The translations under genes and the position numbers were made by a program. Shown here piece by piece: positions 1-64,000 of a DNA stretch of 64,000 nucleotides (positions are counted from its first letter, which is position 1; the number at the start of each line of letters is the position of its first letter). Origin of the DNA: Escherichia coli (GTDB lineage Bacteria; Pseudomonadota; Gammaproteobacteria; Enterobacterales; Enterobacteriaceae). The stretch is taken from NCBI RefSeq assembly GCF_041886205.1, contig NZ_CP169029.1. One strand, written 5' to 3'. The notes under the pieces were generated by a model, which saw only the letters and a program-made list of their open reading frames with translations, ran no database searches and was not told the origin of the DNA.

Positions 1-22
1 CAGGCAATGGGCAAACGCTCCC

Positions 23-3000
23 TCAGTTAATCGCGAAATAACTGCTATTCACCAGCAAATCCAGCGGTTGGGCATCGGCAATCACATCACCATAAATCAG
101 ATCGACGCCGATGCCAGAAAGCGTATCCATCACTAAGGGTAAAACGACTGGCCCGGCGATGGTTTTCATCCCGAGTCGCTGAGCGTGCCCCTGAATAATC
201 GTAATCAGCATCTCATCCATCAAATTACCCTGCACGTTGGCGCATAACTCACCATCAAGTAGCAGGTAATCTGCCATATTCGCTTTCAGCGAGTTGAAGA
301 TTTGCAGATCGCGGCCCACCTGGCTGAGCACTATCCGACATCCCGCCAGCCGCAGTTTTTGCACGCTTTCTGCGTGATCTAAAATCGCTTCAGCCGGAAT
401 AATCAGATGTAATAACCGTGGTGGTAGAGGGCTATTTTCCAGCTGCTCAAGCAGATCATTCACCAGCGTGGCGCTACTCAAACCGGCAACGGAAAGGGCG
501 ATGCTTATGCCTTTACTGGCAACCGCTTTTGCGGCCTGCTGGAAAAATTCGTGGAATACCCGTCGGTCAAGAGCATGGCTAAGTGCCGGATCGCTGAAGC
601 TACGACGAAATGTTTGTTCATCAATAATCTCGCCTTCGCAACTCCAGAGCTTAAGTGAAATCAGCCACAAATTACGCGCTTCCGGGATCCGTGGCGAAGC
701 GACACCGTGGGCGATCATCATCAACTGATTCTCTTTAATCATCCGCCACTGTTCATCAAGCGACATCGCCGCCCGTTCGCTATGTGCGGCAGCTTGCTGC
801 GGTTCGTAAACCGTCACCCGGCCCCGGCCACCATTTTTGGAGGCATAACAGGCGATATCAGCCTGCGACATCACTTCTGCCGCCTGATGATTGTTGTCAT
901 CGATCAAGGTAATCCCGGCGCTGGCACCTACCCGATGTACCCGGCCTTCCCATATAAAGTGATAGTCATTCACAGCACTGATAATACGTGTAGCGATAAA
1001 ACGAGCGCTTTCAACATTGCAGTCTGGCAGCAGCAGACCAAATTCATCACCACCGAGCCGCGCCAGCACGTCACTGGAGCGCAGCATACTCAGCATCAAC
1101 GACGCCAGTTCGCGCAGCAAAGCGTCGCCCGCCGCATGCCCGGCGCTGTCATTCACCGCTTTAAAGCGATCAAGATCGATAAACACCAGGGCATGTCGCT
1201 GATGTGTACTGTTTATCGTTTGCAGCAGGATACGCAGTTGCTTCTCAAAACTGGCGCGATTGGCGAGATGCGTCAGTGCATCATGGGAGGCGCTGTAGCT
1301 CAGCTGGCGCAGCATTTTGCGTGATTCGGTAACGTCCTGAATCACCAGAACCGAACCAATATTGCTGCCGTCCAGAGTACTTAACGGCGTAATACTGTAA
1401 TGCACGTCGTAACTGCCGCCGCTCCGACAGTGCAACACCACATCTTGTTCGATCGCGGAACGTGAGGTGTCGGCACTGTAAATGTTCTCCATTAATGGTC
1501 CGTTGTCGCCAAAAGTAATATGCAACACCGTCAGGAGCGGAACACCTAACGCTTCTTCCTGCGTCCAGCCGCTCATCTTCTCCGCCACTGGATTCATAAA
1601 GGTAATTTTCATCGCCATATCAATACAGACCACGGCTTCGCCGATGGAGTCCAGCGTAATGTGCAGGCGCTCTTTTTCCTGAAACAATGCCTCGTTAAGC
1701 TGTTTAACCTCAGTCATATCCATATTAATGCCGAGGAGACGTTCGACTTCGCCTTCTTTATTCAGTACCCGGTTGGCGAGGGCGCGGATATGGCGAATAC
1801 CGTCTTTTACGGTAATGCGAAATTCCAGTTTAAAGGGCGAGCGTGATTGCAACGAATCACGAATCACTTTTTCGGCATGCTGGCGATCTTCCGGCAGCAC
1901 GCACTCGTACCACACCTGCCAGTTCGGTTTGATATGTGGAGGAATTTCATACAGCTCGAACATCCGCTTATCCCAGCTAAAAATATTCGGCTTCAACTCC
2001 CACTCCCAGATGCCAATCCCGCCCGCTTCGTTAGCCAGAGTGATGCGCTCCATCAGTTGCTGATTGACCTGTTCGGTGCGTTTTAGCTCGTTAATGTCTT
2101 CAATCTGAGCGATAAAATAGAGCGGCGTGCCATCCGTGTGGCGCACCAGAGAGACGGCAAGCAACGCCCAGACAACATCGCCATTGCGGTTGTAGTAACG
2201 TTTTTCCATTGAATAGGTGTTTATTTCACCGCTTATCAGCTTTTCAACCTGTTGGAGATCTTTATTGAGATCCTCCGGCCAGGTCAGTTGCTGAAAGGTG
2301 AATCCACGCAGCTCTTCCTGACTGTAACCGAGAAACTGGCAGAGTGCTTTGTTGGATTGCAGCCATTGTCCCTCGGTGCCCACTAATGCCATGCCGATGG
2401 CGGAATATTCCATCGCGTTTCGAAAACGGGTTTCGCTTTCGGAAATGTGTTTGCGTTCCGCACGAAAGGCATACATCACCATCGTCATGATGTTGGCGGG
2501 CAGCAGGATCAGCAAAAACGGTAGCCACGGCATATGGCTCATCAGGTACGTACGCGGCGTAGCAAGCAGGGAGGGATCCGCGGCCATCATCAGCGACACC
2601 ATCATCACCGTGGTAAGGAAGATCAAAAAGGCTTCCATTCGTGGCAGGCGCACGGCGCTCCACATCAACAGCACAATAATGAAAGTAAAAGGCCACGGCA
2701 GATACAGCATCGAAAGCCAGCTTAACGTCAGTGTGATGGCTAACGTGAGCAGCGACTCAAAAAGCAACCGTGGGTTGCGATGGCGCAGCAGATAGTGCGG
2801 TTTAAATAACAATCCCAGCGGCACCAGTGCCAGAGCGCCGATGGATTCTGACAGTACCCATATCAAAAATGCCCTGAGAGGATCGTCTCCGGGTGTCAGC
2901 AGGACAACCAGAACACCCCCCAACAGAGGTGGAACAATGGCGCTGCCGAGTGCCAGACGCAGCCAGTCAGCCAGATTTTGCAAGGGGTTATACCACGGCA

Positions 3001-3334
3001 GCAATTTACGTAGCAGCACTGCCCCGACCACGGCTTCAACAATATTGATGGTCGTCCAGGTCATGTTCAGCGAGCTGGTGGAAAAAAGCAGGATGGATGC
3101 GGCGATATTTCCCAGCGAACAGCTCAGCGCAATTCCCGGCCACATGCGCCCGGCATGGCGATAAAACGCCACCATCATGATGGACGTCGGGAACCACAGT
3201 GGGGCGAGTTGGGTGCCAAACTGCGAAAGCTCAAGCGAGAAAAGGGTAAAGATAAACGAGACTAAACCTAAACTGACCAGGTGAAGCAGCGGGTGGGGCA
3301 GGGCAATTAATACATGCTGTGATTGTTTGCTCAT
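23..3334 (-). CDS. dgcE: Diguanylate cyclase/phosphodiesterase DgcE (YegE): MASE1 membrane domain, PAS, GGDEF and EAL domains
   Basis: 1103-aa ORF starting MSKQSQHVLIALPHP; hydrophobic N-terminal third; RLGGDEF motif; C-terminal EAL-type domain; expected position divergent from udk. Confidence 0.9.
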   Translation of the reverse strand: MSKQSQHVLIALPHPLLHLVSLGLVSFIFTLFSLELSQFGTQLAPLWFPTSIMMVAFYRHAGRMWPGIALSCSLGNIAASILLFSTSSLNMTWTTINIVEAVVGAVLLRKLLPWYNPLQNLADWLRLALGSAIVPPLLGGVLVVLLTPGDDPLRAFLIWVLSESIGALALVPLGLLFKPHYLLRHRNPRLLFESLLTLAITLTLSWLSMLYLPWPFTFIIVLLMWSAVRLPRMEAFLIFLTTVMMVSLMMAADPSLLATPRTYLMSHMPWLPFLLILLPANIMTMVMYAFRAERKHISESETRFRNAMEYSAIGMALVGTEGQWLQSNKALCQFLGYSQEELRGFTFQQLTWPEDLNKDLQQVEKLISGEINTYSMEKRYYNRNGDVVWALLAVSLVRHTDGTPLYFIAQIEDINELKRTEQVNQQLMERITLANEAGGIGIWEWELKPNIFSWDKRMFELYEIPPHIKPNWQVWYECVLPEDRQHAEKVIRDSLQSRSPFKLEFRITVKDGIRHIRALANRVLNKEGEVERLLGINMDMTEVKQLNEALFQEKERLHITLDSIGEAVVCIDMAMKITFMNPVAEKMSGWTQEEALGVPLLTVLHITFGDNGPLMENIYSADTSRSAIEQDVVLHCRSGGSYDVHYSITPLSTLDGSNIGSVLVIQDVTESRKMLRQLSYSASHDALTHLANRASFEKQLRILLQTINSTHQRHALVFIDLDRFKAVNDSAGHAAGDALLRELASLMLSMLRSSDVLARLGGDEFGLLLPDCNVESARFIATRIISAVNDYHFIWEGRVHRVGASAGITLIDDNNHQAAEVMSQADIACYASKNGGRGRVTVYEPQQAAAHSERAAMSLDEQWRMIKENQLMMIAHGVASPRIPEARNLWLISLKLWSCEGEIIDEQTFRRSFSDPALSHALDRRVFHEFFQQAAKAVASKGISIALSVAGLSSATLVNDLLEQLENSPLPPRLLHLIIPAEAILDHAESVQKLRLAGCRIVLSQVGRDLQIFNSLKANMADYLLLDGELCANVQGNLMDEMLITIIQGHAQRLGMKTIAGPVVLPLVMDTLSGIGVDLIYGDVIADAQPLDLLVNSSYFAIN

Positions 3335-3651
3335 TACCGCTTTATCCGCAAGACCTGGTCGCCAGTATTCGTTTCTGTGTTTATGCTAGTACAAAAGTTT
3401 TACATTTTATATGCGAATTGCTCATAAAGTGACGTAAAGGCGGATGATTTGCGCAACTGCGTATAACATTTTTTACCTTGTATAAAACTGATCAACGTAA
3501 TTTGCCACCGGGAATTCTTCGTCAACAATTAACTCTGAGCGCACGGCAACGCTATTCGACTGGTATCAGGCGGATGAAATCCCTATAATTGCCGCGTTTG
3601 GCGCTTCGTCGCCCCCTTCCTAACATCCAGGTTAATCAGGTCGCTAAATAT

Positions 3652-4293
3652 ATGACTGATCAGTCTCATCAGTGCGTCATTATCGGTATCGCTGGCGCAT
3701 CGGCTTCCGGCAAGAGTCTTATTGCCAGTACCCTTTATCGTGAATTACGTGAGCAAGTCGGTGATGAACACATCGGCGTAATTCCCGAAGACTGCTATTA
3801 CAAAGATCAAAGCCATCTGTCGATGGAAGAACGCGTTAAGACCAACTACGACCATCCCAGCGCGATGGATCACAGCCTGCTGCTTGAGCATTTACAAGCG
3901 TTGAAACGCGGCTCGGCAATTGACCTGCCGGTTTACAGCTATGTTGAACATACGCGTATGAAAGAAACGGTGACGGTTGAGCCGAAGAAGGTCATCATTC
4001 TCGAAGGCATTTTGCTGCTGACGGATGCGCGTTTGCGTGACGAACTTAACTTCTCAATTTTCGTTGATACCCCGCTGGATATCTGCCTGATGCGCCGCAT
4101 CAAGCGTGACGTTAACGAGCGTGGGCGTTCAATGGATTCAGTGATGGCGCAATATCAAAAAACCGTGCGTCCGATGTTCCTGCAATTCATTGAGCCTTCT
4201 AAACAATATGCGGACATTATCGTGCCGCGCGGCGGGAAAAACCGCATTGCGATCGATATATTGAAAGCGAAAATAAGTCAGTTCTTTGAATAA
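3652..4293 (+). CDS. udk: Uridine/cytidine kinase
   Basis: ORF 3589-4293 contains [22 protein letters not shown] (P-loop); start placed at internal ATG 3652 to give the canonical 213-aa protein. Confidence 0.9.
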
Positions 4294-4384
4294 GCTTGAT
4301 AAATTGTGTACCGTTCAGTGATAACCTGGTATGCCCTTGACGTAATTGGCGTTAAGGGAGTGATGCGCGAAAGGAGAAAATGCC

Positions 4385-4966
4385 ATGCGTCTGTGTGACC
4401 GAGATATTGAAGCCTGGCTTGATGAAGGCCGTTTGTCGATCAACCCACGTCCGCCAGTGGAGCGTATTAACGGCGCGACGGTGGATGTACGCCTGGGCAA
4501 TAAATTTCGTACCTTCCGTGGTCACACGGCAGCGTTTATCGATCTGAGCGGTCCCAAAGATGAAGTGAGCGCCGCGCTTGACCGCGTGATGAGCGATGAG
4601 ATCGTTCTCGACGAGGGCGAGGCGTTCTATCTTCACCCAGGAGAGCTGGCGCTGGCGGTGACGCTGGAGTCGGTGACGCTGCCAGCCGATCTGGTGGGCT
4701 GGCTGGACGGGCGTTCCTCTTTGGCGCGTCTGGGGCTGATGGTGCACGTCACCGCGCACCGCATCGATCCGGGCTGGTCTGGCTGCATTGTGCTGGAGTT
4801 CTACAACTCCGGTAAGCTGCCGCTGGCGCTGCGTCCGGGCATGTTAATTGGTGCGCTGAGCTTTGAGCCGCTTTCCGGCCCGGCGGCGCGACCTTACAAC
4901 CGCCGTGAAGATGCGAAATATCGCAACCAGCAGGGCGCGGTAGCCAGCCGAATCGATAAAGACTAA
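4385..4966 (+). CDS. dcd: dCTP deaminase
   Basis: 193-aa [26 protein letters not shown], length and sequence typical of Dcd; follows udk. Confidence 0.92.
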
Positions 4967-4987
4967 TTCAGGCCCATTGAGGATACC

Positions 4988-6841
4988 ATGAGACGATTTC
5001 TGACGACGCTGATGATACTCCTGGTCGTGCTGGTGGCCGGATTATCTGCGTTAGTGTTGCTGGTGAATCCGAATGATTTCCGCGACTATATGGTCAAGCA
5101 AGTTGCTGCACGTAGCGGTTATCAATTGCAGCTCGACGGGCCACTGCGTTGGCACGTCTGGCCGCAGCTTAGTATCCTCTCCGGGCGAATGTCTCTCACC
5201 GCCCAGGGCGCGACCCAGCCACTGGTTCGCGCCGACAACATGCGCTTGGACGTGGCGCTTTTACCACTACTGAGTCATCAACTGAGCGTTAAGCAGGTGA
5301 TGCTAAAAGGGGCAGTGATCCAACTGACGCCGCAGACGGAAGCGGTGCGCAGTGAAGACGCTCCGGTTGCACCGCGCGACAATACCTTGCCGGATCTGTC
5401 AGACGATCGCGGATGGTCGTTTGATATATCCAGTCTTAAGGTGGCGGACAGCGTTCTGGTGTTCCAGCATGAAGATGACGAGCAGGTGACAATCCGCAAT
5501 ATCCGCCTGCAAATGGAACAAGATCCCCAACATCGTGGCTCATTTGAGTTCTCCGGGCGGGTTAATCGCGATCAGCGCGATCTCACGATATCCCTTAACG
5601 GTACGGTAGATGCTTCTGATTATCCGCATGATTTAACGGCGGCTATTGAACAAATTAACTGGCAGTTGCAGGGTGCAGATTTACCAAAACAAGGTATTCA
5701 GGGGCAGGGGAGTTTCCAGGCCCAGTGGCAGGAGTCACATAAACGCCTTTCATTTAACCAAATTAGTTTGACCGCCAATGACAGTACGCTGAGCGGGCAA
5801 GCACAGGTTACGCTGACAGAGAAACCGGAATGGCAGCTGAGGCTGCAATTCCCGCAACTGAATCTTGACAACCTCATCCCGCTTAATGAAACCGCGAATG
5901 GTGAAAACGGTGCCGCGCAGCAGGGGCAGAGCCAATCAACGTTGCCGCACCCGGTTATTTCTTCGCGTATTGATGAACCGGCCTATCAGGGACTGCAAGG
6001 CTTTACGGCTGATATTTTGTTGCAGGCCAGTAACGTGCGCTGGCGCGGAATGAATTTTACAGATGTTGCCACGCAAATGACCAACAAGTCGGGTCTGCTG
6101 GAAATTACTCAACTACAGGGCAAGCTTAACGGTGGACAGGTTTCACTGCCGGGCACGCTGGACGCGACATCAATAAATCCGCGGATAAACTTCCAGCCAC
6201 GGCTGGAAAACGTTGAGATTGGTACCATTCTGAAGGCGTTTAACTATCCGATTTCGTTGACCGGAAAAATGTCACTGGCTGGTGATTTCTCCGGTGCTGA
6301 CATAGATGCCGACGCATTCCGCCACAACTGGCAAGGACAGGCACATGTCGAAATGACCGACACGCGCATGGAAGGGATGAACTTCCAGCAGATGATTCAG
6401 CAAGCGGTAGAACGTAATGGTGGTGATGTGAAGGCCGCTGAAAACTTCGATAACGTAACGCGTCTTGACCGCTTTACCACCGATTTGACGTTGAAGGATG
6501 GCGTCGTGACGTTAAACGACATGCAAGGTCAATCGCCTGTGCTGGCGCTTACAGGGGAAGGCATGTTGAATCTGGCAGATCAAACCTGCGACACCCAGTT
6601 TGATATTCGGGTCGTGGGTGGCTGGAACGGGGAAAGCAAACTGATTGATTTCCTCAAAGAAACGCCAGTACCGCTGCGGGTTTATGGCAACTGGCAGCAA
6701 CTCAATTACAGTCTGCAAGTGGATCAGTTACTGCGCAAACATCTACAGGACGAAGCGAAACGTCGCCTGAATGACTGGGCCGAGCGGAATAAAGATTCCC
6801 GCAATGGCAAAGATGTGAAGAAGTTGCTGGAGAAGATGTAG
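4988..6841 (+). CDS. asmA: AsmA outer-membrane assembly protein
   Basis: 617-aa ORF with N-terminal membrane anchor MRRFLTTLMILLVVLVAGLSALVLL; conserved position after dcd. Confidence 0.9.
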   Translation: MRRFLTTLMILLVVLVAGLSALVLLVNPNDFRDYMVKQVAARSGYQLQLDGPLRWHVWPQLSILSGRMSLTAQGATQPLVRADNMRLDVALLPLLSHQLSVKQVMLKGAVIQLTPQTEAVRSEDAPVAPRDNTLPDLSDDRGWSFDISSLKVADSVLVFQHEDDEQVTIRNIRLQMEQDPQHRGSFEFSGRVNRDQRDLTISLNGTVDASDYPHDLTAAIEQINWQLQGADLPKQGIQGQGSFQAQWQESHKRLSFNQISLTANDSTLSGQAQVTLTEKPEWQLRLQFPQLNLDNLIPLNETANGENGAAQQGQSQSTLPHPVISSRIDEPAYQGLQGFTADILLQASNVRWRGMNFTDVATQMTNKSGLLEITQLQGKLNGGQVSLPGTLDATSINPRINFQPRLENVEIGTILKAFNYPISLTGKMSLAGDFSGADIDADAFRHNWQGQAHVEMTDTRMEGMNFQQMIQQAVERNGGDVKAAENFDNVTRLDRFTTDLTLKDGVVTLNDMQGQSPVLALTGEGMLNLADQTCDTQFDIRVVGGWNGESKLIDFLKETPVPLRVYGNWQQLNYSLQVDQLLRKHLQDEAKRRLNDWAERNKDSRNGKDVKKLLEKM

Positions 6842-6860
6842 GTTACCAGGTGACCTGTCC

Positions 6861-6899
6861 TGTAGGCCTGATAAGACGCGTAAAGCGTCGCATCAGGCG
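6861..6899. repeat. REP (repetitive extragenic palindromic) element downstream of asmA
   Basis: tgtaggcctgataagacgcg...cgtcgcatcaggcg palindromic REP consensus. Confidence 0.8.
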
Positions 6900-7292
6900 T
6901 TCGCGGCGGCACCATTATATTCTGAATATGTAAGATCGAAGGCTGTTCCGTTCACTTGATGTTCCTCGCTACTATGGAACGCTCAAGCCGGTGAACGTGC
7001 CAGGGTGGCTCAATCGCCACCACCCTGGCAACCCGGGCTCCCGGCGGTAAATCGCCGCTGGCGCGGTTCCCTCATCTTATTCCTTTCGGCTATCGGGTAC
7101 GGGCGCGAGGTAACATCCCTGTAAAACGCGCCCTCAGCCCACATCCATGTGGGCTGCCCCGGCCTACAGGAAACGATTCGGCGATTTACAGCCGGACCCA
7201 CACCCCCGCTGTAATGTCCATGTACCACAGACAACGCTTCATTGCTGAAGTTATAAGGCGTCACGCAGCATCGGGTAAAATGACCGATACCA

Positions 7293-8876
7293 TCACACCT
7301 CGTACTCCAACTCGCCATCCTTATGCAGCGGAATAATCTGCACCTTCTGCACGCGATGGCTTTCCACCTGCAACGTTTTAAGCAAATAATCCCCCACCTG
7401 AACTTCTTCGCCAGGTTTTGGAATACGCTGTAAATATTCCATCAACAGCCCGGCAATGGTGTGATATTCACGTTTTTCATCCAGCGGCAGCGGCACATAT
7501 TGCACTAGATCTTCCAGCGGCATATGACCATTCGCCGTCCAGGAACCGTCCGCATTCTTCTGAATATCATGGCGGGCGTCGATCTCTTCCACTTCGTTCG
7601 GTAAGTTACCGGCAATGGTTTCAGTGACGTCACTTAATGTCACAATCCCTTCCACCGAGCCAAACTCATCCACCACAAAAGCAAAGTGTGTGCGGGCATT
7701 ACGGAACTGCTCCAGGGCAGGTAACAACGGCAAGGTTTCCGGGAACACCAGCGGCTGGCGAATCAACACCCGCAGGTTGAGCGGTTCGCCGCGCAGTGAC
7801 TGTTGTAGCAGGTCGATAACGTGAACAACACCGAGCAAATCTTCTGCGTCGTCACCGTCGGTAACCACCAGCCGCGTATGCTGATTACGCTCCAGCAACT
7901 GGCGGATCTCGTCTTCCGGCGCGTTGAGATCGATATGCTCAATATCGTGGCGCGACGTCATAATGCTGCTGACGGTACGCTGGTTAAGATTAAGTACCCG
8001 CTCAATCATCCGCCGTTCCTGCGGATTAAAGATCTGCTGGTTACCATGATCCACCAGCATGGACGCGGTTTCGGCGTCCAGTTCCGCATCTTCTTTTTGC
8101 CCGCTAAGCAGGCGCATTACCGCTTCGGTAGTCCGCTGGCGCAGCGTCTGGTTAGCGGAAAGAAAACGTCGCCGGTTAAAGATAGCCAACTGATTGAGCG
8201 CCTCGATCATCACCGAGAAACCAATGGCAGCGTACAGGTAGCCTTTCGGAATGACGAAGCCGAAACCTTCTGCCACCAGGCTAAAGCCAATCATCAACAG
8301 GAAGCTTAAGCAGAGAATAACGATGGTCGGGTGACTGTTAACAAATTGCGTTAACGGCTTGCTGGCCATCAACATCAGGCTGATAGCGATAACCACGGCG
8401 GCCATCATGACCAGTAAATGGTCGACCATCCCGACGGCGGTAATCACCGAGTCGAGTGAGAAGATGGCGTCCAGTACCACAATTTGTGTCACCACCCCCC
8501 AGAACTTCGCACCTTTGCGTTGTGTGGGGTTATTGCTGTCTTTTCCTTCCAGCCGTTCGTTCAGCTCCATCGTGGCTTTGAACAACAGGAAGAAACCACC
8601 AAACAGCATGATTAAGTCGCGGGCGCTAAAGGTAAACGAGCGGAAGCTGAACAGCGGTTGAGTCAGGGTGACCAGCCAGGAGATTGACGCCAGCAGTAAC
8701 AGGCGCATTAACATCGCCAGCAGCAGCCCGGTAACCCGTGCGCGGTCGCGCTGCTTCGGCGGTAGTTTTTCGGCGAGGATGGCAATAAAGACCAGGTTAT
8801 CAATGCCGAGGACCAGTTCGATCACAATCAGCGTGATTAACCCGGCCCAGATAGACGGATCGGCAATCCATTCCAT
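7293..8876 (-). CDS. yegH: Inner membrane protein YegH (TerC-family membrane domain plus CBS/CorC-type domains)
   Basis: ORF 7293-8942; start set at internal ATG giving [30 protein letters not shown] (527 aa); C-terminal CBS pair and transporter-associated domain. Confidence 0.85.
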
Positions 8877-9117
8877 AGTAAGTACAAAACCTATTCGTTG
8901 TATGACAAATGTCACAATTCGATCATGGATAAATCGGGGCAAAAATGCAATGTTGCAGCACTATTTATCTCATATTATTTGAGGGTAATAACCTCACATT
9001 ATCCCTGAATTAAAAGTGGTAATAATAAAACATTATTTAAGAAATATCGCATGTAGAGACACTATATTAAATATTGTCAACCTAAAGAAACTCCTAAAAA
9101 CCATATTGAATGACACT

Positions 9118-9131
9118 TAATATAATTCTTA
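9118..9131. promoter_or_regulatory. Candidate RcsAB-box-like site upstream of wza
   Basis: taatataattctta (reverse complement taagaattatatta) resembles the RcsAB box consensus TaAGaatatTCctA in 10 of 14 positions; AT-rich leader of the colanic acid operon. Confidence 0.25.
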
Positions 9132-9318
9132 AAAATAGCCAATTGCCGAATTGTTACCTTGCCTGCTATTCCGTTAGCTGTAACACTTCCTCCTGCATTA
9201 TTGGAGAGCCAATATTCAATTACCATAATGTCACCTTATATTCGGAAGTTAATTTCCGCAATAACCCTTTCTCATCAACGACTGTATGTTGAGAGGGTTT
9301 TAAAAATTAAGCTAAATC

Positions 9319-9357
9319 AGTGTATTGGTAGCTAAAAAGCCAGGGGCGGTAGCGTGT
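9319..9357 (+). promoter_or_regulatory. JUMPstart element with ops (RfaH-dependent antitermination) site in wza leader
   Basis: cagtgtattggtagctaaaaagccaggGGCGGTAGcgtg; ops core GGCGGTAG at 9345-9352. Confidence 0.85.
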
Positions 9358-9534
9358 CTGGATGCCTGAAAGACCAGTCTGAATTATTCTGTCAATAGCC
9401 TGCGGATGAAATCAATTTTTTTAGGACTGATGCCAGTTAAATTTTTATTCAATTAACTGCAAGGTAAATGTGCATGGCGACATTGCTATTAATAGTGCAC
9501 AGGATAATTACTCTGCCAAAGTGATAAATAAACA

Positions 9535-10674
9535 ATGATGAAATCCAAAATGAAATTGATGCCATTATTGGTGTCAGTAACCTTGATAAGCGGTTGCACA
9601 GTACTTCCGGGCAGCAATATGTCGACGATGGGCAAAGACGTCATCAAACAGCAGGACGCTGATTTCGATCTCGACAAAATGGTGAATGTTTATCCGTTGA
9701 CCCCGCGCCTGATTGACCAATTACGTCCACGACCCAACGTAGCGCGCCCCAATATGACGCTGGAAAGCGAGATCGCGAATTACCAGTATCGCGTCGGGCC
9801 GGGGGACGTTCTTAATGTCACCGTCTGGGATCACCCGGAACTCACCACGCCAGCCGGTCAGTACCGCAGCTCCAGTGACACCGGCAACTGGGTACAGCCT
9901 GACGGCACCATGTTCTACCCGTATATCGGCAAGGTTCACGTAGTCGGGAAAACGCTCGCTGAAATCCGCAGTGATATTACCGGGCGCTTAGCGACGTACA
10001 TCGCTGACCCGCAGGTGGACGTTAATATCGCCGCCTTCCGCTCACAAAAGGCCTATATCTCAGGTCAGGTGAATAAATCCGGTCAACAGGCGATCACCAA
10101 CGTACCACTGACTATTCTCGACGCCATCAACGCCGCAGGTGGCCTGACCGACACCGCTGACTGGCGCAACGTGGTGCTAACACACAATGGTCGTGAAGAA
10201 CGCATTTCTTTGCAGGCGCTGATGCAAAACGGCGACCTCAATCAGAACCGACTGCTTTATCCCGGCGATATTCTCTACGTGCCGCGTAATGATGATCTGA
10301 AAGTATTTGTGATGGGTGAAGTGAAGAAACAGAGCACCCTGAAAATGGACTTTAGCGGCATGACCCTGACTGAAGCCCTGGGTAATGCTGAAGGCATCGA
10401 CATGACCACCTCCAACGCCAGCGGCATCTTTGTCATTCGTCCGCTGAAAGGCGAGGGCGGGCGTAATGGCAAGATTGCCAATATCTACCAGCTGGATATG
10501 TCCGATGCGACGTCGCTGGTGATGGCGACAGAATTCCGCCTGCAACCTTATGACGTGGTGTATGTCACCACCGCCCCGGTTTCCCGCTGGAACCGTCTGA
10601 TCAATCAGTTGCTGCCAACTATTAGCGGTGTCCGTTACATGACGGATACAGCCAGCGACATTCATAACTGGTAA
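9535..10674 (+). CDS. wza: Outer-membrane polysaccharide export lipoprotein Wza
   Basis: 379-aa [24 protein letters not shown] (lipobox), first gene of colanic acid cluster. Confidence 0.93.
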
Positions 10675-10679
10675 TCGTC

Positions 10680-11123
10680 ATGTTTAACAACATCTTAGTT
10701 GTCTGTGTCGGCAATATTTGCCGTTCCCCGACGGCGGAACGCTTACTGCAACGTTATCACCCGGAACTGAAAGTGGAGTCCGCTGGACTCGGCGCGCTGG
10801 TCGGTAAGGGCGCTGATCCTACCGCTATCAGCGTCGCCGCAGAACATCAACTGTCTCTGGAAGGTCACTGTGCACGGCAAATCAGCCGCCGTCTGTGTCG
10901 CAACTATGACCTGATTTTGACCATGGAAAAGCGCCATATCGAACGCTTATGCGAGATGGCACCTGAGATGCGCGGCAAAGTGATGCTGTTTGGTCACTGG
11001 GATAACGAATGTGAAATCCCCGATCCGTATCGCAAAAGCCGGGAAACGTTTGCAGCGGTGTACACATTACTTGAACGGTCTGCCCGCCAGTGGGCGCAGG
11101 CATTGAACGCAGAGCAGGTATAA
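10680..11123 (+). CDS. wzb: Low-molecular-weight protein-tyrosine phosphatase Wzb
   Basis: 147-aa ORF with CVGNICRSP active-site loop (C-X5-R). Confidence 0.93.
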   Translation: MFNNILVVCVGNICRSPTAERLLQRYHPELKVESAGLGALVGKGADPTAISVAAEHQLSLEGHCARQISRRLCRNYDLILTMEKRHIERLCEMAPEMRGKVMLFGHWDNECEIPDPYRKSRETFAAVYTLLERSARQWAQALNAEQV

Positions 11124-11125
11124 GA

Positions 11126-13288
11126 ATGACAGAAAAAGTAAAACAACATGCCGCTCCGGTAACGGGCAGTGATGAAATCGATATTGGTCGCCTGATCGGC
11201 ACCGTCATTGAAGCGCGCTGGTGGGTGATTGGCATCACCGCCGTATTTGCCCTCTGTGCCGTGGTTTACACCTTCTTCGCCACGCCGATTTATAGTGCCG
11301 ACGCACTGGTACAAATCGAGCAAAGCAGCGGCAATTCGCTGGTGCAGGATATCGGCTCGGCATTAGCCAACAAACCGCCTGCATCGGACGCCGAGATCCA
11401 GTTGATTCGTTCGCGTCTGGTGCTTGGTAAAACGGTGGACGATCTCGACCTCGATATTGCAGTGAGCAAAAACACGTTCCCGATTTTCGGTGCGGGCTGG
11501 GATCGTTTGATGGGACGTCAGAACGAGACGGTGAAAGTGACCACCTTTAACCGCCCGAAAGAGATGGCGGATCAGGTGTTTACGCTTAATGTGCTGGACG
11601 ATAAAAACTACACCCTGAGCAGTGATGGCGGCTTTAGCGCCCGTGGACAAGCGGGCCAGATGCTGAAAAAAGAAGGCGTCACGCTGATGGTTGAAGCCAT
11701 TCACGCCCGCCCGGGCAGTGAGTTTACCGTCACCAAATACTCCACGCTGGGGATGATCAATCAACTGCAAAACAGCCTGACGGTAACGGAGAACGGCAAA
11801 GACGCAGGCGTACTGAGCCTGACTTATACCGGTGAAGATCGCGAACAGATCCGCGACATTCTTAATAGCATCGCCCGTAACTATCAGGAACAAAATATTG
11901 AGCGCAAATCGGCGGAAGCGTCGAAAAGCCTCGCCTTCCTCGCGCAACAGTTACCGGAAGTACGTAGCCGCTTGGATGTTGCCGAAAACAAACTGAATGC
12001 CTTCCGTCAGGATAAAGATTCTGTTGATCTGCCGCTGGAAGCAAAAGCGGTGCTCGATTCGATGGTGAACATCGATGCGCAGTTGAACGAACTGACCTTT
12101 AAAGAGGCGGAAATCTCCAAGCTGTACACCAAAGTTCACCCGGCGTACCGCACGCTGCTGGAGAAACGTCAGGCGCTGGAAGAAGAGAAAGCCAAACTTA
12201 ACGGTCGCGTAACGGCGATGCCGAAAACCCAGCAGGAGATTGTGCGCCTGACCCGCGATGTCGAGTCTGGTCAGCAGGTCTATATGCAACTGCTGAATAA
12301 AGAGCAGGAGCTGAAAATCACCGAGGCCAGCACCGTCGGCGATGTGCGCATTGTTGACCCGGCAATCACTCAGCCTGGCGTGCTGAAACCGAAGAAAGGG
12401 CTGATTATCCTCGGCGCGATTATCCTTGGCCTGATGCTTTCTATCGTGGGTGTGCTGCTGCGCTCGTTGTTTAATCGCGGCATTGAAAGCCCGCAAGTAC
12501 TGGAAGAACACGGTATTAGCGTCTATGCCAGCATCCCGCTGTCGGAATGGCAGAAAGCGCGTGATAGCGTCAAAACCATCAAAGGGATTAAACGCTATAA
12601 ACAGAGCCAGCTACTGGCGGTGGGGAATCCAACCGATCTGGCGATTGAAGCCATCCGTAGTCTGCGTACCAGTTTGCACTTCGCGATGATGCAGGCACAG
12701 AACAATGTGTTGATGATGACTGGGGTTAGCCCGTCAATTGGTAAAACCTTTGTCTGCGCCAACCTGGCGGCGGTGATCAGCCAGACCAATAAACGCGTGT
12801 TGTTGATCGACTGCGATATGCGCAAAGGCTACACCCACGAGCTGTTGGGCACTAATAACGTTAATGGCCTGTCGGAAATTCTGATTGGTCAGGGCGATAT
12901 TACTACCGCTGCTAAACCGACCTCTATTGCCAAATTTGACCTGATCCCGCGCGGTCAGGTGCCGCCAAATCCTTCTGAACTGTTGATGAGCGAACGCTTT
13001 GCCGAACTGGTGAACTGGGCGAGTAAAAACTATGACCTGGTGTTGATTGATACGCCGCCGATTCTGGCAGTGACCGATGCGGCAATTGTTGGTCGTCATG
13101 TCGGAACCACGTTAATGGTGGCGCGTTATGCGGTCAACACATTGAAAGAAGTGGAAACCAGTCTGAGCCGCTTTGAGCAAAACGGTATTCCGGTGAAAGG
13201 GGTGATTCTGAACTCCATCTTCCGCCGCGCCAGCGCGTATCAGGATTATGGCTATTACGAATACGAATATAAGTCGGATGCGAAATAA
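11126..13288 (+). CDS. wzc: Tyrosine autokinase / polysaccharide co-polymerase Wzc
   Basis: ORF 11090-13288; canonical start MTEKVKQHAAPVTGSDEIDIGRL at 11126 (720 aa); Walker A GKT and C-terminal Tyr-rich tail YQDYGYYEYEYKSDAK. Confidence 0.93.
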   Translation: MTEKVKQHAAPVTGSDEIDIGRLIGTVIEARWWVIGITAVFALCAVVYTFFATPIYSADALVQIEQSSGNSLVQDIGSALANKPPASDAEIQLIRSRLVLGKTVDDLDLDIAVSKNTFPIFGAGWDRLMGRQNETVKVTTFNRPKEMADQVFTLNVLDDKNYTLSSDGGFSARGQAGQMLKKEGVTLMVEAIHARPGSEFTVTKYSTLGMINQLQNSLTVTENGKDAGVLSLTYTGEDREQIRDILNSIARNYQEQNIERKSAEASKSLAFLAQQLPEVRSRLDVAENKLNAFRQDKDSVDLPLEAKAVLDSMVNIDAQLNELTFKEAEISKLYTKVHPAYRTLLEKRQALEEEKAKLNGRVTAMPKTQQEIVRLTRDVESGQQVYMQLLNKEQELKITEASTVGDVRIVDPAITQPGVLKPKKGLIILGAIILGLMLSIVGVLLRSLFNRGIESPQVLEEHGISVYASIPLSEWQKARDSVKTIKGIKRYKQSQLLAVGNPTDLAIEAIRSLRTSLHFAMMQAQNNVLMMTGVSPSIGKTFVCANLAAVISQTNKRVLLIDCDMRKGYTHELLGTNNVNGLSEILIGQGDITTAAKPTSIAKFDLIPRGQVPPNPSELLMSERFAELVNWASKNYDLVLIDTPPILAVTDAAIVGRHVGTTLMVARYAVNTLKEVETSLSRFEQNGIPVKGVILNSIFRRASAYQDYGYYEYEYKSDAK

Positions 13289-13295
13289 CGAGATC

Positions 13296-13412
13296 CGTTG
13301 TCGGATGCGATGCTGACGCATCTTATCCGACCTACGTTGACGCCGCATCCGGCAAGCAAACCAGCTCCGTAGGCCGGATAAGGCGCTCACGCCGCATCCG
13401 GCAACAGAACCC
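13296..13412. repeat. REP element cluster between wzc and wcaA
   Basis: gtcggatgcgatgctgacgcatcttatccgacctac...gccgcatccggcaa palindromic REP units. Confidence 0.75.
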
Positions 13413-13465
13413 GTAAACAAGCTTATAAACCGGCAGAACATCTCGACACTCCGGGAGAACAACCT

Positions 13466-14305
13466 ATGAAAGACAATCCGCTGATCTCAATCTATATGCC
13501 GACCTGGAACCGCCAACAACTGGCGATTCGGGCGATAAAATCGGTCTTGCGCCAGGACTACAGCAACTGGGAGATGATCATCGTGGATGATTGCTCCACC
13601 TCCTGGGAACAACTGCAACAGTACGTCACCGCCCTCAACGATCCGCGTATCACTTACATTCACAACGACATTAACAGCGGGGCGTGCGCGGTACGTAACC
13701 AGGCTATTATGCTGGCGCAAGGGGAATACATTACCGGGATCGATGATGATGATGAATGGACACCCAACCGTCTGAGCGTCTTCCTCGCCCATAAACAGCA
13801 ACTGGTCACTCACGCCTTTTTGTACGCTAACGACTACGTTTGCCAGGGAGAAGTTTATTCCCAACCGGCAAGCTTACCACTGTATCCCAAATCGCCGTAC
13901 TCACGCCGCCTGTTCTATAAACGCAATATCATTGGCAATCAGGTCTTTACCTGGGCATGGCGTTTCAAAGAGTGTTTGTTCGATACCGAACTGAAAGCGG
14001 CACAGGATTACGACATCTTCCTGCGGATGGTGGTGGAGTACGGCGAACCGTGGAAAGTGGAAGAGGCGACGCAGATCCTGCATATCAATCACGGTGAAAT
14101 GCAGATCACCTCGTCACCGAAAAAATTCTCCGGATACTTCCACTTTTACCGCAAGCACAAAGACAAATTTGACCGCGCCAGCAAAAAATATCAGCTGTTT
14201 ACCCTCTACCAGATCCGCAATAAACGCATGACCTGGCGCACTTTGCTGACGCTGCTGTCGGTGCGTAACGGCAAACGTCTGGCTGATGGTATTCGGGGGC
14301 GCTAA
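13466..14305 (+). CDS. wcaA: Colanic acid glycosyltransferase WcaA (GT family 2)
   Basis: 279-aa ORF, SIYMPTWNRQ...DDCS...DDDD GT-2 motifs; cluster position. Confidence 0.88.
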   Translation: MKDNPLISIYMPTWNRQQLAIRAIKSVLRQDYSNWEMIIVDDCSTSWEQLQQYVTALNDPRITYIHNDINSGACAVRNQAIMLAQGEYITGIDDDDEWTPNRLSVFLAHKQQLVTHAFLYANDYVCQGEVYSQPASLPLYPKSPYSRRLFYKRNIIGNQVFTWAWRFKECLFDTELKAAQDYDIFLRMVVEYGEPWKVEEATQILHINHGEMQITSSPKKFSGYFHFYRKHKDKFDRASKKYQLFTLYQIRNKRMTWRTLLTLLSVRNGKRLADGIRGR

Positions 14306-14307
14306 AG

Positions 14308-14796
14308 ATGCTGGAAGATCTGCGCGCCAACAGCTGGAGTTTACGCCCGTGCTGCATGGTACTTGCCTATCGTGTTGCTCATTTTTGTTCGGTGTGGCGC
14401 AAAAAGAACGTCCTCAACAATCTGTGGGCGGCCCCGCTGCTGGTGCTGTATCGCATTATCACCGAATGCTTTTTCGGTTATGAAATCCAGGCTGCCGCGA
14501 CCATTGGCCGCCGCTTTACTATCCATCACGGTTACGCCGTAGTGATCAATAAAAACGTGGTAGCGGGGGATGATTTTACCATTCGCCACGGCGTAACTAT
14601 CGGCAATCGTGGTGCCGATAACATGGCATGTCCACACATTGGCAACAGCGTCGAACTCGGTGCCAACGTCATTATTCTTGGTGATATCACGCTTGGTAAC
14701 AACGTCACCGTGGGCGCGGGCAGCGTGGTGCTCGACTCTGTCCCGGACAACGCGCTGGTGGTGGGAGAAAAAGCGCGAGTGAAGGTAATTAAATGA
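14308..14796 (+). CDS. wcaB: Colanic acid acetyltransferase WcaB (hexapeptide-repeat)
   Basis: 162-aa ORF with left-handed beta-helix hexapeptide repeats (IGNRGAD..IGNSVELGANVIILGDITLGNNVTVGAGSVV). Confidence 0.88.
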   Translation: MLEDLRANSWSLRPCCMVLAYRVAHFCSVWRKKNVLNNLWAAPLLVLYRIITECFFGYEIQAAATIGRRFTIHHGYAVVINKNVVAGDDFTIRHGVTIGNRGADNMACPHIGNSVELGANVIILGDITLGNNVTVGAGSVVLDSVPDNALVVGEKARVKVIK

Positions 14797-16010
14797 ATAT
14801 TCTGCAATTTAATGTGCGACTGGCGGAAGGCGGGGCAGCAGGTGTGGCGTTAGATCTCCACCAGCGTGCGCTGCAACAGGGGCTGGCGTCACATTTTGTC
14901 TACGGCTACGGCAAAGGCGGCAAAGAGAGCGTCAGCCATCAGAACTATCCGCAGGTCATCAAACATACGCCGCGGATGACCGCAATGGCGAATATTGCCC
15001 TGTTTCGTCTGTTTAATCGCGATCTGTTTGGCAATTTCAATGAGTTATATCGCACCATTACTCGCACACCGGGACCGGTGGTCCTGCATTTTCATGTGCT
15101 GCACAGCTACTGGTTGAATCTTAAGAGCGTGGTGCGCTTTTGCGAAAAAGTGAAAAACCACAAACCGGATATCACTTTGGTCTGGACGTTACACGATCAC
15201 TGGAGCGTTACCGGACGCTGCGCCTTTACCGACGGTTGCGAAGGCTGGAAAAAGGGCTGCCAGAAATGCCCGACCTTAAATAATTATCCGCCGGTGAAGA
15301 TTGATCGCGCACACCAGCTGGTGGCGGGCAAACGCCAGTTATTCCGTGAGATGCTGGCGCTGGGCTGTCAGTTTATTTCCCCCAGCCAGCATGTGGCTGA
15401 TGCTTTCAATAGTCTGTACGGTCCAGGGCGTTGCCGGATTATCAATAATGGCATTGATATGGCAACCGAAGCGATTCTGGCGGACTTGCCTCCGGTGCGC
15501 GAAACTCAGGGCAAGCCGAAAATCGCGGTGGTGGCGCATGACCTGCGTTACGACGGCAAGACTAACCAGCAACTGGTGCGTGAGATGATGGCGCTGGGCG
15601 ACAAAATTGAACTGCATACCTTTGGTAAGTTCTCGCCGTTCACCGCTGGCAACGTGGTTAATCACGGCTTTGAAACTGACAAGCGCAAGTTGATGAGCGC
15701 GCTCAATCAGATGGATGCGCTGGTATTCAGTTCTCGCGTCGATAACTACCCGCTGATTTTGTGTGAGGCGCTATCGATTGGCGTGCCGGTGATTGCCACC
15801 CATAGCGACGCGGCGCGGGAAGTGCTGCAAAAATCCGGCGGTAAAACCGTCAGCGAAGAAGACGTGCTGCAACTGGTGCAGTTAAGCAAACCGGAAATCG
15901 CGCAGGCGATATTTGGTACCACGCTGGCTGAGTTCAGCCAACGCAGCCGTGCCGCCTACAGTGGACAACAGATGCTGGAGGAGTATGTCAACTTCTATCA
16001 GAATCTGTAG
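14793..16010 (+). CDS. wcaC: Colanic acid glycosyltransferase WcaC (GT family 4)
   Basis: 405-aa ORF, overlaps wcaB stop; cluster position. Confidence 0.88.
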   Translation: MNILQFNVRLAEGGAAGVALDLHQRALQQGLASHFVYGYGKGGKESVSHQNYPQVIKHTPRMTAMANIALFRLFNRDLFGNFNELYRTITRTPGPVVLHFHVLHSYWLNLKSVVRFCEKVKNHKPDITLVWTLHDHWSVTGRCAFTDGCEGWKKGCQKCPTLNNYPPVKIDRAHQLVAGKRQLFREMLALGCQFISPSQHVADAFNSLYGPGRCRIINNGIDMATEAILADLPPVRETQGKPKIAVVAHDLRYDGKTNQQLVREMMALGDKIELHTFGKFSPFTAGNVVNHGFETDKRKLMSALNQMDALVFSSRVDNYPLILCEALSIGVPVIATHSDAAREVLQKSGGKTVSEEDVLQLVQLSKPEIAQAIFGTTLAEFSQRSRAAYSGQQMLEEYVNFYQNL

Positions 16011-17202
16011 CTACCTGCTGCTGCCGCTGATTTACCTGTTGGTTAACGTCAAAATCGCCCAGCTTGGCGAAAGTTTCCCCATCACCATCGTCACTTTTTT
16101 ACCTGTCTTGTTACTGCTGTTTTTAGAACGCATCAGCGTTAAAAAATTGATGATTGCCTTAGGGATTGGCGCGGGACTCACGGCGTTTAACTACCTGTTT
16201 GGTCAGTCGTTGGATGCCAGTAAATACGTCACTTCAACCATGCTGTTTGTCTATATTGTGATCATTATTGGCATGGTGTGGAGTATTCGCTTTAAAACGA
16301 TTTCGCCACACAACCATCGCAAGATATTACGTTTCTTTTATCTGGTGGTCGGGCTGGTGGTGGCGCTGGCGGCGGTGGAGATGGCGCAAATTATCCTCAC
16401 CGGCGGCAGCAGTATTATGGAGTCGATTTCGAAATATCTGATTTACAGCAACAGCTATGTGCTGAATTTCATTAAATTCGGCGGCAAGCGCACGACAGCA
16501 CTTTATTTCGAACCGGCATTTTTTGCTCTGGCATTAATCTCAATTTGGCTCAGCATCAAACAGTTTGGTATCAAAACGCCTAAAACCGATGCTATGATTC
16601 TCGCAGGGATAATATTATCCGGATCGTTTTCAGGGGTTATGACCTTTATCCTGTTTTATTTGCTGGAGTGGGCATTTCAATATCTGAATAAAGAGGCGAT
16701 TAAGAAAAAGTTACCGTTAGCATTGATTTCTCTGGCTGTATTCCTGGTTGGTGTGGTAATTGCATTTCCTTATATTTCCACCCGTCTGGGCGATTTAGGT
16801 ACGGAAGGATCGTCATCATATTATCGTATTGTCGGTCCGCTGGTGATGGTCGGTTATTCTTTGACCCATGTTGACGGTGTAGTCAGATTTGGCTCACTTT
16901 ATGAATATGTCGCATCATTCGGAATATTTAACGGTGCGGATGTCGGAAAAACCATAGACAATGGTTTGTATCTGCTGATTATTTATTTTTCCTGGTTCGC
17001 AGTGTTTTTATCGCTGTGGTACATGGGGAAAGTGATAAAAATGATGATCAACGCTTTTGGTGATAACCGCAATTTTCGCGTGCAATTATATCTTTTTACT
17101 CCGGTATCGCTGTTTTTTACCGGTTCGATATTTAGCCCGGAATATGCATTTTTAATCGTCTGTCCGTTTATTTTGCGAAAAGCGTTAAATATTACGAGGT
17201 AA
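15985..17202 (+). CDS. wcaD: Putative colanic acid polymerase WcaD (Wzy-like)
   Basis: ORF 15913-17202; internal start [19 protein letters not shown] gives 405 aa multi-pass membrane protein. Confidence 0.85.
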
Positions 17203-17212
17203 GAATAAGAAC

Positions 17213-17959
17213 ATGTTGCTTAGCATAATCACTGTCGCGTTTCGTAACCTCGCAGGGATAGTCAAAACACACGCCTCGCTGGCGCATCTGGCGCAGGCGG
17301 ACGATATCTGCTTCGAATGGATTGTTGTCGATGGCGGTTCCAACGACGGTACCCGTGAGTACCTGGAAAATCTCAAGGGTATCTATAACCTACGCTTTGT
17401 CAGCGAGCCAGATAACGGTATCTACGACGCCATGAACAAGGGCATTGCGATGGCACAAGGCAAGTTCGCGTTGTTTCTCAACTCGGGCGATATTTTTCAT
17501 CAGGATGCCGCAAATTTTGTCCGTAAGTTAAAAATGCAAAAAGATAACGTGATGATCACCGGCGATGCGCTGCTGGATTTTGGCGACGGGCATAAAATTA
17601 AACGTAGCGCCAAACCGGGTTGGTATATTTATCACAGCCTGCCCGCCAGTCATCAGGCGATATTTTTCCCGGTATCCGGCTTGAAAAAATGGCGTTATGA
17701 CCTGGAATATAAAGTTTCTTCCGACTACGCGCTGGCGGCCAAAATGTATAAAGCCGGTTATGCTTTTAAAAAACTCAATGGCCTGGTGTCTGAATTTTCC
17801 ATGGGTGGGGTATCTACCACCAATAATATGGAATTATGTGCTGACGCCAAAAAAGTCCAACGGCAGATATTACATGTGCCTGGCTTCTGGGCAGAATTAT
17901 CCTGGCATTTACGCCAACGTACTACCTCAAAGACGAAAGCCTTATATAACAAAAGCTGA
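17213..17959 (+). CDS. wcaE: Colanic acid glycosyltransferase WcaE (GT family 2)
   Basis: 248-aa ORF; [10 protein letters not shown] and DAMNKG motifs. Confidence 0.88.
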
Positions 17960-17974
17960 ATATAAGGGAAAACG

Positions 17975-18523
17975 ATGCAGGATTTAAGTGGTTTCTCGGT
18001 GCCGAAAGGGTTCCGGGGCGGCAACGCTATTAAAGTGCAATTGTGGTGGGCAGTACAGGCAACATTATTTGCCTGGTCGCCACAAGTATTGTATCGCTGG
18101 CGGGCTTTTTTATTACGTTTATTCGGCGCAAAAATAGGAAAAAACGTAGTTATTCGTCCGTCAGTAAAAATTACCTATCCGTGGAAATTAACCTTAGGTG
18201 ATTACGCGTGGGTCGGCGATGAGGTCAATTTATATACCCTCGGTGAAATAACCATTGGCGCACATTCGGTGATATCGCAAAAAAGTTATTTATGCACCGG
18301 TAGCCACGACCATGCAAGTCAACATTTCACCATTAACGCCACGCCTATTGTGATTGGCGAGAAATGCTGGCTGGCAACCGATGTCTTTGTTGCCCCAGGC
18401 GTCACGATTGGCGACGGCACCGTCGTGGGTGCGCGAAGCAGTGTTTTTAAATCGCTTCCGGCAAATGTGGTTTGCCGGGGGAATCCCGCAGTGGTGATAC
18501 GCGAACGCGTTGAAACTGAATAA
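17975..18523 (+). CDS. wcaF: Colanic acid acetyltransferase WcaF (hexapeptide-repeat)
   Basis: 182-aa ORF with hexapeptide repeats. Confidence 0.88.
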   Translation: MQDLSGFSVPKGFRGGNAIKVQLWWAVQATLFAWSPQVLYRWRAFLLRLFGAKIGKNVVIRPSVKITYPWKLTLGDYAWVGDEVNLYTLGEITIGAHSVISQKSYLCTGSHDHASQHFTINATPIVIGEKCWLATDVFVAPGVTIGDGTVVGARSSVFKSLPANVVCRGNPAVVIRERVETE

Positions 18524-18549
18524 ATTCAAAAAATACAGAGGAATAAGAC

Positions 18550-19671
18550 ATGTCAAAAGTCGCTCTCATCACCGGTGTAACCGGACAAGACGGTTCTTAC
18601 CTGGCAGAGTTTCTGCTGGAAAAAGGTTACGAGGTGCATGGTATTAAGCGTCGTGCATCGTCATTCAACACCGAGCGCGTGGATCACATTTATCAGGATC
18701 CGCACACCTGCAACCCGAAATTCCATCTGCATTATGGCGACCTGAGTGATACCTCCAACCTGACGCGCATTTTGCGTGAAGTGCAGCCGGATGAAGTGTA
18801 CAACCTGGGCGCAATGAGCCACGTTGCGGTTTCTTTTGAGTCACCGGAATATACCGCAGACGTCGATGCGATGGGTACGCTGCGCCTGCTGGAGGCGATC
18901 CGCTTCCTCGGTCTGGAAAAGAAAACCCGTTTCTATCAGGCTTCCACCTCTGAACTGTATGGTCTGGTGCAGGAAATTCCGCAGAAAGAAACCACGCCGT
19001 TCTATCCACGCTCTCCGTATGCGGTCGCCAAACTGTATGCCTACTGGATCACCGTTAACTACCGCGAATCCTACGGCATGTATGCCTGTAACGGTATTCT
19101 CTTCAACCATGAATCCCCGCGCCGCGGCGAAACCTTCGTTACCCGCAAAATCACCCGCGCAATCGCCAACATCGCCCAGGGGCTGGAGTCGTGCCTGTAC
19201 CTCGGCAATATGGATTCCCTGCGTGACTGGGGCCATGCCAAAGACTACGTAAAAATGCAGTGGATGATGCTGCAACAGGAACAACCGGAAGATTTCGTTA
19301 TTGCTACCGGCGTTCAGTACTCCGTGCGTCAGTTCGTAGAAATGGCGGCAGCACAGCTGGGCATCAAACTGCGCTTTGAAGGCACGGGTGTTGAAGAGAA
19401 GGGTATTGTGGTTTCCGTCACCGGGCATGACGCGCCGGGCGTTAAACCGGGCGATGTGATTATCGCCGTTGACCCGCGTTACTTCCGTCCGGCAGAAGTT
19501 GAAACGCTGCTCGGCGACCCGACCAAAGCGCACGAAAAACTGGGCTGGAAACCGGAAATCACCCTCAGAGAGATGGTGTCTGAAATGGTGGCTAATGACC
19601 TCGAAGCGGCGAAAAAACACTCTCTGCTGAAATCTCACGGCTACGACGTGGCGATCGCACTGGAGTCATAA
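18550..19671 (+). CDS. gmd: GDP-mannose 4,6-dehydratase (colanic acid copy)
   Basis: 373-aa [38 protein letters not shown]; SDR Rossmann fold. Confidence 0.93.
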
Positions 19672-19673
19672 GC

Positions 19674-20639
19674 ATGAGTAAACAACGCATTTTTATTGCT
19701 GGCCATCGCGGGATGGTCGGTTCCGCCATCAGGCGGCAGCTCGAACAGCGCGGTGATGTGGAACTGGTATTACGCACCCGCGACGAGCTGAACCTGCTGG
19801 ACAGCCGCGCTGTGCATGATTTCTTTGCCAGCGAAAGCATTGACCAGGTCTATCTGGCGGCGGCGAAAGTGGGCGGCATTGTTGCCAACAACACGTATCC
19901 GGCGGATTTCATCTACCAGAACATGATGATTGAGAGCAACATCATTCACGCCGCGCATCAGAACGACGTGAACAAACTGCTGTTTCTCGGATCGTCCTGT
20001 ATCTACCCGAAACTGGCAAAACAGCCGATGGCAGAAAGCGAGTTATTGCAGGGTACGCTGGAGCCGACCAACGAGCCTTACGCCATTGCCAAAATCGCCG
20101 GGATCAAACTGTGCGAATCTTACAACCGCCAGTATGGACGCGATTACCGCTCGGTCATGCCGACCAACCTGTACGGGCCACACGACAACTTCCATCCGAG
20201 TAACTCGCATGTGATCCCAGCATTGCTGCGTCGCTTCCACGAGGCGACGGCACAGAATGCGCCGGACGTGGTGGTGTGGGGCAGCGGTACACCGATGCGT
20301 GAATTTCTGCACGTCGATGATATGGCGGCGGCGAGCATTCATGTGATGGAGCTGGCGCACGAAGTCTGGCTGGAAAACACCCAGCCGATGCTGTCACACA
20401 TTAACGTCGGCACGGGCGTTGACTGCACTATCCGCGAGCTGGCGCAAACCATCGCCAAAGTGGTGGGTTACAAAGGTCGGGTGGTTTTTGATGCTAGCAA
20501 GCCGGATGGTACGCCGCGCAAACTGCTGGATGTGACGCGCCTGCATCAGCTTGGCTGGTATCACGAAATCTCACTGGAAGTGGGGCTTGCCAGCACTTAC
20601 CAGTGGTTCCTTGAGAATCAAGACCGCTTTCGGGGGTAA
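19674..20639 (+). CDS. fcl: GDP-L-fucose synthase (colanic acid copy)
   Basis: 321-aa [22 protein letters not shown]. Confidence 0.93.
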
Positions 20640-21121
20640 TGATGTTTTTACGTCAGGAAGACTTTGCCACGGTAGTGCGCTCCACTCCGCTTGTCTCTCT
20701 CGATTTTATTGTCGAGAACAGTCGCGGCGAGTTTCTGCTTGGCAAAAGAACCAACCGCCCGGCGCAGGGTTACTGGTTTGTGCCGGGAGGGCGCGTGCAG
20801 AAAGACGAAATGCTGGAAGCCGCATTTGAGCGGCTGACGATGGCGGAACTGGGGCTGCGTCTACCGATAACAGCAGGCCAGTTTTACGGTGTCTGGCAGC
20901 ACTTTTATGACGATAACTTCTCCGGCACGGATTTCACCACTCACTATGTGGTGCTCGGTTTTCGCTTCAGAGTCGCTGAAGAAGATCTGTTACTGCCGGA
21001 TGAGCAGCATGACGATTACCGCTGGCTGACGCCGGACGCGCTGCTCGCCAGTAACGATGTTCACGCTAACAGCCGCGCCTATTTTCTCGCTGAGAAGCGT
21101 GCCGGAGTACCCGGATTATGA
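20639..21121 (+). CDS. gmm: GDP-mannose mannosyl hydrolase (Nudix; colanic acid copy)
   Basis: 160-aa ORF, Nudix fold, [26 protein letters not shown]; exact start (20639 vs 20642) uncertain. Confidence 0.88.
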
Positions 21122-22341
21122 AAATACTGGTCTACGGCATTAACTACTCGCCGGAGTTAACCGGCATCGGCAAATACACCGGAGAGATGGTTGAATGGCT
21201 GGCGGCGCAAGGTCATGAGGTGCGGGTTATTACCGCACCGCCTTACTACCCGCAGTGGCAGGTGGGCGAGAACTATTCCGCCTGGCGGTACAAACGAGAA
21301 GAGGGGGCCGCTACGGTGTGGCGCTGCCCGCTGTACGTGCCAAAACAGCCGAGCACCCTGAAACGCCTGTTGCATCTCGGCAGTTTTGCCGTCAGCAGTT
21401 TTTTCCCGTTGATGGCGCAACGTCGCTGGAAGCCGGATCGCATTATCGGCGTAGTGCCAACGCTGTTTTGCACGCCGGGAATGCGCCTGCTGGCGAAACT
21501 CTCTGGCGCGCGTACCGTGCTGCATATTCAGGATTACGAAGTGGACGCCATGCTGGGGCTGGGCCTTGCCGGAAAAGGCAAAGGCGGCAAAGTGGCACAG
21601 CTGGCAACGGCGTTCGAACGTAGCGGACTGCATAACGTCGATAACGTCTCCACGATTTCGCGTTCGATGATGAATAAAGCCATCGAAAAAGGCGTGGCGG
21701 CAGAAAACGTCATCTTCTTCCCCAACTGGTCAGAAATTGCCCGTTTTCAGCATGTCGCAGATGTCGATGTTGATGCCCTTCGTAACCAGCTTGGCCTGCC
21801 GGATAACAAAAAAATCATTCTTTACTCCGGCAATATTGGTGAAAAGCAGGGGCTGGAAAACGTTATTGAAGCTGCCGATCGCCTGCGTGATGAACCGCTG
21901 ATTTTTGCCATTGTCGGGCAGGGCGGCGGCAAAGCGCGGCTTGAAAAAATGGCGCAGCAGCGTGGACTGCACAACATGCAATTTTTTCCGCTGCAATCGT
22001 ATGACGCTTTACCCGCACTGCTGAAGATGGGCGATTGCCATCTGGTGGTGCAAAAACGCGGCGCGGCAGATGCCGTATTGCCGTCGAAACTGACCAATAT
22101 TCTGGCGGTAGGCGGTAACGCGGTGATTACCGCAGAAGCCCACACCGAACTGGGGCAGCTTTGCGAAACCTTTCCGGGCATTGCGGTTTGCGTAGAACCG
22201 GAATCGGTCGAGGCGCTGGTGGCGGGGATTCGTCAGGCGCTCCTGCTGCCCAAACACAACACGGTGGCACGTGAATATGCCGAACGCACGCTCGATAAAG
22301 AGAACGTGTTACGTCAATTTATAAATGATATTCGGGGATAA
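21118..22341 (+). CDS. wcaI: Colanic acid glycosyltransferase WcaI (GT family 4)
   Basis: 407-aa ORF; cluster position. Confidence 0.88.
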
Positions 22342-22343
22342 TT

Positions 22344-23780
22344 ATGGCGCAGTCGAAACTCTATCCAGTTGTGATGGCAGGTGGCTCCGGGAGCCGCTTA
22401 TGGCCGCTTTCCCGCGTACTTTACCCCAAGCAGTTTTTATGCCTGAAAGGCGATCTCACCATGCTGCAAACCACCATCTGCCGCCTGAACGGCGTGGAGT
22501 GCGAAAGCCCGGTGGTGATTTGCAATGAGCAGCACCGCTTTATTGTCGCGGAACAGCTGCGTCAACTGAACAAACTCACCGAGAACATTATTCTCGAACC
22601 GGCAGGGCGTAACACTGCACCGGCCATTGCGCTGGCGGCGCTGGCGGCAAAACGTCATAGCCCGGAGAGCGACCCGTTAATGCTGGTCTTGGCGGCGGAT
22701 CATGTGATTGCCGATGAAGACGCGTTCCGTGCCGCCGTGCGTAATGCCATGCCGTATGCCGAAGCGGGCAAGCTGGTGACCTTTGGCATTGTGCCGGATC
22801 TCCCTGAAACCGGATATGGCTATATTCGTCACGGTGAAGTGTCTGCGGGTGAGCAGGATACGGTGGCCTTTGAAGTGGCGCAGTTTGTCGAAAAACCGAA
22901 TCTGGAAACCGCGCAGGCCTATGTGGCAAGCGGCGAATATTACTGGAACAGCGGCATGTTCCTGTTCCGCTCCGGACGCTATCTCGAAGAACTGAAAAAA
23001 TATCGCCCGGATATCCTCGATGCCTGTGAAAAAGCGATGAGCGCCGTCGATTCGGATCTCGATTTTATTCGTGTGGATGAAGAAGCGTTTCTCGCCTGCC
23101 CGGAAGAGTCGGTGGATTACGCGGTCATGGAACGAACGGCAGATGCCGTTGTGGTGCCGATGGATGCGGGCTGGAGCGATGTCGGTTCTTGGTCTTCATT
23201 ATGGGAGATCAGCGCCCACACCGCCGAGGGCAATGTTTGCCACGGCGATGTGATTAATCACAAAACTGAAAACAGCTATGTGTATGCCGAATCTGGCCTG
23301 GTCACCACCGTCGGGGTGAAAGATTTGGTGGTAGTGCAGACCAAAGATGCAGTGCTGATTGCCGACCGTAACGCGGTGCAGGATGTGAAAAAAGTGGTCG
23401 AGCAGATCAAAGCCGATGGTCGCCATGAGCATCGGGTGCATCGCGAAGTGTATCGTCCGTGGGGCAAATATGACTCTATCGACGCGGGCGACCGCTACCA
23501 GGTGAAACGCATCACCGTGAAACCGGGCGAAGGCTTGTCGGTACAGATGCATCATCACCGCGCGGAACACTGGGTGGTTGTCGCAGGAACGGCAAAAGTC
23601 ACTATCGACGGTGATATCAAACTGCTTGGTGAAAACGAGTCCATTTATATTCCGCTGGGGGCGACGCATTGCCTGGAAAACCCGGGGAAAATTCCGCTCG
23701 ATTTAATTGAAGTGCGCTCCGGCTCTTATCTCGAAGAGGATGATGTGGTGCGCTTCGCGGATCGCTACGGACGGGTGTAA
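22344..23780 (+). CDS. cpsB: Mannose-1-phosphate guanylyltransferase (colanic acid copy)
   Basis: 478-aa [27 protein letters not shown] with C-terminal cupin domain. Confidence 0.93.
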
Positions 23781-23781
23781 A

Positions 23782-23885
<104 letters not shown>

Positions 23886-23972
23886 GAATGCGAAACCGAG
23901 ATGTAAATAACGACAAAAACAAAATTGGCCGTTTCGGTCAGGGCCAACTATTGCCTGAAAAAGGGTAACGAC

Positions 23973-25343
23973 ATGAAAAAATTAACCTGCTTTAAAGCCT
24001 ATGATATTCGCGGGAAATTAGGCGAAGAACTGAATGAAGATATCGCCTGGCGCATTGGTCGCGCCTATGGCGAATTTCTCAAACCGAAAACCATTGTGTT
24101 AGGCGGTGATGTCCGTCTCACCAGCGAAACCTTAAAACTGGCGCTGGCGAAAGGTTTACAGGATGCGGGCGTCGATGTGCTGGATATTGGCATGTCCGGC
24201 ACCGAAGAGATCTATTTCGCCACGTTCCATCTCGGCGTGGATGGCGGCATTGAAGTTACCGCCAGCCATAATCCGATGGATTATAACGGCATGAAACTGG
24301 TGCGCGAAGGGGCTCGCCCAATCAGCGGTGATACCGGACTGCGCGACGTCCAGCGTCTGGCAGAAGCCAACGACTTTCCTCCCGTCGATGAAACCAAACG
24401 CGGTCGCTATCAGCAAATCAACCTGCGTGACGCTTACGTTGATCACCTGTTCGGTTATATCAATGTCAAAAACCTCACGCCGCTCAAGCTGGTGATTAAC
24501 TCCGGGAATGGCGCAGCGGGTCCGGTGGTGGACGCCATTGAAGCCCGCTTTAAAACCCTCGGCGCGCCCGTGGAATTGATCAAAGTGCACAACACGCCCG
24601 ACGGCAATTTCCCCAACGGTATTCCTAACCCGCTGCTGCCTGAATGCCGCGACGACACCCGCAATGCGGTCATCAAACACGGCGCGGATATGGGCATTGC
24701 CTTTGATGGCGATTTTGACCGCTGTTTTCTGTTTGACGAAAAAGGGCAGTTTATCGAGGGCTACTACATTGTCGGCCTGCTGGCAGAAGCGTTCCTCGAA
24801 AAAAATCCCGGCGCGAAGATCATCCACGATCCGCGTCTCTCCTGGAACACCGTTGATGTGGTGACTGCCGCAGGCGGCACCCCGGTAATGTCGAAAACCG
24901 GACACGCCTTTATTAAAGAACGTATGCGCAAGGAAGACGCCATCTACGGTGGCGAAATGAGCGCCCACCATTACTTCCGTGATTTCGCTTACTGCGACAG
25001 CGGCATGATCCCGTGGCTGCTGGTCGCCGAACTGGTGTGCCTGAAAGGAAAAACGCTGGGCGAACTGGTGCGCGACCGGATGGCTGCGTTTCCGGCAAGC
25101 GGTGAGATCAACAGCAAACTGGCGCAACCCGTTGAGGCGATTAATCGCGTCGAACAGCATTTTAGCCGTGAGGCGCTGGCGGTGGATCGTACCGATGGCA
25201 TCAGCATGACCTTTGCCGACTGGCGCTTTAACCTGCGCTCTTCCAACACCGAACCGGTGGTGCGGTTGAATGTTGAATCGCGCGGTGATGTGCCGCTGAT
25301 GGAAGCGCGAACGCGAACTCTGCTGACGTTGCTGAATGAGTAA
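23973..25343 (+). CDS. cpsG: Phosphomannomutase (colanic acid copy)
   Basis: ORF 23925-25343; canonical start [15 protein letters not shown] (456 aa); TASHNP phosphoserine motif. Confidence 0.93.
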
Positions 25344-25397
25344 TGTCGGATCTTCCCTTACCCCACTGCGGGTAAGGGGCTAATAACAGGAACAACG

Positions 25398-26792
25398 ATG
25401 ACAAATCTAAAAAAGCGCGAGCGAGCGAAAACCAATGCATCGTTAATCTCTATGGTGCAACGCTTTTCAGATATCACCATCATGTTTGCCGGACTATGGC
25501 TGGTTTGCGAAGTCAGCGGACTGTCATTCCTCTACATGCACCTGTTGGTGGCGCTGATTACGCTGGTGGTGTTCCAGATGCTGGGCGGCATCACCGATTT
25601 TTATCGCTCATGGCGCGGTGTTCGGGCAGCGACAGAATTTGCCCTGTTGCTACAAAACTGGACCTTAAGCGTGATTTTCAGCGCCGGACTGGTGGCGTTC
25701 AACAATGATTTCGATACGCAACTGAAAATCTTGCTGGCGTGGTATGGGCTGACCAGCATCGGACTGGTGGTTTGCCGTTCATGTATTCGCATTGGGGCGG
25801 GCTGGCTGCGTAATCATGGCTATAACAAGCGTATGGTCGCCGTAGCGGGGGATTTAGCCGCCGGACAAATGCTGATGGAGAGCTTCCGTAATCAGCCGTG
25901 GTTAGGGTTTGAAGTGGTGGGTGTCTATCACGATCCGAAACCGGGCGGCGTTTCTAACGACTGGGCGGGCAATCTGCAACAGCTGGTCGAGGATGCGAAA
26001 GCGGGCAAGATTCATAACGTCTATATCGCGATGCAGATGTGCGACGGCGCGCGAGTGAAAAAACTGGTCCATCAACTGGCGGACACCACCTGTTCGGTGC
26101 TGCTGCTCCCCGACGTCTTTACCTTCAATATTCTTCATTCACGTATCGAAGAGATGAACGGCGTACCGGTGGTGCCGCTGTACGACACGCCGCTTTCCGG
26201 GGTTAACCGCCTGCTCAAACGTGCGGAAGACATTGTGCTGGCGACGCTTATCCTGCTGCTGATCTCCCCGGTGCTGTGTTGCATTGCGCTGGCGGTGAAA
26301 CTCAGTTCACCTGGGCCGGTTATTTTCCGCCAGACTCGCTACGGCATGGACGGCAAACCGATCAAAGTGTGGAAGTTCCGTTCCATGAAAGTGATGGAGA
26401 ACGACAAAGTGGTGACTCAGGCGACGCAGAACGATCCGCGCGTCACCAAAGTGGGGAATTTTCTACGCCGCACCTCGCTGGATGAATTGCCGCAGTTTAT
26501 TAATGTGCTGACCGGGGGGATGTCGATTGTCGGTCCGCGTCCGCATGCGGTGGCGCATAACGAACAGTATCGCCAGCTCATTGAAGGCTACATGCTGCGC
26601 CATAAGGTGAAACCGGGCATTACCGGCTGGGCGCAGATTAACGGCTGGCGCGGCGAAACCGACACGCTGGAGAAAATGGAAAAACGCGTCGAGTTCGACC
26701 TTGAGTACATCCGCGAATGGAGCGTCTGGTTCGATATCAAAATCGTTTTCCTGACGGTGTTCAAGGGCTTCGTTAACAAAGCGGCATATTGA
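25398..26792 (+). CDS. wcaJ: Undecaprenyl-phosphate glucose-1-phosphate transferase WcaJ
   Basis: 464-aa ORF, membrane N-terminus and C-terminal sugar transferase domain (PGITGWAQING). Confidence 0.92.
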   Translation: MTNLKKRERAKTNASLISMVQRFSDITIMFAGLWLVCEVSGLSFLYMHLLVALITLVVFQMLGGITDFYRSWRGVRAATEFALLLQNWTLSVIFSAGLVAFNNDFDTQLKILLAWYGLTSIGLVVCRSCIRIGAGWLRNHGYNKRMVAVAGDLAAGQMLMESFRNQPWLGFEVVGVYHDPKPGGVSNDWAGNLQQLVEDAKAGKIHNVYIAMQMCDGARVKKLVHQLADTTCSVLLLPDVFTFNILHSRIEEMNGVPVVPLYDTPLSGVNRLLKRAEDIVLATLILLLISPVLCCIALAVKLSSPGPVIFRQTRYGMDGKPIKVWKFRSMKVMENDKVVTQATQNDPRVTKVGNFLRRTSLDELPQFINVLTGGMSIVGPRPHAVAHNEQYRQLIEGYMLRHKVKPGITGWAQINGWRGETDTLEKMEKRVEFDLEYIREWSVWFDIKIVFLTVFKGFVNKAAY

Positions 26793-26793
26793 T

Positions 26794-28272
26794 ATGAGCT
26801 TACGTGAAAAAACCATCAGCGGCGCGAAGTGGTCGGCGATTGCCACGGTGATCATCATCGGCCTCGGGCTGGTGCAGATGACCGTGCTGGCGCGGATTAT
26901 CGACAACCACCAGTTCGGCCTGCTGACTGTGTCGCTGGTGATTATCGCGCTGGCAGATACGCTTTCTGACTTCGGTATCGCTAACTCGATTATTCAGCGA
27001 AAAGAAATCAGTCACCTTGAACTCACCACGTTGTACTGGCTGAACGTCGGGCTGGGGCTTGTGGTGTGCGTGGCGGTGTTTTTGTTGAGTGATCTCATTG
27101 GTGACGTGCTGAATAACCCGGACCTGGCACCGTTGATTAAAACATTGTCGCTGGCGTTTGTGGTGATCCCCCACGGGCAACAGTTCCGCGCGTTGATGCA
27201 GAAGGAGCTCGAGTTCAACAAAATCGGCATGATCGAAACCAGCGCGGTGCTGGCGGGCTTTACTTTTACGGTGGTTAGCGCCCATTTCTGGCCGCTGGCG
27301 ATGACCGCGATCCTCGGTTATCTGGTCAATAGTGCGGTAAGAACGCTGCTGTTTGGCTACTTTGGCCGCAAAATTTATCGCCCCGGTCTGCACTTCTCGC
27401 TGGTGTCGGTGGCACCGAACTTACGCTTTGGTGCCTGGCTGACGGCGGACAGCATCATCAACTATCTCAACACCAACCTTTCAACGCTGGTGCTGGCGCG
27501 TATTCTCGGCGCGGGCGTGGCCGGGGGATACAACCTGGCGTACAACGTGGCCGTTGTGCCGCCGATGAAGCTGAACCCGATCATCACCCGTGTGTTGTTT
27601 CCGGCATTCGCCAAAATTCAGGACGACACCGAAAAGCTGCGCGTCAACTTCTACAAGCTGCTGTCGGTGGTGGGGATTATTAACTTTCCAGCGCTGCTGG
27701 GGCTGATGGTGGTGTCGAATAACTTCGTACCGCTGGTATTCGGCGAAAAGTGGAACAGCATTATTCCGGTGCTGCAATTGCTGTGTATTGTGGGTCTGCT
27801 GCGCTCCGTGGGTAACCCGATTGGTTCGCTGCTGATGGCGAAAGCGCGGGTCGACATCAGCTTTAAATTCAACGTATTCAAAACCTTTCTGTTTATTCCG
27901 GCGATTGTTATTGGTGGGCAGATGGCGGGCGCAATCGGCGTCACGCTCGGTTTCCTGCTGGTGCAGATTATCAACACCATTCTGAGTTACTTCGTGATGA
28001 TTAAACCGGTTCTTGGTTCCAGTTATCGCCAGTACATCCTGAGTTTGTGGCTGCCGTTTTATCTCTCGCTGCCGACGCTGGTGGTCAGTTATGTGCTGGG
28101 CATTGTGCTGAAAGGGCAACTGGCGCTGGGGATGCTGCTGGCGGTGCAAATAGCCGCGGGCGTGCTGGCGTTTGTGGTGATGATTGTGCTGTCGCGCCAT
28201 CCGCTGGTGGTGGAAGTGAAGCGTCAGTTTTGTCGCAGCGAAAAAATGAAAATGCTTTTACGGGCGGGGTGA
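26794..28272 (+). CDS. wzxC: Colanic acid repeat-unit flippase WzxC
   Basis: 492-aa polytopic membrane ORF immediately after wcaJ. Confidence 0.9.
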   Translation: MSLREKTISGAKWSAIATVIIIGLGLVQMTVLARIIDNHQFGLLTVSLVIIALADTLSDFGIANSIIQRKEISHLELTTLYWLNVGLGLVVCVAVFLLSDLIGDVLNNPDLAPLIKTLSLAFVVIPHGQQFRALMQKELEFNKIGMIETSAVLAGFTFTVVSAHFWPLAMTAILGYLVNSAVRTLLFGYFGRKIYRPGLHFSLVSVAPNLRFGAWLTADSIINYLNTNLSTLVLARILGAGVAGGYNLAYNVAVVPPMKLNPIITRVLFPAFAKIQDDTEKLRVNFYKLLSVVGIINFPALLGLMVVSNNFVPLVFGEKWNSIIPVLQLLCIVGLLRSVGNPIGSLLMAKARVDISFKFNVFKTFLFIPAIVIGGQMAGAIGVTLGFLLVQIINTILSYFVMIKPVLGSSYRQYILSLWLPFYLSLPTLVVSYVLGIVLKGQLALGMLLAVQIAAGVLAFVVMIVLSRHPLVVEVKRQFCRSEKMKMLLRAG

Positions 28273-28299
28273 GTTGTTGTTTTCGGTTCCGACAACGGT

Positions 28300-28790
28300 T
28301 GCCGGGTGCAGCGTAAAACGCCTTATCCATCCTACGGTTCTGTGCTCGGGACCTGTAGGCCTGATAAGACGCGTCAGCGTCGCATCAGGCACTGAATGCC
28401 GGATGCGGCGTGAACGCCTTATCCGGCCTACGGTTCTGTGCTCGGATCTTGTAGGCCTGATAAGACGCGCCAGCGTCGCATCAGGCACTGAATGCCGGAT
28501 GCGGCGTAAAACGCCTTATCCGGCCTACGGTTCTGTGCTCGGGTCTTGTAGGCCTGATAAGACGCGTCAGCGTCGCATCAGGCACTGAATGCCGGATGCG
28601 GCGTGAACGCCTTATCCGGCCTACGGTTCTGTGCTCGGATCTTGTAGGCCTGATAAGACGCGCCAGCGTCGCATCAGGCACTGAATGCCGGATGCGGCGT
28701 GAACGCCTTATCCGGCCTACGGTTCTGTGCTCGGGTCTTGTAGGCCTGATAAGACGCGCCAGCGTCGCATCAGGCAAAAAACGGCAACGA
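28300..28790. repeat. BIME/REP array: about five tandem ~96-bp units of paired REP palindromes
   Basis: unit gccggatgcggcgtgaacgccttatccggcctacggttctgtgctcgg.tcttgtaggcctgataagacgcg.cagcgtcgcatcaggcactgaat recurring with 95-97 bp period (anchors at 28381, 28477, 28574, 28669, 28765). Confidence 0.9.
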
Positions 28791-28836
28791 ACAAAACAAA
28801 CGCAGCCTCACCTGGCATCAAATTTATGAGGAAAAA

Positions 28837-30117
28837 ATGAAATTACTTATTCTGGGCAACCACACTTGCGGCAATCGTGGCGACAGCGCCATCTTGCGTG
28901 GCTTACTTGATGCCATCAACATCCTCAATCCACACGCCGAAGTGGACGTGATGAGCCGCTATCCGGTCAGTTCTTCCTGGCTGCTCAACCGCCCGGTAAT
29001 GGGCGATCCGCTGTTCCTGCAAATGAAACAACACAACAGCGCGGCGGGCGTTGTCGGGCGCGTTAAAAAAGTCCTCCGTCGCCGCTACCAGCATCAGGTA
29101 TTGCTCTCACGCGTCACCGACACTGGCAAGCTGCGTAATATCGCCATCGCCCAGGGATTCACCGACTTCGTGCGCTTGCTGTCAGGTTACGACGCCATTA
29201 TTCAGGTCGGCGGATCGTTTTTTGTCGATCTCTATGGTGTGCCGCAGTTTGAACACGCACTTTGCACGTTTATGGCGAAAAAGCCGCTGTTTATGATTGG
29301 TCACAGCGTCGGTCCCTTCCAGGATGAGCAATTTAACCAACTGGCGAACTACGTTTTTGGTCACTGCGATGCGTTGATCCTGCGCGAATCGGTCAGCCTT
29401 GATTTGATGAAACGCAGCAATATCACCACTGCAAAAGTTGAACATGGCGTCGATACCGCGTGGCTGGTCGATCACCACACAGAAGATTTCACCGCCAGCT
29501 ATGCCGTCCAACACTGGCTGGACGTTGCCGCACAACAGAAAACGGTGGCAATTACCCTGCGCGAACTGGCACCGTTCGACAAACGCCTCGGCACCACTCA
29601 ACAAGCGTATGAAAAAGCCTTTGCCGGGGTGGTCAATCGCATTCTCGACGGAGGCTATCAGGTCATTGCGCTCTCCACCTGTACGGGCATCGACAGCTAT
29701 AACAAAGACGACCGCATGGTAGCGCTCAATCTGCGCCAGCACATCAGCGATCCTGCCCGTTACCACGTAGTGATGGATGAACTCAACGATCTGGAAATGG
29801 GCAAAATTCTCGGGGCCTGTGAACTCACCGTCGGTACGCGCCTGCACTCCGCCATTATCTCGATGAATTTTGCCACTCCGGCAATTGCCATCAACTACGA
29901 ACATAAATCCGCCGGGATTATGCAACAACTGGGGCTGCCAGAGATGGCGATTGATATCCGTCATTTACTGGACGGCAGCTTGCAAGCGATGGTTGCGGAT
30001 ACCTTAGGCCAACTTCCGGCGCTGAACGCGCGACTTAACGAAGCCGTCAGTCGTGAACGTCAGACGGGAATGCAGATGGTGCAATCTGTGCTTGAGCGCA
30101 TCGGGGAGGCGAAATGA
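28837..30117 (+). CDS. wcaK: Colanic acid pyruvyl transferase WcaK
   Basis: 426-aa ORF MKLLILGNHTCGNRGDSAI; polysaccharide pyruvyl transferase family. Confidence 0.88.
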   Translation: MKLLILGNHTCGNRGDSAILRGLLDAINILNPHAEVDVMSRYPVSSSWLLNRPVMGDPLFLQMKQHNSAAGVVGRVKKVLRRRYQHQVLLSRVTDTGKLRNIAIAQGFTDFVRLLSGYDAIIQVGGSFFVDLYGVPQFEHALCTFMAKKPLFMIGHSVGPFQDEQFNQLANYVFGHCDALILRESVSLDLMKRSNITTAKVEHGVDTAWLVDHHTEDFTASYAVQHWLDVAAQQKTVAITLRELAPFDKRLGTTQQAYEKAFAGVVNRILDGGYQVIALSTCTGIDSYNKDDRMVALNLRQHISDPARYHVVMDELNDLEMGKILGACELTVGTRLHSAIISMNFATPAIAINYEHKSAGIMQQLGLPEMAIDIRHLLDGSLQAMVADTLGQLPALNARLNEAVSRERQTGMQMVQSVLERIGEAK

Positions 30118-31334
30118 AGGTCGGCTTCTTTTTACTGAAATTTCCGCTGTCGTCGGAAACCTTCGTCCTCAATCAAATTACCGCGTTTATTGATATGGGA
30201 TTTGAGGTGGAGATCGTCGCGTTGCAAAAAGGCGATACAGAGAACACCCACGCGGCATGGACGAAATACAACCTTGCCGCCAGAACCCGCTGGTTACAGG
30301 ACGAACCTACGGGCAAAGTGGCGAAACTGCGCCACCGCGCCAGCCAGACGTTACGCGGCATACATCGTAAAAATACCTGGCAGGCGCTCAACCTCAAACG
30401 CTATGGTGCCGAGTCGCGGAACCTGATTTTGTCTGCCATTTGCGGCCAGGTCGTAGCACCGCTTCATGCCGATGTCTTTATCGCTCACTTTGGTCCCGCA
30501 GGGGTAACCGCAGCAAAACTCCGCGAACTGGGTGTCATTCGCGGCAAAATTGCCACTATCTTCCACGGTATTGATATCTCCAGTCGGGAGGTGCTCAACC
30601 ATTACACTCCCGAATATCAGCAACTGTTCCGCCGCGGCGATCTGATGCTACCAATAAGCGATCTGTGGGCCGGAAGGCTGCAAAAAATGGGCTGCCCGAG
30701 GGAAAAAATCGCCGTATCGCGCATGGGCGTGGACATGACGCGTTTTAGCCCGCGTCCGGTGAAAGCGCCCGCAACGCCGCTGGAAATCATCTCCGTCGCA
30801 CGCTTAACCGAAAAAAAAGGCCTGCATGTGGCGATCGAAGCCTGCCGTCAGTTGAAAGAGCAGGGCATGGCATTTCGCTATCGCATCCTCGGCATTGGCC
30901 CGTGGGAACGACGCCTGCGCACCCTCATCGAACAATATCAACTGGAAGATGTGGTAGATATGCCGGGCTTTAAACCGAGCCATGAAGTGAAAGAGATGCT
31001 CGATGACGCGGATGTCTTCCTGTTGCCATCGGTAACGGGCGCGGATGGCGATATGGAAGGTATTCCGGTGGCACTAATGGAAGCGATGGCGGTCGGCATT
31101 CCGGTGGTTTCTACTCTGCATAGCGGAATACCTGAATTGGTGGAGGCCGATAAATCCGGCTGGCTGGTGCCTGAGAACGATGCTCGCGCTCTGGCACAAC
31201 GTCTGGCGACGTTTAGCCAACTGGACACCGACGAACTGGCTCCGGTCGTCAAACGTGCGCGCGAAAAAGTCGAACACGATTTTAACCAGCAGGTGATCAA
31301 TCGAGAACTCGCCAGCTTGCTGCAGGCTTTATAG
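30114..31334 (+). CDS. wcaL: Colanic acid glycosyltransferase WcaL (GT family 4)
   Basis: 406-aa ORF overlapping wcaK stop. Confidence 0.88.
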
Positions 31335-31344
31335 AGGAGAACGC

Positions 31345-32739
31345 ATGCCATTTAAAAAACTCTCCCGACGCACCTTCCTGACGGCAAGCTCGGCGCTTGC
31401 CTTCCTCCATACCCCTTTCGCTCGCGCACTTCCGGCCCGACAAAGCGTTAACATTAACGACTACAATCCACACGACTGGATCGCCTCATTTAAACAAGCC
31501 TTCAGCGAAGGGCAAACGGTCGTCGTGCCTGCCGGATTGGCTTGTGACAATATCAACACCGGCATCTTTATCCCTCCCGGTAAAACGTTACACATCCTTG
31601 GAAGCCTGCGCGGCAATGGCAGAGGGCGATTTGTCTTACAGGACGGCAGCCAGGTGACAGGGGAGGAGGGCAGCAGTATGCATAACATCACCCTGGATGT
31701 GCGCGGCTCTGACTGCACCATCAAAGGTCTGGCGATGAGCGGCTTTGGCCCGGTAACGCAGATTTATATCGGCGGCAAAAACAAACGGGTCATGCGCAAC
31801 CTGACCATCGATAACCTCACTGTCAGCCACGCTAATTACGCCATCTTACGCCAGGGATTTCATAACCAGATAATCGGTGCCAACATCACCAACTGTAAGT
31901 TCAGCGACTTACAGGGCGACGCCATTGAATGGAACGTGGCAATTAACGACAGTGATATTTTGATCTCCGACCATGTCATCGAGCGCATCAACTGTACTAA
32001 CGGCAAAATCAACTGGGGCATCGGCATAGGCCTTGCGGGAAGTACCTACAATAACAATTACCCGGAAGACCAGGCAGTGAAAAACTTTGTTGTGGCGAAT
32101 ATCACAGGATCGGATTGTCGGCAGTTGATCCATGTTGAAAATGGTAAACATTTTGTTATTCGTAATATCAAAGCCAGCAATATCACGCCGGATTTCAGTA
32201 AGAAAGCAGGTATTGATAACGCGACGGTCGCTATTTACGGTTGTGAGAATTTCGTGATTGATAATATTGAAATGATTAATAGCGCCGGGATGTTAATCGG
32301 CTATGGGGTAATTAAAGGCAAATATCTCTCGATACCGCAAAATTTCCGAGTGAATAATATTCAGCTGGATAACACCCATCTTGCTTATAAATTGCGCGGT
32401 ATCCAAATCTCCGCCGGGAATGCTGTCTCCTTTGTGGCGCTGACTAACATTGAGATGAAGCGTGCCTCGCTTGAGCTACACAACAAACCGCAACATCTTT
32501 TTATGCGAAATATCAAGGTGATGCAGGAATCCTCAGTTGGACCCGCATTGAGCATGAACTTCGACATGCGCAAAGACGTTCGCGGCGTGTTTATGGCGAA
32601 AAAAGAAACACTGCTGTCTCTTGCAAATGTTCATGCGGTGAATGAAAGAGGGCAAAGCTCCGTCGATATCGACAGGATTAATCACCATATTGTTAATGTG
32701 GAAAAGATTAACTTTAGATTGCCGGAACGGAGAGAGTAG
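31345..32739 (+). CDS. wcaM: Colanic acid biosynthesis protein WcaM (secreted, beta-helix-like)
   Basis: 464-aa ORF with Tat/Sec-like N-terminus [20 protein letters not shown]. Confidence 0.88.
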
Positions 32740-32896
32740 ATTTGCGACCATTCATAAACTTACTGGATATAATGTTCTAAAAGATTATAATCCTCACACT
32801 AACTGTTAAAGCTGGGGCTGGGCAGCATTGACTACTCAGGGAAGGTACTCATCTTTATCTTGTGTTTCTTACGTAACAACCAGACTAAAGTGATTT

Positions 32897-33892
32897 ATGA
32901 ACGATAACGTTTTGCTCATAGGAGCTTCCGGATTCGTAGGAACCCGACTACTTGAAACGGCAATTGCTGACTTTAATATCAAGAACCTGGACAAACAGCA
33001 GAGCCACTTTTATCCAGAAATCACACAGATTGGTGATGTTCGTGATCAACAGGCACTCGACCAGGCGTTAGCCGGTTTTGACACTGTTGTGCTACTGGCA
33101 GCGGAACACCGCGATGACGTCAGCCCTACTTCTCTCTATTATGATGTCAACGTTCAGGGTACCCGCAATGTGCTGGCGGCCATGGAAAAAAATGGCGTTA
33201 AAAATATCATCTTTACCAGTTCCGTTGCTGTTTATGGTTTGAACAAACACAACCCTGACGAAAACCATCCACACGATCCCTTCAACCACTACGGCAAAAG
33301 TAAGTGGCAGGCAGAGGAAGTGCTGCGTGAATGGTATAACAAAGCACCAACAGAACGTTCATTAACCATCATCCGTCCTACCGTTATCTTCGGTGAACGG
33401 AACCGCGGTAACGTCTATAACTTGCTGAAACAGATCGCTGGCGGCAAGTTTATGATGGTGGGCGCAGGGACTAACTATAAGTCCATGGCTTATGTTGGAA
33501 ACATTGTTGAGTTTATCAAGTACAAACTGAAGAATGTTGCCGCAGGTTACGAGGTTTATAACTACGTTGATAAGCCAGACCTGAACATGAACCAGTTGGT
33601 TGCTGAAGTTGAACAAAGCCTGAACAAAAAGATCCCTTCTATGCACTTGCCTTACCCACTAGGAATGCTGGGTGGATATTGCTTTGATATCCTGAGCAAA
33701 ATTACGGGCAAAAAATACGCTGTCAGCTCTGTGCGCGTGAAAAAATTCTGCGCAACAACACAGTTTGACGCAACGAAAGTGCATTCTTCAGGTTTTGTGG
33801 CACCGTATACGCTGTCGCAAGGTCTGGATCGAACTCTGCAGTATGAATTCGTCCATGCCAAAAAAGACGACATAACGTTTGTTTCTGAGTAA
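32897..33892 (+). CDS. gne: NAD-dependent 4-epimerase of the Gne/Z3206 type (GlcNAc/GalNAc epimerase family)
   Basis: 331-aa SDR ORF MNDNVLLIGASGFVGTRLL with YGKSK catalytic motif; lies between wcaM and galF as in O157/O55-type loci. Confidence 0.75.
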   Translation: MNDNVLLIGASGFVGTRLLETAIADFNIKNLDKQQSHFYPEITQIGDVRDQQALDQALAGFDTVVLLAAEHRDDVSPTSLYYDVNVQGTRNVLAAMEKNGVKNIIFTSSVAVYGLNKHNPDENHPHDPFNHYGKSKWQAEEVLREWYNKAPTERSLTIIRPTVIFGERNRGNVYNLLKQIAGGKFMMVGAGTNYKSMAYVGNIVEFIKYKLKNVAAGYEVYNYVDKPDLNMNQLVAEVEQSLNKKIPSMHLPYPLGMLGGYCFDILSKITGKKYAVSSVRVKKFCATTQFDATKVHSSGFVAPYTLSQGLDRTLQYEFVHAKKDDITFVSE

Positions 33893-34134
33893 TGCAGACG
33901 AGTCAGAGAAAAAAGGACCAGGTTGGACTACGATTATTCGGAAAGAGGTACTGATTAAATTATCAGTATGTGGATTTCCGAGTAATCCGAGTAACCCAGA
34001 TGCTGATGGTGTGTAGTGTTATCGTAAGGTTTAATCAAAGTTATGCGGAACTAAGCTTTGGTATATAGCCATAACGTTTGGCTAACCTATGGCAATAATT
34101 TACGCACTATCAGCCACTTAGAGGTAGGAAAAGA

Positions 34135-35028
34135 ATGACGAATTTAAAAGCAGTTATACCGGTAGCAGGTCTTGGGATGCATATGTTGCCTGCCACTAAG
34201 GCGATTCCCAAAGAGATGCTACCGATCGTCGACAAGCCAATGATTCAGTACATTGTTGACGAGATTGTGGCTGCAGGGATCAAAGAAATCCTCCTGGTAA
34301 CTCACGCGTCCAAGAACGCAGTCGAAAACCACTTCGACACCTCTTATGAATTAGAATCTCTCCTTGAACAGCGCGTGAAGCGTCAACTACTGGCGGAAGT
34401 ACAATCTATCTGTCCGCCGGGCGTGACCATTATGAACGTGCGTCAGGGTGAACCTTTAGGTTTAGGCCACTCCATTTTATGTGCGCGACCTGCCATTGGT
34501 GACAATCCATTTGTCGTGGTGCTGCCAGACGTTGTGATCGACGACGCCAGCGCCGACCCGTTGCGTTACAACCTTGCTGCCATGATTGCGCGCTTCAATG
34601 AAACGGGCCGTAGCCAGGTGCTGGCAAAACGTATGCCGGGTGACCTCTCTGAATACTCCGTCATCCAGACCAAAGAACCGCTGGATCGTGAAGGTAAAGT
34701 CAGCCGCATTGTTGAATTTATCGAAAAACCGGATCAGCCGCAGACGCTGGACTCAGACATAATGGCCGTTGGTCGCTATGTGCTTTCTGCCGATATTTGG
34801 CCGGAACTTGAACGCACTCAGCCTGGTGCATGGGGACGTATTCAGCTGACTGATGCCATTGCTGAACTGGCGAAAAAACAGTCCGTTGATGCCATGCTGA
34901 TGACAGGTGACAGCTACGACTGCGGTAAAAAAATGGGTTATATGCAGGCGTTTGTGAAGTATGGACTACGCAACTTGAAAGAAGGGGCGAAGTTCCGCAA
35001 AGGTATCGAGAAGCTGTTAAGCGAATAA
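34135..35028 (+). CDS. galF: UTP-glucose-1-phosphate uridylyltransferase-like regulatory subunit GalF
   Basis: 297-aa [42 protein letters not shown]. Confidence 0.93.
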
Positions 35029-35254
35029 TGAAAATCTGACCGAATGTAACGGTTGATAAGGAAATAATAACGGCAGTGAAAAACTATAGATCAATAAATA
35101 TCACTGCTGTTGAGCGTTTATAATTAACTATGCTACCAATGAATAAATAGTGTGCAGATATGTATTTTTTGTTTGGTAGTCTTGTTTCTCCCTCTGAATA
35201 ATAAGATAATAAACGCTTGGAGATGATTTTTTTAACATGGATTATCATTTCGTA

Positions 35255-35288
35255 CACTGGTAGCGATTAAGCCAGGGGCGGTAGCGTG
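35255..35288 (+). promoter_or_regulatory. JUMPstart/ops element in the O-antigen cluster leader
   Basis: cactggtagcgattaagccaggGGCGGTAGcgtg; ops core at 35277-35284; second copy of the motif seen upstream of wza. Confidence 0.85.
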
Positions 35289-35346
35289 CATAAATTTTAA
35301 TGCTTATCAAAACTATTAGCATTAAAAATATATAAGAAATTCTCAA

Positions 35347-36129
35347 ATGAACAAAGAAACCGTTTCAATAATTATGCCCGTTTACAATGGGGCCAAAACT
35401 ATAATCTCATCAGTAGAATCAATTATACATCAATCTTATCAAGATTTTGTTTTGTATATCATTGACGATTGTAGCACCGATGATACATTTTCATTAATCA
35501 ACAGTCGATACAAAAACAATCAGAAAATAAGAATATTGCGTAACAAGACAAATTTAGGTGTTGCAGAAAGTCGAAATTATGGAATAGAAATGGCCACGGG
35601 GAAATATATTTCTTTTTGTGATGCGGATGATTTGTGGCACGAGAAAAAATTAGAGCGTCAAATCGAAGTGTTAAATAATGAATGTGTAGATGTGGTATGT
35701 TCTAATTATTATGTTATAGATAACAAAAGAAATATTGTTGGCGAAGTTAATGCTCCTCATGTGATAAATTATAGAAAAATGCTCATGAAAAACTACATAG
35801 GGAATTTGACAGGAATCTATAATGCCAACAAATTGGGTAAGTTTTATCAAAAAAAGATTGGTCACGAGGATTATTTGATGTGGCTGGAAATAATTAATAA
35901 AACAAATGGTGCTATTTGTATTCAAGATAATCTGGCGTATTACATGCGTTCAAATAATTCACTATCGGGTAATAAAATTAAAGCTGCAAAATGGACATGG
36001 AGTATATATAGAGAACATTTATATTTGTCCTTTCCAAAAACATTATATTATTTTTTATTATATGCTTCAAATGGAGTCATGAAAAAAATAACACATTCAC
36101 TATTAAGGAGAAAGGAGACTAAAAAGTGA
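35347..36129 (+). CDS. wbdN: O-antigen glycosyltransferase (GT family 2), O157-type WbdN
   Basis: 260-aa AT-rich ORF; SIIMPVYNG...DDCSTDDT...DADD GT-2 motifs; first gene after JUMPstart. Confidence 0.8.
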   Translation: MNKETVSIIMPVYNGAKTIISSVESIIHQSYQDFVLYIIDDCSTDDTFSLINSRYKNNQKIRILRNKTNLGVAESRNYGIEMATGKYISFCDADDLWHEKKLERQIEVLNNECVDVVCSNYYVIDNKRNIVGEVNAPHVINYRKMLMKNYIGNLTGIYNANKLGKFYQKKIGHEDYLMWLEIINKTNGAICIQDNLAYYMRSNNSLSGNKIKAAKWTWSIYREHLYLSFPKTLYYFLLYASNGVMKKITHSLLRRKETKK

Positions 36130-37310
36130 AGTCAGCGGCTAAGTTGATTTTTTTATTCCTATTTACACTTTATAGTCTCCAGTTGTATGGGGTTATCATA
36201 GATGATCGTATAACAAATTTTGATACAAAGGTATTAACTAGTATTATAATTATATTTCAGATTTTTTTTGTTTTATTATTTTATCTAACGATTATAAATG
36301 AAAGAAAACAGCAGAAAAAATTTATCGTGAACTGGGAGCTAAAGTTAATACTCGTTTTCCTTTTTGTGACTATAGAAATTGCTGCTGTAGTTTTATTTCT
36401 TAAAGAAGGTATTCCTATATTTGATGATGATCCAGGGGGGGCTAAACTTAGAATAGCTGAAGGTAATGGACTTTACATTAGATATATTAAGTATTTTGGT
36501 AATATAGTTGTGTTTGCATTAATTATTCTTTATGATGAGCATAAATTCAAACAGAGGACCATCATATTTGTATATTTTACAACGATTGCTTTATTTGGTT
36601 ATCGTTCTGAATTGGTGTTGCTCATTCTTCAATATATATTGATTACCAATATCCTGTCAAAGGATAACCGTAATCCTAAAATAAAAAGAATAATAGGGTA
36701 TTTTTTATTGGTAGGGGTTGTATGCTCGTTGTTTTATCTAAGTTTAGGACAAGACGGAGAACAAAATGACTCATATAATAATATGTTAAGGATAATTAAT
36801 AGGTTAACAATAGAGCAAGTTGAAAGTGTTCCATATGTTGTTTCTGAATCTATTAAGAACGATTTCTTTCCGACACCAGAGTTAGAAAAGGAATTAAAAG
36901 CAATAATAAATAGAATACAGGGAATAAAGCATCAAGACTTATTTTATGGAGAACGGTTACATAAACAAGTATTTGGAGACATGGGAGCAAATTTTTTATC
37001 AGTTACTACGTATGGAGCAGAACTATTAGTTTTTTTTGGTTTTCTCTGTGTATTCATTATCCCTTTAGGGATATATATACCTTTTTATCTTTTAAAGAGA
37101 ATGAAAAAAACCCATAGCTCGATAAACTGCGCATTCTATTCATATATCATTATGATTTTATTGCAATACTTAGTGGCTGGGAATGCATCGGCCTTCTTTT
37201 TTGGTCCTTTTCTCTCCGTATTGATAATGTGTACTCCTCTGATCTTATTGCATGATACGTTAAAGAGATTATCACAAAATGAAAATATCAGTTATAACTG
37301 TGACTTATAA
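36126..37310 (+). CDS. wzy: O-antigen polymerase Wzy (O157-type)
   Basis: 394-aa highly hydrophobic multi-pass ORF, GTG start, low GC. Confidence 0.78.
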   Translation: MKSAAKLIFLFLFTLYSLQLYGVIIDDRITNFDTKVLTSIIIIFQIFFVLLFYLTIINERKQQKKFIVNWELKLILVFLFVTIEIAAVVLFLKEGIPIFDDDPGGAKLRIAEGNGLYIRYIKYFGNIVVFALIILYDEHKFKQRTIIFVYFTTIALFGYRSELVLLILQYILITNILSKDNRNPKIKRIIGYFLLVGVVCSLFYLSLGQDGEQNDSYNNMLRIINRLTIEQVESVPYVVSESIKNDFFPTPELEKELKAIINRIQGIKHQDLFYGERLHKQVFGDMGANFLSVTTYGAELLVFFGFLCVFIIPLGIYIPFYLLKRMKKTHSSINCAFYSYIIMILLQYLVAGNASAFFFGPFLSVLIMCTPLILLHDTLKRLSQNENISYNCDL

Positions 37311-38025
37311 TAATGCTGAAGGGTTAGAAAAAACTTTAAGTAGTTTATCAATTTTAAAAATAAAACCTTTTGAGATTATTATAGTTGATGGCGGCTCTAC
37401 AGATGGAACGAATCGTGTCATTAGTAGATTTACTAGTATGAATATTACACATGTTTATGAAAAAGATGAAGGGATATATGATGCGATGAATAAGGGTCGA
37501 ATGTTGGCCAAAGGCGACTTAATACATTATTTAAACGCCGGCGATAGCGTAATTGGAGATATATATAAAAATATCAAAGAGCCATGTTTGATTAAAGTTG
37601 GCCTTTTCGAAAATGATAAACTTCTGGGATTTTCTTCTATAACCCATTCAAATACAGGGTATTGTCATCAAGGGGTGATTTTCCCAAAGAATCATTCAGA
37701 ATATGATCTAAGGTATAAAATATGTGCTGATTATAAGCTTATTCAAGAGGTGTTTCCTGAAGGGTTAAGATCTCTATCTTTGATTACTTCGGGTTATGTA
37801 AAATATGATATGGGGGGAGTATCTTCAAAAAAAAGAATTTTAAGAGATAAAGAGCTTGCCAAAATTATGTTTGAAAAAAACAAAAAAAACCTTATTAAGT
37901 TTATTCCAATTTCAATAATCAAAATTTTATTCCCTGAACGTTTAAGAAGAGTATTGCGGAAAATGCAATATATTTGTCTAACTTTATTCTTCATGAAGAA
38001 TAGTTCACCATATGATAATGAATAA
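37279..38025 (+). CDS. wbdO: O-antigen glycosyltransferase (GT family 2), O157-type WbdO
   Basis: 248-aa ORF MKISVITVTYNNAEGL...IVDGGSTDGT; paralogous to wcaE. Confidence 0.8.
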   Translation: MKISVITVTYNNAEGLEKTLSSLSILKIKPFEIIIVDGGSTDGTNRVISRFTSMNITHVYEKDEGIYDAMNKGRMLAKGDLIHYLNAGDSVIGDIYKNIKEPCLIKVGLFENDKLLGFSSITHSNTGYCHQGVIFPKNHSEYDLRYKICADYKLIQEVFPEGLRSLSLITSGYVKYDMGGVSSKKRILRDKELAKIMFEKNKKNLIKFIPISIIKILFPERLRRVLRKMQYICLTLFFMKNSSPYDNE

Positions 38026-39403
38026 AATCAAAAAAATACTTAAATTTTGCACTTTAAAAAAATATGATACATCAAGTGCTTTAGGTAGAGAACAGGAAAG
38101 GTACAGGATTATATCCTTGTCTGTTATTTCAAGTTTGATTAGTAAAATACTCTCACTACTTTCTCTTATATTAACTGTAAGTTTAACTTTACCTTATTTA
38201 GGACAAGAGAGATTTGGTGTATGGATGACTATTACCAGTCTTGGTGCTGCTCTGACATTTTTGGACTTAGGTATAGGAAATGCATTAACAAACAGGATCG
38301 CACATTCATTTGCGTGTGGCAAAAATTTAAAGATGAGTCGGCAAATTAGTGGTGGGCTCACTTTGCTGGCTGGATTATCGTTTGTCATAACTGCAATATG
38401 CTATATTACTTCTGGCATGATTGATTGGCAACTAGTAATAAAAGGTATAAACGAGAATGTGTATGCAGAGTTACAACACTCAATTAAAGTCTTTGTAATC
38501 ATATTTGGACTTGGAATTTATTCAAATGGTGTGCAAAAAGTTTATATGGGAATACAAAAAGCCTATATAAGTAATATTGTTAATGCCATATTTATATTGT
38601 TATCTATTATTACTCTAGTAATATCGTCGAAACTACATGCGGGACTACCAGTTTTAATTGTCAGCACTCTTGGTATTCAATACATATCGGGAATCTATTT
38701 AACAATTAATCTTATTATAAAGCGATTAATAAAGTTTACAAAAGTTAACATACATGCTAAAAGAGAAGCTCCATATTTGATATTAAATGGTTTTTTCTTT
38801 TTTATTTTACAGTTAGGCACTCTGGCAACATGGAGTGGTGATAACTTTATAATATCTATAACATTGGGTGTTACTTATGTTGCTGTTTTTAGCATTACAC
38901 AGAGATTATTTCAAATATCTACGGTCCCTCTTACGATTTATAACATCCCGTTATGGGCTGCTTATGCAGATGCTCATGCACGCAATGATACTCAATTTAT
39001 AAAAAAGACGCTCAGAACATCATTGAAAATAGTGGGTATTTTATCATTCTTATTGGCCTTCATATTAGTAGTGTTCGGTAGTGAAGTCGTTAATATTTGG
39101 ACAGAAGGAAAGATTCAGGTACCTCGAACATTCATAATAGCTTATGCTTTATGGTCTGTTATTGATGCTTTTTCGAATACATTTGCAAGCTTTTTAAATG
39201 GTTTGAACATAGTTAAACAACAAATGCTTGCTGTTGTAACATTGATATTGATCGCAATTCCAGCAAAATACATCATAGTTAGCCATTTTGGGTTAACTGT
39301 TATGTTGTACTGCTTCATTTTTATATATATTGTAAATTACTTTATATGGTATAAATGTAGTTTTAAAAAACATATCGATAGACAGTTAAATATAAGAGGA
39401 TGA
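38012..39403 (+). CDS. wzx: O-antigen flippase Wzx (O157-type)
   Basis: 463-aa polytopic membrane ORF. Confidence 0.8.
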   Translation: MIMNKIKKILKFCTLKKYDTSSALGREQERYRIISLSVISSLISKILSLLSLILTVSLTLPYLGQERFGVWMTITSLGAALTFLDLGIGNALTNRIAHSFACGKNLKMSRQISGGLTLLAGLSFVITAICYITSGMIDWQLVIKGINENVYAELQHSIKVFVIIFGLGIYSNGVQKVYMGIQKAYISNIVNAIFILLSIITLVISSKLHAGLPVLIVSTLGIQYISGIYLTINLIIKRLIKFTKVNIHAKREAPYLILNGFFFFILQLGTLATWSGDNFIISITLGVTYVAVFSITQRLFQISTVPLTIYNIPLWAAYADAHARNDTQFIKKTLRTSLKIVGILSFLLAFILVVFGSEVVNIWTEGKIQVPRTFIIAYALWSVIDAFSNTFASFLNGLNIVKQQMLAVVTLILIAIPAKYIIVSHFGLTVMLYCFIFIYIVNYFIWYKCSFKKHIDRQLNIRG

Positions 39404-39405
39404 AA

Positions 39406-40500
39406 ATGAAATATATACCAGTTTACCAACCGTCATTGACAGGAAAAGAAAAAGAATATGTAAATGAATGTCTGGACTCAACGTGGATTTCATCAAAAGG
39501 AAACTATATTCAGAAGTTTGAAAATAAATTTGCGGAACAAAACCATGTGCAATATGCAACTACTGTAAGTAATGGAACGGTTGCTCTTCATTTAGCTTTG
39601 TTAGCGTTAGGTATATCGGAAGGAGATGAAGTTATTGTTCCAACACTGACATATATAGCATCAGTTAATGCTATAAAATACACAGGAGCCACCCCCATTT
39701 TCGTTGATTCAGATAATGAAACTTGGCAAATGTCTGTTAGTGACATAGAACAAAAAATCACTAATAAAACTAAAGCTATTATGTGTGTCCATTTATACGG
39801 ACATCCATGTGATATGGAACAAATTGTAGAACTGGCCAAAAGTAGAAATTTGTTTGTAATTGAAGATTGCGCTGAAGCCTTTGGTTCTAAATATAAAGGT
39901 AAATATGTGGGAACATTTGGAGATATTTCTACTTTTAGCTTTTTTGGAAATAAAACTATTACTACAGGTGAAGGTGGAATGGTTGTCACGAATGACAAAA
40001 CACTTTATGACCGTTGTTTACATTTTAAAGGCCAAGGATTAGCTGTACATAGGCAATATTGGCATGACGTTATAGGCTACAATTATAGGATGACAAATAT
40101 CTGCGCTGCTATAGGATTAGCCCAGTTAGAACAAGCTGATGATTTTATATCACGAAAACGTGAAATTGCTGATATTTATAAAAAAAATATCAACAGTCTT
40201 GTACAAGTCCACAAGGAAAGTAAAGATGTTTTTCACACTTATTGGATGGTCTCAATTCTAACTAGGACCGCAGAGGAAAGAGAGGAATTAAGGAATCACC
40301 TTGCAGATAAACTCATCGAAACAAGGCCAGTTTTTTACCCTGTCCACACGATGCCAATGTACTCGGAAAAATATCAAAAGCACCCTATAGCTGAGGATCT
40401 TGGTTGGCGTGGAATTAATCTACCTAGTTTCCCCAGCCTATCGAATGAGCAAGTTATTTATATTTGTGAATCTATTAACGAATTTTATAGTGATAAATAG
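39406..40500 (+). CDS. per: GDP-perosamine synthase (DegT/aminotransferase family), Per/RfbE
   Basis: ORF 39400-40500; canonical MKYIPVYQPSLTGKEKEYVNECLDSTWISSKG; PLP-dependent sugar aminotransferase fold. Confidence 0.88.
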   Translation: MKYIPVYQPSLTGKEKEYVNECLDSTWISSKGNYIQKFENKFAEQNHVQYATTVSNGTVALHLALLALGISEGDEVIVPTLTYIASVNAIKYTGATPIFVDSDNETWQMSVSDIEQKITNKTKAIMCVHLYGHPCDMEQIVELAKSRNLFVIEDCAEAFGSKYKGKYVGTFGDISTFSFFGNKTITTGEGGMVVTNDKTLYDRCLHFKGQGLAVHRQYWHDVIGYNYRMTNICAAIGLAQLEQADDFISRKREIADIYKKNINSLVQVHKESKDVFHTYWMVSILTRTAEEREELRNHLADKLIETRPVFYPVHTMPMYSEKYQKHPIAEDLGWRGINLPSFPSLSNEQVIYICESINEFYSDK

Positions 40501-40524
40501 CCTAAAATATTGTAAAGGTCATTC

Positions 40525-41739
40525 ATGAAAATTGCGTTGAATTCAGATGGATTTTACGAGTGGGGCGGTGGAATTGATTTTATTAAATATATTCTGTCAA
40601 TATTAGAAACGAAACCAGAAATATGTATCGATATTCTTTTACCGAGAAATGATATACATTCTCTTATAAGAGAAAAAGCATTTCCTTTTAAAAGTATATT
40701 AAAAGCAATTTTAAAGAGGGAAAGGCCTCGATGGATTTCATTAAATAGATTTAATGAGCAATACTATAGAGATGCCTTTACACAAAATAATATAGAGACG
40801 AATCTTACCTTTATTAAAAGTAAGAGCTCTGCCTTTTATTCATATTTTGATAGTAGCGATTGTGATGTTATTCTTCCTTGCATGCGTGTTCCTTCGGGAA
40901 ATTTGAATAAAAAAGCATGGATTGGTTATATTTATGACTTTCAACACTGTTACTATCCTTCATTTTTTAGTAAGCGAGAAATAGATCAAAGGAATGTGTT
41001 TTTTAAATTGATGCTCAATTGCGCTAACAATATTATTGTTAATGCACATTCAGTTATTACCGATGCAAATAAATATGTTGGGAATTATTCTGCAAAACTA
41101 CATTCTCTTCCATTTAGTCCATGCCCTCAATTAAAATGGTTTGCTGATTACTCTGGTAATATTGCCAAATATAATATTGACAAGGATTATTTTATAATTT
41201 GCAATCAATTTTGGAAACATAAAGATCATGCAACTGCTTTTAGGGCATTTAAAATTTATACTGAATATAATCCTGATGTTTATTTAGTATGCACGGGAGC
41301 TACTCAAGATTATCGATTCCCTGGATATTTTAATGAATTGATGGTTTTGGCAAAAAAGCTCGGAATTGAATCGAAAATTAAGATATTAGGGCATATACCT
41401 AAACTTGAACAAATTGAATTAATCAAAAATTGCATTGCTGTAATACAACCAACCTTATTTGAAGGCGGGCCTGGAGGGGGGGTAACATTTGACGCTATTG
41501 CATTAGGGAAAAAAGTTATACTATCTGACATAGATGTCAATAAAGAAGTTAATTGCGGTGATGTATATTTCTTTCAGGCAAAAAACCATTATTCATTAAA
41601 TGACGCGATGGTAAAAGCTGATGAATCTAAAATTTTTTATGAACCTACAACTCTGATAGAATTGGGTCTCAAAAGACGCAATGCGTGTGCAGATTTTCTT
41701 TTAGATGTTGTGAAACAAGAAATTGAATCCCGATCTTAA
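40525..41739 (+). CDS. wbdP: O-antigen glycosyltransferase (GT family 4-like), O157-type WbdP
   Basis: 404-aa AT-rich ORF between per and gmd. Confidence 0.75.
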
Positions 41740-41758
41740 TATATTCAAGAGGTATATA

Positions 41759-42877
41759 ATGACTAAAGTCGCTCTTATTACAGGTGTAACTGGACAAGAT
41801 GGATCTTATCTAGCTGAGTTTTTGCTTGATAAAGGGTATGAAGTTCATGGTATCAAACGCCGAGCCTCATCTTTTAATACAGAACGCATAGACCATATTT
41901 ATCAAGATCCACATGGTTCTAACCCAAATTTTCACTTGCACTATGGAGATCTGACTGATTCATCTAACCTCACTAGAATTCTAAAGGAGGTACAGCCAGA
42001 TGAAGTATATAATTTAGCTGCTATGAGTCACGTAGCAGTTTCTTTTGAGTCTCCAGAATATACAGCCGATGTCGATGCAATTGGTACATTACGTTTACTG
42101 GAAGCAATTCGCTTTTTAGGATTGGAAAACAAAACGCGTTTCTATCAAGCTTCAACCTCAGAATTATATGGACTTGTTCAGGAAATCCCTCAAAAAGAAT
42201 CCACCCCTTTTTATCCTCGTTCCCCTTATGCAGTTGCAAAACTTTACGCATATTGGATCACGGTAAATTATCGAGAGTCATATGGTATTTATGCATGTAA
42301 TGGTATATTGTTCAATCATGAATCTCCACGCCGTGGAGAAACGTTTGTAACAAGGAAAATTACTCGAGGACTTGCAAATATTGCACAAGGCTTGGAATCA
42401 TGTTTGTATTTAGGGAATATGGATTCGTTACGAGATTGGGGACATGCAAAAGATTATGTTAGAATGCAATGGTTGATGTTACAACAGGAGCAACCCGAAG
42501 ATTTTGTGATTGCAACAGGAGTCCAATACTCAGTCCGTCAGTTTGTCGAAATGGCAGCAGCACAACTTGGTATTAAGATGAGCTTTGTTGGTAAAGGAAT
42601 CGAAGAAAAAGGCATTGTAGATTCGGTTGAAGGACAGGATGCTCCAGGTGTGAAACCAGGTGATGTCATTGTTGCTGTTGATCCTCGTTATTTCCGACCA
42701 GCTGAAGTTGATACTTTGCTTGGAGATCCGAGCAAAGCTAATCTCAAACTTGGTTGGAGACCAGAAATTACTCTTGCTGAAATGATTTCTGAAATGGTTG
42801 CCAAAGATCTTGAAGCCGCTAAAAAACATTCTCTTTTAAAATCGCATGGTTTTTCTGTAAGCTTAGCTCTGGAATGA
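41759..42877 (+). CDS. gmd: GDP-mannose 4,6-dehydratase (O-antigen copy)
   Basis: ORF 41723-42877; canonical start [35 protein letters not shown] (372 aa); paralog of 18550-19671 with different codon usage. Confidence 0.9.
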
Positions 42878-42879
42878 TG

Positions 42880-43845
42880 ATGAATAAGCAACGTATTTTT
42901 ATTGCTGGTCACCAAGGAATGGTTGGATCAGCTATTACCCGACGCCTCAAACAACGTGATGATGTTGAGTTGGTTTTGCGTACTCGGGATGAATTGAACT
43001 TGTTGGATAGTAGCGCTGTTTTGGATTTTTTTTCTTCACAGAAAATCGACCAGGTTTATTTGGCAGCAGCAAAAGTCGGAGGTATTTTAGCTAACAGTTC
43101 TTATCCTGCCGATTTTATATATGAGAATATAATGATAGAGGCGAATGTCATTCATGCTGCCCACAAAAATAATGTAAATAAACTGCTTTTCCTCGGTTCG
43201 TCGTGTATTTATCCTAAGTTAGCACACCAACCGATTATGGAAGACGAATTATTACAAGGGAAACTTGAGCCAACAAATGAACCTTATGCTATCGCAAAAA
43301 TTGCAGGTATTAAATTATGTGAATCTTATAACCGTCAGTTTGGGCGTGATTACCGTTCAGTAATGCCAACCAATCTTTATGGTCCAAATGACAATTTTCA
43401 TCCAAGTAATTCTCATGTGATTCCGGCGCTTTTGCGCCGCTTTCATGATGCTGTGGAAAACAATTCTCCGAATGTTGTTGTTTGGGGAAGTGGTACTCCA
43501 AAGCGTGAATTCTTACATGTAGATGATATGGCTTCTGCAAGCATTTATGTCATGGAGATGCCATACGATATATGGCAAAAAAATACTAAAGTAATGTTGT
43601 CTCATATCAATATTGGAACAGGTATTGACTGCACGATTTGTGAGCTTGCGGAAACAATAGCAAAAGTTGTAGGTTATAAAGGGCATATTACGTTCGATAC
43701 AACAAAGCCCGATGGAGCCCCTCGAAAACTACTTGATGTAACGCTTCTTCATCAACTAGGTTGGAATCATAAAATTACCCTTCACAAGGGTCTTGAAAAT
43801 ACATACAACTGGTTTCTTGAAAACCAACTTCAATATCGGGGGTAA
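42880..43845 (+). CDS. fcl: GDP-L-fucose synthase homolog (O-antigen copy; acts as GDP-4-keto-6-deoxymannose reductase/epimerase family)
   Basis: ORF 42874-43845 [19 protein letters not shown]; paralog of 19674-20639. Confidence 0.88.
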
Positions 43846-43847
43846 TA

Positions 43848-44357
43848 ATGTTTTTACATTCCCAAGACTTTGCCACAATTGTAAGGTCTACTCCTCTTAT
43901 TTCTATAGATTTGATTGTGGAAAACGAGTTTGGCGAAATTTTGCTAGGAAAACGAATCAACCGCCCGGCACAGGGCTATTGGTTCGTTCCTGGTGGTAGG
44001 GTGTTGAAAGATGAAAAATTGCAGACAGCCTTTGAACGATTGACAGAAATCGAACTAGGAATTCGTTTGCCTCTCTCTGTGGGTAAGTTTTATGGTATCT
44101 GGCAGCACTTCTACGAAGACAATAGTATGGGGGGAGACTTTTCAACGCATTATATAGTTATAGCATTCCTTCTTAAATTACAACCAAACATTTTGAAATT
44201 ACCGAAGTCACAACATAATGCTTATTGCTGGCTATCGCGAGCAAAGCTGATAAATGATGACGATGTGCATTATAATTGTCGCGCATATTTTAACAATAAA
44301 ACAAATGATGCGATTGGCTTAGATAATAAGGATATAATATGTCTGATGCGCCAATAA
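43848..44357 (+). CDS. wbdQ: GDP-mannose mannosyl hydrolase homolog (Nudix), WbdQ
   Basis: 169-aa [29 protein letters not shown], paralog of gmm. Confidence 0.85.
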
Positions 44358-45787
44358 TTGCTGTAGTTATGGCCGGTGGTACAGGCAGTCGTCTTTGGCC
44401 ACTTTCTCGTGAACTATATCCAAAGCAGTTTTTACAACTCTCTGGTGATAACACCTTGTTACAAACGACTTTGCTACGACTTTCAGGCCTATCATGTCAA
44501 AAACCATTAGTGATAACAAATGAACAGCATCGCTTTGTTGTGGCTGAACAGTTAAGGGAAATAAATAAATTAAATGGTAATATTATTCTAGAACCATGCG
44601 GGCGAAATACTGCACCAGCAATAGCGATATCTGCGTTTCATGCGTTAAAACGTAATCCTCAGGAAGATCCATTGCTTCTAGTTCTTGCGGCAGACCACGT
44701 TATAGCTAAAGAAAGTGTTTTCTGTGATGCTATTAAAAATGCAACTCCCATCGCTAATCAAGGTAAAATTGTAACGTTTGGAATTATACCAGAATATGCT
44801 GAAACTGGTTATGGGTATATTGAGAGAGGTGAACTATCTGTACCGCTTCAAGGGCATGAAAATACTGGTTTTTATTATGTAAATAAGTTTGTTGAAAAGC
44901 CTAATCGTGAAACCGCAGAATTGTATGTGACTTCTGGTAATCACTATTGGAATAGTGGAATATTCATGTTTAAGGCATCTGTTTATCTTGAGGAATTGAG
45001 AAAATTTAGACCTGACATTTACAATGTTTGTGAACAGGTTGCCTCATCCTCATACATTGATCTAGATTTTATTCGATTATCAAAAGAACAATTTCAAGAT
45101 TGTCCTGCTGAATCTATTGATTTTGCTGTAATGGAAAAAACAGAAAAATGTGTTGTATGCCCTGTTGATATTGGTTGGAGTGACGTTGGATCTTGGCAAT
45201 CGTTATGGGACATTAGTCTAAAATCGAAAACAGGAGATGTATGTAAAGGTGATATATTAACCTATGATACTAAGAATAATTATATCTACTCTGAGTCAGC
45301 GTTGGTAGCCGCCATTGGAATTGAAGATATGGTTATCGTGCAAACTAAAGATGCCGTTCTTGTGTCTAAAAAGAGTGATGTACAGCATGTAAAAAAAATA
45401 GTCGAAATGCTTAAATTGCAGCAACGTACAGAGTATATTAGTCATCGTGAAGTTTTCCGACCATGGGGAAAATTTGATTCGATTGACCAAGGTGAGCGAT
45501 ACAAAGTCAAGAAAATTATTGTGAAACCTGGTGAGGGGCTTTCTTTAAGGATGCATCACCATCGTTCTGAACATTGGATCGTGCTTTCTGGTACAGCAAA
45601 AGTAACCCTTGGCGATAAAACTAAACTAGTCACCGCAAATGAATCGATATACATTCCCCTTGGCGCAGCGTATAGTCTTGAGAATCCGGGCATAATCCCT
45701 CTTAATCTTATTGAAGTCAGTTCAGGGGATTATTTGGGAGAGGATGATATTATAAGACAGAAAGAACGTTACAAACATGAAGATTAA
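44339..45787 (+). CDS. manC: Mannose-1-phosphate guanylyltransferase (O-antigen copy)
   Basis: 482-aa [27 protein letters not shown]; paralog of cpsB. Confidence 0.92.
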
Positions 45788-45790
45788 CAT

Positions 45791-47161
45791 ATGAAATCTT
45801 TAACCTGCTTTAAAGCCTATGATATTCGCGGGAAATTAGGCGAAGAACTGAATGAAGATATTGCCTGGCGCATTGGGCGTGCCTATGGCGAATTTCTCAA
45901 ACCGAAAACCATTGTTTTAGGCGGTGATGTCCGCCTCACCAGCGAAACCTTAAAACTGGCGCTGGCGAAAGGTTTACAGGATGCGGGCGTCGATGTGCTG
46001 GATATCGGTATGTCCGGCACCGAAGAGATCTATTTCGCCACGTTCCATCTCGGCGTGGATGGCGGCATTGAAGTTACCGCCAGCCATAATCCGATGGATT
46101 ATAACGGCATGAAACTGGTGCGCGAAGGGGCTCGCCCAATCAGCGGTGATACCGGACTGCGCGACGTCCAGCGTCTGGCAGAAGCCAACGACTTTCCTCC
46201 CGTCGATGAAACCAAACGCGGTCGCTATCAGCAAATCAACCTGCGTGACGCTTACGTTGATCACCTGTTCGGTTATATCAATGTCAAAAACCTCACGCCG
46301 CTCAAGCTGGTGATTAACTCCGGGAATGGCGCAGCGGGTCCGGTGGTGGACGCCATTGAAGCCCGCTTTAAAACCCTCGGCGCGCCCGTGGAATTGATCA
46401 AAGTGCACAACACGCCCGACGGCAATTTCCCCAACGGTATTCCTAATCCGCTGCTGCCTGAATGCCGCGACGACACCCGCAATGCGGTCATCAAACACGG
46501 CGCGGATATGGGCATTGCCTTTGATGGCGATTTTGACCGCTGTTTTCTGTTTGACGAAAAAGGGCAGTTTATCGAGGGCTACTACATTGTCGGCCTGCTG
46601 GCAGAAGCGTTCCTCGAAAAAAATCCCGGCGCGAAGATCATCCACGATCCGCGTCTCTCCTGGAACACCGTTGATGTGGTGACTGCCGCAGGCGGCACCC
46701 CGGTAATGTCGAAAACCGGACACGCCTTTATTAAAGAACGTATGCGCAAGGAAGACGCCATCTACGGTGGCGAAATGAGCGCCCACCATTACTTCCGTGA
46801 TTTCGCTTACTGCGACAGCGGCATGATCCCGTGGCTGCTGGTCGCCGAACTGGTGTGCCTGAAAGGAAAAACGCTGGGCGAACTGGTGCGCGACCGGATG
46901 GCTGCGTTTCCGGCAAGCGGTGAGATCAACAGCAAACTGGCGCAACCCGTTGAGGCGATTAATCGCGTCGAACAGCATTTTAGCCGTGAGGCGCTGGCGG
47001 TGGATCGTACCGATGGCATCAGCATGACCTTTGCCGACTGGCGCTTTAACCTGCGCTCTTCCAACACCGAACCGGTGGTGCGGTTGAATGTGGAATCACG
47101 CGGTGATGTAAAGCTAATGGAAAAGAAAACTAAAGCTCTTCTTAAATTGCTAAGTGAGTGA
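45791..47161 (+). CDS. manB: Phosphomannomutase (O-antigen copy)
   Basis: 456-aa [18 protein letters not shown]; central ~1.1 kb nearly identical in DNA to cpsG. Confidence 0.92.
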
Positions 47162-47379
47162 TTATTTACATTAATCATTAAGCGTATTTAAGATTATATT
47201 AAAGTAATGTTATTGCGGTATATGATGAATATGTGGGCTTTTTTATGTATAACAACTATACCGCAACTTTATCTAGGAAAAGATTAATAGAAATAAAGTT
47301 TTGTACTGACCAATTTGCATTTCACGTCACGATTGAGACGTTCCTTTGCTTAAGACATTTTTTCATCGCTTATGTAATA

Positions 47380-48370
47380 ACAAATGTGCCTTATATAAAA
47401 AGGAGAACAAAATGGAACTTAAAATAATTGAGACAATAGATTTTTATTATCCCTGTTTACGATATTATAGCCAAAGTTGTATCCTGCATCAGTCCTGCAA
47501 TATTTCACGAGTGCTTTGTTAACTGAATACATGTCTGCCATTTTCCAGATGATAACGACGTCATCACAATTGATGGTAAAACACTTCGGCACACTTATGA
47601 CAAGAGTCGTCGCAGAGGAGTGGTTCATGTCATTAGTGTGTTTCAGCAATGCACAGTCTGGTCCTCGGATAGATCAAGACGGATGAGAAACCTAATGCGT
47701 TCACAGTTATTCATGAACTTTCTAAAATGATGGGTATTAAAGGAAAAATAATCATAACTGATGCGATGGCTTGCCAGAAAGATATTGCAGAGAAGATATA
47801 AAAACAGAGATGTGATTATTTATTCGCTGTAAAAGGAAATAAGAGTCGGCTTAATAGAGTCTTTGAGGAGATATTTACGCTGAAAGAATTAAATAATCCA
47901 AAACATAACAGTTACGCAATTAGTGAAAAGAGGCACGGCAGAGACGATGTCCGTCTTCATATTGTTTGAGATGCTCCTGATGAGCTTATTGATTTCACGT
48001 TTGAATGGAAAGGGCTGCAGAATTTATGAATGGCAGTCCACTTTCTCTCAATAATAGCAGAGCAAAAGAAAGAATCCGAAATGACGATCAAATATTATAT
48101 TAGATCTGCTGCTTTAACCGCAGAGAAGTTCGCCACAGTAAATCGAAATCACTGGCGCATGGAGAATAAGTTGCACAGTAGCCTGATGTGGTAATGAATG
48201 AAATCGACTATAATATAAGAAGGCGAGTTGCATTCGAATGATTTTCTAGAATGCGGCACATCGCTACTAATATCTGACAATGATAATGTATTCAAGGCAG
48301 GATTATCATGTAAGATGCGAAAAGCAGTCATGGACAGAAACTTCCTAGCGTCAGGCATTGCAGCGTGCGG
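47380..48370 (+). mobile_element. H-repeat / ISAs1-family transposase remnant (frameshifted, internally deleted)
   Basis: Broken frames spell MELKIIETID..., [91 protein letters not shown]: collinear with H-rpt (ISAs1) transposases but interrupted by stops. Confidence 0.85.
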
Positions 48371-48423
48371 GCTTTCATAATCTTGCATTGGTTTTGATAA
48401 GATATTTCTTTGGAGATGGGAAA

Positions 48424-49089
48424 ATGAATTTGTATGGTATTTTTGGTGCTGGAAGTTATGGTAGAGAAACAATACCCATTCTAAATCAACAAATAAAGCA
48501 AGAATGTGGTTCTGACTATGCTCTGGTTTTTGTGGATGATGTTTTGGCAGGAAAGAAAGTTAATGGTTTTGAAGTGCTTTCAACCAACTGCTTTCTAAAA
48601 GCCCCTTATTTAAAAAAGTATTTTAATGTTGCTATTGCTAATGATAAGATACGACAGAGAGTGTCTGAGTCAATATTATTACACGGGGTTGAACCAATAA
48701 CTATAAAACATCCAAATAGCGTTGTTTATGATCATACTATGATAGGTAGTGGCGCTATTATTTCTCCCTTTGTTACAATATCTACTAATACTCATATAGG
48801 GAGGTTTTTTCATGCAAACATATACTCATACGTTGCACATGATTGTCAAATAGGAGACTATGTTACATTTGCTCCTGGGGCTAAATGTAATGGATATGTT
48901 GTTATTGAAGACAATGCATATATAGGCTCGGGTGCAGTAATTAAGCAGGGTGTTCCTAATCGCCCACTTATTATTGGCGCGGGAGCCATTATAGGTATGG
49001 GGGCTGTTGTCACTAAAAGTGTTCCTGCCGGTATAACTGTGTGCGGAAATCCAGCAAGAGAAATGAAAAGATCGCCAACATCTATTTAA
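48424..49089 (+). CDS. wbdR: Perosamine N-acetyltransferase (hexapeptide-repeat), WbdR
   Basis: ORF 48358-49089; start set at MNLYGIFGAGSYGRE; hexapeptide-repeat acetyltransferase; last gene of the O cluster before gnd. Confidence 0.8.
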   Translation: MNLYGIFGAGSYGRETIPILNQQIKQECGSDYALVFVDDVLAGKKVNGFEVLSTNCFLKAPYLKKYFNVAIANDKIRQRVSESILLHGVEPITIKHPNSVVYDHTMIGSGAIISPFVTISTNTHIGRFFHANIYSYVAHDCQIGDYVTFAPGAKCNGYVVIEDNAYIGSGAVIKQGVPNRPLIIGAGAIIGMGAVVTKSVPAGITVCGNPAREMKRSPTSI

Positions 49090-49289
49090 AGGGAATGCGG
49101 AAACACGTTCCAAATGGGACTAATGTTTAAAATATATATAATTTCGCTAATTTACTAAATTATGGCTTCTTTTTAAGCTATCCTTTACTTAGTTATTACT
49201 GATACAGCATGAAATTTATAATACTCTGATACATTTTTATACGTTATTCAAGCCGCATATCTAGCGGTAACCCCTGACAGGAGTAAACA

Positions 49290-50696
49290 ATGTCAAAGCA
49301 ACAGATCGGCGTAGTCGGTATGGCAGTGATGGGGCGCAACCTAGCGCTCAACATCGAAAGCCGTGGTTATACCGTCTCTATTTTCAACCGCTCCCGTGAG
49401 AAGACGGAAGAAGTGATTGCCGAAAATCCAGGCAAGAAACTGGTTCCTTACTATACGGTGAAAGAGTTTGTTGAATCTCTGGAAACGCCTCGTCGCATCC
49501 TGTTAATGGTGAAAGCAGGTGCAGGCACGGATGCTGCTATTGATTCCCTCAAGCCGTACCTCGATAAAGGTGACATCATCATTGATGGTGGTAACACCTT
49601 CTTCCAGGACACCATTCGTCGTAACCGTGAGCTTTCTGCCGAAGGCTTTAACTTCATCGGTACCGGTGTTTCCGGCGGAGAAGAAGGCGCGCTGAAAGGT
49701 CCTTCCATTATGCCTGGTGGGCAGAAAGAAGCCTATGAACTGGTTGCGCCGATCCTGACCAAAATCGCCGCAGTGGCTGAAGACGGTGAGCCATGCGTTA
49801 CCTATATTGGTGCCGATGGCGCAGGTCACTATGTGAAGATGGTTCACAACGGTATTGAATACGGAGATATGCAACTGATTGCTGAAGCCTATTCTCTGCT
49901 TAAAGGTGGCCTGAACCTCACCAACGAAGAACTGGCGCAGACGTTTACCGAGTGGAATAACGGTGAACTGAGCAGCTACCTGATCGACATCACCAAAGAT
50001 ATCTTCACCAAAAAAGATGAAGACGGTAACTACCTGGTTGATGTGATCCTGGATGAAGCGGCTAACAAAGGTACCGGTAAATGGACCAGCCAGAGCGCAC
50101 TGGATCTCGGCGAACCGCTGTCGCTGATTACCGAGTCTGTGTTTGCACGTTATATCTCTTCTCTGAAAGATCAGCGTGTTGCCGCATCTAAAGTTCTCTC
50201 TGGCCCGCAAGCACAGCCAGCAGGCGACAAGGCTGAGTTCATCGAAAAAGTTCGCCGTGCGCTGTATCTGGGCAAAATCGTTTCTTACGCCCAGGGCTTC
50301 TCTCAGCTGCGTGCTGCGTCTGAAGAGTACAACTGGGATCTGAACTACGGCGAAATCGCGAAGATTTTCCGTGCTGGCTGCATCATTCGTGCGCAGTTCC
50401 TGCAGAAAATTACCGATGCTTATGCCGAAAATCCGCAGATCGCTAACCTGCTGCTGGCTCCGTACTTCAAGCAAATTGCCGATGATTACCAGCAGGCGCT
50501 GCGTGATGTCGTTGCTTATGCGGTACAGAACGGTATCCCGGTTCCGACCTTCGCCGCTGCGGTTGCCTATTACGATAGCTACCGTGCCGCTGTTCTGCCT
50601 GCGAACCTGATCCAGGCACAGCGTGACTATTTCGGTGCACATACTTATAAGCGCATTGATAAAGAAGGTGTGTTCCATACTGAATGGCTGGATTAA
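49290..50696 (+). CDS. gnd: 6-phosphogluconate dehydrogenase, decarboxylating
   Basis: 468-aa [30 protein letters not shown]. Confidence 0.95.
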
Positions 50697-50723
50697 TCTG
50701 ATTTAACCAACAGTAAAATTGAG

Positions 50724-50755
50724 GCCCGGCGTATATTGCACCGGGCTTTTTTTTG
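50724..50755 (+). terminator. Rho-independent terminator after gnd
   Basis: gcccggcgtatattgcaccgggc hairpin followed by a T9 run. Confidence 0.75.
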
Positions 50756-50935
50756 CCATTTATCTTATAGACTAAATTTCACTGCTTAATATTAACTTAA
50801 TAAATATCAGCTATTCTTATAAAGAAAATCTGAATTGTTTTTCGTAGCGTTGACCAGCTAATAACGTAGCGTTAAAACATTTAGCTCTTATCAGGATGCT
50901 AAAAACATCATGATTCACAGTTAAGTTAATTCTGA

Positions 50936-52111
<1,176 letters not shown>

Positions 52112-52120
52112 CATCTTGTT

Positions 52121-52143
52121 ATCAGGGCGATTTTCGCCCTGAT
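52121..52143 (+). terminator. Hairpin downstream of ugd (terminator-like)
   Basis: atcagggcgattttcgccctgat perfect 9-bp stem; weak T tract. Confidence 0.45.
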
Positions 52144-52254
52144 TGTCTGATGTTCCCTTTGTAATAATTCATTATTTTTATCATTTATCCTATAGCATTC
52201 ATGGCGATTATCGCTAAACTATGGCGACTTAAAATTATTTCGTCCGTTAGGGTA

Positions 52255-53235
52255 ATGATGAGAGTAGAAAATAATAATGTTTCTGGGCAAAACCATGACC
52301 CGGAACAGATTGATTTGATTGATTTACTGGTGCAGTTGTGGCGTGGCAAGATGACAATTATCATCTCTGTCATTGTGGCTATTGCCCTGGCTATAGGGTA
52401 TCTGGCCGTTGCCAAAGAAAAGTGGACTTCCACAGCTATCGTTACTCAACCTGATGTGGGGCAAATCGCTGGTTATAACAATGCCATAAATGTGATTTAT
52501 GGTTCGGCAGCGCCGAAAGTGTCTGAGATCCAGTCGATGTTAATTGGTCGTTTCAGCACGACATTTTCTGCATTAGCGGAAACGCTGGATAATCAGGAAG
52601 AACCTGAAAAACTGACCATTGAGCCTACCGTTAAAAATCAGTCCTTACCTTTAGCGGTTTCTTATGTTGGTGAAACAGCTGAAGGTGCGCAGAAACAGCT
52701 GGCGAAGTATATCCAGCAAGTTGACGACCAGGTAAATGAAGAACTGGAACAAGACCTGAAAGACAACATCGCGCTGCAAATGAAAAACTTGCAGGATTCT
52801 CTGAAGACGCAGGAAGTGGTTGCGCAGGAGCAGAAAGATCTGCGTATCCGTCAGATTCAGGAAGCGTTGCAGTATGCGAATCAGGCGCAGGTGACAAAGC
52901 CGCAGATTCAGCAGACACAGGACGTAACCCAGGATACTATGTTCCTTTTGGGGAGCGAAGCGCTGGAGTCGATGATTAAGCACGAGGCGACTCGTCCGTT
53001 GGTGTTCTCATCAAACTACTATCAGACTCGTCAAAACCTGCTGGATATCGACAATCTTGACGTTGATAAACTTGATATTCATGCTTACCGCTATGTAATG
53101 AAACCGACGTTACCTATTCGTCGCGATAGCCCGAAAAAGGCAATTACCTTGATTCTGGCGGTGCTGCTGGGCGGCATGGTTGGCGCGGGGATTGTGTTGG
53201 GGCGTAACGCTCTGCGTAATTACAACGCGAAGTAA
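52255..53235 (+). CDS. wzz: O-antigen chain-length determinant Wzz (Cld)
   Basis: ORF 52201-53235; start placed at MMRVENNNVSGQNHDPEQIDLIDL (326 aa); two TM segments flanking a coiled-coil periplasmic domain. Confidence 0.88.
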   Translation: MMRVENNNVSGQNHDPEQIDLIDLLVQLWRGKMTIIISVIVAIALAIGYLAVAKEKWTSTAIVTQPDVGQIAGYNNAINVIYGSAAPKVSEIQSMLIGRFSTTFSALAETLDNQEEPEKLTIEPTVKNQSLPLAVSYVGETAEGAQKQLAKYIQQVDDQVNEELEQDLKDNIALQMKNLQDSLKTQEVVAQEQKDLRIRQIQEALQYANQAQVTKPQIQQTQDVTQDTMFLLGSEALESMIKHEATRPLVFSSNYYQTRQNLLDIDNLDVDKLDIHAYRYVMKPTLPIRRDSPKKAITLILAVLLGGMVGAGIVLGRNALRNYNAK

Positions 53236-53252
53236 TCTTTGCAGCTTTAAAG

Positions 53253-53290
53253 AAAACGGGCAGGGTGGTGACACCTTGCCCGTTTTTTTT
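53253..53290. terminator. Bidirectional rho-independent terminator between convergent wzz and hisI
   Basis: aaaacgggcagggtggtgacaccttgcccgtttttttt: GC stem flanked by A-run and T-run. Confidence 0.8.
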
Positions 53291-53331
53291 GCCGGATGCG
53301 ACAACAACATCGCATCCGCTTACCCCGCAAC

Positions 53332-53943
53332 TCACTGATGCCGTTTGCGCAGGTTCTCAATCACCGTCGTTAAGTCCAGATCCTGATCCTGCAACAATAC
53401 CAGCAGGTGATACATCAAATCAGATGCCTCGTTGGTCAGCTCAAAGCGGTCATGTACCGTTGCTGCCAGTGCGGTTTCCACGCCTTCTTCGCCCACTTTT
53501 TGCGCAATGCGTTTGGTGCCGCTGGCATACAGTTTGGCAGTGTAAGAGGTTTCCGGGTCGGCAGATTTGCGTTCGGCGAGCAATTGTTCCAGTTGATACA
53601 GGAACAGCCATTGGTGAGCGGTGTCGCCGAAGCAGCTGCTGGTGCCTTTGTGGCAGGTCGGACCGATGGGATTAGCCAGCACTAATAAAGTGTCGTTGTC
53701 GCAGTCCGGTGCAATACTCACCACATTGAGGAAATTGCCCGACGTTTCGCCTTTGGTCCACAGTCGCTGTTTAGTGCGCGAGAAGAAGGTGACTTTGCCG
53801 CTTTCGATGGTTTTGTCTAAGGCTTCCGGGTTCATATAGCCCAGCATTAACACTTCGCCGGATACCGCGTGTTGCACAATCACCGGCATCAGTCCGTCGG
53901 TTTTTTCCCAGTCCAGTTCGCGACGTTGTTGTTCTGTTAACAT
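53332..53943 (-). CDS. hisI: Bifunctional phosphoribosyl-AMP cyclohydrolase / phosphoribosyl-ATP pyrophosphatase HisIE
   Basis: 203-aa [45 protein letters not shown]. Confidence 0.95.
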
Positions 53944-54278
53944 ATCCTGATCTCCACGCCCTGTGTTGCCAGGTACGCTTTTAATTCACCAATATTGATT
54001 ATTTGTTTGTGGAATACGGAAGCTGCCAGCGCGCCGTCAACGTCGGCATCACGGAAGGCTTCGAGGAAGTGTTCCATGGTGCCCGCGCCACCGGAGGCAA
54101 TTAGCGGGACGTGGCAAACTTCACGCACTTTTTTCAGTTGTTCGAGGTCGTAACCGTTACGCACGCCGTCCTGATTCATCATGTTGAGGACGATTTCTCC
54201 GGCACCGCGTTTTTGCACTTCCTGTACCCAGTCGAGCGTTTCCCACTGAGTGACGCGGGTGCGGCTTTCATCGCCCAC
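53937..54278 (-). pseudogene. hisF: 3'-terminal 113 codons of hisF (imidazole glycerol phosphate synthase cyclase subunit); 5' half replaced by the anomalous block
   Basis: Translation [74 protein letters not shown]...GVEIRIC matches the HisF C-terminus; upstream in-frame codon is a stop and the preceding sequence no longer encodes HisF. Confidence 0.85.
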
Positions 54279-59475
<5,197 letters not shown>

Positions 59476-59480
59476 GGCGA

Positions 59481-60380
59481 TCACTCCATCATCTTCTCAA
59501 TCGGCAGGACCAGGATTGAACTGGCACCCAGCGCTTTCAGTTTTTCCATGGTTTCCCAGAACAGGGTTTCGCTGCTGACCATGTGCATCGCTACGCGTTG
59601 TTGGTCACCCGCCAGCGGCAGAATAGTTGGGCGTTCGGCACCTGGCAGCAGGGCGATGACTTCATCCAGACGTTCGGTCGGTGCGTGCATCATGATGTAT
59701 TTTGATTCGCGCGCCTGGATCACACCCTGAATACGGGTCAGCAGTTTGTCGATCAGTTGCTGTTTGGATTCTTCCATTTCGCCATCGCGTTGTATCAGGC
59801 AGGCTTTCGAGCGATAGATAACTTCGACTTCGCGCAGGCCGTTAGCTTCCAGCGTGGCACCGGTGGAAACCAGATCGCAAATCGCATCCGCCAGTCCGGC
59901 ACGCGGGGCGACTTCAACAGAACCGTTCAGTAAGCAGGATTTAAAAGAGATACCTTTCTGGTCGAGATAACGCTTGAGCAGGTGAGGATAAGAGGTGGCG
60001 ATACGTTTACCGTTTAAGGAGAGCGGGCCATCCCAGGCTTCATCAACCGGCGTTGCCAGTGAAAGTCGGCAGCCGCCGAAATCCAGACGACGCAGGGTAA
60101 AGTAGCGTGGATCTTCACCCTGGGCGCGGCGGTTAAGCAGCTCTTCTTCCAGCACGTTTTCGCCGATAATCCCGAGGTCAACCACGCCGTCCATTACCAG
60201 ACCGGGAATGTCGTCGTCACGCACGCGCAGAATATCAATCGGCATGTTTTCTGCCATCGCGATCAGGCGCTGGGTGTGAAGATTGATTTTAATGCCACAG
60301 CGCGCCAGCAATTCGCGTGAGTCATCACTTAAACGGCCGGATTTCTGCATAGCTATGCGTAAACGAGTGTTGTCTGTCAT
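59481..60380 (-). CDS. hisG: ATP phosphoribosyltransferase
   Basis: ORF 59481-60419; canonical start [30 protein letters not shown] (299 aa). Confidence 0.95.
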
Positions 60381-60426
60381 TTTCTTATTCCTCTTTAAAC
60401 CTGTCTGAACCGTTATCAACCGCGCA

Positions 60427-60463
60427 ATAAAAAAGCCCCCGGAAGGTGATCTTCCGGGGGCTT
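60427..60463 (-). terminator. his attenuator terminator hairpin
   Basis: aaaaagcccccggaaggtgatcttccgggggcttt: GC-rich stem followed on the minus strand by a U-run, between hisL and hisG. Confidence 0.85.
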
Positions 60464-60525
60464 TCTCATGCGTTCATGCACCACTGGAAGATCTGAATGT
60501 CTTCCAGCACACATCGCCTGAAAGA

Positions 60526-60576
60526 CTAGTCAGGATGATGGTGATGATGGTGGTGTTTAAATTGAACGCGTGTCAT
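60526..60576 (-). CDS. hisL: his operon leader peptide (7 consecutive His codons)
   Basis: Reverse complement reads atgacacgcgttcaatttaaacaccaccatcatcaccatcatcctgactag = MTRVQFKHHHHHHHPD*. Confidence 0.95.
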   Translation of the reverse strand: MTRVQFKHHHHHHHPD

Positions 60577-60823
60577 AAAAGTCTCTGTGAATGTTTATTC
60601 AACTGATGTCTTTTAACCTAAACCACTTTCACGTTAGAAAGCAAGGGCTTTTTTATATATTTTATGGCGATGGATTTGTTTAATGAATGAGCGGGGAAAG
60701 GAGGGGGCTAAGAGGACTGTCCTCTAAGCTGACGGCACCAAAAATAGCGAAGCCTGGATTTTCGTCTCACTGACAATACCTTGATCTACAAACTAATTAA
60801 TAAATAGTTAATTAACGCCCATC

Positions 60824-60845
60824 ATTGTACAATGAACTGTACAAA
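60824..60845. promoter_or_regulatory. yefM-yoeB operator (TGTACA palindromes) overlapping the promoter
   Basis: attgtacaatgaactgtacaaa with two TGTACA half-sites spaced as in the YefM-YoeB autoregulatory site, 14 bp upstream of the yefM ATG. Confidence 0.7.
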
Positions 60846-60858
60846 AGAGGAGATTGAC

Positions 60859-61110
60859 ATGCGTACAATTAGCTACAGCGAAGCGCGTCAGAATTTGTCG
60901 GCAACAATGATGAAAGCCGTTGAAGATCATGCCCCGATCCTTATTACTCGTCAGAATGGAGAGGCTTGTGTTCTGATGTCACTCGAAGAATACAACTCCC
61001 TGGAGGAGACGGCTTATCTACTGCGTTCCCCCGCTAACGCCCGGAGATTGATGGACTCAATCGATAGCCTGAAATCTGGCAAAGGAACGGAAAAGGACAT
61101 CATTGAGTGA
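60859..61110 (+). CDS. yefM: Antitoxin YefM
   Basis: ORF 60832-61110; canonical start [50 protein letters not shown] (83 aa). Confidence 0.93.
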
Positions 61111-61361
61111 AACTAATCTGGTCTGAGGAATCATGGGACGATTATCTGTACTGGCAGGAAACAGATAAGCGAATTGTTAAAAAGATCAATGAACTTATCA
61201 AAGATACCCGCAGAACGCCATTTGAAGGTAAGGGGAAGCCAGAACCCCTGAAACATAATTTGTCAGGTTTCTGGTCCCGACGCATTACAGAGGAGCACCG
61301 TCTGGTATACGCGGTTACCGACGATTCACTGCTCATTGCAGCATGTCGTTATCATTATTGA
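61107..61361 (+). CDS. yoeB: Toxin YoeB (ribosome-dependent mRNA interferase)
   Basis: 84-aa ORF (GTG start overlapping yefM stop) [67 protein letters not shown]. Confidence 0.93.
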
Positions 61362-61443
61362 ACAGATTCATTCATAGAATGAATTGTCAGTTTTGATACG
61401 CTAGCGTAGCCTTATAGATCTAAGGTGTATCAGGAGATAACGG

Positions 61444-62268
61444 ATGAAAAAGGTCGCAATTGTCGGGTTAGGGTGGTTAGGCATGCCGCTGGCGATGTCA
61501 CTTTCAGCGCGAGGCTGGCAAGTCACCGGGAGTAAAACCACACAAGATGGTGTCGAAGCGGCCCGAATGAGTGGCATTGATAGCTATCTGCTTCGCATGG
61601 AGCCTGAGTTAGTTTGCGATTCTGACGATCTGGATGCCCTGATGGATGTCGATGCGCTGGTCATTACGCTTCCGGCACGTCGTAGCGGCCCCGGCGATGA
61701 GTTCTATTTACAAGCGGTACAAGAGTTAGTGGATAGCGCGCTGGCCCATCGTATTCCCCGCATTATTTTTACCAGCTCAACATCTGTCTATGGCGACGCG
61801 CAAGGCACGGTGAAAGAAACTACCCCGCGTAATCCGGTAACCAACAGTGGACGAGTATTAGAAGAACTCGAAGACTGGCTGCACAATTTACCCGGTACTT
61901 CGGTCGATATTCTGCGTCTTGCGGGCCTGGTCGGACCGGGGCGTCATCCCGGACGCTTCTTTGCCGGAAAAACCGCGCCTGATGGTGAACATGGTGTTAA
62001 TTTAGTCCATTTAGAAGATGTTATTGGCGCTATCACTCTGTTGTTACAGGCACCTAAAGGCGGACACATCTATAATATATGTGCGCCAGCTCACCCTGCG
62101 CGTAATGTTTTCTATCCGCAGATGGCCCGTTTACTGGGGCTGGAGCCTCCGCAGTTCAGAAATAGTCTGGACAGCGGCAAAGGTAAGATTATTGATGGCA
62201 GTCGGATTTGTAATGAACTGGGATTTGAATACCAGTATCCCGATCCGCTGGTAATGCCGCTGGAGTAA
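61444..62268 (+). CDS. yeeZ: NAD(P)-binding epimerase/dehydratase-family protein YeeZ
   Basis: 274-aa ORF MKKVAIVGLGWLGMPLAMSL (Rossmann GxGxxG). Confidence 0.85.
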   Translation: MKKVAIVGLGWLGMPLAMSLSARGWQVTGSKTTQDGVEAARMSGIDSYLLRMEPELVCDSDDLDALMDVDALVITLPARRSGPGDEFYLQAVQELVDSALAHRIPRIIFTSSTSVYGDAQGTVKETTPRNPVTNSGRVLEELEDWLHNLPGTSVDILRLAGLVGPGRHPGRFFAGKTAPDGEHGVNLVHLEDVIGAITLLLQAPKGGHIYNICAPAHPARNVFYPQMARLLGLEPPQFRNSLDSGKGKIIDGSRICNELGFEYQYPDPLVMPLE

Positions 62269-62313
62269 ACGACCACGCCAGCAGGACGCCGCATGCACTG
62301 CAAGGGGGCGTGT

Positions 62314-63243
62314 ATGAAACCACTGCTGGATGTGTTGATGATCCTCGATGCCTTAGAAAAAGAAGGCAGTTTTGCGGCGGCGTCGGCCAAACTCTATAAG
62401 ACGCCGTCCGCTCTGAGTTACACCGTTCACAAGCTGGAAAGCGACCTTAATATTCAATTGCTTGATCGTAGCGGACACCGCGCTAAATTCACCCGCACCG
62501 GAAAAATGTTATTAGAGAAAGGGCGGGAAGTTCTGCATACCGTGCGAGAACTGGAAAAGCAGGCGATCAAACTGCATGAAGGCTGGGAAAACGAACTGGT
62601 GATTGGCGTGGACGACACGTTTCCTTTTTCTCTGCTTGCGCCACTCATTGAAGCTTTTTATCAACATCATAGCGTGACGCGCCTGAAGTTTATCAATGGC
62701 GTACTCGGTGGTTCATGGGATGCCCTGACTCAGGGGCGAGCGGATATTATTGTTGGCGCGATGCATGAGCCACCATCTTCCAGTGAGTTTGGTTTCTCGC
62801 GGTTGGGCGATCTGGAACAAGTCTTTGCGGTAGCGCCTCATCATCCGTTAGCCCTGGAAGAAGAACCGTTAAACCGTCGTATCATTAAGCGATATCGGGC
62901 GATTGTGGTGGGGGACACTGCGCAGGCCGGCGCTTCTACGGCCTCACAACTTCTCGACGAACAAGAAGCCATTACCGTCTTCGATTTTAAAACCAAGCTA
63001 GAGCTGCAAATTAGCGGCCTCGGCTGCGGCTATTTACCCCGTTATCTGGCGCAACGTTTTCTCGATAGTGGCGCGTTAATCGAGAAGAAAGTGGTCGCCC
63101 AAACTCTCTTTGAACCCGTCTGGATTGGCTGGAACGAACAGACCGCAGGCCTTGCCAGCGGCTGGTGGCGAGATGAAATTTTAGCAAATAGTGCGATCGC
63201 CGGTGTTTATGCAAAATCTGATGACGGAAAATCAGCCATTTAA
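62314..63243 (+). CDS. yeeY: LysR-family transcriptional regulator YeeY
   Basis: ORF 62293-63243; start set at MKPLLDVLMILDALEKEGSFAAASAKLYKTPSALSYTVHKLE (HTH), LysR substrate-binding domain. Confidence 0.85.
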   Translation: MKPLLDVLMILDALEKEGSFAAASAKLYKTPSALSYTVHKLESDLNIQLLDRSGHRAKFTRTGKMLLEKGREVLHTVRELEKQAIKLHEGWENELVIGVDDTFPFSLLAPLIEAFYQHHSVTRLKFINGVLGGSWDALTQGRADIIVGAMHEPPSSSEFGFSRLGDLEQVFAVAPHHPLALEEEPLNRRIIKRYRAIVVGDTAQAGASTASQLLDEQEAITVFDFKTKLELQISGLGCGYLPRYLAQRFLDSGALIEKKVVAQTLFEPVWIGWNEQTAGLASGWWRDEILANSAIAGVYAKSDDGKSAI

Positions 63244-63330
63244 AGAAAAATTATTATGACAAGCCTCTCATTCTCTTGTCATTTCCCCCCCATTTAGGCA
63301 CAATGCGCCGCTGTCAAAAAATGACTAAAA

Positions 63331-63361
63331 ACCGACGTTTCATCAGCGTCGGTTATTTTTT
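63331..63361 (+). terminator. Rho-independent terminator after yeeY
   Basis: accgacgtttcatcagcgtcggt hairpin followed by ttattttttg. Confidence 0.7.
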
Positions 63362-63509
63362 GCTTCAAACCAATCATTCATACCAAGAGGCCGGGCTTCG
63401 TACCGGATAGATATTTACTAAAAATCGACAGTTGTTGTCGCTGAGGAATCCAAAAAAATGGGGCAATTTTTTGCTTACGCGACGGTTATCACCGTAAAGG
63501 AGAATGACC

Positions 63510-64000
63510 ATGTCGCATAACGTTACTCCAAACACCTCTCGCGTGGAATTGCGTAAAACGCTTACGTTAGTTCCGGTTGTAATGATGGGTCTTGCCTATA
63601 TGCAGCCGATGACGCTGTTTGATACTTTTGGTATCGTTTCAGGCCTCACGGATGGTCATGTGCCGACAGCCTATGCGTTCGCATTGATTGCGATCCTGTT
63701 TACGGCTCTGAGCTACGGGAAGCTGGTTCGCCGCTATCCTTCTGCTGGCTCTGCATACACTTACGCCCAGAAATCCATTAGCCCGACTGTCGGCTTTATG
63801 GTGGGTTGGTCTTCTCTGCTCGACTATCTGTTCGCGCCGATGATCAACATTCTGCTGGCGAAAATTTATTTTGAAGCTCTGGTGCCTTCCATCCCATCGT
63901 GGATGTTTGTGGTGGCGCTGGTGGCCTTTATGACCGCCTTTAACCTGCGTAGTCTGAAATCCGTAGCGAACTTCAACACTGTAATCGTCGTGTTGCAGGT
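63510..64000 (+). CDS. plaP: Putrescine importer PlaP (YeeF), APC-family transporter; 5' part only, runs off window end
   Basis: RBS aaaggagaa then ATG; translation [45 protein letters not shown]... hydrophobic permease N-terminus; no stop before window end. Confidence 0.85.

Follow-up and report, generated by a model that had tools for sequence, protein, structure and literature searches.

The yefM-yoeB toxin-antitoxin locus between hisL and yeeZ in an Escherichia coli chromosome

Features of the locus

In the 64-kb stretch of E. coli DNA analyzed here (hereafter, the window), a short region next to the his leader contains two small genes preceded by palindromic repeats, for which the following features were assigned.

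60427-60550, minus strand: his leader RNA (Rfam RF00514, 131.6 bits against a gathering score of 49)
60526-60576, minus strand: hisL leader peptide (RefSeq annotation of an identical locus)
60715-61366, plus strand: presence/absence cassette of 652 bp comprising promoter, operator, yefM and yoeB (aligned against genomes without the pair)
60805-60810, plus strand: -35 box TAGTTA, identical to K-12 (sequence and the K-12 promoter of PMC7730913)
60822-60835, no strand: long (L) operator palindrome TCATTGTACAATGA, perfect over 14 bp (script; same sequence as the K-12 footprint)
60828-60833, plus strand: -10 box TACAAT, within the L palindrome (PMC7730913 and sequence)
60838-60843, no strand: short (S) operator palindrome TGTACA, containing the transcription start (motif search)
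60847-60852, plus strand: ribosome-binding site GAGGAG, 6 nt 5' of the yefM ATG (sequence; spacing according to PMC1802561)
60859-61110 including the stop codon, plus strand: yefM, antitoxin and autorepressor of the Phd/YefM family, 83 aa (PF02604, NF008499 and identity to PDB 2a6q_A)
61107-61361 including the stop codon, plus strand: yoeB, toxin, a ribosome-dependent mRNA endoribonuclease, 84 aa, GTG start (PF06769, TIGR02116 and identity to 2a6q_E)

As in type II toxin-antitoxin (TA) operons, the genes are small, adjacent and co-oriented, the antitoxin gene comes first and overlaps the toxin gene, and a single promoter lies upstream of both. The overlapping stop and start codons reported in the preliminary description are present: the GTG of yoeB (61107-61109) lies over the TGA of yefM (61108-61110) in the sequence ATTGAGTGAAAC, giving an overlap of 4 nt (GTGA, 61107-61110). 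The span given there for the whole feature, 60824-61361, ends exactly at the yoeB stop codon, but its first position cuts 2 bp off the long palindrome, and the -35 box lies outside it.

The same description placed the pair next to the his leader, and both the Rfam match and the hisL gene on the minus strand agree with this position. hisL and yefM are divergent, with 282 bp between their start codons, and yefM-yoeB is followed by yeeZ and yeeY. A 1041-bp query covering the locus matched 5423 of 5426 complete E. coli genomes, and the RefSeq features under the match were yefM, yoeB, the His leader, hisL and yeeZ. The coordinates of yefM and yoeB coincide with the RefSeq annotation of a strain with 100% identity across the locus, and strain NT1N31 is identical to the window across 1,281 bp. 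Colinearity of the whole window with NT1N31 was considered and rejected, since BLAST showed that the O-antigen clusters differ and that part of the his operon is degraded in the window (see below). In colinear relatives, the annotated genes comprise dgcE, udk, dcd, asmA, yegH, the colanic-acid cluster, an O157 O-antigen cluster with an ISAs1 remnant, gnd, ugd, wzzB, the his operon, yeeZ, yeeY, yoeI and plaP.

Identity of the yefM-yoeB pair

Profile searches assigned both proteins to their families at scores far above the respective cut-offs. YefM matched PF02604 (Phd/YefM) with 96.8 bits (cut-off 29.8, E = 6.1e-28) and the NCBIfam equivalog NF008499 with 186.6 bits (cut-off 121, E = 5.6e-56) over positions 1-83 of 83. 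YoeB matched PF06769 with 146.3 bits (cut-off 27, E = 2.8e-43) over profile positions 1-80 of 80, and the equivalog TIGR02116 with 132.8 bits (cut-off 51.8, E = 3.8e-39). The Pfam search for the YoeB and YefM families proposed with the preliminary description thus returned both of them, and the lack of a family match, which had been named as the refuting outcome, was not observed.

Over its full length, each protein is 100% identical to a chain of an E. coli K-12 structure, YefM to PDB 2A6Q chain A and YoeB to 2A6Q chain E; the ribosome complexes 4V8X and 6OXA contain the same YoeB sequence. Of the residues with a catalytic or substrate-binding role in YoeB (PMC3814384), all of Glu46, Arg59, Glu63, Arg65, His83 and Tyr84 are found in the translation, and neither gene contains a frameshift or an internal stop. 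The family matches and the identity to 2A6Q bear out the classification of the genes as a standard type II TA pair. Judging from the sequence, the pair is almost certainly the chromosomal E. coli yefM-yoeB type II TA operon, intact and at its usual site between hisL and yeeZ. That the locus had been described as known and not novel is likewise correct: the proteins are the K-12 chains and the operator is the published one, and the locus, its operator and its proteins represent no new biology.

Operator and promoter

A TGTACA-repeat operator had been proposed for the pair. We found TGTACA at 60826-60831 and 60838-60843, in a base-for-base match to the published operator. Single copies of this hexamer are uninformative in number, as 13 were found in the 64-kb window against 12.7 expected. 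The paired form with a 6-bp gap occurred once in 64 kb against 0.08 expected, one mismatch being allowed. According to the L/S operator criteria of Kedzierska et al. 2007 (PMC1802561), the site has paired TGTACA cores spaced 12 bp from centre to centre, lies no more than 80 bp from the yefM ATG, and has an extended 5' copy. In K-12, the L repeat TCATTGTACAATGA corresponds to the YefM DNase I footprint and is the primary binding site, and S is the TGTACA repeat (PMC1802561).

We positioned the promoter by reference to its published mapping in K-12. K-12 has the -10 box TAcAAT and the -35 box TaGttA separated by a 17-bp spacer, and L fully covers the -10 box (PMC7730913). The in vivo start site in K-12 places the yefM ATG at +21, with a ribosome-binding site spacing of 6 bp (PMC1802561); +1 in the window should therefore be G 60839 (60859 - 20), a position consistent with the G start reported for K-12 and with the location of the S repeat around the start site (PMC7730913). 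By sequence, the operator overlaps the -10 box and the start site in the same geometry as in K-12, to which it is identical. With +1 at this G, an upstream ATG (60832) that opens a longer reading frame falls at -7 and would not be used. According to PMC1802561 this longer frame is unused, and the yefM ATG is at 60859. A generic sigma-70 promoter scan missed the yefM-yoeB promoter because its -35 box fits the consensus at only three of six bases.

A third stretch containing GTACAAT, GTACAATTAGCT, was noticed at 60863-60874 within yefM codons 2-5. It lies 36 bp downstream of GTACAATGAACT in the L repeat, and the two are identical at 10 of 12 bases. This similarity may be due to chance or coding constraint, and the stretch is not part of the operator as described for K-12 (PMC1802561).

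On the plus strand 3' of yoeB, a scan for intrinsic terminators called none. An AT-rich hairpin, ATTCATTC-ATA-GAATGAAT (61366-61384; -9.6 kcal/mol in context), is present between the yoeB stop codon and yeeZ. It belongs to the conserved flank outside the cassette, is also found in genomes without the cassette, and is at best a weak terminator candidate.

Comparison with related toxin-antitoxin systems

The closest known system is the locus of K-12 MG1655 (yefM, b2017; yoeB, b4539), which has the same proteins, operator, promoter, ribosome-binding site, GTGA overlap and genomic position. Eight substitutions distinguish it from the window in 881 bp. Four fall in intergenic DNA 5' of yefM, outside promoter and operator, and four in yefM itself, all of these synonymous; yoeB is unchanged. 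One of the intergenic changes weakens an inverted repeat in the window (60707-60729; see below). The two strains also differ in their O-antigen clusters, O157 in the window strain and O16 in K-12.

Axe-Txe of the Enterococcus faecium plasmid pRUM likewise consists of a homologous Phd/YefM antitoxin and a YoeB/Txe toxin, and, as in the window, it has two TGTACA cores with a spacing of 12 bp and TACAAT as its -10 box (PMC7730913). However, its L repeat lies in the spacer between the -35 and -10 boxes, its repression is weaker, its -35 box (TTGctt) is stronger, and it is plasmid-borne (PMC7730913). With L over the -10 box and S over the start site, the window has the K-12 arrangement and not that of Axe-Txe.

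The RelE toxin of RelBE resembles YoeB in cleaving mRNA in the A site and in having the same superfamily fold, and weak matches of YoeB to RelE/StbE, YafQ and ParE models were observed in the profile search. Unlike RelE, YoeB has a complete Glu/His RNase pair, shows weak ribosome-independent activity and contacts both ribosomal subunits (PMC3814384). The antitoxins differ as well, since YefM has the Phd/YefM fold, unlike RelB.

Another chromosomal type II TA cassette in an intergenic site is ccd, located between folA and apaH, where other lineages have a REP sequence instead (PMC7167474). It differs from yefM-yoeB in its locus and in its toxin, CcdB being a gyrase poison. The lineage patterns of the two are reversed, in that O157:H7 carries ccdO157 (PMC7167474) and lacks yefM-yoeB.

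Predicted mode of action

The mechanism in the window strain is presumably that established for K-12, which we infer from the identical proteins and operator. One promoter (-35 TAGTTA, 17-bp spacer, -10 TACAAT, start at G 60839) would serve both genes, and the 4-nt GTGA overlap makes translational coupling likely, by which the antitoxin would be made together with the toxin. A YefM dimer would bind one YoeB and lock its RNase site in an inactive conformation. YefM is also expected to occupy first the long palindrome over the -10 box and afterwards the short palindrome at the start site, with YoeB acting as a co-repressor that strengthens binding, so that RNA polymerase would be excluded and the operon would repress itself. 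In K-12, repression is primarily due to YefM and is enhanced by YoeB (PMC1802561); it operates by steric exclusion of RNA polymerase (PMC7730913).

Once Lon has degraded YefM, free YoeB would enter the ribosomal A site and cut the mRNA, and translation would stop. For the identical K-12 YoeB, both A-site cleavage and the relief of toxicity by the cognate antitoxin have been shown experimentally (PMC3814384, PMC4554461). At the 70S A site, the mRNA is cut after the second codon base; Glu46 serves as the general base and His83 as the general acid, and Arg65 and Tyr84 stabilize the transition state (PMC3814384). YefM is labile in K-12, being a Lon substrate, and the toxin is stable (PMC4554461, PMC7167474). 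YoeB was activated by Lon overproduction and, in a Lon-dependent manner, at 42 C (PMC4554461, PMC7167474); the latter is reported to have caused neither growth inhibition nor a fitness effect (PMC7167474).

Distribution and origin of the cassette

Of the 5426 complete E. coli genomes, 4217 carry the cassette; its location is chromosomal in every case and the site does not vary, with 97-100% sequence identity across phylogroups. Whether a genome has the cassette between hisL and yeeZ can serve as a convenient lineage marker. Alignment to O157:H7 G5295 and strain Yu5, both of which lack the pair, put the breakpoints after 60714 and before 61367. In the genomes without the pair, including O157:H7, hisL and yeeZ are still adjacent and the interval between them is shorter. 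The 652-bp cassette is replaced in this empty allele by approximately 210 bp (596-810 of the G5295 locus; also in Yu5) with the REP-like sequence GCCGGATGCGGCGTGAATGCCTTATCTGGTCTACA, a REP/BIME-like palindromic unit between hisL and yeeZ. We assign this filler to REP by its resemblance to the E. coli REP consensus. The GC content of the cassette is 44.5%, compared with 52-54% for the flanking hisG and yeeZ. Low GC content and the insertion/deletion pattern both fit chromosomal TA pairs as horizontally acquired cassettes in plastic intergenic sites.

One explanation of why the cassette exists, to which we give a weight approaching even, is that it is mainly a selfish, horizontally acquired addiction cassette without a dedicated host function, which is costly to lose or protects the host against related plasmid toxins such as that of Axe-Txe. 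This explanation is compatible with autorepression and the A-site mechanism. It is favored by the patchy occurrence at one chromosomal site, by the sharp ends of the 652-bp indel and the REP-like filler of the empty allele, by the low GC content, by the same alternation of TA cassette and REP at the folA-apaH site of ccd (PMC7167474), and by the heat activation of the toxin without a reported fitness effect (PMC7167474). On the other hand, the 97-100% conservation, the intact reading frames and the retention of all catalytic residues argue for selection on function, an argument that is weakened in that addiction alone could explain the conservation.

Relation to phage defence

The preliminary description had also called the pair the only defence-like module in the window. 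The word only agrees with the annotation of the colinear relatives, which includes no defence genes, but defence-like is too loose, as a scan of YefM and YoeB against the 5027 models of PADLOC-DB gave no match at E <= 0.01. The setting is not that of a defence island or mobile element either: the pair is bordered by housekeeping genes, with hisL-hisG to one side and yeeZ-yeeY to the other, and no integrase, transposase or defence gene is found beside the pair in annotated colinear relatives.

Abortive infection, in which shut-off by a phage would deplete the labile YefM and the freed YoeB would halt translation, has precedents. This mode of action has been demonstrated or suggested for other TA systems of types II, III and IV, for example rnlAB, lsoAB and mazEF (PMC7167474), and RNases of the RelE/ParE superfamily occur in candidate defence loci (PMC11980606). 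Such a role is nevertheless improbable here, considering that neither protein matches any PADLOC-DB model, that the neighbors are his genes, an SDR oxidoreductase and a LysR regulator rather than a defence island or mobile element, and that the literature consulted contains no report of phage protection by E. coli yefM-yoeB. The evidence is more in keeping with a self-maintaining cassette gained by horizontal transfer than with a dedicated defence system, and yefM-yoeB should not be labelled as defence without supporting phage data.

Two arms of 11 bp separated by 1 nt, GCTAAGAGGAC/GTCCTCTAAGC, form an inverted repeat at 60707-60729; the arms are 91% complementary in the window and perfectly so in K-12. 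The repeat straddles the left breakpoint, the left arm being mostly shared flank and the right arm cassette-specific DNA, and it folds at -15 kcal/mol in context, with no T-run on either strand. It might be the mark of a mechanism of insertion by which REP elements are exchanged for TA cassettes. It might also be that the divergent yefM and his promoters are coupled, through supercoiling or shared upstream DNA, in such a way that the release of YoeB is tied to amino-acid supply. Taken jointly, a position-tied role, an undetected abortive-infection module and the repeat as an insertion mark are very improbable, and nothing in the sequence requires any of them.

The idea that the feature is not real or functional, being made of chance reading frames and palindromes or a decayed remnant, is of negligible probability, and nothing was found in its favor beyond the chance frequency of single TGTACA motifs in the window. 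It is already refuted by the family matches, by full-length proteins identical to solved structures, by reading frames free of frameshifts and internal stops, and by a paired motif that is unique in the window and coincides precisely with the -10 box and the start site.

Other observations in the window

Between 54276 and 57475, the 5' part of hisF, hisA, hisH, hisB and the 3' end of hisC are represented by a colinear, heavily degraded copy of nearly the same length. Within 54276-56650 (2375 bp, compared with 2429 bp for the expected genes), there was no BLAST-detectable similarity to the expected hisF-hisA-hisH-hisB and no ORF of at least 150 aa. A global alignment of this part to the expected his genes had a score of 281 against -183 +/- 14 for shuffled sequences, and its gapped identity was 61% against 52% for the shuffled controls. 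The remaining part, 56651-57475, is approximately 77% identical, with 98 insertions, 30 deletions and 82 substitutions. The boundaries of the segment are sharp and its flanks are 99.9-100% identical. Among complete E. coli genomes, none carries this version of 54276-57475. The segment is probably an uncorrected error-prone long read or another corrupted patch, and not biology; it does not touch the TA locus.

An O157-type O-antigen cluster occupies 35024-49270, with rfbE/perA, the O157 wzx, wzy, perB and an ISAs1 remnant, and is 99.7% identical to that of an O157:H16 strain. Since the O157 cluster occurs here together with yefM-yoeB, and O157:H7 genomes lack the pair, the background of the window is a non-H7 O157 lineage.
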